From a virus (Duplodnaviria; Caudoviricetes): a stretch of 44,956 bases of DNA. Shown here one piece after another: positions 1 through 44,956 of this stretch. The position numbers and the translations under genes were made by a program. Numbering within the stretch: the stretch's first letter is position 1; the number at the start of each line of letters is the position of its first letter. Under the pieces are notes generated by a model that did not search any database, had not been told where the DNA came from, and worked only from the letters and a program-made list of their open reading frames with translations. Location of the stretch: positions 1-44,956 of the IMG/VR virus record IMGVR_UViG_3300027744_000037; one strand, given 5' to 3'.

Positions 1-22
1 CATGTTCTAATGCGCTTCAATA

Positions 23-97
23 TGGTACACGATACGAGAATCGAACTCGTCTTTCCGCCTTGAAAGGGCAGCGTCCTAACCGATAGACGAATCGTGC
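23..97 (-). tRNA. tRNA-Glu(UUC)
   Basis: Reverse complement folds as a cloverleaf: acceptor GCACGAT/ATCGTGT, anticodon arm CTGCC-CT-TTC-AA-GGCGG, TTCGA T-loop, encoded CCA. Confidence 0.95.
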
Positions 98-114
98 AAA
101 TAACTACAACAAAT

Positions 115-125
115 TTTTAAAGAGC
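115..125 (-). promoter_or_regulatory. boxA-like Nus antitermination element upstream of tRNA-Glu
   Basis: Minus strand GCTCTTTAAAA fits the bacterial boxA consensus GYTCTTTAANA; lies between promoter and tRNA. Confidence 0.7.
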
Positions 126-156
126 GTATCAACTGATTTCTCAACCGATAAGTCGT

Positions 157-208
157 ATTATACATGAACCAGTTAACTTGTCAACCAGTCTGTTGTTTTC
201 ATACAACT
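157..208 (-). promoter_or_regulatory. sigma70-type promoter with upstream palindrome
   Basis: TTGACA(179-184)-16 nt-TATAAT(157-162); TGTTG-N8-CAACT at 191-208. Confidence 0.8.
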
Positions 209-245
209 GTGATTTTTTTACGTTGTTTTCTCAACCGATGAATGA

Positions 246-300
246 AGTATAACACAACCACATCTTTTGTCAACCACTGTGTTGTATTTCTGAAACAACA
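246..300 (-). promoter_or_regulatory. sigma70-type promoter (direct-repeat copy of 476-527)
   Basis: TTGACA(268-273)-16 nt-TATACT(246-251) with extended -10 TG; TGTTG-N11-CAACA at 280-300. Confidence 0.75.
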
Positions 301-453
301 TCCTCATCAATAGAATGAATTATTTCTCTGAGTGATTGTAAATCTTTTTTTAATTCTTTATTAAGAGAATGAGTATTTTGTATTACAGTTAATTGCATTA
401 ATGCTTTTAACCTTAACCTTGATACCGTATCAATATATTCTTTCAAAATCAAT
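270..453 (-). CDS. possible small hypothetical protein between duplicated promoters (start uncertain, TTG after AAGGA)
   Basis: Open frame downstream of promoter 476-503 with an SD-like AAGGA; no recognisable motif. Confidence 0.3.
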
Positions 454-475
454 CCTTTTTTTAAATCAAGACACA

Positions 476-527
476 AGTATAACACAACCACATCCTCTGT
501 CAACCATCTTGTTGTATTTCTACAACA
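476..527 (-). promoter_or_regulatory. sigma70-type promoter with upstream palindrome
   Basis: TTGACA(498-503)-16 nt-TATACT(476-481); TGTTG-N8-CAACA at 510-527. Confidence 0.8.
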
Positions 528-605
528 TGGAGTAGCGAGTGAGATTCGAACTCACGGTTTTAGGGATTTGCAATCCCTTGCATTGGGCCACTCTGCCATC
601 GCTAC
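528..605 (-). tRNA. tRNA-Cys(GCA)
   Basis: Acceptor GTAGCGA/TCGCTAC, U discriminator, anticodon arm AGGGA-TT-GCA-AA-TCCCT, CCA encoded. Confidence 0.95.
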
Positions 606-847
606 ACTAATTTTCTACGTGAACCACGGTGCGTTTCATCACGCCGCATTGTCCATGTATAAGAATTACCATCAGGTAAAACTTTATCTTCTACTGAAGC
701 AACACCAAACTTACCTACAATCTCTGTAGTGCCATCGGTGATGGTTACAAATGTTCCGTAACCTTTTGCAAACAACATTGCTTCAGACAGTGTTAAAAAT
801 TCATTCAACGGTAATTTTTTTTCACTTATAATTTTCCACATAATCAT
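602..847 (-). CDS. hypothetical protein within tRNA array
   Basis: 81 aa ORF filling the gap between tRNA-Ser and tRNA-Cys on the same strand; start may be 841. Confidence 0.7.
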   Translation of the reverse strand: MIMWKIISEKKLPLNEFLTLSEAMLFAKGYGTFVTITDGTTEIVGKFGVASVEDKVLPDGNSYTWTMRRDETHRGSRRKLV

Positions 848-855
848 CTTTCATT

Positions 856-943
856 TGGCAGAAGGTATCGGATTCGAACCGATGCGCCACTTTCGCAACG
901 ACAGTTTAGCAAACTGCTCCCTTAACCACTCGGGCAACCTTCT
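856..943 (-). tRNA. tRNA-Ser(GCU)
   Basis: Acceptor AGAAGGT/ACCTTCT, G discriminator, anticodon GCT, long variable arm, CCA. Confidence 0.95.
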
Positions 944-948
944 ATGTT

Positions 949-1040
949 TGGCGGAAGACGGAGGAGTCGAACCCCATCCCTGTTAAGAGAACCTGGTTTT
1001 CAAGGCCAGTCGCAGGACCAACCCCGCTGCATCATCTTCC
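949..1040 (-). tRNA. tRNA-Ser(UGA), non-canonical 8/4 fold
   Basis: 8-bp acceptor GGAAGATG/CGTCTTCC, 4-bp T stem GGGG/CCTC around TTCGACT, loop CT-TGA-AA, long variable arm, GCCA end. Confidence 0.85.
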
Positions 1041-1120
1041 ATATAGAAACACACTAGGTATTTTCCTTTCGGTGGTCACCGCTTGCAACTAGATATGCGA
1101 TTGCCAGTGTGTTTTTATAT
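1041..1120 (-). ncRNA. structured inter-tRNA element (long closing stem with two internal hairpins)
   Basis: ATATAAAAACACACTGG pairs with CTAGTGTGTTTCTATAT (17 bp, one mismatch); internal GCAA/TTGC and CGGT/ACCG hairpins. Confidence 0.5.
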
Positions 1121-1193
1121 GGCTGGGGTACCTTGAATCGAACAAGGACCTACGGATTCAAAGTCCGCAGCACTACCACTATGCTATACCCCA
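1120..1193 (-). tRNA. tRNA-Gln(UUG)
   Basis: Acceptor TGGGGTA/TACCCCA, anticodon arm GCGGA-CT-TTG-AA-TCCGT, GCCA end. Confidence 0.95.
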
Positions 1194-1209
1194 ATAAACT
1201 ACAACAAAT

Positions 1210-1220
1210 TTTTAAAGAAC
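1210..1220 (-). promoter_or_regulatory. boxA-like Nus antitermination element upstream of tRNA-Gln
   Basis: Minus strand GTTCTTTAAAA, followed by the same ATTTGTTGTAGTT as the copy at 102-125. Confidence 0.7.
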
Positions 1221-1227
1221 AGTGTGT

Positions 1228-1280
1228 ATTGTATACCAGATTCGATGACCTGTCAACTACAATGTTGTATTGAAACAACA
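1228..1280 (-). promoter_or_regulatory. sigma70-type promoter of tRNA array with upstream palindrome
   Basis: TTGACA(1251-1256)-17 nt-TACAAT(1228-1233); TGTTG-N8-CAACA at 1263-1280. Confidence 0.8.
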
Positions 1281-1283
1281 AAC

Positions 1284-1313
1284 AAAAAACCCTAGATTTT
1301 TTAGGTCTAGGGT
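1284..1313 (-). terminator. intrinsic terminator (candidate attenuator 3:4 stem)
   Basis: ACCCTAGA-loop-TCTAGGGT followed by a U tract. Confidence 0.85.
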
Positions 1314-1346
1314 CTTGTGTTTGGAGTCTTTTTTAGAACTTATGTA

Positions 1347-1457
1347 TTAGTTCTCTCTCTTTACACAAAACCCGACCGGCGCCCATGAACTATCACCACA
1401 ATTAATTGTGCGATACTCGGACTGTAACGTAAAGGGTTTGTGTTTAAAATTTTTCAT
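1347..1457 (-). CDS. 36 aa leaderless leader peptide MKNFKHKPFTLQSEYRTINCGDSSWAPVGFCVKREN (candidate attenuator peptide)
   Basis: Hand translation; ATG 6 nt after a -10 box; all 20 amino acids in codons 1-28; overlaps alternative RNA pairings upstream of the terminator. Confidence 0.75.
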   Translation of the reverse strand: MKNFKHKPFTLQSEYRTINCGDSSWAPVGFCVKREN

Positions 1458-1463
1458 AGTGTT

Positions 1464-1492
1464 ATTATATAGGAACTTTTAAGCTTTGGCAA
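1464..1492 (-). promoter_or_regulatory. sigma70-type promoter for leaderless leader-peptide transcript
   Basis: TTGCCA(1487-1492)-17 nt-TATAAT(1464-1469). Confidence 0.75.
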
Positions 1493-1505
1493 GCGGTTTT
1501 TAAAA

Positions 1506-2024
1506 TTATTTTTTTATATTTGTTTTCCATGCAATAGGGTGTGATAATATTGGACCTGAAGGATTCATAAAATCATTAAACGTTTCCCATAGATGTTCTG
1601 ATACGGCAAATTTTGTTAGTAATCCAGCTTCACGGCCATATGCATCTATTTCCCATGGCTGAACCCAATAATCTATTTTATCAGGATCAACTCTTTTACC
1701 ACGCCATCTGGTCAGTTCATCATTGGTTTCATTCTCTATGTATTGTTTTATATGCACCATTTCATGAGCCAGTGTTTCCAGTATTCTTCTGGATCCAATA
1801 TGTGGATGCAATTCAATTAGAAATTTTCTTGGTTGTTTTCTGGTATTGTAGTCTACAATACTGGCAAATCCATATTCTGTTATCTTTGGACTGAATCTTA
1901 TTTCAGTATAACAATGGTTGCGGATTCTTGTGTTGGCTATTAATTCTTTGGCGTAAAACTGAGCCGCTCTTTCAACAAAGGGCTTAAAATCTTTATCAGG
2001 ACAATTAAGTATGCGAACAATCAT
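1506..2024 (-). CDS. HExxH metallopeptidase-like phage protein
   Basis: LAHEMVH and PWEIDA motifs; start moved to the ATG after GGAG; CTAAATA late-promoter-like box at 2056-2062. Confidence 0.75.
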   Translation of the reverse strand: MIVRILNCPDKDFKPFVERAAQFYAKELIANTRIRNHCYTEIRFSPKITEYGFASIVDYNTRKQPRKFLIELHPHIGSRRILETLAHEMVHIKQYIENETNDELTRWRGKRVDPDKIDYWVQPWEIDAYGREAGLLTKFAVSEHLWETFNDFMNPSGPILSHPIAWKTNIKK

Positions 2025-2066
2025 CCAACCCTCCAAAGGCAATATTACCCTTAGTTATTTAGTTGA

Positions 2067-2594
2067 TTAGATTTTTTCCACATACACACCAGCTTTGGCC
2101 AAAAAATTGATGCCATCATCAGAACGGTAAGAGTTCCGATATAAAACGTGATTAATACCACTTTGGTATACAAGCTTGGCACAGTCCAAACATGGAGCAT
2201 GGGTAACAAACATAGTAGCACCCATACCAGATTCGGTAGATTTAGCCAATTTGGCAATCGCATTTGTTTCTGCATGAAGCACCTCTGGTTTTGTTTTCAG
2301 TTTATATCGTCTGGCTATTTCAAAACTTCCATAACTGTTTGTAATTACTTGGATTTCTTCAAACGGCCAGCCTTCTTTAATCTCATCAGGATCAAGCCAA
2401 CCTCCTGCATCTACACTCATATAATCTTTATCTTCACAATTGTTGTCCCAACCAGATGGCATACCATTATAACCAATTGAAATGATCCTGTCATCTTTGA
2501 CTACAATAGCACCAACATGGAGTCTACGAGCCGAGGACAATTCAGCGAATGTCTCGGCCACTTTCATATACGCATCACGAAATTTTTGTTTCAT
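2067..2594 (-). CDS. cd: dCMP deaminase
   Basis: VGAIVVKD..ISIGYNG, HAE and PCLDC zinc motifs; start at MKQKF, downstream of the tRNA. Confidence 0.92.
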   Translation of the reverse strand: MKQKFRDAYMKVAETFAELSSARRLHVGAIVVKDDRIISIGYNGMPSGWDNNCEDKDYMSVDAGGWLDPDEIKEGWPFEEIQVITNSYGSFEIARRYKLKTKPEVLHAETNAIAKLAKSTESGMGATMFVTHAPCLDCAKLVYQSGINHVLYRNSYRSDDGINFLAKAGVYVEKI

Positions 2595-2600
2595 ATTATT

Positions 2601-2675
2601 TGGTGCCCACAGAGAGAATTGAACTCCCACTCAAGCGATTATGAGTCGCCTGCTTTACCATTAAGCTATATGGGC
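2601..2675 (-). tRNA. tRNA-Ile2 (CAU, lysidine type) likely
   Basis: Cloverleaf with CCA; anticodon arm GGCGACTCATAATCGCT resembles the enterobacterial ileX arm as I recall it; lacks the initiator GGG/CCC stem. Confidence 0.8.
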
Positions 2676-2677
2676 TG

Positions 2678-2860
2678 TTATTTGATATACTCTAAGGATT
2701 CTTTACGCATCAATTTTGGTGTCTCACGGATACCGGTGTTCTTGATTACATATACAAATTGAACGCCATCAATCTCTTTGACTTCTGTACCACAGACGTA
2801 ATAGGTTTCAAGTGTGGTTTTCACACGAACTTTTTTGATGGTTGAGTTTACTGTTTTCAT
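2678..2860 (-). CDS. hypothetical protein, 60 aa, probably leaderless
   Basis: ATG 7 nt downstream of TATAAT; no SD. Confidence 0.7.
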   Translation of the reverse strand: MKTVNSTIKKVRVKTTLETYYVCGTEVKEIDGVQFVYVIKNTGIRETPKLMRKESLEYIK

Positions 2861-2867
2861 GATGAGT

Positions 2868-2896
2868 ATTATATAGGTAAAAAAAGGGATTGTCAA
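2868..2896 (-). promoter_or_regulatory. consensus sigma70 promoter overlapping terminator
   Basis: TTGACA(2891-2896)-17 nt-TATAAT(2868-2873). Confidence 0.85.
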
Positions 2897-2906
2897 GCAA
2901 TCCCTT
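2879..2906 (-). terminator. intrinsic terminator of hsp20 operon
   Basis: AAGGGATTG-CTTGA-CAATCCCTT followed by a U tract. Confidence 0.8.
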
Positions 2907-2925
2907 ATTGTTTTCCACTTAATAC

Positions 2926-3084
2926 TTAATAGTACCTATTTTGTATCAGTCTGGAATTGTACTCTAGTGTCAGTCTTTCAACATCGCCTTCGTTTTTAGG
3001 GTTTCTTGAGGTGATATATGATTCTAAATCATTTCCATAATCACCACACATTCGCTTGAATAGGTTGGTAATTAATCGAATCAT
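2926..3084 (-). CDS. 52 aa hypothetical protein coupled to hsp20 (not in ORF track)
   Basis: ATGA overlap with the hsp20 stop; MIRLITNLFKRMCGDYGNDLESYITSRNPKNEGDVERLTLEYNSRLIQNRYY; ends just before the terminator. Confidence 0.7.
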   Translation of the reverse strand: MIRLITNLFKRMCGDYGNDLESYITSRNPKNEGDVERLTLEYNSRLIQNRYY

Positions 3085-3536
3085 TTTTCAGCAGTTTCCT
3101 TGATGGTGATTTTCTTAATGGCGTCTTGTACTTTGACCATGTTTTCTAGCCAAATTCTAAGCATACCATTCATCATCTCTGCATCTTGAATTTCTACTTT
3201 ATCTGCAAGAGTGAAGGTACGTTCAAAGCCACGGTTGGCAATACCTTTGAATAGATATTCTTCTTCATCATCATCTTTAGCTGCAGCTTTAATTACGAGT
3301 TTATTACCCTCTAATGTCATCTCAATATCAGACTTAGCAAAACCAGCAACGGCCATCTCAATGACGTACTTGTTTTCTTTTACTTGTTTGATATTGTATG
3401 GGGGATAAGTTATGGCTTTTGTTGCAGCAGCCGTTGCTGCTTCACGCATAAGTTCCATTGTGTCATTGAAACCAACAGTGAATGATTGCATTTTACCAAA
3501 TTCGGTATTGAAAAAATCTTTCATAAGATTTGTCAT
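3081..3536 (-). CDS. hsp20: small heat shock protein (Hsp20/IbpA-like)
   Basis: YPPYNI, IEMAVAGF, KGIANRGFERTFTLA and NGMLRI alpha-crystallin motifs. Confidence 0.95.
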   Translation of the reverse strand: MTNLMKDFFNTEFGKMQSFTVGFNDTMELMREAATAAATKAITYPPYNIKQVKENKYVIEMAVAGFAKSDIEMTLEGNKLVIKAAAKDDDEEEYLFKGIANRGFERTFTLADKVEIQDAEMMNGMLRIWLENMVKVQDAIKKITIKETAEK

Positions 3537-3541
3537 AGTTT

Positions 3542-3585
3542 TCTCCTAAAAGCAAGATTAAAAATTGATACCCCGAAGGCGTATC
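3542..3585 (-). promoter_or_regulatory. ROSE-like RNA thermometer and upstream UUCG hairpin
   Basis: TCTTGCT pairs with the SD AGGAGA with a bulged G; preceded by the hairpin GATACGCC-TTCG-GGGTATC. Confidence 0.6.
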
Positions 3586-3594
3586 GGTTGAGGT

Positions 3595-3686
3595 ACTGGT
3601 TACGTTTTCCAGTGGCAATAACGTCTGCCCGTTTTACTAACGCTCCTAAGGTAGGTGGAGCACCTGTTTTCCCATCCCAAGGGACT
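3595..3686 (-). ncRNA. multi-hairpin structured RNA or long 5' leader upstream of hsp20
   Basis: GC-richer non-coding stretch with four consecutive hairpins downstream of TATAAATA. Confidence 0.45.
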
Positions 3687-3699
3687 GAGATTATAACAA

Positions 3700-3707
3700 T
3701 ATTTATA
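3700..3707 (-). promoter_or_regulatory. T4-type late promoter
   Basis: TATAAATA. Confidence 0.65.
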
Positions 3708-4422
3708 ACTTTAATTCAACGGAAAGGTCTGTAACAAATGGTAAATATCTATTGTATGTTTTATTTAGACCTTGTTCATCTGTAATATGTTCATTGCCAA
3801 GGCGTTGAGCCTTATCAGAATCAGGTATTCTATGTTGAATTTGTAGTTTTCTTTCCAACATCTTTTGATTCATTGGTGAATAACCGTACCATAGAACTTG
3901 TAATTGCATACAATTTGAATCCACAAAGTGGCGTCCTGTTGGATAAGATAAACTTGTTGTATTGTGAATTGCTCTACATACCCTCTCAATCGATATTGGG
4001 TTGGCCCTATCATATGGTATTCCAAAAGGCCTTTGTTTTATTAAAGACTTATCGTGTGTTATCTCAGCATCTTTTTGTGTATCGACCATTATGTAACATG
4101 GAACTTTTAATACTTGACCTGGTTCACCATTCAATAAAGAATAATCACCAACTAAATATTCAGTTACATTGAGGCACATCTTCCAACCAGGAATTGTGGA
4201 TTCATAATAAATAATTTCTTCATCACATTTTACAGCACCGAATTGGCGATTACGAGACTTTACTACTTGCCAAGTTGGACAATATTCTTTAATTATTTCT
4301 AAAGACCTATCGGTAGAATCATAATCAATAAGAATTCCGTGGTCAAACACTTCACGATGATGCATCAACCACCAGGGTAACATATATTCTTCATTATAAA
4401 AATGCATTATTACAGTTTTCAT
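3703..4422 (-). CDS. glycosyltransferase family 2-like protein
   Basis: FYNEEYMLPWWLMHH..FDHGILIDYDSTD N-terminal GT-A signature. Confidence 0.75.
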   Translation of the reverse strand: MKTVIMHFYNEEYMLPWWLMHHREVFDHGILIDYDSTDRSLEIIKEYCPTWQVVKSRNRQFGAVKCDEEIIYYESTIPGWKMCLNVTEYLVGDYSLLNGEPGQVLKVPCYIMVDTQKDAEITHDKSLIKQRPFGIPYDRANPISIERVCRAIHNTTSLSYPTGRHFVDSNCMQLQVLWYGYSPMNQKMLERKLQIQHRIPDSDKAQRLGNEHITDEQGLNKTYNRYLPFVTDLSVELKL

Positions 4423-5318
4423 ATAAATTCCTCATAGTTTATACCAATCTTACATTTTTCACATATACCAGATTTTGGTCCATCTTCTTTTAGATGTTCT
4501 CTCCAAGAATCATATCTGTTGGAACTGTAAATATTATAGAGTTTATCTTGGTGTACCGAACCCATAATTGCATTTTCGTGTTCAGGTATATCTGACCTAG
4601 AGTTACAACACACCACAATAGAACCATTATAATCAATGTACATATTATTAAAAGGTTGACTACATGATTGTGTTCTCACATATTCTTTGTCATAGTCTTC
4701 AACATCTTTTGTTCTTGCTGTGCCTTCTATGCTAAAATTTCTGGCACGTAAGTGTACAGTAATTCCTTCTATATGCAATTCAAATTCAATTCTATGATTG
4801 TATATGTCTGTAATGATTGAATATTCAACACCCAAACGTTTAATCTTATTAATCATAATTCGTTTTGAACGTTTATGATCGTATTTTTGTTTGTTGCCCA
4901 AGTATTGTTGAACGAATAATTCATTTAATCCAGCATCACGCAATTCATGTATGTAGTCTAAACTTAGGTAATCACCATTGGTGTTTGTTCTTAGTTTTGC
5001 TTTGGGTAGATATTCTCTGGCTTGTTTGATTCGTTTTAGAATAATATTTTTTTTGGCCAGAGGTTCATTATATCTACTATAAGTAATTTCTTTGTCGTAA
5101 TCAATTTCTTTTAGTTGTTCTAAAATAGAAAGATAGGAAGTTTCTGGCATCAAAATTGTTTCAGATTTTCTATCAATATAAGAGTTGGGACAAAACCAAC
5201 ATTTTCTATTGCAATAGGAAAAGACTTCAATCTCAATTAATTTTAAATTGTCTTTAAAATATTTTTTGTTAAGTTCATTATTAGTTTTTTTATAAAAAAC
5301 AACGTTTGATTCAATCAT
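4419..5318 (-). CDS. radical SAM protein with SPASM/twitch-like C-terminal domain
   Basis: CNRKCWFC (CX3CX2C), NEPL, TNG; CSQPF..GSIVVCC..CEKC. Confidence 0.9.
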   Translation of the reverse strand: MIESNVVFYKKTNNELNKKYFKDNLKLIEIEVFSYCNRKCWFCPNSYIDRKSETILMPETSYLSILEQLKEIDYDKEITYSRYNEPLAKKNIILKRIKQAREYLPKAKLRTNTNGDYLSLDYIHELRDAGLNELFVQQYLGNKQKYDHKRSKRIMINKIKRLGVEYSIITDIYNHRIEFELHIEGITVHLRARNFSIEGTARTKDVEDYDKEYVRTQSCSQPFNNMYIDYNGSIVVCCNSRSDIPEHENAIMGSVHQDKLYNIYSSNRYDSWREHLKEDGPKSGICEKCKIGINYEEFI

Positions 5319-5337
5319 AATATAAATTATAGGTTAA

Positions 5338-5739
5338 TTATTTGGGTTTTTTACCAATATTATACTTAGGTGTTAACTGCCATTCATTCTTTTCCTTGTG
5401 TGACAATATTTTAATCTGTGACAAGAAAATTGGTGCAGGCACCTCAGTTTGTTTTTGATTGACCAACTTTACCAAGCCCCAATCTTCCAATAGGTTTGCA
5501 ATAGCATTCCTACGTGATAGGTCGTTTTCGGTAATGTCGGTTGGTTTGCCATCTAAGGCAAATAGTTCTTTAAAATGTACCACATAATACTGACCACGTT
5601 TGTGGAGTATGTGGCAAGATTGGTACAATGTTTGGTCTTTCTTGGAGGCAACACCAATACGGGTCAGTGTCTCACGTACCTTTAAGAAATCATCTTTATC
5701 ATCCAATGTCACTTCAACTAAGTCTTTAATGTCTATCAT
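5338..5739 (-). CDS. regA: translational repressor RegA
   Basis: DDFLKVRETLTRIGVAS, LYQSCHILHKRGQYYVVHFKELFALDG. Confidence 0.97.
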   Translation of the reverse strand: MIDIKDLVEVTLDDKDDFLKVRETLTRIGVASKKDQTLYQSCHILHKRGQYYVVHFKELFALDGKPTDITENDLSRRNAIANLLEDWGLVKLVNQKQTEVPAPIFLSQIKILSHKEKNEWQLTPKYNIGKKPK

Positions 5740-6115
5740 TATTCTTCACTCCGCCTGTATCTATTTTTGTTTTTATATCAGCGATTTGTTCATCGGTGAG
5801 GATACGTAGGGCCTCTTTGGCCTTGGAGTTTGAATAACCAAAATAGGTTTTCACACATTCAATATCCTTCTCAGAATCGGCCTTTTGCCACGGAACAAAC
5901 TTCCGTTTCATGGGCCTGATACTATTTAGAAGATACTGGTATTGCATGTCTTTATCAATTCCTGGCCACATGTTCATGTCATTGACGTACAAGACACAAT
6001 CCAAGTGATTGGACAAAGACCTATTGATTAGGAAAGGTGCATAATCTTTGTAGTCCAATTCACCATCCGGCACCTTCTTTCGCAGGATGTAATCGGCATA
6101 GTCGAACGGACTCAT
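5726..6115 (-). CDS. gp62: clamp loader small subunit
   Basis: YAPFLINRSLS, YFGYSNSKA; located between gp44 and regA. Confidence 0.93.
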   Translation of the reverse strand: MSPFDYADYILRKKVPDGELDYKDYAPFLINRSLSNHLDCVLYVNDMNMWPGIDKDMQYQYLLNSIRPMKRKFVPWQKADSEKDIECVKTYFGYSNSKAKEALRILTDEQIADIKTKIDTGGVKNNDRH

Positions 6116-7047
6116 TTGAATTCACATTCAACCATTAATTCTGTAAGGCAGGCAATCAAGTTGATTTCATGGTCTGCAACAAAGGCAGACTGATATTGGT
6201 ACTTGGCCAAGATCAGAACCATCTGTGGTACAGAATTAGGTTTCAACTTCTCATACAAACCATCGTAGATGTTTCTAAAGATTCGTGTGATATCATTATC
6301 GAGGTTGTTCGTAACCCACTTACGACAAGAAGCAAAGTCCTTGTTCATAATAGAAGAAACGAGTTCACTCATCTGTACATCAGAAACAGAGGCCAATATG
6401 CCTTTGTCAATTGTACCACTAACACCATAACGTTGTAGTTCATTCAGAACACGGCGATTATCTGGAAAGTGTTTGGTGATTACGGCAGCAACCACTTGTT
6501 TGTCATATGTAACACCTTCTTGTTCCAAAATCCATTCAACACGTTTGAAGAATGCCGTAGCCATCTTTAGTTTACTGCCATTGATTTTAAAGTCAACAAC
6601 ACTACAACGTGAATGAATAGGATCAATGATCCTGTTCTTAAAGTTACACGTAAAGATGAACGAACAGTTGGATGAGAACTCCTCGATAGCACCACGCAAC
6701 GCTGGTTGAGTTGAATTTGGATTTAGATAGTCCGCTTCGTCAATGATGACAACCTTGCGGCCGCCTGATAGGGACATAGATGATGCATAATTTTTGATTT
6801 TGTTCCGTAGAACATCAATACCAGATTCGTCTGAACCGTTAATCAGAATGTAATCGCAACCTACTTCTTCACAGAGAGCCTTTGCGATTGTTGTTTTACC
6901 AACACCAGCAGAGCCAGCCAATAAGAGATTGGGAATCTCTTTTCGGTTTACATACTCCTGAAATGTTGCCTTGATACCAGCAGGAAGAATACATTCTTCA
7001 ATGGTTTTAGGACGATACTTCTCCACCCACAAAATGTGTTGTGACAT
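6112..7047 (-). CDS. gp44: clamp loader AAA+ subunit
   Basis: WVEKYRP, GSAGVGKT, IIDEAD, SRC motifs. Confidence 0.97.
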   Translation of the reverse strand: MSQHILWVEKYRPKTIEECILPAGIKATFQEYVNRKEIPNLLLAGSAGVGKTTIAKALCEEVGCDYILINGSDESGIDVLRNKIKNYASSMSLSGGRKVVIIDEADYLNPNSTQPALRGAIEEFSSNCSFIFTCNFKNRIIDPIHSRCSVVDFKINGSKLKMATAFFKRVEWILEQEGVTYDKQVVAAVITKHFPDNRRVLNELQRYGVSGTIDKGILASVSDVQMSELVSSIMNKDFASCRKWVTNNLDNDITRIFRNIYDGLYEKLKPNSVPQMVLILAKYQYQSAFVADHEINLIACLTELMVECEFK

Positions 7048-7076
7048 TCAAATACTCCATAATATAATAAATCAAT

Positions 7077-7268
7077 TTAGGCCGGGAAAGGCCAGTTCAA
7101 GTCGGCTTCAAGTTCTTCGATTCGGCCTTCTAATACAGAAATCGTAGTGTTAAAATGACCCGTTCCTTCTTCATCAGGATTATAACGAGTTTTCAACACC
7201 TGAATCTCTTTTCTCAATACAGCAATGTACTCAGCTTTATCTGTCCATGTTTTAATTTCACCCATCAT
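7077..7268 (-). CDS. hypothetical protein
   Basis: 63 aa ORF with ATGA coupling to the upstream gene. Confidence 0.75.
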   Translation of the reverse strand: MMGEIKTWTDKAEYIAVLRKEIQVLKTRYNPDEEGTGHFNTTISVLEGRIEELEADLNWPFPA

Positions 7269-7540
7269 TTCACCTCATTCATAGATTCAAATAGAGCTTC
7301 AAACTCTTTTGATTCAGCAACTTCAGTTTGGAAAGAGTTTTTGAATTGTGTTTTTGCCATACGTTTCACAATCTTCTTAGGGATTTTTAATTCATCATTG
7401 GCAAAATCTACAATATCTTTCATTGCTTCATTGTTACCTTGGTTCTTATTCATGTGTAGAACCAGTTCATCAATATAACCTTTGAGTTTTTTTAATTGTT
7501 CTTCATCAAAAGAACCAAACAATGTATTTACTTTAGTCAT
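7265..7540 (-). CDS. phage dsDNA-binding protein (T4 DsbA-like)
   Basis: 91 aa helical protein with KDIV..ELKIPKKIVKRMAK..EFEALFE pattern recalled from the phage DsbA family. Confidence 0.6.
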   Translation of the reverse strand: MTKVNTLFGSFDEEQLKKLKGYIDELVLHMNKNQGNNEAMKDIVDFANDELKIPKKIVKRMAKTQFKNSFQTEVAESKEFEALFESMNEVK

Positions 7541-7541
7541 G

Positions 7542-8219
7542 TTATCCTCCGAAACTTAGGTCGGATTCTTTTGCTTCAATGGCAATCCAGTATTCCATAT
7601 CTTCTTTAGAATTTTTAAAGTAAGAAAGTCCTTTAGAAGAAATTTGTACTTCATATGTACCTGAAATCATTTTAAAGTTTTCTGTCAGAAACAAGGCCTT
7701 GAATTTCTTACCATTACCATCGGCAATCTCAGTTGAATCGGTGTGTGCAGAGTTATCTTTTGCATCACAGGTTGTAATGGAAATTTTATCACCATCAGAC
7801 ATGATGGCAATGTTTGGTGATTGTAGAATACTTGCAGTCTTTAGAATAGAGGCAAGTTCTTCTTCTTTCAATGTAAACGAAACATCAATAGATGGTAGTG
7901 TCAACTCTTTTTCTGGAGGAGTTACAATCATACTCTTTGCGGTCTTGCGATAGTTTAATTTCTTACGACCAACTTTGAAGATAACATGCTTGTCATCAAA
8001 ATCAATCTCACCATCTTTGTACAGTGATTGTACGGACAAGAACTGGTTCAAGTCATAGATACAGAAGTCCTGTGGGAATTCATCTTTAACTCCTGCTTTG
8101 GCCAATACGGTCTTTGTTGCAGAAATAGTTGTCAATTTCTTGCCGGTCTTAAACTCAATGCCAGGATTAATGTTGGCAAAGTTTTTAAGAACCGTCAAGG
8201 TCTCATTAGATAATTTCAT
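7542..8219 (-). CDS. gp45: sliding clamp
   Basis: MKLSNETLTVLKNFANIN, FCIYDLNQFL, YWIAIE. Confidence 0.96.
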   Translation of the reverse strand: MKLSNETLTVLKNFANINPGIEFKTGKKLTTISATKTVLAKAGVKDEFPQDFCIYDLNQFLSVQSLYKDGEIDFDDKHVIFKVGRKKLNYRKTAKSMIVTPPEKELTLPSIDVSFTLKEEELASILKTASILQSPNIAIMSDGDKISITTCDAKDNSAHTDSTEIADGNGKKFKALFLTENFKMISGTYEVQISSKGLSYFKNSKEDMEYWIAIEAKESDLSFGG

Positions 8220-8566
8220 TTGTTTTCCTCATTATAAAAATCACATGAATACATTATATCATGTTCATACAAAAACATCAAGCAGCACATTGCATGGGCC
8301 AGGTGGTGTTTACCAGATTCTTCATCAAGCATTTCACCTTTCTTCCATGCCCACAAATGCCGTTGAAGTGCATCATAGTACCTGCGTTTAGAATCGGGTA
8401 CATGTTTCCAATTATCTCTCTCATACTTTTGAGCACCAAATGTCAATACATCAACTGTGGCCTCAAGAGCAAGAGGTGGCAACAAACCATATTCTAGTTT
8501 GTCGCCGTCAAATTTACGACCACCTTTAGTGGCCAATTGTGATGCTTTGACTACATCTTCAGGCAT
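8216..8566 (-). CDS. dATP/dGTP diphosphohydrolase N-terminal-like domain protein (DUF5664)
   Basis: KFDGDK..LLPP..VLTFGAQKY..NW..RYYDALQRH..DEESGKHHLAHA. Confidence 0.85.
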   Translation of the reverse strand: MPEDVVKASQLATKGGRKFDGDKLEYGLLPPLALEATVDVLTFGAQKYERDNWKHVPDSKRRYYDALQRHLWAWKKGEMLDEESGKHHLAHAMCCLMFLYEHDIMYSCDFYNEENK

Positions 8567-9384
8567 TACATTTCTCCAACGAAATTGGCGACTGCTGGCA
8601 TATCACCACGGAAGTGATATGTACCAATGTGGTCTGCTCGCATCCAAGGACACAACCAAATCTGGCCACCAAGCTTACGCCACAATTGACAGAACATATA
8701 ATCTTCTGATAAGTAACGGTCTGAACCACCACCTGTTGGAGAATCAATAGTATCAATCAACGTATCAAAGTATGCATGAATGTAACGTGATCCATCAAAG
8801 TTGGCTTGGCCAACGTGGTCTGGTTTGTAACGCAAGTGTGGAAATGCTTCTGCAAATTTAGGGAACACTTCACGTTTTATCATCATAAAACCAGTTCCAA
8901 TTTCCAACACTTCAAGTGGATCAGAAACATTAAACTTATCTGTACCACGTACAGGATTAAAAACATAATCACCAGTAACTTTTTCTAAGTCAGCAATTGA
9001 AATATCTGGATTTTTAGACATGGCTTTTTTAACAGATGACCATTTGATGGCCTTCTTAGGATAAGGGCCGCCTATAACATCTCTATCTAATGCTAACAAT
9101 GCAACAACATCTTGTGGATTAAAATGTACGTCAGCATCAATAAACAACATGTGTGTACAATCTGAACGGTGTAGAAACTCGTCAACGAGATAGTTTCTGG
9201 CACGGGTAATTAAAGATTCGTTGAAAAGAAATGAGAATTTCACTTGTACACCATACTGCATACAAATGGCTTGTAAATCAAGACATGCCTTGGCATAGAG
9301 TCCATGATTCATGCCACCATACATTGGTGTTGCAACGAAAATACTTTTCTTTTGAAGTTCTTCTTTTTTAATTGAAATTTCCAT
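8566..9384 (-). CDS. GT-A fold glycosyltransferase-like protein
   Basis: FVATPMYGG, ESLITRARN, THMLFIDAD (DxD), GTGFMMI, YLSEDYMFC; start after GGAG. Confidence 0.8.
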   Translation of the reverse strand: MEISIKKEELQKKSIFVATPMYGGMNHGLYAKACLDLQAICMQYGVQVKFSFLFNESLITRARNYLVDEFLHRSDCTHMLFIDADVHFNPQDVVALLALDRDVIGGPYPKKAIKWSSVKKAMSKNPDISIADLEKVTGDYVFNPVRGTDKFNVSDPLEVLEIGTGFMMIKREVFPKFAEAFPHLRYKPDHVGQANFDGSRYIHAYFDTLIDTIDSPTGGGSDRYLSEDYMFCQLWRKLGGQIWLCPWMRADHIGTYHFRGDMPAVANFVGEM

Positions 9385-9399
9385 TATCTCTCCAAAAAT

Positions 9400-9433
9400 A
9401 AAAAAGGGGAGTACCACATATAGTGGTCTCCCC
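9400..9433 (-). terminator. intrinsic terminator
   Basis: GGGGAGACCAC-loop-GTGGTACTCCCC followed by a U tract. Confidence 0.8.
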
Positions 9434-9445
9434 GTCATTCACAGA

Positions 9446-9718
9446 TTAAGCGCCGAAGCTATAACCTGCACCGATAGCAGTACGAACCATAGATTTGGTT
9501 GGTTTGCCCATACGATACACGGCAACTTTGCTGCCATCACCACGGGACTTGGTGTTTGTGTAGATAACGTGGCCTTCTTTACGAAGTTCTTCTACACGAG
9601 CAGAAACGTTTTGGATGCCAAAACGAGCACGAGCTTGTGCAACTGACAGGGTGTTGTAGCCCTCTGTCTTGCTCAAGTAGTTAAGGATTTTTGCTTTCGC
9701 AGAAATTTTGTTAGTCAT
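9446..9718 (-). CDS. winged helix-turn-helix protein
   Basis: LSVAQARARFGIQNVSARVEELRKEGHVI; AGGAG SD; own promoter and terminator. Confidence 0.8.
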   Translation of the reverse strand: MTNKISAKAKILNYLSKTEGYNTLSVAQARARFGIQNVSARVEELRKEGHVIYTNTKSRGDGSKVAVYRMGKPTKSMVRTAIGAGYSFGA

Positions 9719-9777
9719 AATATAATCTCCTAATAATGACAAAGTTAAAAAACAAACTTGTTTTCACAAGCATTCAC

Positions 9778-9806
9778 ATCATAACACTATTTAGTGTGTG
9801 TGTCAA
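9778..9806 (-). promoter_or_regulatory. sigma70-type promoter with nested late-like box
   Basis: TTGACA(9801-9806)-17 nt-TATGAT(9778-9783); CTAAATA at 9788-9794. Confidence 0.75.
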
Positions 9807-9827
9807 GTATCCTTGCGGTATACTTTT

Positions 9828-11093
9828 TTATCTGCCAACTTGCGGCAAATATTTTGTCTTGGTTTCTTTCCAAGACAGGTATATCAAGTCATCATAAAAC
9901 AAAGATTCATAAGATACGGTGTTTTTCTTTTTTAACATTGATATACGGCCTTTGGCATATTTGGTTTTCCAAATATTGGCCAAAGTTTCTTCACTGGTAT
10001 CAAATGATTTGACCAGTTGTTCATCACCAATTTCTTTCCTAAGATATTCATTGGTGTTGTTGTACAGAGGAGAGAAGTAAATCCCTCTCTGATGTTCGGT
10101 ACGAATAAGTTGTTTTGGAATATCCAACTTACCATACGCAAAATTTAATGTACGATTTTTGTGGTCACGCTTAAGTGGCAGGCCTTTTTGATTCTTGGCT
10201 TCCCACCATTCGAAGTATCTTCTGGTGTGGTTCTCTTTTACCCAATCATAAATCATTGCTCTGGTTTTTCTGGCCGGTTCAAAGGCAACCGACCCACTGG
10301 AGAAACCCATTTTGTTCCAGTGATCCAAACCATCATACTGAGATAAACCACCAGACTTAGTATTGCCATAGAGGGAAGTAGTAGTGACTCCAACGAGAAC
10401 ATCATCATATTGTCTTTTCCAATCATTTTGTACGGTGTCTGAAAGGCATAACAATGCCAATAATTTACCACCCATGTAATTAAAACCAAGTGGTTGTAAA
10501 GGCACAATGGTAGAACCAATTGCAGTATGGTTAATCATGCCTTGTTGTGTCTTAACATCTCTTGGCCATCCAATTGCATTGTCTCTTGGAGTCAAGTCCA
10601 AGAAGTCGGACGATATACACATAACACCTAGATACTTCTCAGTTCTCTCATCAATAACAGTGTAGTATAGATTGCGACCAATGTTAGAATTGTTTTTCAT
10701 TGTGGATGAAAATGTACGAATTGTGTTCCAGGTTTCAGCCAGAGGACCATTAGATAGAACCAGTTTAGGAACTAACTTTTCATAATCATCAGGACCTTCT
10801 GGCATCCAGAAATTCTTCTTAACTTTTTCAACCAGTTTCTTTTGTGTAACATCCACCAGTTGAATATCTTCACCAAACAATGTGCCAATGTTTCTGGTAG
10901 GATACTTCTCATGTACTTCTAACCACTTCTGATATAAGGTATATTCACGTACATCCATTTGTGATGCATATGTGAGGTCCTTAATCAGTATTTCTTTCAA
11001 TTGCTCCGTATCAATGTGTTCAAAACGTTCAGGTTCATTTAGTACCTGCCATTTATCCCACTGAGCATCAACATAATCTATAGGTGTGGCCAT
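9828..11093 (-). CDS. DUF4338 / DruA-like domain protein
   Basis: PLQPLGFNYMGGKLLALL..VTTTSLYG..SQY pattern. Confidence 0.65.
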   Translation of the reverse strand: MATPIDYVDAQWDKWQVLNEPERFEHIDTEQLKEILIKDLTYASQMDVREYTLYQKWLEVHEKYPTRNIGTLFGEDIQLVDVTQKKLVEKVKKNFWMPEGPDDYEKLVPKLVLSNGPLAETWNTIRTFSSTMKNNSNIGRNLYYTVIDERTEKYLGVMCISSDFLDLTPRDNAIGWPRDVKTQQGMINHTAIGSTIVPLQPLGFNYMGGKLLALLCLSDTVQNDWKRQYDDVLVGVTTTSLYGNTKSGGLSQYDGLDHWNKMGFSSGSVAFEPARKTRAMIYDWVKENHTRRYFEWWEAKNQKGLPLKRDHKNRTLNFAYGKLDIPKQLIRTEHQRGIYFSPLYNNTNEYLRKEIGDEQLVKSFDTSEETLANIWKTKYAKGRISMLKKKNTVSYESLFYDDLIYLSWKETKTKYLPQVGR

Positions 11094-11695
11094 TAAGTTC
11101 TTTGTGTGAGTTGATTCATTTTCTTAGGATTAAAATACTTGCGTCTAATTTTGTCCAGTCTCTTTAGACCATATTGTAGTGCAAGTGGTTTTACTCTACT
11201 AGTATACACTATCCCATTCATATGGTCAAGCTCATGGAGAAAACATCTTGCAGATATACCATTAAAAGTTTTGGTACGTTTCTCACCTGTGAAATCCTGG
11301 TACTCCACTTCCACGGTTTCTGGTCTGGTAATGTGTAGATTTAGGAAAGGGAATGAAAGGCATCCTTCCTCCATATGTTTTTCACCAGATGACGAAATGA
11401 TTTTAGGATTAAAGTGTGCCACATATTCTTCACCTGCACCCATAACAAAAACACGGTACTCAAAACCACATTGATTAGCTGAGAGTCCAATACCATTTTG
11501 TTTTCTGCAAGTTTCTACCAATGTGGACGCAAAAGTATTTGGATCAACCGGTGGTTTTGCAAAATCAAATTCTGGTAGAACTTTATACAAAGCAGGATGG
11601 TCTGGTGGTACCAAATCAAATGTTTCAATTTTAGTGGCCGATAAAACCTTTGCTTGTTCTTCGGTATCATATAATACAATATCTTCTGTGCTCAT
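11093..11695 (-). CDS. def: peptide deformylase
   Basis: GIGLSANQ, EGCLS, HELDH. Confidence 0.95.
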   Translation of the reverse strand: MSTEDIVLYDTEEQAKVLSATKIETFDLVPPDHPALYKVLPEFDFAKPPVDPNTFASTLVETCRKQNGIGLSANQCGFEYRVFVMGAGEEYVAHFNPKIISSSGEKHMEEGCLSFPFLNLHITRPETVEVEYQDFTGEKRTKTFNGISARCFLHELDHMNGIVYTSRVKPLALQYGLKRLDKIRRKYFNPKKMNQLTQRT

Positions 11696-13410
11696 TTTGT
11701 AATCCTTGAAAAATTATTTTTCTTTTCAAATTTAATAATAGACCTAAACTTATCAAATAGTTGGTCACCTTTATGTGAGATAACAAACACATTTGTGTCT
11801 GCACCCATTTCATGTATTAACTTTAAGAATTCTTCAGTGCCAACCGTATCAAGGCTAGAATCAAATACTTCATCAAGTATCAACAGGTTTGTATTGGTAC
11901 TGTTCTTCAACTTAGCAATTTGTCGCCATGTGAATAATAATGCCAAGTCAATACGCATCTTTTCACCTTCTGAAAAATTAGCATAAGAGAAATCATCACG
12001 ATGCCTACTCTTAATTGTTTCTTCAAAATTTTCATTGATGTTGAAGTTAACAAAAAAGTCCATGGCCTTCAGGTACTTGTTAATTAACTTATTCATAACC
12101 GGTAAATATTGTTTGATGATACGTGTCTTAATGCCACCATCCTTCAATAACGTACCTGCAAATTCGTGGTAATGTTTCTCTATCAAACTACTCTCATAGT
12201 TCTTCTTGTATTCATTCAATGCAACATTCAACTCAATTAACTTTTGGTCACTGCCTTCGGTATTGATTTGTTTTTTGTTTAGAGATGTTATCTCAGCATT
12301 CAGTTTACTAATGTACTGATTAATGGCACTCATTGTAGAGGTATGTTTAATGACCTCTCCGTTATGTGCATTGATATGATTAAGAATATCCGTAATGGAT
12401 TTTATTTCGTTATTAACATTTGTTAATTCTTGTTCAATCTCATTGAGGCCAATTCTCTGTGTATCAATTTTCGTTGTTTTTTCTTGTACTTGAGTATCTT
12501 TCCATTCAGGTGTAATGGATTGTTTGCATGTTGGACAGTCGTGGTTATTTTCATAGAACTGAATCTCCTTTTGATTTCTATCAATATTAGTTTGAACTTT
12601 ACCTTTGATTTGAAATAGTCCCTTGGCCTTCTTGTCAAGTTTCTCTTTCTTATCACCAACTTTTTTTTGTAATACCGCAATATGTCTGTTAATCAACTCA
12701 ATATCATTTTGTAATTTACTATGTTGTTCTTTTGATTTCTCAATCTCTTCCAGTTTATTCTTTATTTCGGTATCATTGTTTTTTTTATGTTCTTCGATGT
12801 TTTGTTTTTGGAGAGTTATCTTTTCTTCTGTAAGAGAGATGGCATACTTAGACTTATTTAAATCTTCTTTGATGGCTGAGTTCTTCTCTTTGATAACGTT
12901 GTTCATTGAGGAAAAGATTTGAATATCTAATAGGTCCTCAATGATCGCCCTACGGTCATTTGCCGATAACTGCATGAAAGGAACAAAAGATGCCGAACCA
13001 AGAATGACAACCTGCGTAAAAGATTTGTAGTTTAATTTGAGAATATTATTCTCTAGTATCTCTTGATAATCTTTTGCAGCTGCATCTTGGTTCAGCAATA
13101 CATCATTCAAATAAATTTCAAATATATTTGGTTTAATACCACGTACAATCTTATACTTCTTCTGGCCAATATTGAAGTGTAATTCTACAACGGCTTCTTT
13201 GCCATTGACTGAATTCAATAGTTGTGGTTTGTTTATCTTACGAAAAGGTTTACCAAACAAAACAAAACACAATGCATCCAGAATTGTGGATTTACCGGCA
13301 CCGTTGTGGCCAATAATCAATGTGTTGTTAGATTTGGTAAAATCAATTTCAGTAAAATTGGCTCCGGTGGATAGAAAATTCTTCCACTTAATCTTTTGGA
13401 ATAAAATCAT
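11692..13410 (-). CDS. gp46: recombination endonuclease ATPase subunit (Rad50/SbcC-like)
   Basis: GHNGAGKST, CPTC zinc hook, FSEGE, LILDE. Confidence 0.97.
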   Translation of the reverse strand: MILFQKIKWKNFLSTGANFTEIDFTKSNNTLIIGHNGAGKSTILDALCFVLFGKPFRKINKPQLLNSVNGKEAVVELHFNIGQKKYKIVRGIKPNIFEIYLNDVLLNQDAAAKDYQEILENNILKLNYKSFTQVVILGSASFVPFMQLSANDRRAIIEDLLDIQIFSSMNNVIKEKNSAIKEDLNKSKYAISLTEEKITLQKQNIEEHKKNNDTEIKNKLEEIEKSKEQHSKLQNDIELINRHIAVLQKKVGDKKEKLDKKAKGLFQIKGKVQTNIDRNQKEIQFYENNHDCPTCKQSITPEWKDTQVQEKTTKIDTQRIGLNEIEQELTNVNNEIKSITDILNHINAHNGEVIKHTSTMSAINQYISKLNAEITSLNKKQINTEGSDQKLIELNVALNEYKKNYESSLIEKHYHEFAGTLLKDGGIKTRIIKQYLPVMNKLINKYLKAMDFFVNFNINENFEETIKSRHRDDFSYANFSEGEKMRIDLALLFTWRQIAKLKNSTNTNLLILDEVFDSSLDTVGTEEFLKLIHEMGADTNVFVISHKGDQLFDKFRSIIKFEKKNNFSRITK

Positions 13411-14483
13411 GCTTGTTCAGTATTCAATGCCTCTACGTAGAGTTCTTTTAATAATGTTTTCAATCTATTGTTGTCGATACTTTCTTCCTGAATACCGTCA
13501 ACATACTTGTTTAATATAGTAAGAGTATCTTCTGCTTCATCAATCACATCATCAACATCTTCTAATTCTGTAAAATCTTCTGCAATAGTAATGTCCGCAG
13601 GGTTTTTATTATACAGGTTATTCATGAACTTGTCAAACAAATACGGATTGGTTTTGTTTATTACAACCACTTTGACATAGGTATTTGGATATGGTGTTAA
13701 ATCTTGGCTGTCAATCTCTTTGATGGTTTGTACCTTGTCATCATATGTAATACGGTGGAACATTTTATTTGGATTCTCTACGAATTCAAGTTGGTTAGAA
13801 TCCATGTCAAACAAATGAAAACCCCGAGGGTCATTATAATCCTGCCAAGTAAGCTCGTATGGATTGCCCAAATAGTGGATATCATCACTAGAAGATTTGT
13901 GATGGTAATGACCACTAAAAGTGTAATTAAACTTCCTAAAAATATCACGATCTAGTCCTCCTTCAGATGGCATGCCACGATACATGGCAAAGCCGGCAAT
14001 TTCAAAATGACCCATACAAATCTTTGCAGGGGTGTTCTTCAGTTCTAACATTGAATTGTCAAAGTTCTCAGCACATATCCAAGGCATCATACAAACATCG
14101 TAGTTCGTATCTTCATACTTGAGATGTATTGTCTGTGGTGTATCAATAACATTGATGTTATCATACTCACGCAATAACAGGTCAACCGAATTCACATCAT
14201 TGGTATTCTTAAAGTATGTGTCGTGGTTGCCAGCCAACATATGCACTTCAATACCCATATCATATAGTGGTGCAAAGAACATTTGTTTGGCACGTTTCAA
14301 TGAAAAGAAGTTGATATACTTTCTACGGTCAAATGTATCACCGAGAATAAGTAAAGTTTTAATACCTTCTTTCTTTAATTTTGGAAAAAAGGTATCTCTA
14401 TAAAACTCCTCAAAGAAATCCAAAAATAATGTCGAATCGTTTCTGGCACCAAAGTGTTGGTCGGTAATTATTGCAACTTTCAT
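13407..14483 (-). CDS. gp47: recombination endonuclease nuclease subunit (Mre11/SbcD-like)
   Basis: DQHFG, GDTFD, GNHD, GHYH. Confidence 0.97.
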   Translation of the reverse strand: MKVAIITDQHFGARNDSTLFLDFFEEFYRDTFFPKLKKEGIKTLLILGDTFDRRKYINFFSLKRAKQMFFAPLYDMGIEVHMLAGNHDTYFKNTNDVNSVDLLLREYDNINVIDTPQTIHLKYEDTNYDVCMMPWICAENFDNSMLELKNTPAKICMGHFEIAGFAMYRGMPSEGGLDRDIFRKFNYTFSGHYHHKSSSDDIHYLGNPYELTWQDYNDPRGFHLFDMDSNQLEFVENPNKMFHRITYDDKVQTIKEIDSQDLTPYPNTYVKVVVINKTNPYLFDKFMNNLYNKNPADITIAEDFTELEDVDDVIDEAEDTLTILNKYVDGIQEESIDNNRLKTLLKELYVEALNTEQA

Positions 14484-14932
14484 TTAAATTTTAATCCTAT
14501 AGAAATTCTCAATTTATTAACAGTAGGTGCTTCTGCATAATGTTTTAATCTTGAATCAAATATTACTGCAAGGTTTTTTTCTGGTGTAATAATTGTAACA
14601 CCAGTATCATTAAAAATATTCAATCTTCCACCCCATTCAAATTTCCAATCAAAAGGAAAATAAACAACCGACTTAGTACATCCATCGTAAGTATCGTCAT
14701 GTAAAGAACCTGATAACTGATATGTTTGGCCATTAATATGCCAGTCCATCAAAGTATCATCAAATTTTGATGATAACAATTCAGCAATTTGTTTACCTGA
14801 TTGTTTGTCAAAATTCCATATAGGCTTTTCTAAATCTGATGAAGTGTAATCAAAACCCCAACGTTCCTGTTTTAATATATTTTGTACAAAACGTAATTCA
14901 TCAACATCAAGAACTTTTTTTTGGATTTTCAT
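14480..14932 (-). CDS. 2OG-Fe(II) oxygenase-like protein
   Basis: HxD (LHDD), WGG, FDSRLKHYAEAP..RIS. Confidence 0.8.
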   Translation of the reverse strand: MKIQKKVLDVDELRFVQNILKQERWGFDYTSSDLEKPIWNFDKQSGKQIAELLSSKFDDTLMDWHINGQTYQLSGSLHDDTYDGCTKSVVYFPFDWKFEWGGRLNIFNDTGVTIITPEKNLAVIFDSRLKHYAEAPTVNKLRISIGLKFK

Positions 14933-15339
14933 TTAGCCTTTTCAATTTCAAATAATCGTTGTCTCAACTCGGTGGTAGAAAAACTGTGTTGGCGACTGTT
15001 AAAGTATACTGACATAGGTAATTGATAACCAGTAAACTGTTTATCTCTATACTCCTCACCTACTATTCTAACATCAATTGGATAAGAAGTCAATATGTCC
15101 ATCAATTCTTTTTCTGTGGCATATGGTATAATTTCATCAACATACTTACAAGCCTGTACCTGTATGAATCTTTCCAGTACCGTTTGCAAAGGTTTGTTTT
15201 TGGTGGATGGCCTGTCTATTGTGGGATCCATTTGAAGTCCCACAATCAAATGGTCACACTGAGTCTTTGCCTCTTTTAACATCATCACATGACCTGCATG
15301 AAACAAGTCAAATGTGGAACAAGTAAATCCAATTCTCAT
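14929..15339 (-). CDS. cytidylyltransferase (TagD-like)
   Basis: FDLFHAGH, ACKYVDE, RQHSFSTT. Confidence 0.9.
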   Translation of the reverse strand: MRIGFTCSTFDLFHAGHVMMLKEAKTQCDHLIVGLQMDPTIDRPSTKNKPLQTVLERFIQVQACKYVDEIIPYATEKELMDILTSYPIDVRIVGEEYRDKQFTGYQLPMSVYFNSRQHSFSTTELRQRLFEIEKAK

Positions 15340-15341
15340 AA

Positions 15342-15887
15342 TTACTCCTCAATAAATTTTTCAAGGCCCTTAGGTTTCTTTAGGGCATCTTTTTCTGCCT
15401 TTTTGGTTTTTCTGGCAACTTCATATGTCTCAATGAACTCTGAGATGTTTTCATATAGTTCGAATTGCCTTGTACTACCATCTTCACCTTCTAACATTTC
15501 GAATTCATCCAAAATACCATACAGTTCAGTGGCCTTATATTTGACGTATAGTTGTTTCTTTTCTTTTTGAATTCTGCGTAAGAATGCAAAGTAGATGATT
15601 TGGGTAAAATATGCAAATGGATTGGAAGACTTTGTTGGATCAAAGTTCTCAAAGTACATTAAACAATTCTCAATACCATCCGAAACCATTTCATCTCGGT
15701 AAGTATAGTTGATAAAGTTTGGTTTGTGGGATAATCCTTCGGCAATTTTCATCCAGCATTCACCGATGTAATTGGGAATTTTTGGTTTTGGTTTGTTGGC
15801 AGACTCGGACTCTACACATATGGCTTTGTAGTCTACCAGTGCAGCTAGGAAATCTTGATTGTTTATATAATGTTTTAGTTTACTCAT
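15342..15887 (-). CDS. gp55: late-transcription sigma factor
   Basis: YIGEC..KIAEGLSHKPNF, NPFAYFTQIIYFAFLRRIQKEK. Confidence 0.96.
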   Translation of the reverse strand: MSKLKHYINNQDFLAALVDYKAICVESESANKPKPKIPNYIGECWMKIAEGLSHKPNFINYTYRDEMVSDGIENCLMYFENFDPTKSSNPFAYFTQIIYFAFLRRIQKEKKQLYVKYKATELYGILDEFEMLEGEDGSTRQFELYENISEFIETYEVARKTKKAEKDALKKPKGLEKFIEE

Positions 15888-15909
15888 TCAAATGTACCAT
15901 AAAAAGTTG

Positions 15910-15938
15910 TTGACAAGGGGCTTGACATGTGATATAGT
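15910..15938 (+). promoter_or_regulatory. plus-strand (antisense-facing) sigma70-like promoter
   Basis: TTGACA(15910-15915)-17 nt-TATAGT(15933-15938) with extended -10 TG. Confidence 0.55.
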
Positions 15939-15971
15939 CCTCGGTGTCCCCTATGATGTTAATATTAAGAT

Positions 15972-16319
15972 TTAATGTAATAAGGATTTACCAATTTCCT
16001 TTTCTTCAAAAGCAGCCATGACTTCTTCATTCAGTTCCACTTCATTTTCTTTGCGAGTCTCATCTTTCAATTTAATCATTGCATTGATGTAATATTCCTC
16101 AAAGTCTTCTGTAGGTTCCATTGTAAACAAAACATCACTGGAAGATACTTCCACAGAATAACCTTTCATTACGGCCGCAGGTAACCATTGTTGCAGTACC
16201 AGATTCGTACCCCTAAGTTCGAATAACATGGGACTATCAATTATTAATTTATTATCTTTTTCAAAGATGCAATCACAGATTACATCTATACCGTCTTTGA
16301 GTCTTAAAAGTTTAACCAT
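15972..16319 (-). CDS. hypothetical protein (possibly Sm-like fold), between uvsW and gp55
   Basis: VKLLRLKDGIDVIC..QWLP; typical position in T4-like genomes. Confidence 0.7.
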   Translation of the reverse strand: MVKLLRLKDGIDVICDCIFEKDNKLIIDSPMLFELRGTNLVLQQWLPAAVMKGYSVEVSSSDVLFTMEPTEDFEEYYINAMIKLKDETRKENEVELNEEVMAAFEEKEIGKSLLH

Positions 16320-17802
16320 TTTTGAGTCCTATATTGTAAATTTTAAAAGAGAACTGCTCTTCATTATATATCTTCACTCTCTCCACGAAATGTTGCAGAG
16401 TAAAGTTCGTATGTTTTTTGATTCTGAGGTCATCTGCAATATCATATAGTGTGGCCATTTCTTTACCCTCATTCTGTCTTAGTCCTCGTCCAATGGATTG
16501 GAGGTTTCTGACTCTACTTTTACTAGGTGAAGCAAAAATAATGTTATGCAGATTCCGAATATTAATACCAGTACTAAAAGTACCAAAAGAAGCAACCACA
16601 ATAGCGTCATTTTCTGTCTCCATTATCTTACGAATTTCTTCTCTTATCTCTGTTTCAACATCACCATCAACAAAAAACACACTGCGGCCATTGGCCTTTT
16701 CTTTAACCATCTCACACAATAATTTACCGTGTTTCTTCATCTGAAACAATACCAGTGTATTCTTTTTCAAACTGATGGCCAAATTGCGTATGAAACGATT
16801 TCTATTTTCTGATTCCAACAAATACTTTAATTCATCCGGATAAGAAGAACTCTTCATTTCTTGGCATCTCTCATCTGGATGTTTAAGTATCAAACATTTT
16901 ATATTGAATGGTGATAGTTGTTTCTTATCAATAAGTTCTTTGGTGGTTATGACCTTTTTAGTTGGTCCAAACAAACCTTCCAGTACCAACTTATGTGTTT
17001 TGGTACCATCTAAAGTACCAGTAAGTCCAACTCTATACTTGGCATTAATACAGGCCGTCAATATAGATGTTAATGATTGTGCCTTAAATAGATGTGCTTC
17101 ATCTCCAATTACATACTTGAATTGATGGAAGTATTCTGATGGAAGTTTGTAAAGTGATTGCCAAGTGGAGATTGTGAGTTTCTTGTCCGTCACCTTATCT
17201 TTGCCTTGATAGATTCGGTGTACATTATCTTCAACATTGAATCCATTTGCACTAGAGTAATCTTCAAAGTCAGTATACAGTTGTTCTACCAGAGATGTTG
17301 TTGGTACAATAATTAAACCTTTGAGGTCTTGATATTGAAGCAGTTGTCGAAACAACAAGTATATTATTAATGATTTACCTGAAGCCGTTGGTGACAACAA
17401 CAGAGCTCTGCGTTTCTGCATGGCCTCAATAAAAGCGTTTTGTTGATGTTCTCTGACAACAATAGGTTTGTCTTTTGAATGTAGGTCTAATGTATCAAAG
17501 AATTTTTGTGCATGATACACCGAATACTCATCTTCAATTATGTTGTGTGAGTATGCATATTCACGTTCTTCACAGAATTCGGTAAGATATGGAACAAGTC
17601 CAAGATACAATTGACTGGTTTGTAGATTGAATAGACGAATCTTACCGTCCCAGATTCGATTCCGATAGGCTGGAACGAACTGATAACCAGGTACAAAGAA
17701 CGTGAAGTACTCCGATAATTCCTGTGCAACGTGGCGTTCACACTCCACTTTGCCGTAGACTTCGTTTACTTTGTATATTGTAATGTGTTCACTTGTTTCC
17801 AT
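16312..17802 (-). CDS. uvsW: UvsW DNA/RNA helicase
   Basis: WDGKIRLF, SPTASGKS, DEAH, TGT, QSIGRGLR. Confidence 0.96.
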   Translation of the reverse strand: METSEHITIYKVNEVYGKVECERHVAQELSEYFTFFVPGYQFVPAYRNRIWDGKIRLFNLQTSQLYLGLVPYLTEFCEEREYAYSHNIIEDEYSVYHAQKFFDTLDLHSKDKPIVVREHQQNAFIEAMQKRRALLLSPTASGKSLIIYLLFRQLLQYQDLKGLIIVPTTSLVEQLYTDFEDYSSANGFNVEDNVHRIYQGKDKVTDKKLTISTWQSLYKLPSEYFHQFKYVIGDEAHLFKAQSLTSILTACINAKYRVGLTGTLDGTKTHKLVLEGLFGPTKKVITTKELIDKKQLSPFNIKCLILKHPDERCQEMKSSSYPDELKYLLESENRNRFIRNLAISLKKNTLVLFQMKKHGKLLCEMVKEKANGRSVFFVDGDVETEIREEIRKIMETENDAIVVASFGTFSTGINIRNLHNIIFASPSKSRVRNLQSIGRGLRQNEGKEMATLYDIADDLRIKKHTNFTLQHFVERVKIYNEEQFSFKIYNIGLKNG

Positions 17803-17977
17803 ATTTTTTTCTATAATCTAATTCTTCTTGAAACCACATAACCAAACTTCTCTGGTCATAATTTCCTGGTTTGGTTGCCCATACCAAGTAAGAATCTGGT
17901 AAATTTTTAATGAACATACCTTTATGTTTACCCCAAGGCATCTTAGTATATCTTCTGGATTCATGGTCTTTGTTCAT
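17789..17977 (-). CDS. small protein with DUF3820 / ExoX C-terminal-like motif
   Basis: MPWGKHKG..LPDSYLVW; ATGA coupling to uvsY. Confidence 0.7.
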   Translation of the reverse strand: MNKDHESRRYTKMPWGKHKGMFIKNLPDSYLVWATKPGNYDQRSLVMWFQEELDYRKKYGNK

Positions 17978-18408
17978 TGGCCACCTATAAATTTTTCCCA
18001 AGAAATAAAATCTCTTAACTGCCATGTTCTTTGTTTAAGTTCAGACATAATTGATTCAACCACAGATGTAACTTCTTCATGGTATACTTTCTTTTCAAGC
18101 AACTTGATGAGGTCTTTGTCTGCTTCTAGGTAGGTGTTGATATCAGACTTGAGTGTAAATTGAAATGGTTCCCAACCATAATCGTTCAACTCATCTTCTG
18201 TTAGTTTACCAGTAAAGTATTCCCATTTCACCTTACGCATACGCAAGTAATCAAAGTGGGCTTTTTTGGACGCAATCTTATGCTTGGTTAAAATACCAAG
18301 ATACTTGCTGTGATATTTGGGAATGTTTAATAATTCTTTAGATGGCTCGGTTTGGTCTATGACCGCATCGTTTTCCCACATCTTTAAAATCTGTTCAAGT
18401 GTTTCCAT
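17974..18408 (-). CDS. uvsY: recombination mediator UvsY
   Basis: MWENDAVID, IPKYHSKY, YLEADKD, WEKFIGG. Confidence 0.92.
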   Translation of the reverse strand: METLEQILKMWENDAVIDQTEPSKELLNIPKYHSKYLGILTKHKIASKKAHFDYLRMRKVKWEYFTGKLTEDELNDYGWEPFQFTLKSDINTYLEADKDLIKLLEKKVYHEEVTSVVESIMSELKQRTWQLRDFISWEKFIGGQ

Positions 18409-18485
18409 ATCTATTCATCTATCTATTCAAATAACAAAATCTTTTTTAAAATCAACAACTTAATGTTGTTTTATCTATTCAAAAC

Positions 18486-18514
18486 ATTATAACACAAAAT
18501 GATTACACTGTCAA
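18486..18514 (-). promoter_or_regulatory. consensus sigma70 promoter for uvsY-uvsW
   Basis: TTGACA(18509-18514)-17 nt-TATAAT(18486-18491), extended -10 TG. Confidence 0.85.
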
Positions 18515-19015
18515 GTAGGTATACGATTGATATCTAAATGTTGCCGTTGCGGTCAATATTGTATCGGCCGACTGTGTAGAATCAAAATTAATATCAGTAA
18601 TACTTAAAGGGAAAACATTTACATATTGTATTCTAAGCAAAGGATTATTCAATCCACTTAATATGGTTAAAGTGGCATCTGAGAAATGTTTATTCGTTTG
18701 TAGTTCTTTGCTACCACCACGTTTCTCAAATCCATTCGGATCGGCCATGGTAAGAAACCAATCATACAAATTTTTCCAACCTTGCAATTCTTCATCCAGT
18801 ATAAACTCTACAGTTAACGGATCGTATGTCAATTTGGTACCAGGAGAATACATGTCCAAAAATGGTGTTGCTCTGTTTACTTCACCCAATGTTACACCAG
18901 GTAAATTAACTGATTGACAAAAATACTGTGTAGTTCTGACTCTATCAAACGTTAATAGAAATTTGGTTGGTTGTAATAAGTTTGTATTCTGCGGACTTCT
19001 GTTTATTGCTGTCAT
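18503..19015 (-). CDS. gp3: tail completion / tube terminator protein
   Basis: YFCQSVNLPG, PGTKLTYDPL..FILDE, SDATL, FPLS. Confidence 0.88.
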   Translation of the reverse strand: MTAINRSPQNTNLLQPTKFLLTFDRVRTTQYFCQSVNLPGVTLGEVNRATPFLDMYSPGTKLTYDPLTVEFILDEELQGWKNLYDWFLTMADPNGFEKRGGSKELQTNKHFSDATLTILSGLNNPLLRIQYVNVFPLSITDINFDSTQSADTILTATATFRYQSYTYLTV

Positions 19016-19033
19016 GTTATCTCCCTCTATCAG

Positions 19034-19040
19034 TATTTAG
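19034..19040 (-). promoter_or_regulatory. late promoter-like box upstream of gp3
   Basis: CTAAATA. Confidence 0.55.
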
Positions 19041-19045
19041 GAGCC

Positions 19046-19074
19046 AAAAAAAAGACCACCCGAAGGTGGTCTTT
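19046..19074 (-). terminator. intrinsic terminator after gp23
   Basis: AAAGACCACC-TTCG-GGTGGTCTTT followed by a U tract. Confidence 0.92.
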
Positions 19075-19102
19075 AAGTATCACTCTGAGGTGACTCTTTA
19101 TC

Positions 19103-20434
19103 TTACATCAAGTTTTTAACTTGGAAGATACGGTAGTAGACGTTTGAACGTGAGTTCAATGCGCCGTTGCCGGCACTCAAACCAGTTGCGAATGGGTTTG
19201 CAACCATGCCGTAACGTGTTTTGAATCCAATTTTTGGTTGGAATGTGTACTGGTCAATTGCACGAACCATTTGCAATGGAACGTAAGGGCAGTAGAAAAT
19301 ACCTGCGTCATAAGGTGATGAACCTTTGTAACCGATTGTAACCAATTCTTGGTTAGATGTGTAACCACCAAAGTAAGGGTCGATGTATACTTTGATACGG
19401 CCATGCAACAAACCTGCAAAGGTATTACCTGTATCGTCAACTTGCAAGTCAGCAGACAAGTTTGGAGTGTATTGCAACACACCAGACATTGCCATTGCGG
19501 AAGCAACGTCAGATGATACAATCATCACGTTACCTTTGCCACGACGAGTTTGTTTTGCGATAACGTTTGCATCACGTTCAATTTGGAAAATCAAACCTTT
19601 GAAACGTTCAACTGACCAACGACCGTTAGAGTCTGTATCTAAGTCGAAAATACCAGCAGAAGTAGTACCGTATTGAGCACCCGCAACAGCACAAGTGTAA
19701 ATTGTACGGATAACTTCACGGTTAATCTCAGCAAGAATTTCTGTAGACAGAATGTTTGACAATTCTGTTTCTGCGTCCAAGCCATGAATTGCTTTCAAGT
19801 CTTGTGCTAGTTCTAGTGAGTATTCGGCTTTCAATGCACGGCTTTGTGCAGTAACAGTAACTTTCTCGATTGAGAATGCCATTTGTTTGAAAGGACTATC
19901 TGTGTCAGCACCTAATGCTTCAGCAGTTGCTGTTGGCATGCCGATACCAGTTGTGTAAGCGTTAGCAGTCAAGTCACCAACAGGTGTCGTTAGAACGTCT
20001 GTTGCGTTGTTACCACGGAAACCGTATGGGTTAGACGTAGATATTGCACCAGAGAATTCTGTATTTGCTTCGTTGAAGAAAGATTCTGAACCACCTTGTG
20101 TGTTGTACTTAGCACGCATTGCAAAGATTAGACCAGTAGGTCCAGTCATTGGTTGAACGCCTGCAACATCATAAGCAATCAAGTTAGGCAATGCACGGCG
20201 AACCAAACTAATTAAGATTGGATCGTAGTTAGAGATGCTACCACCTGTAACGTTTGTTGGTGCAGAAGATACGGCAGTTTCATTCAACTGTCCTGCTGCT
20301 GCGGCCATTTCACGTTGTTGGTTTTCCAAAACAAGTGCTGTAACAGCTTTCTTGTATGGGTCTTTAATGGCTTCCAGGCCTGCATGTTCTAGGACTGGAG
20401 CCCATTTTTTTTGTAATTCTTCTGTTAGATACAT
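19103..20434 (-). CDS. gp23: major capsid protein
   Basis: GVQPMTGPTGLIFAMR, SRALKAEYSLELAQDLKAIHGLDAETEL, FQPKIGFKTRYG. Confidence 0.99.
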   Translation of the reverse strand: MYLTEELQKKWAPVLEHAGLEAIKDPYKKAVTALVLENQQREMAAAAGQLNETAVSSAPTNVTGGSISNYDPILISLVRRALPNLIAYDVAGVQPMTGPTGLIFAMRAKYNTQGGSESFFNEANTEFSGAISTSNPYGFRGNNATDVLTTPVGDLTANAYTTGIGMPTATAEALGADTDSPFKQMAFSIEKVTVTAQSRALKAEYSLELAQDLKAIHGLDAETELSNILSTEILAEINREVIRTIYTCAVAGAQYGTTSAGIFDLDTDSNGRWSVERFKGLIFQIERDANVIAKQTRRGKGNVMIVSSDVASAMAMSGVLQYTPNLSADLQVDDTGNTFAGLLHGRIKVYIDPYFGGYTSNQELVTIGYKGSSPYDAGIFYCPYVPLQMVRAIDQYTFQPKIGFKTRYGMVANPFATGLSAGNGALNSRSNVYYRIFQVKNLM

Positions 20435-20476
20435 TTAGTATTCTCCTTGTAAGTATCTTTTATTGGTAAAGTTTAT

Positions 20477-21730
20477 TTATTTAACCAATGATTTAGAGAT
20501 GATTTGTGCGTACTGAGCGATTGCAGGATCAATTGCAGCCGATGGCTTCTTTTCATCCTCAACTTCTACAGCTTCATGTAGAGCAGAACTAACTGGTGCT
20601 TTAACTGATGATTGGAAGTATGAATCTACCAATGTTTCCAGTTTTTGACCAAATTCTTCTTCAGTAGTAAACTCAACAGTCTCTGCGAGTGCTTTTAGTT
20701 TTTCTACTTGTGTCTGCGTCAGGCCTTCACATACTGCATGTATAGCCTCTGTCTTTTTAAATTCATTAATTTGTTTACTCATTTCAACATTACGTGAAAT
20801 TTCTTCGTTGATAGTGTATTCCAAATCTTCAACCTTAGTAGTCAATTCTTCCACAACGTCCACTTTTTCATCTGGAATGTCAATGTAGTGTTCTTCGAAT
20901 AGACCTTTTAGACCACGAATGAAATCTTCAACGATTTCAGAACGTAGACCTTTTTCGATTGCCAATTGGTTTTCTTTGAACCATTCTTCAGCCATGTAGT
21001 TGATGTAATCATCTAACTTTTGTGCCAAATCTTCTTTGACTGTTTCAACAGCCACTTCAAATTCTTCGTACAATGCTTCTTCAACTTCTTCCATAATGGA
21101 TTGTGAACGAGCAACAACGGCTGCTTCAAAAATTGTGGTAGCTCTTGATTTGAATTCTTCAGAAAGATTTTCACCTGAAAGTAATGCACCTACATCTTGG
21201 TCCATTTGTTCTTTCATTTTTTGTTTCTTCATCATAGCTTTAATCATTTTTTTGTCTTCCGCTGAATCTTCATGCGCTTCTGCAACAACGTCATCATCTT
21301 CTTCAGCTTCTTCGTTTGCATAAGATTGGAATGTGGCACCTGGATTTGCTTGCATCATTTGTGGTGCAAGTTTGGCCTTGATGCGGTCACGAATTGCGTT
21401 GTAGTCTGTTGCAGCAGCTTGAACTGCTTTGTGTTCAGAACCTTGTGAGTCAGCAGGACCAGACAACTTCTGTGCAGGCATTGAACCAATTGGTGGTGTT
21501 GCACCTGGAGGTGTTGCAGTTGGTGTACCTTTTGTGTAATCACCAGTTTCGTCATCAGTTTTCTTGATTTCACCAGCAACTTCACCAACGTCTTTTGTGC
21601 CATAAGCAACAGATGTAGGTAGTCTAGATGGACCTTCTTTGTGGCCACGAGCTACAGAAGCTTCAAAGTTTTCTTTTGCGCCTTCTGTAAGAATTGATTT
21701 AGCGGCGTCTGTCAGATTAAATTTTCCCAT
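20477..21730 (-). CDS. gp22: prohead core scaffolding protein
   Basis: LSEEFKSRATTIFEAAV, acidic coiled coil; between gp21 and gp23. Confidence 0.93.
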   Translation of the reverse strand: MGKFNLTDAAKSILTEGAKENFEASVARGHKEGPSRLPTSVAYGTKDVGEVAGEIKKTDDETGDYTKGTPTATPPGATPPIGSMPAQKLSGPADSQGSEHKAVQAAATDYNAIRDRIKAKLAPQMMQANPGATFQSYANEEAEEDDDVVAEAHEDSAEDKKMIKAMMKKQKMKEQMDQDVGALLSGENLSEEFKSRATTIFEAAVVARSQSIMEEVEEALYEEFEVAVETVKEDLAQKLDDYINYMAEEWFKENQLAIEKGLRSEIVEDFIRGLKGLFEEHYIDIPDEKVDVVEELTTKVEDLEYTINEEISRNVEMSKQINEFKKTEAIHAVCEGLTQTQVEKLKALAETVEFTTEEEFGQKLETLVDSYFQSSVKAPVSSALHEAVEVEDEKKPSAAIDPAIAQYAQIISKSLVK

Positions 21731-21757
21731 TTTGAGAATCTCCTTGATTTATATTGG

Positions 21758-21765
21758 TATTTATA
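21758..21765 (-). promoter_or_regulatory. T4-type late promoter
   Basis: TATAAATA upstream of gp22. Confidence 0.75.
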
Positions 21766-21766
21766 T

Positions 21767-22411
21767 TTAAAGTTTTTTAAGGAAGTTTTCAAAGATTTTT
21801 AAGCTTACGGCTTCAATCTCTTTGCTAGATGCTTGCTTAATTTCTTGCTTTGCAACATCATTTTGTTGTTCGGTCCATATACCGTTAACCAACATCCATT
21901 CCTTACCTTCCATAATGCCTTGTACGAAAGCACCCGGTGCAGAAGGATCTGCTACAATATCTGCCGCTGTGGCCAGATGAAAGTCTCCTTGAACGACATT
22001 GATGCCGTTTTCCATTTTAAGAGAACCCATACCTCTTGATGACACACCTAGTTGTGCGCCACCTTCAATAAGATTTCTTGCAATGTTACCCATAGGGGTT
22101 TCAAGAATTTTTGCTTTGCCTATCCAAGCATTTCCTTCTTGACGTAGACCAACAATTAAATGTGATACACGATCAAGATTAATAGATGGGGTGTCTGGAT
22201 GTCCCAGTTCACCAAAGGCACGATTTTTATTAATGTATTCTTCGCTGTAACGATTAACTTCATTACGCATGGTTTGTTCTTTATACATGCGTTTGTTTTT
22301 ATTAACGGCTTCTGCAACTAGAAACGGACCTTCAATGAAAAGAGTTTTCTTTCCATCTTTTTCTTCCGTTAAGTACTGTACTGATTCGCTAAGTTCTCTA
22401 ATAAGTTTCAT
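21767..22411 (-). CDS. gp21: prohead protease
   Basis: GELGHP, GVSSRGMGS, DIVADPSAP. Confidence 0.97.
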   Translation of the reverse strand: MKLIRELSESVQYLTEEKDGKKTLFIEGPFLVAEAVNKNKRMYKEQTMRNEVNRYSEEYINKNRAFGELGHPDTPSINLDRVSHLIVGLRQEGNAWIGKAKILETPMGNIARNLIEGGAQLGVSSRGMGSLKMENGINVVQGDFHLATAADIVADPSAPGAFVQGIMEGKEWMLVNGIWTEQQNDVAKQEIKQASSKEIEAVSLKIFENFLKKL

Positions 22412-22425
22412 TGTAGTCTTTCTGA

Positions 22426-22950
22426 TTAAGGTCTCAAACCGAATGCACCATAATTAAATGCGGCTGGATCACTCAATTGACCACGTTGATAGTGTTCGTT
22501 ATCTTTACGCAATTCTAAAACCATTGTATAACTATCATTTGCGGCCATGCCTCTGGTAATCACACCAATATCACCTTTGCAACCTGTTGTATCTTTTGCA
22601 TTATTTGGTATTGTTACCCAGTTACCAGCAGAATCATATTCTCCGTTACCGTTCATAACAAATAAAGGCATTGGTGTTGCTGCATTCCAAGATAATGTTA
22701 CATCACCACCTGCAGCACAATCATACCATAAACGATATAAAGATAAACCATAAAAACTTGAGGCACCAGTATTAGCGGCACTGGTAAGTAAATTGCCTTT
22801 AGATGTATCCATTGCACCATATAATGTGTTTGCTTGAATACGCACAGCATTTGCTTCTTGTCCACTTGAACCATCAAACGATCCGGTTAATTTAATAACC
22901 ACATGTTCTGTAGTATCTTTTATTACTTGATATGTAAATGAATTTGCCAT
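22426..22950 (-). CDS. hypothetical virion-module protein
   Basis: 174 aa ORF with SD and its own late promoter; between portal and protease. Confidence 0.8.
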   Translation of the reverse strand: MANSFTYQVIKDTTEHVVIKLTGSFDGSSGQEANAVRIQANTLYGAMDTSKGNLLTSAANTGASSFYGLSLYRLWYDCAAGGDVTLSWNAATPMPLFVMNGNGEYDSAGNWVTIPNNAKDTTGCKGDIGVITRGMAANDSYTMVLELRKDNEHYQRGQLSDPAAFNYGAFGLRP

Positions 22951-22977
22951 TTGTAATTCCTGTTATTGTTTGAATAA

Positions 22978-22985
22978 TATTTATA
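22978..22985 (-). promoter_or_regulatory. T4-type late promoter
   Basis: TATAAATA. Confidence 0.7.
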
Positions 22986-22999
22986 CCAATGCGTCAAAA

Positions 23000-23212
23000 T
23001 TAAGTTTCACTTGGTTCCGCTGCATAGAGAACTTCATCTTCAGCAGTTGCACCTTCTGTATCTTCTGGATTCATTAATTGTTTTGCAACTTCAACTTTAT
23101 GTGTCTCAATATGAGCTCTAACTCTATCATGTAGTGCAGAGTATAATGCGTTACGCATTTCAATTGCGTTGTCTGTTTCTGCGTAGTCTACGATTTGTCT
23201 TGATGTTTCCAT
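23000..23212 (-). CDS. small acidic prohead core protein (gp67 position)
   Basis: 70 aa with acidic tail, directly after the portal gene, AGGAG SD. Confidence 0.65.
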   Translation of the reverse strand: METSRQIVDYAETDNAIEMRNALYSALHDRVRAHIETHKVEVAKQLMNPEDTEGATAEDEVLYAAEPSET

Positions 23213-23224
23213 GTTATCTCCTAA

Positions 23225-24985
23225 TTATAAAATGCGTTTCAATCTGGTAAATGTTGTCTCAACTTCTTCTAAGCTGAGGTCACCTTTAACTGATTTTGAA
23301 CCACTGGAACTTTTCGATTTACTTTTTGCTGGTGCCGATTTTGAAGAACCACCACCAGAACTACCGCCGCCAGAATCACCGGCCGCAGCAGGATCAGGCA
23401 TCAATTCTGATTGCTGTACCATTTGATCGGTCTGAACTTGTGCTGCCATTTGTTGTGAAGCAATATCATTTGTTACAGACACTGGCAATCCAAGTCCATC
23501 TTCTTTCTCTTTGTCTATCTCTTTTTGCATCAGAGTAATTTCATCATCAGTCAAACGCAATACGTTTTGTTGAATCCAATTTTGTGAGAAATAACGACCT
23601 GTATATGGATCAACTGATTGTAATAGTGTCAATCTTTGAGTCATCAATTCAGCTTCTTTTAATTCTGAGAAGTTATTATCTTTGATGTAATCATAATGTA
23701 TATCTTCTTTAAATAAATCCCATTCTTCGTCTGTACAGATACCTTTTAATACACACTGCACACGCAATGCTTGATTAAACACTTCTGAAAATTTGTTACG
23801 TAGTCTATCAACAAACTTAGAAAACTTTAGTTCATCACGGGTAATTTCTGATGAACGGCCAAGTGAGAACCCTTGATTAGGTTCTAACCTGGAGATTGGA
23901 ACACATAAGGCACCATATAGTTTCTTCTGAAAGTATTTAACGTCTTCCAGCTCACCTAGGTTCTGTCCACCTGGTAGTGTGGTAATCTCTGTGCCTTTGC
24001 CACCTTCTCTACGTGGTAACCAAAAGTCTTCCATCATAGACATGAATTTACGGTCATCACGAACTTCACCTGTATTGGCATCATAGACAAGTTTGTTTTT
24101 ATACTTGACCATAATGTCACGCAGGTATTGTTCTGCTTTTAACTTTGGTAAGTTACCAACGTCAATGTAAAAGATTCTACGTTCTGGTGCTCTTGAGATA
24201 CGGTAGATGACTGTTGCATCCTCTATCATACGTAATTGATTGAGAGGCTTAATTGCTTTATGTAGATAACTCAGAACAACCGCACGGCGAGAGTCCATAA
24301 GGCCAGACACCACCGAAATGATAGAGTCTGTTGTGATGCGAACACCAACAGGACCAAAATTGGATGCACTACCGCTAACAACCTTGTCGTTGTAGATGTA
24401 GTATTCGTTTACTGGCTGCATAAGGTCTGCACCAGTTCTTTCGTCTTTTTGTTTCTTCATTTCACGAACCTTACGTAATCTACGTGGGTCGATGTAACGA
24501 AGTTCTTTAATACCTTCTTGTGGTTTCTCACGGTCAATAATCATGTGATAGTACATTCTACCATCCACATAATAACGGCGGAAAATATCTTGAGCCATAT
24601 TCTTATAACTCAATAAACGTAAGATGTTATTGAATTCTTCTTTGATGGCTTTCTTAATCTTATCGTTAATTTTCAAATCATCTAAAACGATTTGTGTTAT
24701 TTTACCATCATCGTCTTGTACAATGGCTTCATTAACTATATCATCTATCGCAGATTCAATTTCAGGTTGCATTGCCATTTCACGATAACGAGAAATAAGT
24801 TCTACCTCATTTTTTGCGGTACCGTCAAGGTCAACATAAGTGCCGTAGTATGCGGCAGATGTAATAGTTAATGCCCCATCATCTTGCGTTGGAGGCGCAA
24901 ATGACTGCTGGCCAAGGCCTTCTTCCTCATCCTTTTGACGAGAGATTGTAAAGCCAAATAGTGAAAATTTGTTGTTGTTTGCCAT
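23225..24985 (-). CDS. gp20: portal protein
   Basis: YRISRAPERRIFYIDVGNLPK, EDFWLPRREGGKGTEITTLPGG. Confidence 0.98.
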   Translation of the reverse strand: MANNNKFSLFGFTISRQKDEEEGLGQQSFAPPTQDDGALTITSAAYYGTYVDLDGTAKNEVELISRYREMAMQPEIESAIDDIVNEAIVQDDDGKITQIVLDDLKINDKIKKAIKEEFNNILRLLSYKNMAQDIFRRYYVDGRMYYHMIIDREKPQEGIKELRYIDPRRLRKVREMKKQKDERTGADLMQPVNEYYIYNDKVVSGSASNFGPVGVRITTDSIISVVSGLMDSRRAVVLSYLHKAIKPLNQLRMIEDATVIYRISRAPERRIFYIDVGNLPKLKAEQYLRDIMVKYKNKLVYDANTGEVRDDRKFMSMMEDFWLPRREGGKGTEITTLPGGQNLGELEDVKYFQKKLYGALCVPISRLEPNQGFSLGRSSEITRDELKFSKFVDRLRNKFSEVFNQALRVQCVLKGICTDEEWDLFKEDIHYDYIKDNNFSELKEAELMTQRLTLLQSVDPYTGRYFSQNWIQQNVLRLTDDEITLMQKEIDKEKEDGLGLPVSVTNDIASQQMAAQVQTDQMVQQSELMPDPAAAGDSGGGSSGGGSSKSAPAKSKSKSSSGSKSVKGDLSLEEVETTFTRLKRIL

Positions 24986-25008
24986 ATTTTGTGTGTAATT
25001 ATAAAATC

Positions 25009-25040
25009 AAAAAAACATGGGAGACCCTATTGGGCCTCCC
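25009..25040 (-). terminator. intrinsic terminator after gp19
   Basis: GGGAGGCCC-AATA-GGGTCTCCC, then ATG and seven Ts. Confidence 0.75.
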
Positions 25041-25047
25041 GCATATA

Positions 25048-25590
25048 TCAAGATGTTGTGTCTGTTTCCCAGAATTGGTAAGCAAATGTACAAGTGAATT
25101 CCTCAATCGCATCATTTGAACTCCAATCTAGATCGATTGGTGCTAAGTCTAATGGAAATGCGCCAACAAATTTATATTTCTTTAATTCGTTGCCTGTTTT
25201 TCCATATTGAATAACACTTGCGTCAACAGCATATCCGTTAGAATTTCTTGCTGATGCACTTCTCAGATTACCTGAATGACTATTGATTGCGTTCATCCAA
25301 TTCTCTAAAGAATTTCTGATGACAAAATCTTCATCATTAATAATTGTTAATGTCCAGTCTGTAAACGTTCTGTTACCAGCAAACTTCATCTCACGCCCGA
25401 AGTAAAAGACTGGTACAGTACCGATTGACGAACCTGGTAGTTGAGCTGTTTTGGCCATAAAAGTTATTTTCTGGCCAGCAACTGTTGCGTTTGTTACAAG
25501 TGCTGGGAATATTAAAGAGACAGAGAATAGATTTGGACGGGCACCGTCACCAATCATATTTGCTCTGAATTCTGCTACATTAAATGACAT
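25048..25590 (-). CDS. gp19: tail tube protein
   Basis: GARPNLF, AQLPGS, AGNRTFTDWT, IEEFTCTFAYQ. Confidence 0.96.
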   Translation of the reverse strand: MSFNVAEFRANMIGDGARPNLFSVSLIFPALVTNATVAGQKITFMAKTAQLPGSSIGTVPVFYFGREMKFAGNRTFTDWTLTIINDEDFVIRNSLENWMNAINSHSGNLRSASARNSNGYAVDASVIQYGKTGNELKKYKFVGAFPLDLAPIDLDWSSNDAIEEFTCTFAYQFWETDTTS

Positions 25591-25613
25591 TGTTTTCTCC
25601 TATCGTTTATTTA

Positions 25614-27305
25614 TTAAGCTGCGCCAACGATTGTTACGAAGTCAACACCAGTACCAACAGCGACAAAGTTCAACTGAATGTAGTTGATTGAACGTGCAGG
25701 TTTAAGGTAGATATCTCCAACGAATTGGTTACTATCAATAACTTGTTGTGTATTATTCGTTGAATCGCAAACAACTCTAAAATCTGTCAAACCACGGCGA
25801 CCTTGAATGTCACGCAAGAATGGTGAAACTAGAGCAATAAATTGTGCTCTTGTAAATTCATCGTTCAATTCAAACATTGAATATTTGGCAGCTTGTGCAA
25901 TTGCCTTTTCAAGTGTAATAAACAAACGGCGAACGTTGATTCTATCGAATGCAGAAGGCTTGGCCAACAAAGTTTTATCACCGAACAATACTGTACCTTG
26001 ACCTGGGAATGATACAACTGGATTAACGCCTGCTGCATATAGTGTGTCACGGAATGATTTGTTTGGATTCCATGCCAATTTGATAGAATTTTTAATTGCA
26101 CCACGATTGTAACCTGCTGGTGAGAACCATGGGTCACGAATGTTATCTGTGTATACACACAGACCAGCAATGTCACCGTTTAATGGTATCCAACGATATG
26201 TGTTATTGTATTTGTCAAACTGATATTTCCAACCAGAGTCGGCCATAACATAAGAAGAACTTCTTGATAGTGCTGTCAACCAATCTATAATATTGGTTGT
26301 TTCGCTTCCCGCTTTATTAACAACGTCATTGTAACGTGGTGAAATGAAAGCCACACAATCTGCACGACCAACAGCAATGTTATCAATAACATATTGTTGA
26401 ACTGCAACAGAATGTCCGCCAGTTAAAATTAATGAAACATCAATATTTTCTTTATTTGAAAACAAGTCATAAGAAGAATCAATGTTACCATCTGTAGGTG
26501 CTACGGTTGAACCTGTGCTTAAATTAATTGCCTGATTTGTTGTTGGATTTGCAAAAGTTCTACCTGCTGCGGTTTGGCCCCATGTGGCACTTGTTGTTGC
26601 ATAGTTAACTGGATCCATTGCATAAATGTATTTTGAGTTATTAAAAATAACTTGTTTATAATAGTTAGTTAAACCATTGATAACTGCATCGTATGCCGCA
26701 GATACAAAACCATATGTTTCTAAGATTGAACCAGCAGAGCCGGTAAATAAACCATCTTGGTCAATAACAACGATGTGCATCTCATCATTTACACCATTAA
26801 CAGAATCAGCAAAATCTGATGTGCCTGGTGCTGATGTGAAATAGTTCTTGTATGCCCATGTGCTATATGTTTGTGTGTTTGCACAAACAGCAATAGAGAT
26901 AGAATTTCCTAGAACACCAGGATATCTGCCCGCAAATGGACCATAATCATTACCGTTATTGCTTAAAAGATATGAAGCTTCATAAGCATCTTCATTTTTA
27001 ATTTGTACATTTAAACCACTACCATCGGTTGCATTGTTTGCTAATGCACCAACTGAACGAACCAAACTTAAATTATTGCCATAAGACAAAAAATTCGCAG
27101 CAGTAAAGAAAGATACTGCTGAAGCCGGATTTGGTTTACCATATGTACTAACGAGTGTTATTTCACTGTCTACTTGTTTTACTTTGTCTGCTGGACCCCA
27201 TTGAAATATTCCAGCAAATGCACCAGCGGTTTGTTGAACTGCGGGTACAACGGTTGTTGCATCGACCTCAGCTACATTTACGCCTGGAGAGATTTGAAAT
27301 GCCAT
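25614..27305 (-). CDS. gp18: tail sheath protein
   Basis: SPGVNVAE, PWFSPAG, FDRINVRRLF, KPARSINYIQLNFVA. Confidence 0.97.
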   Translation of the reverse strand: MAFQISPGVNVAEVDATTVVPAVQQTAGAFAGIFQWGPADKVKQVDSEITLVSTYGKPNPASAVSFFTAANFLSYGNNLSLVRSVGALANNATDGSGLNVQIKNEDAYEASYLLSNNGNDYGPFAGRYPGVLGNSISIAVCANTQTYSTWAYKNYFTSAPGTSDFADSVNGVNDEMHIVVIDQDGLFTGSAGSILETYGFVSAAYDAVINGLTNYYKQVIFNNSKYIYAMDPVNYATTSATWGQTAAGRTFANPTTNQAINLSTGSTVAPTDGNIDSSYDLFSNKENIDVSLILTGGHSVAVQQYVIDNIAVGRADCVAFISPRYNDVVNKAGSETTNIIDWLTALSRSSSYVMADSGWKYQFDKYNNTYRWIPLNGDIAGLCVYTDNIRDPWFSPAGYNRGAIKNSIKLAWNPNKSFRDTLYAAGVNPVVSFPGQGTVLFGDKTLLAKPSAFDRINVRRLFITLEKAIAQAAKYSMFELNDEFTRAQFIALVSPFLRDIQGRRGLTDFRVVCDSTNNTQQVIDSNQFVGDIYLKPARSINYIQLNFVAVGTGVDFVTIVGAA

Positions 27306-27372
27306 TTTATTCTCCTTGAATTATTATGTTCTTTTGGCAAAATACCATAAGAGTATTTATGAAAGGCTGGTT

Positions 27373-29064
27373 TTATAACCTTTCTAGTCTGTTCCTCATA
27401 AACGAGCCGTATGTTTCCCCACTGTCTGCTCGTTCCCATAAATCACCACCCATAAGTTCGAAATCATGTTCTAGACCATCCTCAATGATAGGTGCAGGTA
27501 GAACATCATCGTCCATTTGATTCATATTTTCCAATTGAATCTGTTTACGAATGTCGTGATTAACAATTTCTTTGAAATATTGTTGTGTAGTTACCCATGA
27601 AAATATCACTAGAGACATTACTAAGTCGTCATTTGCACCATCTTCAGCACTAAAAGAATTCCTCTGCTGCACAAAAGTGGTCAATTCGGAATATGTATCG
27701 AAATCATTAATTAGAAGTTTGTCTCCTTCGATTAGAGTTTTAAGGTTTGAACAACCAATTGCCTTGACCTGAGGAGACATCTTCAGTCCCATCTGAACAC
27801 CACGAGCAAACCCGGCCGATAATTGTTGTGGTTTTTTATTGCCTGTAAAGATTTTCCATAGGTTCTCATACTCAAAATCTGTATGTAATGAGTCTGCAAC
27901 CTGTGGATTGTTGTTAATTTCCACCAAAACATACGCATCATTGTAGTATCTGGCCGTATTATAGATGACAGTTGGAAAAAGAATAGGTGTAATAGATGAA
28001 CTGCTGTAGGTTGCAACCTGTTTATATGGTGTCTGCGAGATATCAATTACTGAGAACGCAGAACTATCTAAATTTTTGCCTTCAGAAACGTCAACTGTGA
28101 TACAGTATAGGTGGTCCGATTTAGATTCGTTGATGCCTTCTTTGACTGGATGTTCATATATCTTCAACAAATCATGATTGGCAACCGGATCATTGTATAC
28201 CAGTTGTTGTAACTTGTAACCAGAAATCAGTGTGTTTGATGAACCTAAGAATTCTGTTTCAAACTCCTGTGAGAACTGCCGTTCAGAGGTGTTACGAATT
28301 GTTTCTTCTTTCCATTTCTCATCACGGCCAGGTACATGTGACCAATGAATCTGGAAGTTAACGTAGTTGTTTTTCTTGTTAATCGAATCCATCCACAACT
28401 TGTAGAACAAGTTCATACCGTTTGGAGTGGAAACAATAATAATCTTTGTCTTTTTACCTGATGAAATTACAGGGTAAACAGAGTTAAAGAATTCTTCTGC
28501 AATATTATTTGGAACGAAAGCGAATTCATCTAAGAATACTATGTTAAAAGAACCACCACGAATGGCGGAACTAGATGTGGATGCAGCGATAATCTTAGAA
28601 CCGTTCTCCAGTTCTACGTTACCCTTGTTCCATGTAACGATACCTTGTTGTAACCACATAGGTAAATTTTCATAGGCCAGTTGATATTTGCCCAAAATAT
28701 CACGAGCCAATGCACCTTTGTTTGCCAGCACAGCACAGTTTTGGCTGTCTTTAAAGATTGTTTCCCATAACATATAGGCCACAGTGGTTGTGGTTTTACC
28801 AACTTGACGAGGACATTTTGTAATTACAAATCTATTATTTGCAAACAGATGAAGCATTTCTTCCTGAAACGGCCACATATTAAAGTTGATTAGACCTTCA
28901 TCAACGTTGACAATCTTAATATAATTTTTTGCAAAATAAATTGGGTCGTTTGAACATTTTATATACTCATCAACTTGTTCTTGTGTGTAGTTTACTTTGA
29001 CACCGGCCTTTTTAAGTAAGGGGTTGTCACGGTATGCTTCACCAAATTTTAAATCATTAATCAT
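27373..29064 (-). CDS. gp17: terminase large subunit
   Basis: RQVGKTT, FLDEFAF, STPNG, DDLVM. Confidence 0.97.
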   Translation of the reverse strand: MINDLKFGEAYRDNPLLKKAGVKVNYTQEQVDEYIKCSNDPIYFAKNYIKIVNVDEGLINFNMWPFQEEMLHLFANNRFVITKCPRQVGKTTTTVAYMLWETIFKDSQNCAVLANKGALARDILGKYQLAYENLPMWLQQGIVTWNKGNVELENGSKIIAASTSSSAIRGGSFNIVFLDEFAFVPNNIAEEFFNSVYPVISSGKKTKIIIVSTPNGMNLFYKLWMDSINKKNNYVNFQIHWSHVPGRDEKWKEETIRNTSERQFSQEFETEFLGSSNTLISGYKLQQLVYNDPVANHDLLKIYEHPVKEGINESKSDHLYCITVDVSEGKNLDSSAFSVIDISQTPYKQVATYSSSSITPILFPTVIYNTARYYNDAYVLVEINNNPQVADSLHTDFEYENLWKIFTGNKKPQQLSAGFARGVQMGLKMSPQVKAIGCSNLKTLIEGDKLLINDFDTYSELTTFVQQRNSFSAEDGANDDLVMSLVIFSWVTTQQYFKEIVNHDIRKQIQLENMNQMDDDVLPAPIIEDGLEHDFELMGGDLWERADSGETYGSFMRNRLERL

Positions 29065-29470
29065 TCTTACCTTTGAGTAGTTTGTTCAACTCAGCGGTAG
29101 AACCAACAAAGATAGCCTTGTCGATTTTTGTATCGCCTTCTTTTTTACCGTCCATTGTACGCATTTGTTTTTGTACTGCAAGTAATTCTTTGTTGGCATC
29201 AACCACGTTCTTTAGTAGTGTTGCATAGACTTCAAATGCCCGAGGATGTTGTCCTGCTGCGGCAATATGTCGTAGTTCTTCCATTGCATCTTTGCCATTA
29301 TCAATCAACTCTTGTAGATTATCTTTTGTTTGTTGATATGCATCTTCCAAATCTGTTTTTAAATCTGGACCTTCCTCAGTTTTTGAAACAACCGGCACCA
29401 AAGGTTTTTCCTTTTGCACTACCGGTGTTACATCAAATATTTTTTCCATGTTTTTGTCAAATGTATTCAT
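29057..29470 (-). CDS. gp16: terminase small subunit
   Basis: HPRAFEV, IFVGSTAEL. Confidence 0.93.
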   Translation of the reverse strand: MNTFDKNMEKIFDVTPVVQKEKPLVPVVSKTEEGPDLKTDLEDAYQQTKDNLQELIDNGKDAMEELRHIAAAGQHPRAFEVYATLLKNVVDANKELLAVQKQMRTMDGKKEGDTKIDKAIFVGSTAELNKLLKGKND

Positions 29471-29484
29471 ATTTTTTAATTGGT

Positions 29485-31227
29485 TTATAATGCTGCGATT
29501 CTACTCTTAAAGTCGTTGAAGTCGGTTGATGCCGCAAGAAGAACTTTTAAATTGGCCAAAGGTATAGATGCACCAACTTGAACTGTGTTGTTTGCAAACT
29601 GAATGTTTGAAACATTTGCAATAGATTTTCCACTTAGGTCCAAAGCAACATTACTTGAACCTGAAGATGGTATAATTATTGTTCCGTTTCCTGTGAAATC
29701 CCATTTCTCATTAAAATAGGTAATTCTTTGCTCATTTTCTGGACTAGGATTTTGATAGGTAACAGCATTCATTGTATATGAATATGTTGTATTGATAGCA
29801 AGTGTTACTGTTGTGTTTCCACTACCAGCTGTATCGCTTGTCGTAGTGGCCGCAGATGGTACGGTCACATATGTAAAGTCTGACCATTTGGTTGAGTTTG
29901 AATATGCATATACACCAGATAGAGTTCCGTTTATTGGTAACTGATAAGTGATTGCAATTGTTTTTGAACTACCATTTGGATTTGCATATCCAGTACCAAC
30001 AATAAAATCACCTTTCACATCCATTTGTCTGTGACCAAGTCTGTTACTTTGACCTGCACCTGGAACTTGAAGTGAATTTGCCCAAGCAAGATATCCGTTG
30101 GCTGCAAGTACTTTGTAATTGATGAATCCTGTTTTGCTGTTAGGGTCTGTTGTGGTACCGTTTACATACAAATAATTGTTACTGTATTTAATCCAATTAA
30201 TTTTTGGTGATGTTACACCAGTTATTTCTTTTTCCCAAACCAATTGATTGTTTGCTCTAAACATATAGATGTTTGTATTTGTTGCAGCATACCAGTTGTT
30301 TGATGAATCATAACTTAAACCAATGATTGTATTTCCATATTTGTTGACATTACTTGTTCTAATGTAAACGCCTTCTGTATCAAACTTATGCACTTGGCCG
30401 TTTGCTGATCCAACTAATAAACCACCACGATTTGGTAAAGCAATAATAACGGATCCGTTTGCTGCATTACCTGCATTATAAAATGTAAAATACAATTCGC
30501 CTGTAATATCAAGGCCTGTAATTAAGTTATGTTCACCAGTATAATATGGAAAATCTTCATCATCAACACAGATATCTTTAGAACCAATTGAATCAGTAAT
30601 TAATGTATTCCAAACATTTTGACCAAGATAGTTAAATTTTGTAACACGGGTCGACCTGTCAGAAGGAATATTTGTTAGTAAGTATATGTTGTTGTTTCCA
30701 TCAACTGTTACCGATTCACCAAAGCTTGCTACTAGTGTGCCACCCACGTTGGCCGCAGGAACAGATTTTCTCCAATATATTGAACCATATGGATCATACT
30801 TAATAACAGTTGCTTGTGGTAGACCAGTAACTTCATTCTGTGTGGTCATTGCCACCACAATATTATTTGCAGAATCAAATGCAACACCATTGCCATATGC
30901 ATTGTTGGCTTGTGTATCTATTTGACCAAACAAGATACCTAAAGCTCTATGATCATTTTTATCGGTACCAATTTGAACTTGTGTATTGCTATACATTAAT
31001 TCTGTGTCAAATAATATGTTACCCAATGAAGCTGTATTTGCTTTGTTGAAAGCATTCTGTGCCAACTCTTGGTTGGTTTCATAATATGTATTTGATGTAT
31101 TGGAACGCAAAGCAACTGTAGTATACAACTCAGTAAAGTTGTTATTTGTTTTAGTAAAAGCCGTTCTTAATGAATCGCCTTTGCCATCATTTGCTCTAAT
31201 ACCAATATTGATAGTTTGTTTAGCCAT
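29485..31227 (-). CDS. virion structural protein: gp9/gp10-like N-terminus plus beta-propeller
   Basis: INIG..ANDGKGDSLRTAFTKTNNNFTELY; repeated 'D..NNIY' and 'K(F/Y)D..G..W' blades. Confidence 0.7.
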   Translation of the reverse strand: MAKQTINIGIRANDGKGDSLRTAFTKTNNNFTELYTTVALRSNTSNTYYETNQELAQNAFNKANTASLGNILFDTELMYSNTQVQIGTDKNDHRALGILFGQIDTQANNAYGNGVAFDSANNIVVAMTTQNEVTGLPQATVIKYDPYGSIYWRKSVPAANVGGTLVASFGESVTVDGNNNIYLLTNIPSDRSTRVTKFNYLGQNVWNTLITDSIGSKDICVDDEDFPYYTGEHNLITGLDITGELYFTFYNAGNAANGSVIIALPNRGGLLVGSANGQVHKFDTEGVYIRTSNVNKYGNTIIGLSYDSSNNWYAATNTNIYMFRANNQLVWEKEITGVTSPKINWIKYSNNYLYVNGTTTDPNSKTGFINYKVLAANGYLAWANSLQVPGAGQSNRLGHRQMDVKGDFIVGTGYANPNGSSKTIAITYQLPINGTLSGVYAYSNSTKWSDFTYVTVPSAATTTSDTAGSGNTTVTLAINTTYSYTMNAVTYQNPSPENEQRITYFNEKWDFTGNGTIIIPSSGSSNVALDLSGKSIANVSNIQFANNTVQVGASIPLANLKVLLAASTDFNDFKSRIAAL

Positions 31228-31247
31228 TTATTTCTCTCATTTGTGGT

Positions 31248-32264
31248 TTATTGATTTGCGGCCTTGTTGATAGTTAGAACTTGATTCAAAGTATTATCAA
31301 CCTTAGCCTCTTCTTTATCAACAGACATGTAATCAATATCTGTACTGACTCTACCAATCGAATCAACTTCAACAAATTTCAATGGGTTCAAGTTATATGA
31401 TGTGAAGTTGTAATTCGCCAATGTATTGATTCCGTATATAGGTTTATCTGACACGAAGTTTCCTGTTAGTTCTTTTAATCTTAAAACGTTATCTGTAAAC
31501 TGTACAACAATTCCTGTTGCTGATGCATCATCCGATGTGTATCCTTGATACACCGTTTCACCCACCCTATATGTTCCATAACCAGAATCTAAGTTCATGT
31601 AAAATTCAATAATTTCATTCTGTGATACTTGATTCCATATGGAAACAAATGCACGATTAATAACACCTGTCTCTGTTGGTTTACCAAAGATGAAACCCTT
31701 TACTGTGAAGTTCAGTGTCCAGATAATCATTCTGGTTTCATTATCTCTACCGCCTTCATATGTAATATCATGTGTGGTAGAATTTAAAATAACAGGAACT
31801 TCTTTAATAATACCCATTTCAGGAATCAAATTCAATTTGATTGTATAATCTGGTGTAAAGAATGGTAAAATGTGTTCAATGATTTGTGTGCCATCTTCTA
31901 TGTTACGTACATAGATGTAAAGATTGAAATCAAAATTGTATGGTACTGGACTGTATTGTGATTTGATTCCTGCCGGTGCAGTACCGGCAAAATTCTTAAT
32001 GTTTGTGTTTTGTTTCCGACTGGAATCATATGATAGTCCAGCCATTTCAAATGACATACGTGGTAATGTTACTTGGACTTTTTTATCCAAGTTTAAGTCA
32101 TCCTCAAGACGCATGACATAACGTTCTTTACTTGCGTATGTAATAGGAACAATGAATCTTTCCGATTCTGTAAGGTCTGGCTTAAATCTATACAACGTAA
32201 TGTTGTCAAACATATTACCAAATCCAACAACCAGTTTTCTTATGACACGATTATATGTTGACAT
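31248..32264 (-). CDS. gp15: tail sheath stabiliser / terminator
   Basis: FGNMFDNI, LPRMSFE, QIIEHILPFFTP. Confidence 0.94.
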   Translation of the reverse strand: MSTYNRVIRKLVVGFGNMFDNITLYRFKPDLTESERFIVPITYASKERYVMRLEDDLNLDKKVQVTLPRMSFEMAGLSYDSSRKQNTNIKNFAGTAPAGIKSQYSPVPYNFDFNLYIYVRNIEDGTQIIEHILPFFTPDYTIKLNLIPEMGIIKEVPVILNSTTHDITYEGGRDNETRMIIWTLNFTVKGFIFGKPTETGVINRAFVSIWNQVSQNEIIEFYMNLDSGYGTYRVGETVYQGYTSDDASATGIVVQFTDNVLRLKELTGNFVSDKPIYGINTLANYNFTSYNLNPLKFVEVDSIGRVSTDIDYMSVDKEEAKVDNTLNQVLTINKAANQ

Positions 32265-33145
32265 TATATTCTTCCAAACGGGTTGGTTTCTGTAAAGTCA
32301 ATAATGTTATTTGCAGTATCAAACAAGTATGCATTATCATAAGCTTCATTTCTTGTGCTATCTATTAATGGATCAAATGATGACAAATAGTATCTTGCAT
32401 TACTTGTTGCACCAATGATTGCAACGTTGTCACGGAATTCACCTGCAATATTTGTAACCTTTAACGAGTCATCTGGCTTAATCCATTCTTGTACTAAGGC
32501 CACAACCCACGCATTTGCTTGTGTATTATCTGTAGATTGAAATACAACTTCTCTAGCTTCATATGTTCCAGTTCCAACACCAGTATTCAACTCTAGTGTG
32601 TAACTAGATTGTATCATAACATCATCAATGTCTTCCACACCAGTGTCGATAACTTCTTGTGAGTATTTGAATTTCTCTAGTTCTAGTTCATAGAAGAATG
32701 GTATCTTTCGGCCTAACATAAAGAAGTCTTTTGTTTGATTTGTGAACTTGATTTCAAACAACTCACCAGTACCATTTAAGAACGGTACATAAATCAAGTC
32801 ACCTTCTCTTGGTCTTGTAAATATATCTTGTGGTACACGTTGAGAGAAAGAACGCTTTGAAAGAATGATGTTAACTGTGTTTTTAATCTCAAGGCCAAAC
32901 TTAGAAAAGAATTCTTTTTCGCCACCATATTCCATAGAACTGGATAGGTAGAATTCAATAGGAAAGGCTGCACTGAATCTTTTAATTGGATCTTCACCAT
33001 ACAATATATCTCTATCGGTTTCATTTTCAATAGGCAAATAGTAGGCATCAAAACCCATAATCTTGATTGATTCAACAATCAAGTCCTCTATTACCCTTTG
33101 CTCAGCAAGAGAATTGTAATTATTGAAGTATACCGATGTTGCCAT
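32264..33145 (-). CDS. gp14: neck protein
   Basis: FSKFGL, RPREGDLIY, DFTETNPFG. Confidence 0.95.
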   Translation of the reverse strand: MATSVYFNNYNSLAEQRVIEDLIVESIKIMGFDAYYLPIENETDRDILYGEDPIKRFSAAFPIEFYLSSSMEYGGEKEFFSKFGLEIKNTVNIILSKRSFSQRVPQDIFTRPREGDLIYVPFLNGTGELFEIKFTNQTKDFFMLGRKIPFFYELELEKFKYSQEVIDTGVEDIDDVMIQSSYTLELNTGVGTGTYEAREVVFQSTDNTQANAWVVALVQEWIKPDDSLKVTNIAGEFRDNVAIIGATSNARYYLSSFDPLIDSTRNEAYDNAYLFDTANNIIDFTETNPFGRI

Positions 33146-33146
33146 A

Positions 33147-33920
33147 TTAGTTCATGAACATTTCTAGTGGTGCGCCATACTTATCACCAATCTCAGCATG
33201 TAATGCATCTATTTCCTCTTTGGCTTCTGTGTAAATCTTGTCACCATTTAACTTGACACCACCTGGTAATTGAATACCCTCAAACTTTTTGAGGTTATTT
33301 CCCCATGAACGTTTGATTAGGGCTGTTGCATATTCTTTTAACCAACGGTCATTCCAAGCCTGTGTATATACATCTGGATCAATTACTGCATAACATTCGG
33401 CAATAACAATTGTACCAACTGGTGCTTGACTGTGGCCCCAACCCCAGTCAATGTAGAGTCTTTGCATGTGTCGTTGGAACCTAATAGGAACCTCACCAGA
33501 GAACAGTTGTTCCAACATACGTAAGTGTTGTAATGTCAACGTATAGTTAATGTATGAAGCGGAGGTAAAGTCATACAACTCATTTAAACGCAACTGGTAT
33601 CTCAAGTCAAACATATTAACCTGTGAGTGTGAATCGGAAACGGGAAATATTCTGGTGATACCAGCAATTTGTAGAACGTTGTTTGAAGAATCTCTGGCTT
33701 GAGATATGTTCAAATACTTGTTGTTAATGTCTGTCTGGTCTATCGTCTTAATGTAATAGACTTTTTGTAGGCCATCAAAATGGTAATCTTGCCAGTATTG
33801 AAGTGCATCATCAATACGGTCTTCCACCTGGTCGTCATCAACGTTGATTTCGATAACTGGAAATCCTAGTCTACGTAGGCAATAATTTTTAAAAGCGGTT
33901 CTAGTTGTTATTGTAGCCAT
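33147..33920 (-). CDS. gp13: neck protein
   Basis: LRRLGFPVIEINV, WLKEYATALIK..WGNNL, LPGGVKLNG; start after GGAG; CTAAATA at 33943-33949. Confidence 0.95.
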   Translation of the reverse strand: MATITTRTAFKNYCLRRLGFPVIEINVDDDQVEDRIDDALQYWQDYHFDGLQKVYYIKTIDQTDINNKYLNISQARDSSNNVLQIAGITRIFPVSDSHSQVNMFDLRYQLRLNELYDFTSASYINYTLTLQHLRMLEQLFSGEVPIRFQRHMQRLYIDWGWGHSQAPVGTIVIAECYAVIDPDVYTQAWNDRWLKEYATALIKRSWGNNLKKFEGIQLPGGVKLNGDKIYTEAKEEIDALHAEIGDKYGAPLEMFMN

Positions 33921-33968
33921 ATTTTCTCCAAATAGCATAATATATTTAGGCTATAATAATTACGATAC

Positions 33969-34325
33969 CTACTTTGTTATTTCTACCCATGAAGTTGTTG
34001 ATTCGTCCCAGTTGTATGATTTTCCATCATCAGGATAAGGAGTTGGAGGCATCCATTGACAAGCATTCTCATCCAATAACCAACTGTCATATGAAGGTTT
34101 TGGCGGAATGAATGCATCTCTTACAGAATCGTAGGTGTATCCTATACCAGCATAATTTTTTCTTAATGGTGTACCACCAAGTCTATGTACACCTGCGTGA
34201 GTGTTATAACTTGTTTGTACGAAAGAACTTGGTTCTCCGAATAAACCTGTATTAACTACGTCTTGTTCTATTACTAGAACTTGTGTTACGATATTATTAC
34301 TATCGATTTGTGCGAAATGTGCCAT
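33969..34325 (-). CDS. fibre-associated hypothetical protein
   Basis: MAHFAQID..QTSYN..RKNYAGIGYTYD..DAFIPP, a pattern I recall following phage fibre genes. Confidence 0.75.
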   Translation of the reverse strand: MAHFAQIDSNNIVTQVLVIEQDVVNTGLFGEPSSFVQTSYNTHAGVHRLGGTPLRKNYAGIGYTYDSVRDAFIPPKPSYDSWLLDENACQWMPPTPYPDDGKSYNWDESTTSWVEITK

Positions 34326-34335
34326 TTTTTATTCC

Positions 34336-34734
34336 TTAGAGTGTTGGCCAAACTATATTGTATGGATCACTTTGTTTTGTGATATCAGCTAAGGCCTGTG
34401 CATAGGTATCTAGTTTAGTTAAATCATCAATTTGAGTAAGACTTAATCTTGTTAGTCTATTATATCGGTTGTATCTCCAATCAAGTTCTTGAATTTTCTG
34501 ATCCCTTAATAATCTAATTTGAGCCCACACAACATCATTGTTTATGTCCTCAATCTTGTCATAAATTTGTATACCTATACCATATGAATGATATGTTACG
34601 ATTGTACTGTCGATTGGTCGTGTGACATTTGAACTATACCAACCATTGTCATCCTTAACAAAAGTATAAATTCTTCCATTGTATGAAAGTGTTTCTCCAT
34701 CTGTTGGTAATTTTGGAAATTTATCTGTATTCAT
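34336..34734 (-). CDS. tail fibre assembly chaperone-like protein
   Basis: WAQIR..RD....DW..YAQALADITKQ..P..IVWP. Confidence 0.65.
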   Translation of the reverse strand: MNTDKFPKLPTDGETLSYNGRIYTFVKDDNGWYSSNVTRPIDSTIVTYHSYGIGIQIYDKIEDINNDVVWAQIRLLRDQKIQELDWRYNRYNRLTRLSLTQIDDLTKLDTYAQALADITKQSDPYNIVWPTL

Positions 34735-34759
34735 TTTTTTACCTATTTAAAACTCGCAC

Positions 34760-37700
34760 TTATGAAATGTTCATACCAAATGGTGAATCTTGTGAAATAA
34801 CAATAACATCACCACCAGTGCCTTGTGTAGTATCAGCATCAAAGTAATAAATGTCAATATTGTTGTTACTATAATCTTTCAGTCCACCATCGGAGGTCAA
34901 AGGGTATATCAATAAAGCAGTGTTCGCTAATGCTGTTAGTTTTGTATTTGGTGGAGTGAAGTTGTTTGTATACAACACATCTTTGTTGAATCTAAGATTA
35001 CTTATGTGACCATACAATCCACTTCCAATAAACCATTGTGTAGTGTTACTAATTGTTGCTGATGCTGGCACATTACTTGTTGTGGTTGCTGTTATGACAC
35101 CATCAACATACATTTTAATTGTGCCAGCATTTCTCGTAATTGCATAGTGTACCCATGTTTTATCAGGTGTAAGTGCATTACCTGCTGTGTAACCATATGC
35201 ACCATAGTTGGAATTGGTTGGGTTACATTGCTGTGCATTGAAGTGAAATCCCTCAACATAACCATAATTTCCCATTACAACATTCCATGACTGGTTGTTT
35301 GGATAAACACCACCTGTACTATTCAATGAACCTAAGTATGCTTGTGTTCCGGAACCTTGGTAATTGTAATCAATTCTTTTTGCAAAAAACTCAATTGTCC
35401 AATTACCATCTAAAGCTAATGCTGCATTATTGGCAGTATAGTAATATGGTGTTATGTCTGAGGTTGATGCACACATATAGATTGAACCTACGTTTGCATT
35501 ATTATCTCTGCTGTTGTATAGGAACACAGAGTTGTTAGATGTTTTACCACCTCTTATTGGATGTAAATCTTTCGGCAACGCAATTGTGGTCGTGCTTGGA
35601 TACACCATCAAATTGGATCTTTCAAGTGTGGTGTATCTCGCCATCTTAGATAATCTAAAATCTTGTATAGAACCACACCATCCGGTTGTGTTTGCTGAAT
35701 TTGCAAAATCGCCGCCGATGATGCAATCTGACATATTTTGATTATATGAAAGAGTATAGTTTGTAGCCAAACCTGTTCCTGTATTATAATCACCCATCAA
35801 TATCATACCTTGTTGTTGACCATTCACGTAAAGATAAAAGTTACCTGAACGGCGAACTACGGCCACATGGTCAAATCTTCCACTGGATGTGGTTGCACAC
35901 ACAATACTTGATGCTGCGGTTTGCAAAACAGATGGTGTTGTACCACCACTACTTTGGTATTTAATTTGCCATAGGCCGGTTGGTGTAACACCTATCAGTA
36001 AATTGTTTGCGTGATGATATACTGAATTACCATATGTTGCGAAAAAGTCTCTGCCACCAGATGCAGCATCCCACCATTGAGCCCAAAACTCAACAGTAAA
36101 ATCTGCATAATGAGTTGGTGTACCTAAAGTATTCCATGCACCATTACGTAAAATAATTCTTTCTTGGAATGTACTTTCTTTGTTCTGGAATTTCCAACTT
36201 GAATTTCCAAATTTTTTGGTGTTGTATGATATCATACCACCAGCAGAAGAAGGTGTCACATCGCCTTGTAAATTCAATAATGGACCATCATACATTGATT
36301 GATAGTATGTGTAGTTGTCTAAAGTCCAATTGGACGTTGGCATAGTATATGTTGCTGCATCAACATCATATCTTGCTGTTCTCGAAATACGAACTGGACC
36401 AGAACCATAGGTTGTTTGTAATTCTTGGTATGTGTATGGTTTTTGACCTTTTGTCCAAGCGGTTGCAGTTGCAGCAATTCTTTTTCCGTTGGTGTATAAA
36501 GCAAGTTTGTTTGTACCGTTTGGATTATAAACAACAGCAATATGGTTCCAACTGTGTGGTCTTATGTTAGGTACAGTACCACTTGTTGTGCCTAGTCTTT
36601 GTACGGCAGCGTTGTGTTCTGTAAACAACTGGAAGACAATATCACCCCAACTAAAATTACCTGCACCGTTCGTTAAAATCTGTAAAGACCAACCTTCACC
36701 ACCCAAAGTGTTACAGGTGGAGAATTGATATTGTCCACCAGAGACCGCCGGTTCAGCTTGGTTTATATACCAAAAGGTTTCTATGGTCCATGGAATACTC
36801 AATCGAGTCATCCAACCAAATTCTATTTTGTTACTTGTGCTTGCTGGTGCGTTTCCGAAAGCATTCCCACCATCAGACGTGGTACCTATACCGTCACCTA
36901 TAACCATTGCATCCGCATTGTACGGTGCAGGAGGATATGGGCCAGTACAACTAGTGTAAACGTTCCAACCAGTCGTAAAATCAGCCTCACTTCTTCCACC
37001 AACTGTTGTTACCAAATCATTTGTTGAGGAATCCATAACGATGCCTGCTGCAGCCGACAACAAAAACACCGTGTTTTCGGTTAATGGTAGTGGTCCGGTC
37101 GGTACAGGAATTGTTGCTGGATTTTTATTACCTTTGTTATATGGAATACCAGTGTATGGTGCATTTGGTCCAAATAAACCCGAGCATATTCTAACATCAG
37201 TGATGGATCCCAAAAAGTTTTGACCCATTGCCATGTTTGATGTTGATGCAAGTAATACTAATTTGTTTGCAGGACAACTAATTGTTTGGACCGCATAAAC
37301 TTCTTGTATTTTTTCACCATCAACATACAGTGCCAACCAGGTACCAACACGTTGTACACAGACATGATACCAAACAAAAGGTTCAATTCGGTTGTGTTGG
37401 TCTTGTAGTACACATTTACCACTAGTTTCAACAGACAACTTTCTGTGTCCCGAAATACTTATGGATATACCAGTATCAGCCCAAGTAGCTCTGGTGTCTA
37501 AAAGTATTCTTCTTACAGTAATGGCATCAGTGGCTAGTGAATCTCTGAACCAAAATTCTATACTGAATTCACCTTGTGAACTATTCCAGCCACCATCCCA
37601 AGCACCAAAGTCGAAAACGTTATTGGCTTCTGTTACCACAATTCTGTTAACTGTTCCGCCAGCAATAGTGTTAAATGCAGCTCCAGTTCTTGGGAATATA

Positions 37701-39454
37701 CTTCTCGCACCGGCCGGATCATTACTTCTCTTTTTTTGTCCAATGACACCGGCATATCCAACGTTAAGATATTGGTTGTACGGTGGTCGTGGTCTGTTTG
37801 TTCCTGTGGTTCCAACTAATAATAATGTATCAGTTGGATTATCTGTCATCGAACTATCAATAAATGATGTTGTTGATACGTCAAATGTTGATGTATATTT
37901 TGCGGCACTAGAAATTCTTAGGCCACATGCATAACCTGAGAATAGATATTGATCGTTTCTGGATGCCCATATTCTCAAATCATCTGTCTGTGAATAGTCT
38001 GTTGCAACTGTTCCTGTATATACAAGAGCACCGTTGATGTATATCTTAAATTGGCTTGCGCCTGTGCCTTCACGCACTGCGGCTACGTGATACCAACCAC
38101 CAGGATAAATTAGTCCAGTAGAGCCAGATGTTAATACATTTGGACCATCATCCCAAACTAGTTGGTATGCGGTATTTAATCTAAAATTCCAACCAAGACC
38201 ACCGGATCCAGAGTTACCACTTCCTTTACCCGCAATAGAACCGCTTCCTGATACACCGTTTTGATTTGGATTTATCCAACACTCAACGGTAAATGGATTC
38301 AAACCAAATCTTAATAGACCAGCTTGTGGTCCTGCCCAAAGATCATGTACCTTAAATGAACCTGAAGTAGTCAAGTTATAAACGCTGTGTGTTCCGTGGC
38401 CAATTTGTTTAGGAAAATGTAAATTTGGATATACACCGAAGTTGTTCCATGTGTCCATACCCCAAACGTCTTGTGTTTTAATTGCACCCGTTGCCGAACC
38501 TGCAACAGTAACGTTTGCACTTTGTATGTGTTTTGCCGGAATAGTATTGTGGTGTGGTGTTGACATAGACATGGAGAACACGCAGTTCGCATATGTCATA
38601 TCCAGTGGTGTGTTGGTATAATAAGTACCAGCATCTGTTATTGCTGTGTTACTTATTCTAATATCTGTTATTGCGCCAGCAAAGTTAGTAGTCGATGTAC
38701 CGACTCTGTCACAACCTATTCTTAATGGGTTACCTGTATCAGCAAAGTTACCTGCACTTGTTCCTGTTACTGTTGAACCATAGTATCCATTAATGTTCAC
38801 AGAAAGTTGACCTGCACCCGTACCCGATCTTTGAATAGTACAACGATACCATGTATCCATTGCCAACGCTGTTGTATTCAATGTTGATACGTTAGTCAGA
38901 CCATCATAGAAACCTAATTGGTGAGTTGTTGTTAAGTAGATTGTCCAACCCAAGCCTGCAGAGGTTCTACCGGCAACAGTACCTTTACTTATGACATAGT
39001 GTTCTACTGCTTCATTACGACATAGTTTCAACCAGAATTCAATCGTGAAGTTACCTGTACCAAAACGTTGACTTGCGGTGTCTAATACGTTATAATAAGC
39101 ATTCGGTTGAAACTGTGTTGCCCAATAAGGAAACCTTGGACCCTGAAACGACAAACTCGCTTCTGGTCTGGTTGTTGATGTTGCTCTATAGTATTCGTTC
39201 CAATTATACTTACTCTTGTCACGCATAACATCGTCAGCATAATTATTTGTTAGGTGACAAGTTACAGAACTATAATATGGATCATAGTCAACAATTTCAT
39301 CCAACCTTACTGGTGGATATTCAAGTTTGTTGGATAATTTTGCAGGATTTTTGTTGTATGCGGCGTCCTCTATACTCCATACTCCACTTTTAGAATATGG
39401 TCTTGGAGAATTAACTTGGCCAATAGTTCCTGCGTTTCTTCTGCTTCTAGACAT
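34760..39454 (-). CDS. large multi-LamG/ConA-like lectin domain protein (adhesin)
   Basis: Six repeats of (F/W)(T/S)(I/V)ExW/F ... WxHxAxxR ... YxNG ... RIS. Confidence 0.85.
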   Translation of the reverse strand: MSRSRRNAGTIGQVNSPRPYSKSGVWSIEDAAYNKNPAKLSNKLEYPPVRLDEIVDYDPYYSSVTCHLTNNYADDVMRDKSKYNWNEYYRATSTTRPEASLSFQGPRFPYWATQFQPNAYYNVLDTASQRFGTGNFTIEFWLKLCRNEAVEHYVISKGTVAGRTSAGLGWTIYLTTTHQLGFYDGLTNVSTLNTTALAMDTWYRCTIQRSGTGAGQLSVNINGYYGSTVTGTSAGNFADTGNPLRIGCDRVGTSTTNFAGAITDIRISNTAITDAGTYYTNTPLDMTYANCVFSMSMSTPHHNTIPAKHIQSANVTVAGSATGAIKTQDVWGMDTWNNFGVYPNLHFPKQIGHGTHSVYNLTTSGSFKVHDLWAGPQAGLLRFGLNPFTVECWINPNQNGVSGSGSIAGKGSGNSGSGGLGWNFRLNTAYQLVWDDGPNVLTSGSTGLIYPGGWYHVAAVREGTGASQFKIYINGALVYTGTVATDYSQTDDLRIWASRNDQYLFSGYACGLRISSAAKYTSTFDVSTTSFIDSSMTDNPTDTLLLVGTTGTNRPRPPYNQYLNVGYAGVIGQKKRSNDPAGARSIFPRTGAAFNTIAGGTVNRIVVTEANNVFDFGAWDGGWNSSQGEFSIEFWFRDSLATDAITVRRILLDTRATWADTGISISISGHRKLSVETSGKCVLQDQHNRIEPFVWYHVCVQRVGTWLALYVDGEKIQEVYAVQTISCPANKLVLLASTSNMAMGQNFLGSITDVRICSGLFGPNAPYTGIPYNKGNKNPATIPVPTGPLPLTENTVFLLSAAAGIVMDSSTNDLVTTVGGRSEADFTTGWNVYTSCTGPYPPAPYNADAMVIGDGIGTTSDGGNAFGNAPASTSNKIEFGWMTRLSIPWTIETFWYINQAEPAVSGGQYQFSTCNTLGGEGWSLQILTNGAGNFSWGDIVFQLFTEHNAAVQRLGTTSGTVPNIRPHSWNHIAVVYNPNGTNKLALYTNGKRIAATATAWTKGQKPYTYQELQTTYGSGPVRISRTARYDVDAATYTMPTSNWTLDNYTYYQSMYDGPLLNLQGDVTPSSAGGMISYNTKKFGNSSWKFQNKESTFQERIILRNGAWNTLGTPTHYADFTVEFWAQWWDAASGGRDFFATYGNSVYHHANNLLIGVTPTGLWQIKYQSSGGTTPSVLQTAASSIVCATTSSGRFDHVAVVRRSGNFYLYVNGQQQGMILMGDYNTGTGLATNYTLSYNQNMSDCIIGGDFANSANTTGWCGSIQDFRLSKMARYTTLERSNLMVYPSTTTIALPKDLHPIRGGKTSNNSVFLYNSRDNNANVGSIYMCASTSDITPYYYTANNAALALDGNWTIEFFAKRIDYNYQGSGTQAYLGSLNSTGGVYPNNQSWNVVMGNYGYVEGFHFNAQQCNPTNSNYGAYGYTAGNALTPDKTWVHYAITRNAGTIKMYVDGVITATTTSNVPASATISNTTQWFIGSGLYGHISNLRFNKDVLYTNNFTPPNTKLTALANTALLIYPLTSDGGLKDYSNNNIDIYYFDADTTQGTGGDVIVISQDSPFGMNIS

Positions 39455-39455
39455 T

Positions 39456-39812
39456 TTAAGTAATTATTTCATAAGATGATGTTATAACAATTGCTGATGC
39501 TGCACTAGCTAAGGTCCTTATATAGTCACCTTCTACAAGATAAAACGCAGTATCTTTACCAGATATGACAACTGTTGATTTATCTGGAACAGTTATTTGA
39601 TATGCAAGACTATAAGCTGCACCACTTCTCACAACTTCCACGGTTATATCGGCCGATGATGTGCTTTTGTTGGAAGCCACAAGTGTGTTTATTTTATATA
39701 CGGAACCTGATGCAGCTGCGTTTACAATTACGTTGGAGTTTGTTGTACTTGCTGTTAAAAAGGCTGTATTGCCTGTTATTGTTGATACGTTTACTATATT
39801 TGGTGCTGCCAT
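39456..39812 (-). CDS. small beta-rich 'MAAPN' protein, paralogue of 43906-44268
   Basis: Shared IVNAA.SG.VYKIN.L..SN..SAD.TV.V..G.AY.LAY.ITVP.KST, Y.(V/E)E.D..R, SYE.I. Confidence 0.85.
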   Translation of the reverse strand: MAAPNIVNVSTITGNTAFLTASTTNSNVIVNAAASGSVYKINTLVASNKSTSSADITVEVVRSGAAYSLAYQITVPDKSTVVISGKDTAFYLVEGDYIRTLASAASAIVITSSYEIIT

Positions 39813-39813
39813 T

Positions 39814-42747
39814 TTATCCTCCGAATACTATTGACATTGCAATAGATTTTCCTATTGTTGAACCTGTATTTGCTTGTGTAAAAGCACCATTAGCAAATGA
39901 TGCTGCTGAGTTGGCTGTTATGAATGATGCATTGGCTCTATCAAAGGCACCATTAGCAAATGATGCACCAGAAGTTGCTGTAGTGGTTGCTGAATTGGCT
40001 GTTACGAAAGCACCATTAGCAAAACTGGCTGCTGAGTTGGCTGTATCATATGCATTATTAGCTTGTGTTCTAACCCATGCATCAGTACCACCAGTATTTG
40101 CTTGAGCATAAGCTGCATTAGCTCTATCAAAGGCACTGTTAGCAAATGATGCACCAGAAGTTGCTGTAGTAGTTGCTGAGTTGGCTGTTGTAAAAGCAGC
40201 ATTAGCAAAAGATGCTGTGGTATTTTGTGATGCATAGGATGCATTAGCAGTTATAAATGCACCGTTAGCAAAAACTGCACCAGAATTGGCTGTATATTGT
40301 CTTGTACCGTCCGAAAATGTAATAGCAGTATCACCAGTACCTGTTACAGTAAAAACTCCATTAACTGTTGTGTTGGCATTAATAATCAATGCACCTGTTA
40401 AAGTACCACCAGTTAATGGTAATGCATTATTTGCCTTGGTGAAAGCACCATTAGCAAAAGATGCACCAGAATTGGCTGTGTCGTATGCATTATTAGCTTG
40501 TGTTCTAACCCATGCATCGGTACCACCAGTATTTGCTTGAGCATATGCAGCATTGGCTCTATCAAAGGCACCATTAGCAAATGAACCTGCTGAGTTTGCT
40601 TTATCGTATGAGTTATTAGCTTGTGTTCTAACCCACGCATCAGTACCACCAGTATTTGCTTGAGCATAAGCTGCATTGGCTCTATCAAAGGCACCATTAG
40701 CAAAACTGGCTGCTGAGTTGGCTGTATCATATGAATTGTTGGCTTGTGTTCTAACCCAAGTATCGGTACCACCAGTATTTGCCTGTGCATAAGCTGCATT
40801 AGCTCTATCAAAAGCACCATTAGCGAATGAACCGGCTGAATTTGCTGTATCATATGAATTGTTGGCTTGTGTTCTAACCCACGCATCAGTACCACCAGTA
40901 TTTGCTTGAGCATAAGCTGCATTGGCTCTATCAAAGGCACCATTAGCAAATGAACCAGCACTTGTAGCTTTACCATCGGCAGTATTGGCTGCCGTAAAAG
41001 CACCATTAGCAAATGATGCACCAGAAGTTGCTGTAGTGGTTGCTGAGTTGGCTGTTGTAAAAGCACCATTAGCAAAACTGCCAGCAGAATTTGCTGTATC
41101 ATATGCATTATTAGCTTGTATTCTTACCCATACATCCGAAGCACCTGTATTTGCCTGTGCATAAGCTGCATTAGCTCTATCAAAAGCACCATTTGCAAAT
41201 GAACCAGCACTTGTAGCTTTACCATCGGCAGTATTGGCTGCCGTAAAAGCACCATTAGCAAATGATGCAGTTGTGTTCTGTGCATCATAAGAAGCGTTAG
41301 CTCTAACAAAGGCACCATTAGCAAAAGATGCAGCTGAATTGGCTTGGTCGTAACTATTATTGGCTCTATCAAAAGCACCATTAGCAAATGATGCACCAGA
41401 ATTGGCTGTTACGAAAGCACCATTAGCAAATGAAGATCCAGAATTTGCTGTATCATATGCGGCATTGGCTCTATCAAAAGCACCATTAGCAAATGATGCA
41501 CCAGAGAGTGCATTATCATTTGCTGTATTCGCTTGAGTAAATGCAATTACTGTAGGCTGGTCAATTACAATATTTCCAACCATTCCAGAATGAACAGAAC
41601 ATTGGTACACGTAAGTTGAACCAACTATAGCGTAAGGAACTTTCCAATATAAAGTTCCAGTAATTTTTCCTTGAGCTGAAGATCCTGTGCTTAGTGTTCC
41701 ATCTGTATCTATATGGGTTAGACCCGTGTCGTAATTGGATCCTCCTGACGATACCCGAACCATAAATGGGTGGCCAGAAACATCAAGATTAAATGCAATT
41801 GTTTCACCAGCACGAATATAAATTGTTGGATTATTTCCTGAATATTGGTCAACACTATAGTACATACTAGGAGCTGTAACCAATAGCTTAGTGACAGCAC
41901 TTGTATAATTTGAATTAGCTTGGGTAAAAGCACCGTTAGCAAATGATGCACCAGAAGTTGCTGTAGTGGTTGCTGAGTTTGCCGTTACAAAGGCACCATT
42001 AGCAAATGATGCACCAGAGTTGGCTGCTAAGAAAGCACCATTAGCAAAAGAAGCACCAGAGTTGGCTGCTAAGAAAGCACCATTAGCAAAACTGGCTGCT
42101 GAATTGGCTTGTGGCCATACGTATGTGTTTGATTGGTTGAATACACCATTTGCAAAACTGCCGGCTGAGTTGGCCTTATCATATGCATTATTAGCTTGTG
42201 TCCTGGTCCATGCATCAGCTGCGTTAGCGGTATACTGCATCGAACCATCAGCAAAAGTAATTGCACTGGTACCTGTACCAACAACATTCAGATTACCACT
42301 AACTGTTAAGTTACCACCAAAAGTACCGGTTGTGTTTGCTAATGCGTTATTAGCTTTAGTGAATGCACCATTAGCAAACGATGCACCAGAGTTGGCTGTT
42401 ACAAATGCACCATTAGCAAACGATGCACCAGAGTTGGCTGTTACAAATGCACCGTTAGCAAAACTGCCAGCAGAGTTTGCTGTTACAAATGCACCATTAG
42501 CAAACGATGCACCAGAGTTGGCTGTTACAAATGCACCGTTAGCAAAACTGCCAGCAGAGTTTGCTGTATCATATGCATTGTTGGCTTGTGTAAATGCTGC
42601 AGCTGAGGCTGCTCCTGTGTTTGCCTGATTGAATGCTGCATTAGCCTGTGAGAAGGCTGCATTTGCCTGAGAATATGCGGCTGGCACCAACGATGAAAAA
42701 TCATTCGCTGAATTTAAACCTGATGGTAGTATTGTTGTGAGTGCCAT
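39814..42747 (-). CDS. Ala/Asn-rich repeat fibre protein with cupredoxin-like insert
   Basis: Many ANS(G/A)(A/G)SFANGAF repeats; HPF...YQCSVHSGM domain; C-terminal GKSIAMSIVFGG. Confidence 0.85.
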   Translation of the reverse strand: MALTTILPSGLNSANDFSSLVPAAYSQANAAFSQANAAFNQANTGAASAAAFTQANNAYDTANSAGSFANGAFVTANSGASFANGAFVTANSAGSFANGAFVTANSGASFANGAFVTANSGASFANGAFTKANNALANTTGTFGGNLTVSGNLNVVGTGTSAITFADGSMQYTANAADAWTRTQANNAYDKANSAGSFANGVFNQSNTYVWPQANSAASFANGAFLAANSGASFANGAFLAANSGASFANGAFVTANSATTTATSGASFANGAFTQANSNYTSAVTKLLVTAPSMYYSVDQYSGNNPTIYIRAGETIAFNLDVSGHPFMVRVSSGGSNYDTGLTHIDTDGTLSTGSSAQGKITGTLYWKVPYAIVGSTYVYQCSVHSGMVGNIVIDQPTVIAFTQANTANDNALSGASFANGAFDRANAAYDTANSGSSFANGAFVTANSGASFANGAFDRANNSYDQANSAASFANGAFVRANASYDAQNTTASFANGAFTAANTADGKATSAGSFANGAFDRANAAYAQANTGASDVWVRIQANNAYDTANSAGSFANGAFTTANSATTTATSGASFANGAFTAANTADGKATSAGSFANGAFDRANAAYAQANTGGTDAWVRTQANNSYDTANSAGSFANGAFDRANAAYAQANTGGTDTWVRTQANNSYDTANSAASFANGAFDRANAAYAQANTGGTDAWVRTQANNSYDKANSAGSFANGAFDRANAAYAQANTGGTDAWVRTQANNAYDTANSGASFANGAFTKANNALPLTGGTLTGALIINANTTVNGVFTVTGTGDTAITFSDGTRQYTANSGAVFANGAFITANASYASQNTTASFANAAFTTANSATTTATSGASFANSAFDRANAAYAQANTGGTDAWVRTQANNAYDTANSAASFANGAFVTANSATTTATSGASFANGAFDRANASFITANSAASFANGAFTQANTGSTIGKSIAMSIVFGG
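40460..40960 (-). repeat. about 120-bp tandem repeat (40 aa unit) inside fibre gene
   Basis: gcttgtgttctaaccc...gtaccaccagtatttgc recurs every 120 nt. Confidence 0.85.
42364..42570 (-). repeat. 42-bp tandem repeat (14 aa unit ANSGASFANGAFVT)
   Basis: gctgttacaaatgcacc(a/g)ttagcaaa recurs every 42 nt. Confidence 0.85.
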
Positions 42748-42754
42748 GGATTAT

Positions 42755-43906
42755 TTATGAAGTATACAATATATCTATGCCGTTTACGGTAGACGGCGGT
42801 TGCTTCAAATCGTTATAAAAATAAGATGTAAAACTTGGTCCAAATTGAACGTAGGTTAATCCAATTGCTGTAAAAAATGGACTTGTAATGTGACCTATGT
42901 ATAATATTTTGCTATCTTTAGTATAACAAAGTGAGTTTGTTTGACCTGTAGGTATAGTTGCCAAGCCATCTACCAAATCTTGCCAGGTGAAAGTATCAGT
43001 ACTGGAATTCACATAATATATTGCAACATAAGGAGATATATTTGTTCCTACTGCTAATACATTCCCATTAGGACTAAATTTTACTGCGTACCCGTTGCCA
43101 GTTGTACTTGGCAACGTTGATGGATTAGCTAATTTTGTAAATGTATCACCACTTCTTTTATAAATGGTAACCCGTGGTGAACTGGTGTGCGATAATGCTA
43201 GATATGTATTATCTGGACTCCAATCTACATCTGTACCACTACTTGCTGGTAAAGTTGCTGGATCCGATAATTTTGTAAATGTATCACCATCTCTTTTATA
43301 AATTGTAACAAAAGGAGTTATAGAATGTGCTACTGCCAAGTATGTTCCATCTTTACTAAAAGATACAGCACTTCCGGTACCTGTCGGTAAAGTTGCTGGA
43401 TCCGATAATTTTGTAAATGTATCACCACTTCTTTTATAAATTGTAACAAAAGGAGATGTACCATGTGCTAATGCTAGATATGTATTATCTGGACTCCAAT
43501 CTACACCTTGACAGGCAGCTGGTGGCAAGCTTGCCGGATTTGACAATTTTGTAAATGTCAAACCATCTCTTTTATAAATTGAAACAAAAGGAGTTGTATT
43601 ATGGCCAAAAGCTACATAATTTGTATTTGGACTATATTTAATATCATTACCACTATTAGTAAGAAATGTGTCATTATTTGCCATTCTATCATTAATAACT
43701 CCACCTTTATCTAATGTATATTGAGTAAAGAATGGAGCTCCAGCATGTGCCGTACCTAACACTAAAGATTGATTTGAATTTGGCCAAACCTCGTTTAAAT
43801 TATCTTGATATTGTTTACCTAGTGAGGCCATTTTAGGTGCGTTGGTAGCCGCATGTTTTGGATTCGGCTTAATTGCACCAATACCTTTAAATGGATTTGT
43901 ACTCAT
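42755..43906 (-). CDS. WD40-like beta-propeller protein
   Basis: 44-aa repeats (W/F)SPD.TYLA.AH..SP.VTIYKR.GDTFTKLS.PATLP, near-identical at DNA level. Confidence 0.88.
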   Translation of the reverse strand: MSTNPFKGIGAIKPNPKHAATNAPKMASLGKQYQDNLNEVWPNSNQSLVLGTAHAGAPFFTQYTLDKGGVINDRMANNDTFLTNSGNDIKYSPNTNYVAFGHNTTPFVSIYKRDGLTFTKLSNPASLPPAACQGVDWSPDNTYLALAHGTSPFVTIYKRSGDTFTKLSDPATLPTGTGSAVSFSKDGTYLAVAHSITPFVTIYKRDGDTFTKLSDPATLPASSGTDVDWSPDNTYLALSHTSSPRVTIYKRSGDTFTKLANPSTLPSTTGNGYAVKFSPNGNVLAVGTNISPYVAIYYVNSSTDTFTWQDLVDGLATIPTGQTNSLCYTKDSKILYIGHITSPFFTAIGLTYVQFGPSFTSYFYNDLKQPPSTVNGIDILYTS

Positions 43907-44268
43907 TAACTTATAACCTCATAAGAACAAATACCTTCTAAGTAACTATTAATGCTAGAAGTTAACCTTAAACTATCATTTTCTTCCAAATAAATTGTTA
44001 TATCTTTTGCAATAACGTTAATTGTTGATTTTGCTGGCACTGTAATTAGATATGCCAATCTGTATGCGGTTGCACCGGCTTTAAAAACATCAACAGTCAC
44101 ATCAGCACTTGCTGTACCATTTACATTTGATATGTATAGTGAATTGATTTTGTATACTTTACCACTAGAGGCCGCATTAGATACAATTGCTGTTGCAGCA
44201 GTTGTTATTGCTTGGCCTGCAACGTTTCCCGTTACTGATGTGCTTGTTAATAAATTTGGTGCTGCCAT
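43906..44268 (-). CDS. small beta-rich 'MAAPN' protein, paralogue of 39456-39812
   Basis: Same motifs as the paralogue; TAATG coupling to the propeller gene. Confidence 0.85.
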   Translation of the reverse strand: MAAPNLLTSTSVTGNVAGQAITTAATAIVSNAASSGKVYKINSLYISNVNGTASADVTVDVFKAGATAYRLAYLITVPAKSTINVIAKDITIYLEENDSLRLTSSINSYLEGICSYEVIS

Positions 44269-44269
44269 T

Positions 44270-44956
44270 TTATGCTCCGAATAGTATGCCCATAGTCATA
44301 GACTGAGCTCTTGTTGTAGAATTAGCCGTTATGAAGGCACTATTAGCAAAACTGGCTGCTGAGTTTGCTTGAGCATAGGCAGCATTGGCTGCTAAGAAAG
44401 CACCATTAGCAAATGATGCACCAGAGTTTGCCGCAGCATATGAACTATCCAATCTTGCAGCATCTGCCATGTTGAAGTAGTTTGAACTGCCATCAGTAAA
44501 TGTCCATTTACCGGTACTTTCATTCCATAACAAGTATGTGTTTGCAGATGAACCACGGTCAACTTCAACACCCGCATTGAATGCTGGTGCTGATGCTTGG
44601 TCTATTGCAGCATTTAGTGTAATGATGTTGTCTTTAATCCAAACACTTCCTGTGTTTGCAAAGACATTGTAACCAACAATAGTTAAGTTACCTGTGACAC
44701 TAACATCACCTGAAATTGTACCACCAGTTAATGGTAATGCATTATTTGCTTTTGTGAAAGCTGCATTTGCAAAAGATGCTGTTATGTTTTGTGATGTATA
44801 AGAAGCATTAGCGGTTTCAAAGGCACCATTAGCAAATGAAGCACCAGAAGTTGCTGTAGTGGTTGCTGAATTAGCTGCTGTAAAAGCACCATTAGCAAAT
44901 GATGCACCAGAAGTTGCTGTAGTGGTTGCTGAATTGGCTGCTAAGAAAGCACCATT
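44270..44956 (-). CDS. Ala/Asn-rich repeat fibre protein, 5' end outside window
   Basis: Frame is open to the window edge (229 codons): SFANGAF repeats, KDNIITLN..AGVEVDRGSS..LLWNE domain, C-terminal SMTMGILFGA. Confidence 0.88.
   Translation of the reverse strand, partial: NGAFLAANSATTTATSGASFANGAFTAANSATTTATSGASFANGAFETANASYTSQNITASFANAAFTKANNALPLTGGTISGDVSVTGNLTIVGYNVFANTGSVWIKDNIITLNAAIDQASAPAFNAGVEVDRGSSANTYLLWNESTGKWTFTDGSSNYFNMADAARLDSSYAAANSGASFANGAFLAANAAYAQANSAASFANSAFITANSTTRAQSMTMGILFGA

Follow-up and report, generated by a model that had tools for sequence, protein, structure and literature searches.

A short reading frame in front of the tRNA array of a T4-like phage likely forms the sensing part of a ribosome-operated transcription attenuator that samples nearly the whole tRNA pool and gates the array, a reading drawn from comparative sequence analysis and folding models. 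The DNA analysed (called the window below, meaning the whole stretch) is a single contig of 44,956 bases, with PHROGs or Pfam matches to the T4-like major head protein, scaffold, tail sheath stabiliser, clamp loader, RegA-type translational repressor, Hsp20 and dCMP deaminase. It holds five tRNA genes, all on the minus strand, four of which lie downstream of the leader element; these were the only Rfam matches, and no T-box or other cis-regulator reached the gathering score. A blastn search against 50,697 cultured-phage records found the tRNA genes in 8 records only and the leader sequence in no cultured relative. The leader element and the gene before it comprise the following features.

1506 to 2024, minus strand: upstream gene of unassigned function (172 residues, PHROGs of unknown function), used as search anchor.
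1464 to 1492, minus strand: sigma-70-type promoter-like site P1, TTGCCA-17-TATAAT, with 11 of 12 consensus matches.
1347 to 1457, minus strand: leader reading frame of 36 codons with a leaderless ATG, all 20 amino acids in codons 1-28, frame conserved.
1434 to 1443, minus strand: segment 1, candidate anti-antiterminator, predicted to pair with segment 2 in untranslated RNA and to close a long hairpin over the frame.
1363 to 1377 (core 1373-1363, codons 29-32), minus strand: segment 2, putative 5' arm of the antiterminator, covarying with segment 3.
1304 to 1320 (core 1320-1310), minus strand: segment 3, common to antiterminator 2:3 and terminator 3:4 by folding and covariation.
1281 to 1316, minus strand: intrinsic-terminator-like hairpin 3:4 with U tract, predicted by folding, its stem pairs changing in concert across clusters.

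Every coordinate that the initial annotation gave for the promoter, the leaderless ATG and the 36-codon frame was found correct on the minus strand, the ATG lying 6 nt past the -10 box of P1. Promoter matches of P1 grade taken alone occur at chance level (14 found versus 14.5 in shuffles), and a promoter-like site is present within 90 nt upstream of the leader start in 95 of 136 listed related loci. The complete amino-acid set in codons 1-28 was likewise confirmed, with a chance probability of 4e-4 or less (P = 4.3e-4 with uniform use, 4.5e-5 with the amino-acid frequencies of 39 window proteins, and 8.5e-5 in random DNA of window composition). None of 12,057 28-mers from the 39 window proteins contains all 20 amino acids; of the 250 ATG-started frames in the window with at least 28 codons, none but the leader does so. 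The leader peptide has no Pfam, PHROGs or NCBIfam match. The upstream gene, which has no Pfam or NCBIfam match and carries a HEMVH motif (presumably zinc-metalloprotease-like), was regarded as outside the switch because upstream genes differ in other families; in many relatives a gene of about 500 nt is inserted between it and the leader. Elsewhere in the window (2896-2601, minus strand), a perfect TTGACA-17-TATAAT promoter is followed 7 nt later by an ATG and a 60-codon frame, a second apparently leaderless start, and this frame stops just before a lone tRNA-Met(CAU).

Relatives were collected in two ways. In the anchor search with the 172-residue upstream gene, for which the best 80 of 467 viral relatives were kept, 65 loci reached a tRNA, and 63 of them carry both the segment pattern and the frame, their leaders containing 20 amino acids in 49 cases, 19 in 13 and 17 in one (near-copies included); the other two (L071 and L072) have downstream tRNAs and no such element. 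The second search used an RNA pattern made of segment 2, segment 3 and the terminator tail, which is blind to coding content. The matches listed were 119 of about 130 viral loci, 120 of about 260 metagenome loci and 56 genome loci, and the next 450 nt contain a tRNA in 106 of the 119, 96 of the 120 and 2 of the 56, respectively. Pooling 458 listed loci with the window gave 233 distinct matches, 139 of them beside tRNAs and 136 with a start (the remaining three meet a contig end); L357, a metagenome locus, is identical with the window itself and enters these counts a single time, under the window. The other 94 matches, without a tRNA within 450 nt, represent bacterial leaders, chance matches and contig ends and were excluded from the statistics, several of the contig-end loci carrying leaders of the 19-20-residue type. 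A DNA pattern with the window's exact codons matched 0 viral loci, and a GGC-core variant matched 5, two of which precede tRNAs with leaders of 17-18 amino acids. The 2 bacterial-genome matches before tRNAs (L251 and L255) lie on short contigs assigned to MAGs, perhaps by mis-binning of phage DNA, and a cellular version is not thereby supported. The MAGs in which phage-type leaders were seen on short contigs (L251, L255 and L252) belong to Methylophilaceae, Bacteroidota and Saccharibacteria; these contigs are probably mis-binned phage DNA and at most a hint of the host.

Leader starts were chosen by promoter or Shine-Dalgarno context and never by amino-acid count. The 136 loci with a start encode 121 distinct leader peptides before tRNA arrays among the matches listed, with 20 amino acids in 84, 19 in 26 and 15-18 in 11. 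The expectation that homologues would keep the frame and near-complete coverage was therefore borne out (63 of 65 anchor loci; 110 of 121 listed leaders with 19-20 amino acids). Because segment 2 in frame 0 itself spells Gly, Phe, Cys and Val, coverage was also counted over the codons before segment 2 only (initiator Met included), which gave 20 amino acids in 40 of the 121 peptides, 19 in 43 and 18 in 24. The leaders form 29 clusters at 60% identity and 13 at 45% identity, and these are not independent. Set against base-shuffled frames free of stops, the median cluster member is significantly richer (p<0.05) in 22 of the 29 clusters and lies above the shuffle mean in 28; coverage before segment 2 is not significant in 7 of 29, and one cluster (L391), with 13 amino acids there, is below chance. 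Three divergent examples are MNKILSTISKQHTPMTNWSEGYCARSFDGGFV (L302), MIKTKHYFRPITRSISWQPSFYLEIGNACDSGQGVCV (L312) and MLPSLIHADYTKQSTLCGWINTRPVFLENRAGVL (L300); each stands in its own frame relative to segment 2, and they have little in common except coverage.

Several properties of these leaders concern content rather than order. Among 29 cluster members, exactly one copy per leader was found for Trp in 27, Cys in 28, Asp in 27, Glu in 24, Tyr in 23 and His in 22, whereas a Poisson expectation gives about 10-11 absences for each of these residues. The positions of Trp, Cys and Asp range over 16-26 codons, and their distance from segment 2 extends from -19 to -3 codons for Trp and from -30 to -4 for Cys. 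Other residues are repeated (per leader, Ser 3.9, Leu 2.7, Thr 2.3 and Ile 2.0), and the early remark that repeated residues often use different codons holds across the family, with 140 same-codon pairs where permutation of synonymous codons among the leaders gives 193 +/- 10 (p = 0.0002); both codon classes of Ile, Leu, Ser and Arg also co-occur above expectation. Codons read by wobble are frequent in leaders in comparison with window proteins (GAG 25/32 versus 21%, CAG 25/39 versus 23%, TAT 31/31 versus 64%), a preference to which shared ancestry or RNA structure could contribute.

Translation of the frame is indicated by the way in which it varies. Measured from three fixed DNA words to segment 2, all length variants are multiples of 3 (49, 16 and 32 loci with 5, 3 and 4 lengths), and stops occur in 51 of 58 alternative frames. 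With respect to segment 2, the leaders listed stand in three different frames (74, 43 and 4 of them). Starts among the leaders listed include a leaderless ATG (50) and a GTG with a Shine-Dalgarno sequence (28), and both types alternate inside one family, the ATG standing right past the -10 box and the GTG following a purine-rich Shine-Dalgarno-like stretch. In-frame indels, closed alternative frames, amino-acid coverage and codon non-reuse together argue for a translated frame selected for codon-class coverage and not for a peptide, which points to a leader whose content is under selection and whose order is free.

The RNA segments and their alternative 1:2 and 2:3 pairings were located in the window as claimed. 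The 1:2 duplex has an energy of -10.8 kcal/mol, the extended 2:3 duplex comprises 15 bp (1377-1363 with 1320-1304, -20.7 kcal/mol), and the terminator hairpin (1316-1286) has -12.7 kcal/mol. The region 1458-1275 is predicted to fold into 1:2 plus 3:4 with z = -4.9, none of 200 shuffles being as stable, and when its 5' part is removed the 15-bp 2:3 helix forms and the terminator is opened. A terminator scan reported the hairpin on the plus strand only, because the minus-strand loop measures 9 nt and the scan allows 8. The leader stop in the window lies 24 nt into or after segment 2, and 2:3 can re-form after the ribosome has passed. The 1:2/2:3/3:4 logic of the initial annotation is conserved in homologues as far as 2:3 versus 3:4 is concerned; the 1:2 pairing is strong in the window (-12.8 versus -4.8 kcal/mol, a strength reached by 0 of 40 shuffles of codon order) but not general, exceeding shuffles in 8 of 29 clusters and, by the duplex test, in 2 of 29. 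These counts do not support segment 1 as a family-wide feature. An internal hairpin inside the window frame was also considered and dropped, being no stabler than shuffles (z -0.9; mean z -1.0 over the 29 clusters).

Covarying 2:3 and 3:4 pairs in relatives, which had been proposed as a check, were indeed observed. Two 2:3 positions left free by the search pattern pair in 27 of 29 clusters each, versus 15.9 and 18.2 after partner shuffling (p = 0.0005), with U-A 18 and G-C 9 at one, and U-A 21, G-C 5 and A-U 1 at the other; this shuffle ignores relatedness, and the invariant core pairs are fixed by the pattern. The first 2:3 position outside the pattern pairs in 19 versus 13.9 shuffled (p = 0.0025), covariation at several further 2:3 positions is not significant, and terminator stem pairs change in concert. 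One locus outside the pattern (L065) has a perfect 11-bp 2:3 helix with a double change from G-C to A-U.

Folding with a masking ribosome, modelled as covering the RNA up to +13 from the A site and leaving the RNA 3' of it to fold, predicted how this choice would be made. As long as segment 4 is unmade, an A site at least 3 codons ahead of segment 2 lets 2:3 form in 29-30 of the 30 loci folded; at codon -2 a single one of the 30 forms it, and past that point none does. At full-length equilibrium with upstream stalls, 2:3 beats the terminator in 12-18 of 30 loci; because the terminator competes at this stage, the switch model leans on folding order. In the window at full length, 2:3 has a predicted value of 0.99 for stalls down to -4 and 0.16 at -3. 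When the whole RNA was folded round the mask, 2:3 appeared in 9-31 of 56 loci for upstream stalls and in 0 once segment 2 was covered, and naked RNA took the terminator fold in 47 of 56 loci. A-site codons up to 3-4 before segment 2 would therefore leave segment 2 free, in agreement with the earlier caution that a ribosome at the last few sensor codons may already cover it. The further claim that a stall at almost any codon frees segment 2 can be kept for a broad zone, codons 2 to 25 or 26 of the window leader, which includes 17 or 18 amino acids but neither Val nor elongator Met. Over all leaders listed, the zone covers a median of 18 of the 19 non-Met amino acids, internal Met being absent in 68 of 121 and Val absent before segment 2 in 53 of 121; among the 29 cluster members these absences (18 and 11, respectively) are at chance level.

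The region between the terminator and the end of the contig contains the following features.

1263 to 1280, either strand: palindrome GTTG-N8-CAAC, a putative protein-binding site 7 nt before the -35 box of P2.
1228 to 1256, minus strand: second promoter-like site P2, TTGACA-17-TACAAT, 11 of 12 consensus matches, downstream of the terminator.
1210 to 1220, minus strand: boxA-like element before the first tRNA, in 96 of 136 listed related loci.
1120 to 1193, minus strand: tRNA-Gln(UUG), first array gene and the first tRNA in 119 of 136 listed related loci.
943 to 856, minus strand: tRNA-Ser(GCU), array gene.
605 to 528, minus strand: tRNA-Cys(GCA), array gene.
97 to 23, minus strand: tRNA-Glu(UUC), array gene, the array being cut by the contig end.

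Complete-looking arrays of relatives mostly hold 23-31 tRNAs for 17-20 amino acids (22 of 25). The initial annotation had also proposed a feedback loop between leader codons and the downstream tRNAs, and in that form the argument has no force: array anticodons can read 0.80 of leader codons and likewise 0.80 of ordinary protein codons, and no leader-array association was found in 11 of 12 codon/anticodon pairs, so general codon matching was discarded. The remaining pair of the 12 tested is ATA with tRNA-Ile(UAU), a tRNA with an anticodon unusual for bacteria, which agree in presence or absence at 38 of the 41 loci belonging to the window's family (L003-L376) and, in loci with at least 20 tRNAs, in 23 of 28 (Fisher 0.001, uncorrected). 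On a tree built without almost all ATA-bearing codons, this amounts to 3-4 independent contrasts (sign test p 0.25-0.5), and the window has neither the codon nor the tRNA as far as its array is known (up to tRNA-Cys); the link is a lead and not a result.

Such figures bear on the idea that the switch is real and serves as a general gauge of translation speed or coupling (growth rate, ribosome damage, antibiotics or infection stage), its broad spelling averaging elongation time and not reporting tRNA supply. This is unlikely, if deserving of a place ahead of the other alternatives. It agrees with the identical predicted outcome of any stall in codons 2-25, with an array-leader codon match no better than that of ordinary genes, and with the E. 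coli toiL uORF, where the available text of PMC12121999 describes sensing of several antibiotic classes by stalls at many positions. A gauge of this kind needs neither exactly one Trp, Cys and Asp per leader nor the non-reuse of codons, and the ATA/tRNA-Ile(UAU) concordance also speaks against it, with too few independent contrasts to weigh much.

The array of the window has another possible source of transcripts. That P2 lies downstream of the terminator and makes the attenuator an additional input holds for the window and not for the family: a second promoter of this type, which could bypass the switch, occurs in 79 of 136 listed loci and is absent in 57, and in 17 of 29 clusters no member has such a site. 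The first tRNA begins less than 60 nt after the terminator in 41 of 136 listed loci (16 of 29 clusters), and only 7 nt after it in L302. Where the second promoter is absent and the tRNA is close to the terminator, no source of the first tRNAs other than the leader promoter is evident, and the attenuator reading is strengthened by the fact that the second promoter is not universal. The palindrome GTTG-N8-CAAC is present in 60 of the 79 listed loci with a second promoter and in 0 of the 57 without, an exclusive association that suggests protein control of P2; the palindrome is likely an activator or repressor site. Beyond P2, the window array contains three promoter-like sites. GTTG-N8-CAAC sites on the minus strand at 1280-1263, 527-510 and 207-191 stand 7-8 nt before the -35 box of three array promoter-like sites, another is found at 34977-34961, and the window has 7 strand matches in total versus 1.0 expected.

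It is accordingly conceivable, though improbable, that the attenuator works in relatives and is minor or vestigial in the window phage, where P2 with its palindromic site would drive the array. The 11/12 consensus of P2 and the three additional promoter-like sites agree with this, whereas the window element is intact, with 20 amino acids, the strongest 1:2 pairing and 2:3 at 0.99, and relatives that bear P2 keep 19-20 amino acids and in-frame indels. That the frame instead encodes a functional micro-peptide, with the hairpin a plain terminator before an array having its own promoter, is highly improbable: single-copy residues are indeed more conserved in the window's family (18% versus 52% changed) and the window and 79 of 136 listed loci have a second promoter, but residue order is permuted between families, three frames are in use, a changed single-copy residue in a second family reappears elsewhere 96% of the time (a value that misalignment can inflate), segment 2 inside the frame covaries with segment 3, 57 of 136 listed loci lack a second promoter, and the peptide has no match in the three family collections.

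Some further elements were noted in and around the array. The word at 1220-1210 is called boxA on the assumption that it corresponds to the rRNA-leader motif; a second boxA-like word occurs at 125-115 (minus strand), and both follow promoters, which suggests Nus-type antitermination across the array. At 1040-949 (minus strand) lies a tRNA-like gene of 92 nt whose acceptor stem has 8 bp and whose anticodon position reads UGA; it has a long variable arm, ends in CCA and was called by neither ARAGORN nor Rfam. We take it to resemble the non-canonical Sec-type or allo-tRNAs, and it also appears in contigs of RNA runs. Between tRNA-Gln and this gene, a short spacer (1112-1046, minus strand) can form a 9-bp closing helix, with a folding z of only -1.4. 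In freshwater metatranscriptome contigs (4 of 24 listed runs), a 283-nt piece (X2) covers 1106-1388 across the terminator; strand, ends, single transcripts and DNA origin are indistinguishable in such contigs, and the piece was given no weight as evidence.

Under the preferred reading, an attenuator gating the tRNA array, the host polymerase and ribosome would be coupled on the leader, the polymerase probably pausing past segment 2 while the ribosome loads, as the available text of PMC3082878 describes for trp/phe-type attenuation. With the A site 3-4 or more codons before segment 2, folding predicts that segment 2 would capture segment 3 before segment 4 is made; with the ribosome further on, segment 2 would be masked and the terminator would form, and untranslated RNA would also favour the terminator. 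A slow codon of almost any kind may thus hold the ribosome upstream, so that 2:3 forms and the array is transcribed, and the signal would be a shortage of charged tRNA caused by starvation, host tRNA decay or tRNA-cleaving defences. In the window phage the attenuator would be one of two inputs, the second and probably protein-controlled promoter also feeding the array. A fuller version, in which a 'pangram' leader in a widespread T4-like clade samples decoding codon class by codon class, favours wobble-read codons and is respelled with gain or loss of array tRNAs (ATA and tRNA-Ile(UAU)), seems somewhat favoured by the data; such a leader would be a protein-free alarm for tRNA-destroying immunity or starvation, switching on a complete replacement tRNA set.

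It has long been asked why phages carry large tRNA sets, and codon bias, host tRNA decay and anticodon-nuclease defence have been considered. If a sensor is wired to the array, the tRNA set would be made on demand, and the stress that opens the switch would be the stress that the array answers, which makes the question testable. Attenuation would also reach beyond one or a few amino acids and cover the whole code, and the element of about 200 nt could serve as a portable reporter of general decoding stress.

A literature search of mostly open-access full texts gave no description of an all-amino-acid leader before phage tRNAs, which catalogues of small phage genes or of structured RNAs could nevertheless contain as an unnamed entry. 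T-box riboswitches bind one uncharged tRNA directly and act without a ribosome, the choice between terminator and antiterminator being set by tRNA status. The phage element resembles them in that choice and would differ in its dependence on a ribosome, and no T-box Rfam match was found in the window. Phage tRNAs rescue translation after host tRNA cleavage by defences such as PARIS/AriB, and the available text of PMC12409363 deals with tRNA sequence and cleavage resistance and not with control of tRNA-gene transcription ('attenuat' occurs 0 times in it); rescue of this kind is likely the selective reason for an array sensor. In Anabaena PCC 7120, a long, horizontally moved tRNA array (the trn L-array) is induced by translational stress (PMC8421152), which is similar to the proposed phage case in that an array is turned on when translation is impaired. 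Its control is at the promoter, with direct repeats and a repressor, TrcR (PMC10272220), and neither 'attenuat' nor 'leader' occurs in the available text of PMC8421152. The toiL uORF of E. coli topAI-yjhQ is, like the proposed phage sensor, one short frame acting as a broad sensor of translation stress by stalls at many positions, and according to the available part of PMC12121999 it controls a toxin-antitoxin operon in response to antibiotics, at the level of translation initiation and of Rho-dependent termination. Unlike toiL, the phage leader is associated with an intrinsic terminator, and its breadth would come from amino-acid and codon coverage.

The closest comparison is with the attenuators of amino-acid operons, such as trpL, hisL and leuL and the multivalent thrL and ilvGMEDA. 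They share with the phage element a short leader frame, segments 1-4, the choice of 2:3 versus an intrinsic terminator 3:4, and a stop codon between segments 2 and 3. The same RNA pattern recovered leuA, asd and trpE-type leaders with identical core letters and 11-13 amino acids in bacterial genomes, which served as a positive control. Downstream genes were scanned for 3 of the 9 bacterial control leaders, all from MAGs. A Leu-rich leader (L221) is followed by 2-isopropylmalate synthase and a Thr/Ile/Lys/Met leader (L203) by aspartate-semialdehyde dehydrogenase, each identified above cut-off; the gene after a triple-Trp leader (L220) resembles anthranilate synthase I, with E 4e-121 and a score below the equivalog cut-off. 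Candidate attenuators of asd with Thr/Ile/Lys/Met leaders were noted in Hyphomonadaceae/Caulobacteraceae MAGs (L203, L207 and L247), of leuA with Leu leaders at six MAG loci (L221, L222, L229, L239, L244 and L245), and of trpE-like genes with a Trp leader in Chitinophagaceae MAGs (L220 and L204). In the bacterial controls, control codons end about 2-6 codons before segment 2, and masked folding of the nine gave 2:3 in 9 of 9 before segment 4 and in 0-8 of 9 at full length. They are predicted to switch alike, so the phage architecture appears classical and only its spelling and cargo differ.

Classical leaders, including pheL before pheA in the available text of PMC3082878, work by transcription attenuation. 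Their codons for one to four amino acids typically stand in runs and the genes under their control encode enzymes, whereas the phage leader has about one codon per amino acid, with several for Ser, Leu, Thr and Ile, and its output is a tRNA array. One codon per amino acid gives a weaker and shorter stall than the tandem codons of classical attenuators. In the phage element, a short frame upstream of the regulated genes is indicated by the conserved start and frame, in-frame indels and closed other frames; an intrinsic terminator 3:4 with U tract before these genes by prediction and covariation; and an antiterminator 2:3 exclusive of 3:4, with a maskable segment 2, by covariation and a predicted switch at -3/-2. 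Where classical leaders would have tandem control codons specific to a small number of amino acids, the phage leaders have 17-20 amino acids, mostly single, versus 8-16 in the bacterial controls, and in place of genes making or charging the sensed amino acid there are tRNA arrays. Judged by sequence and modelled folding, the leader element works like a leader-peptide attenuator and would fit that architecture, and it would stand outside the amino-acid-specific class because of its single codons and its tRNA cargo.
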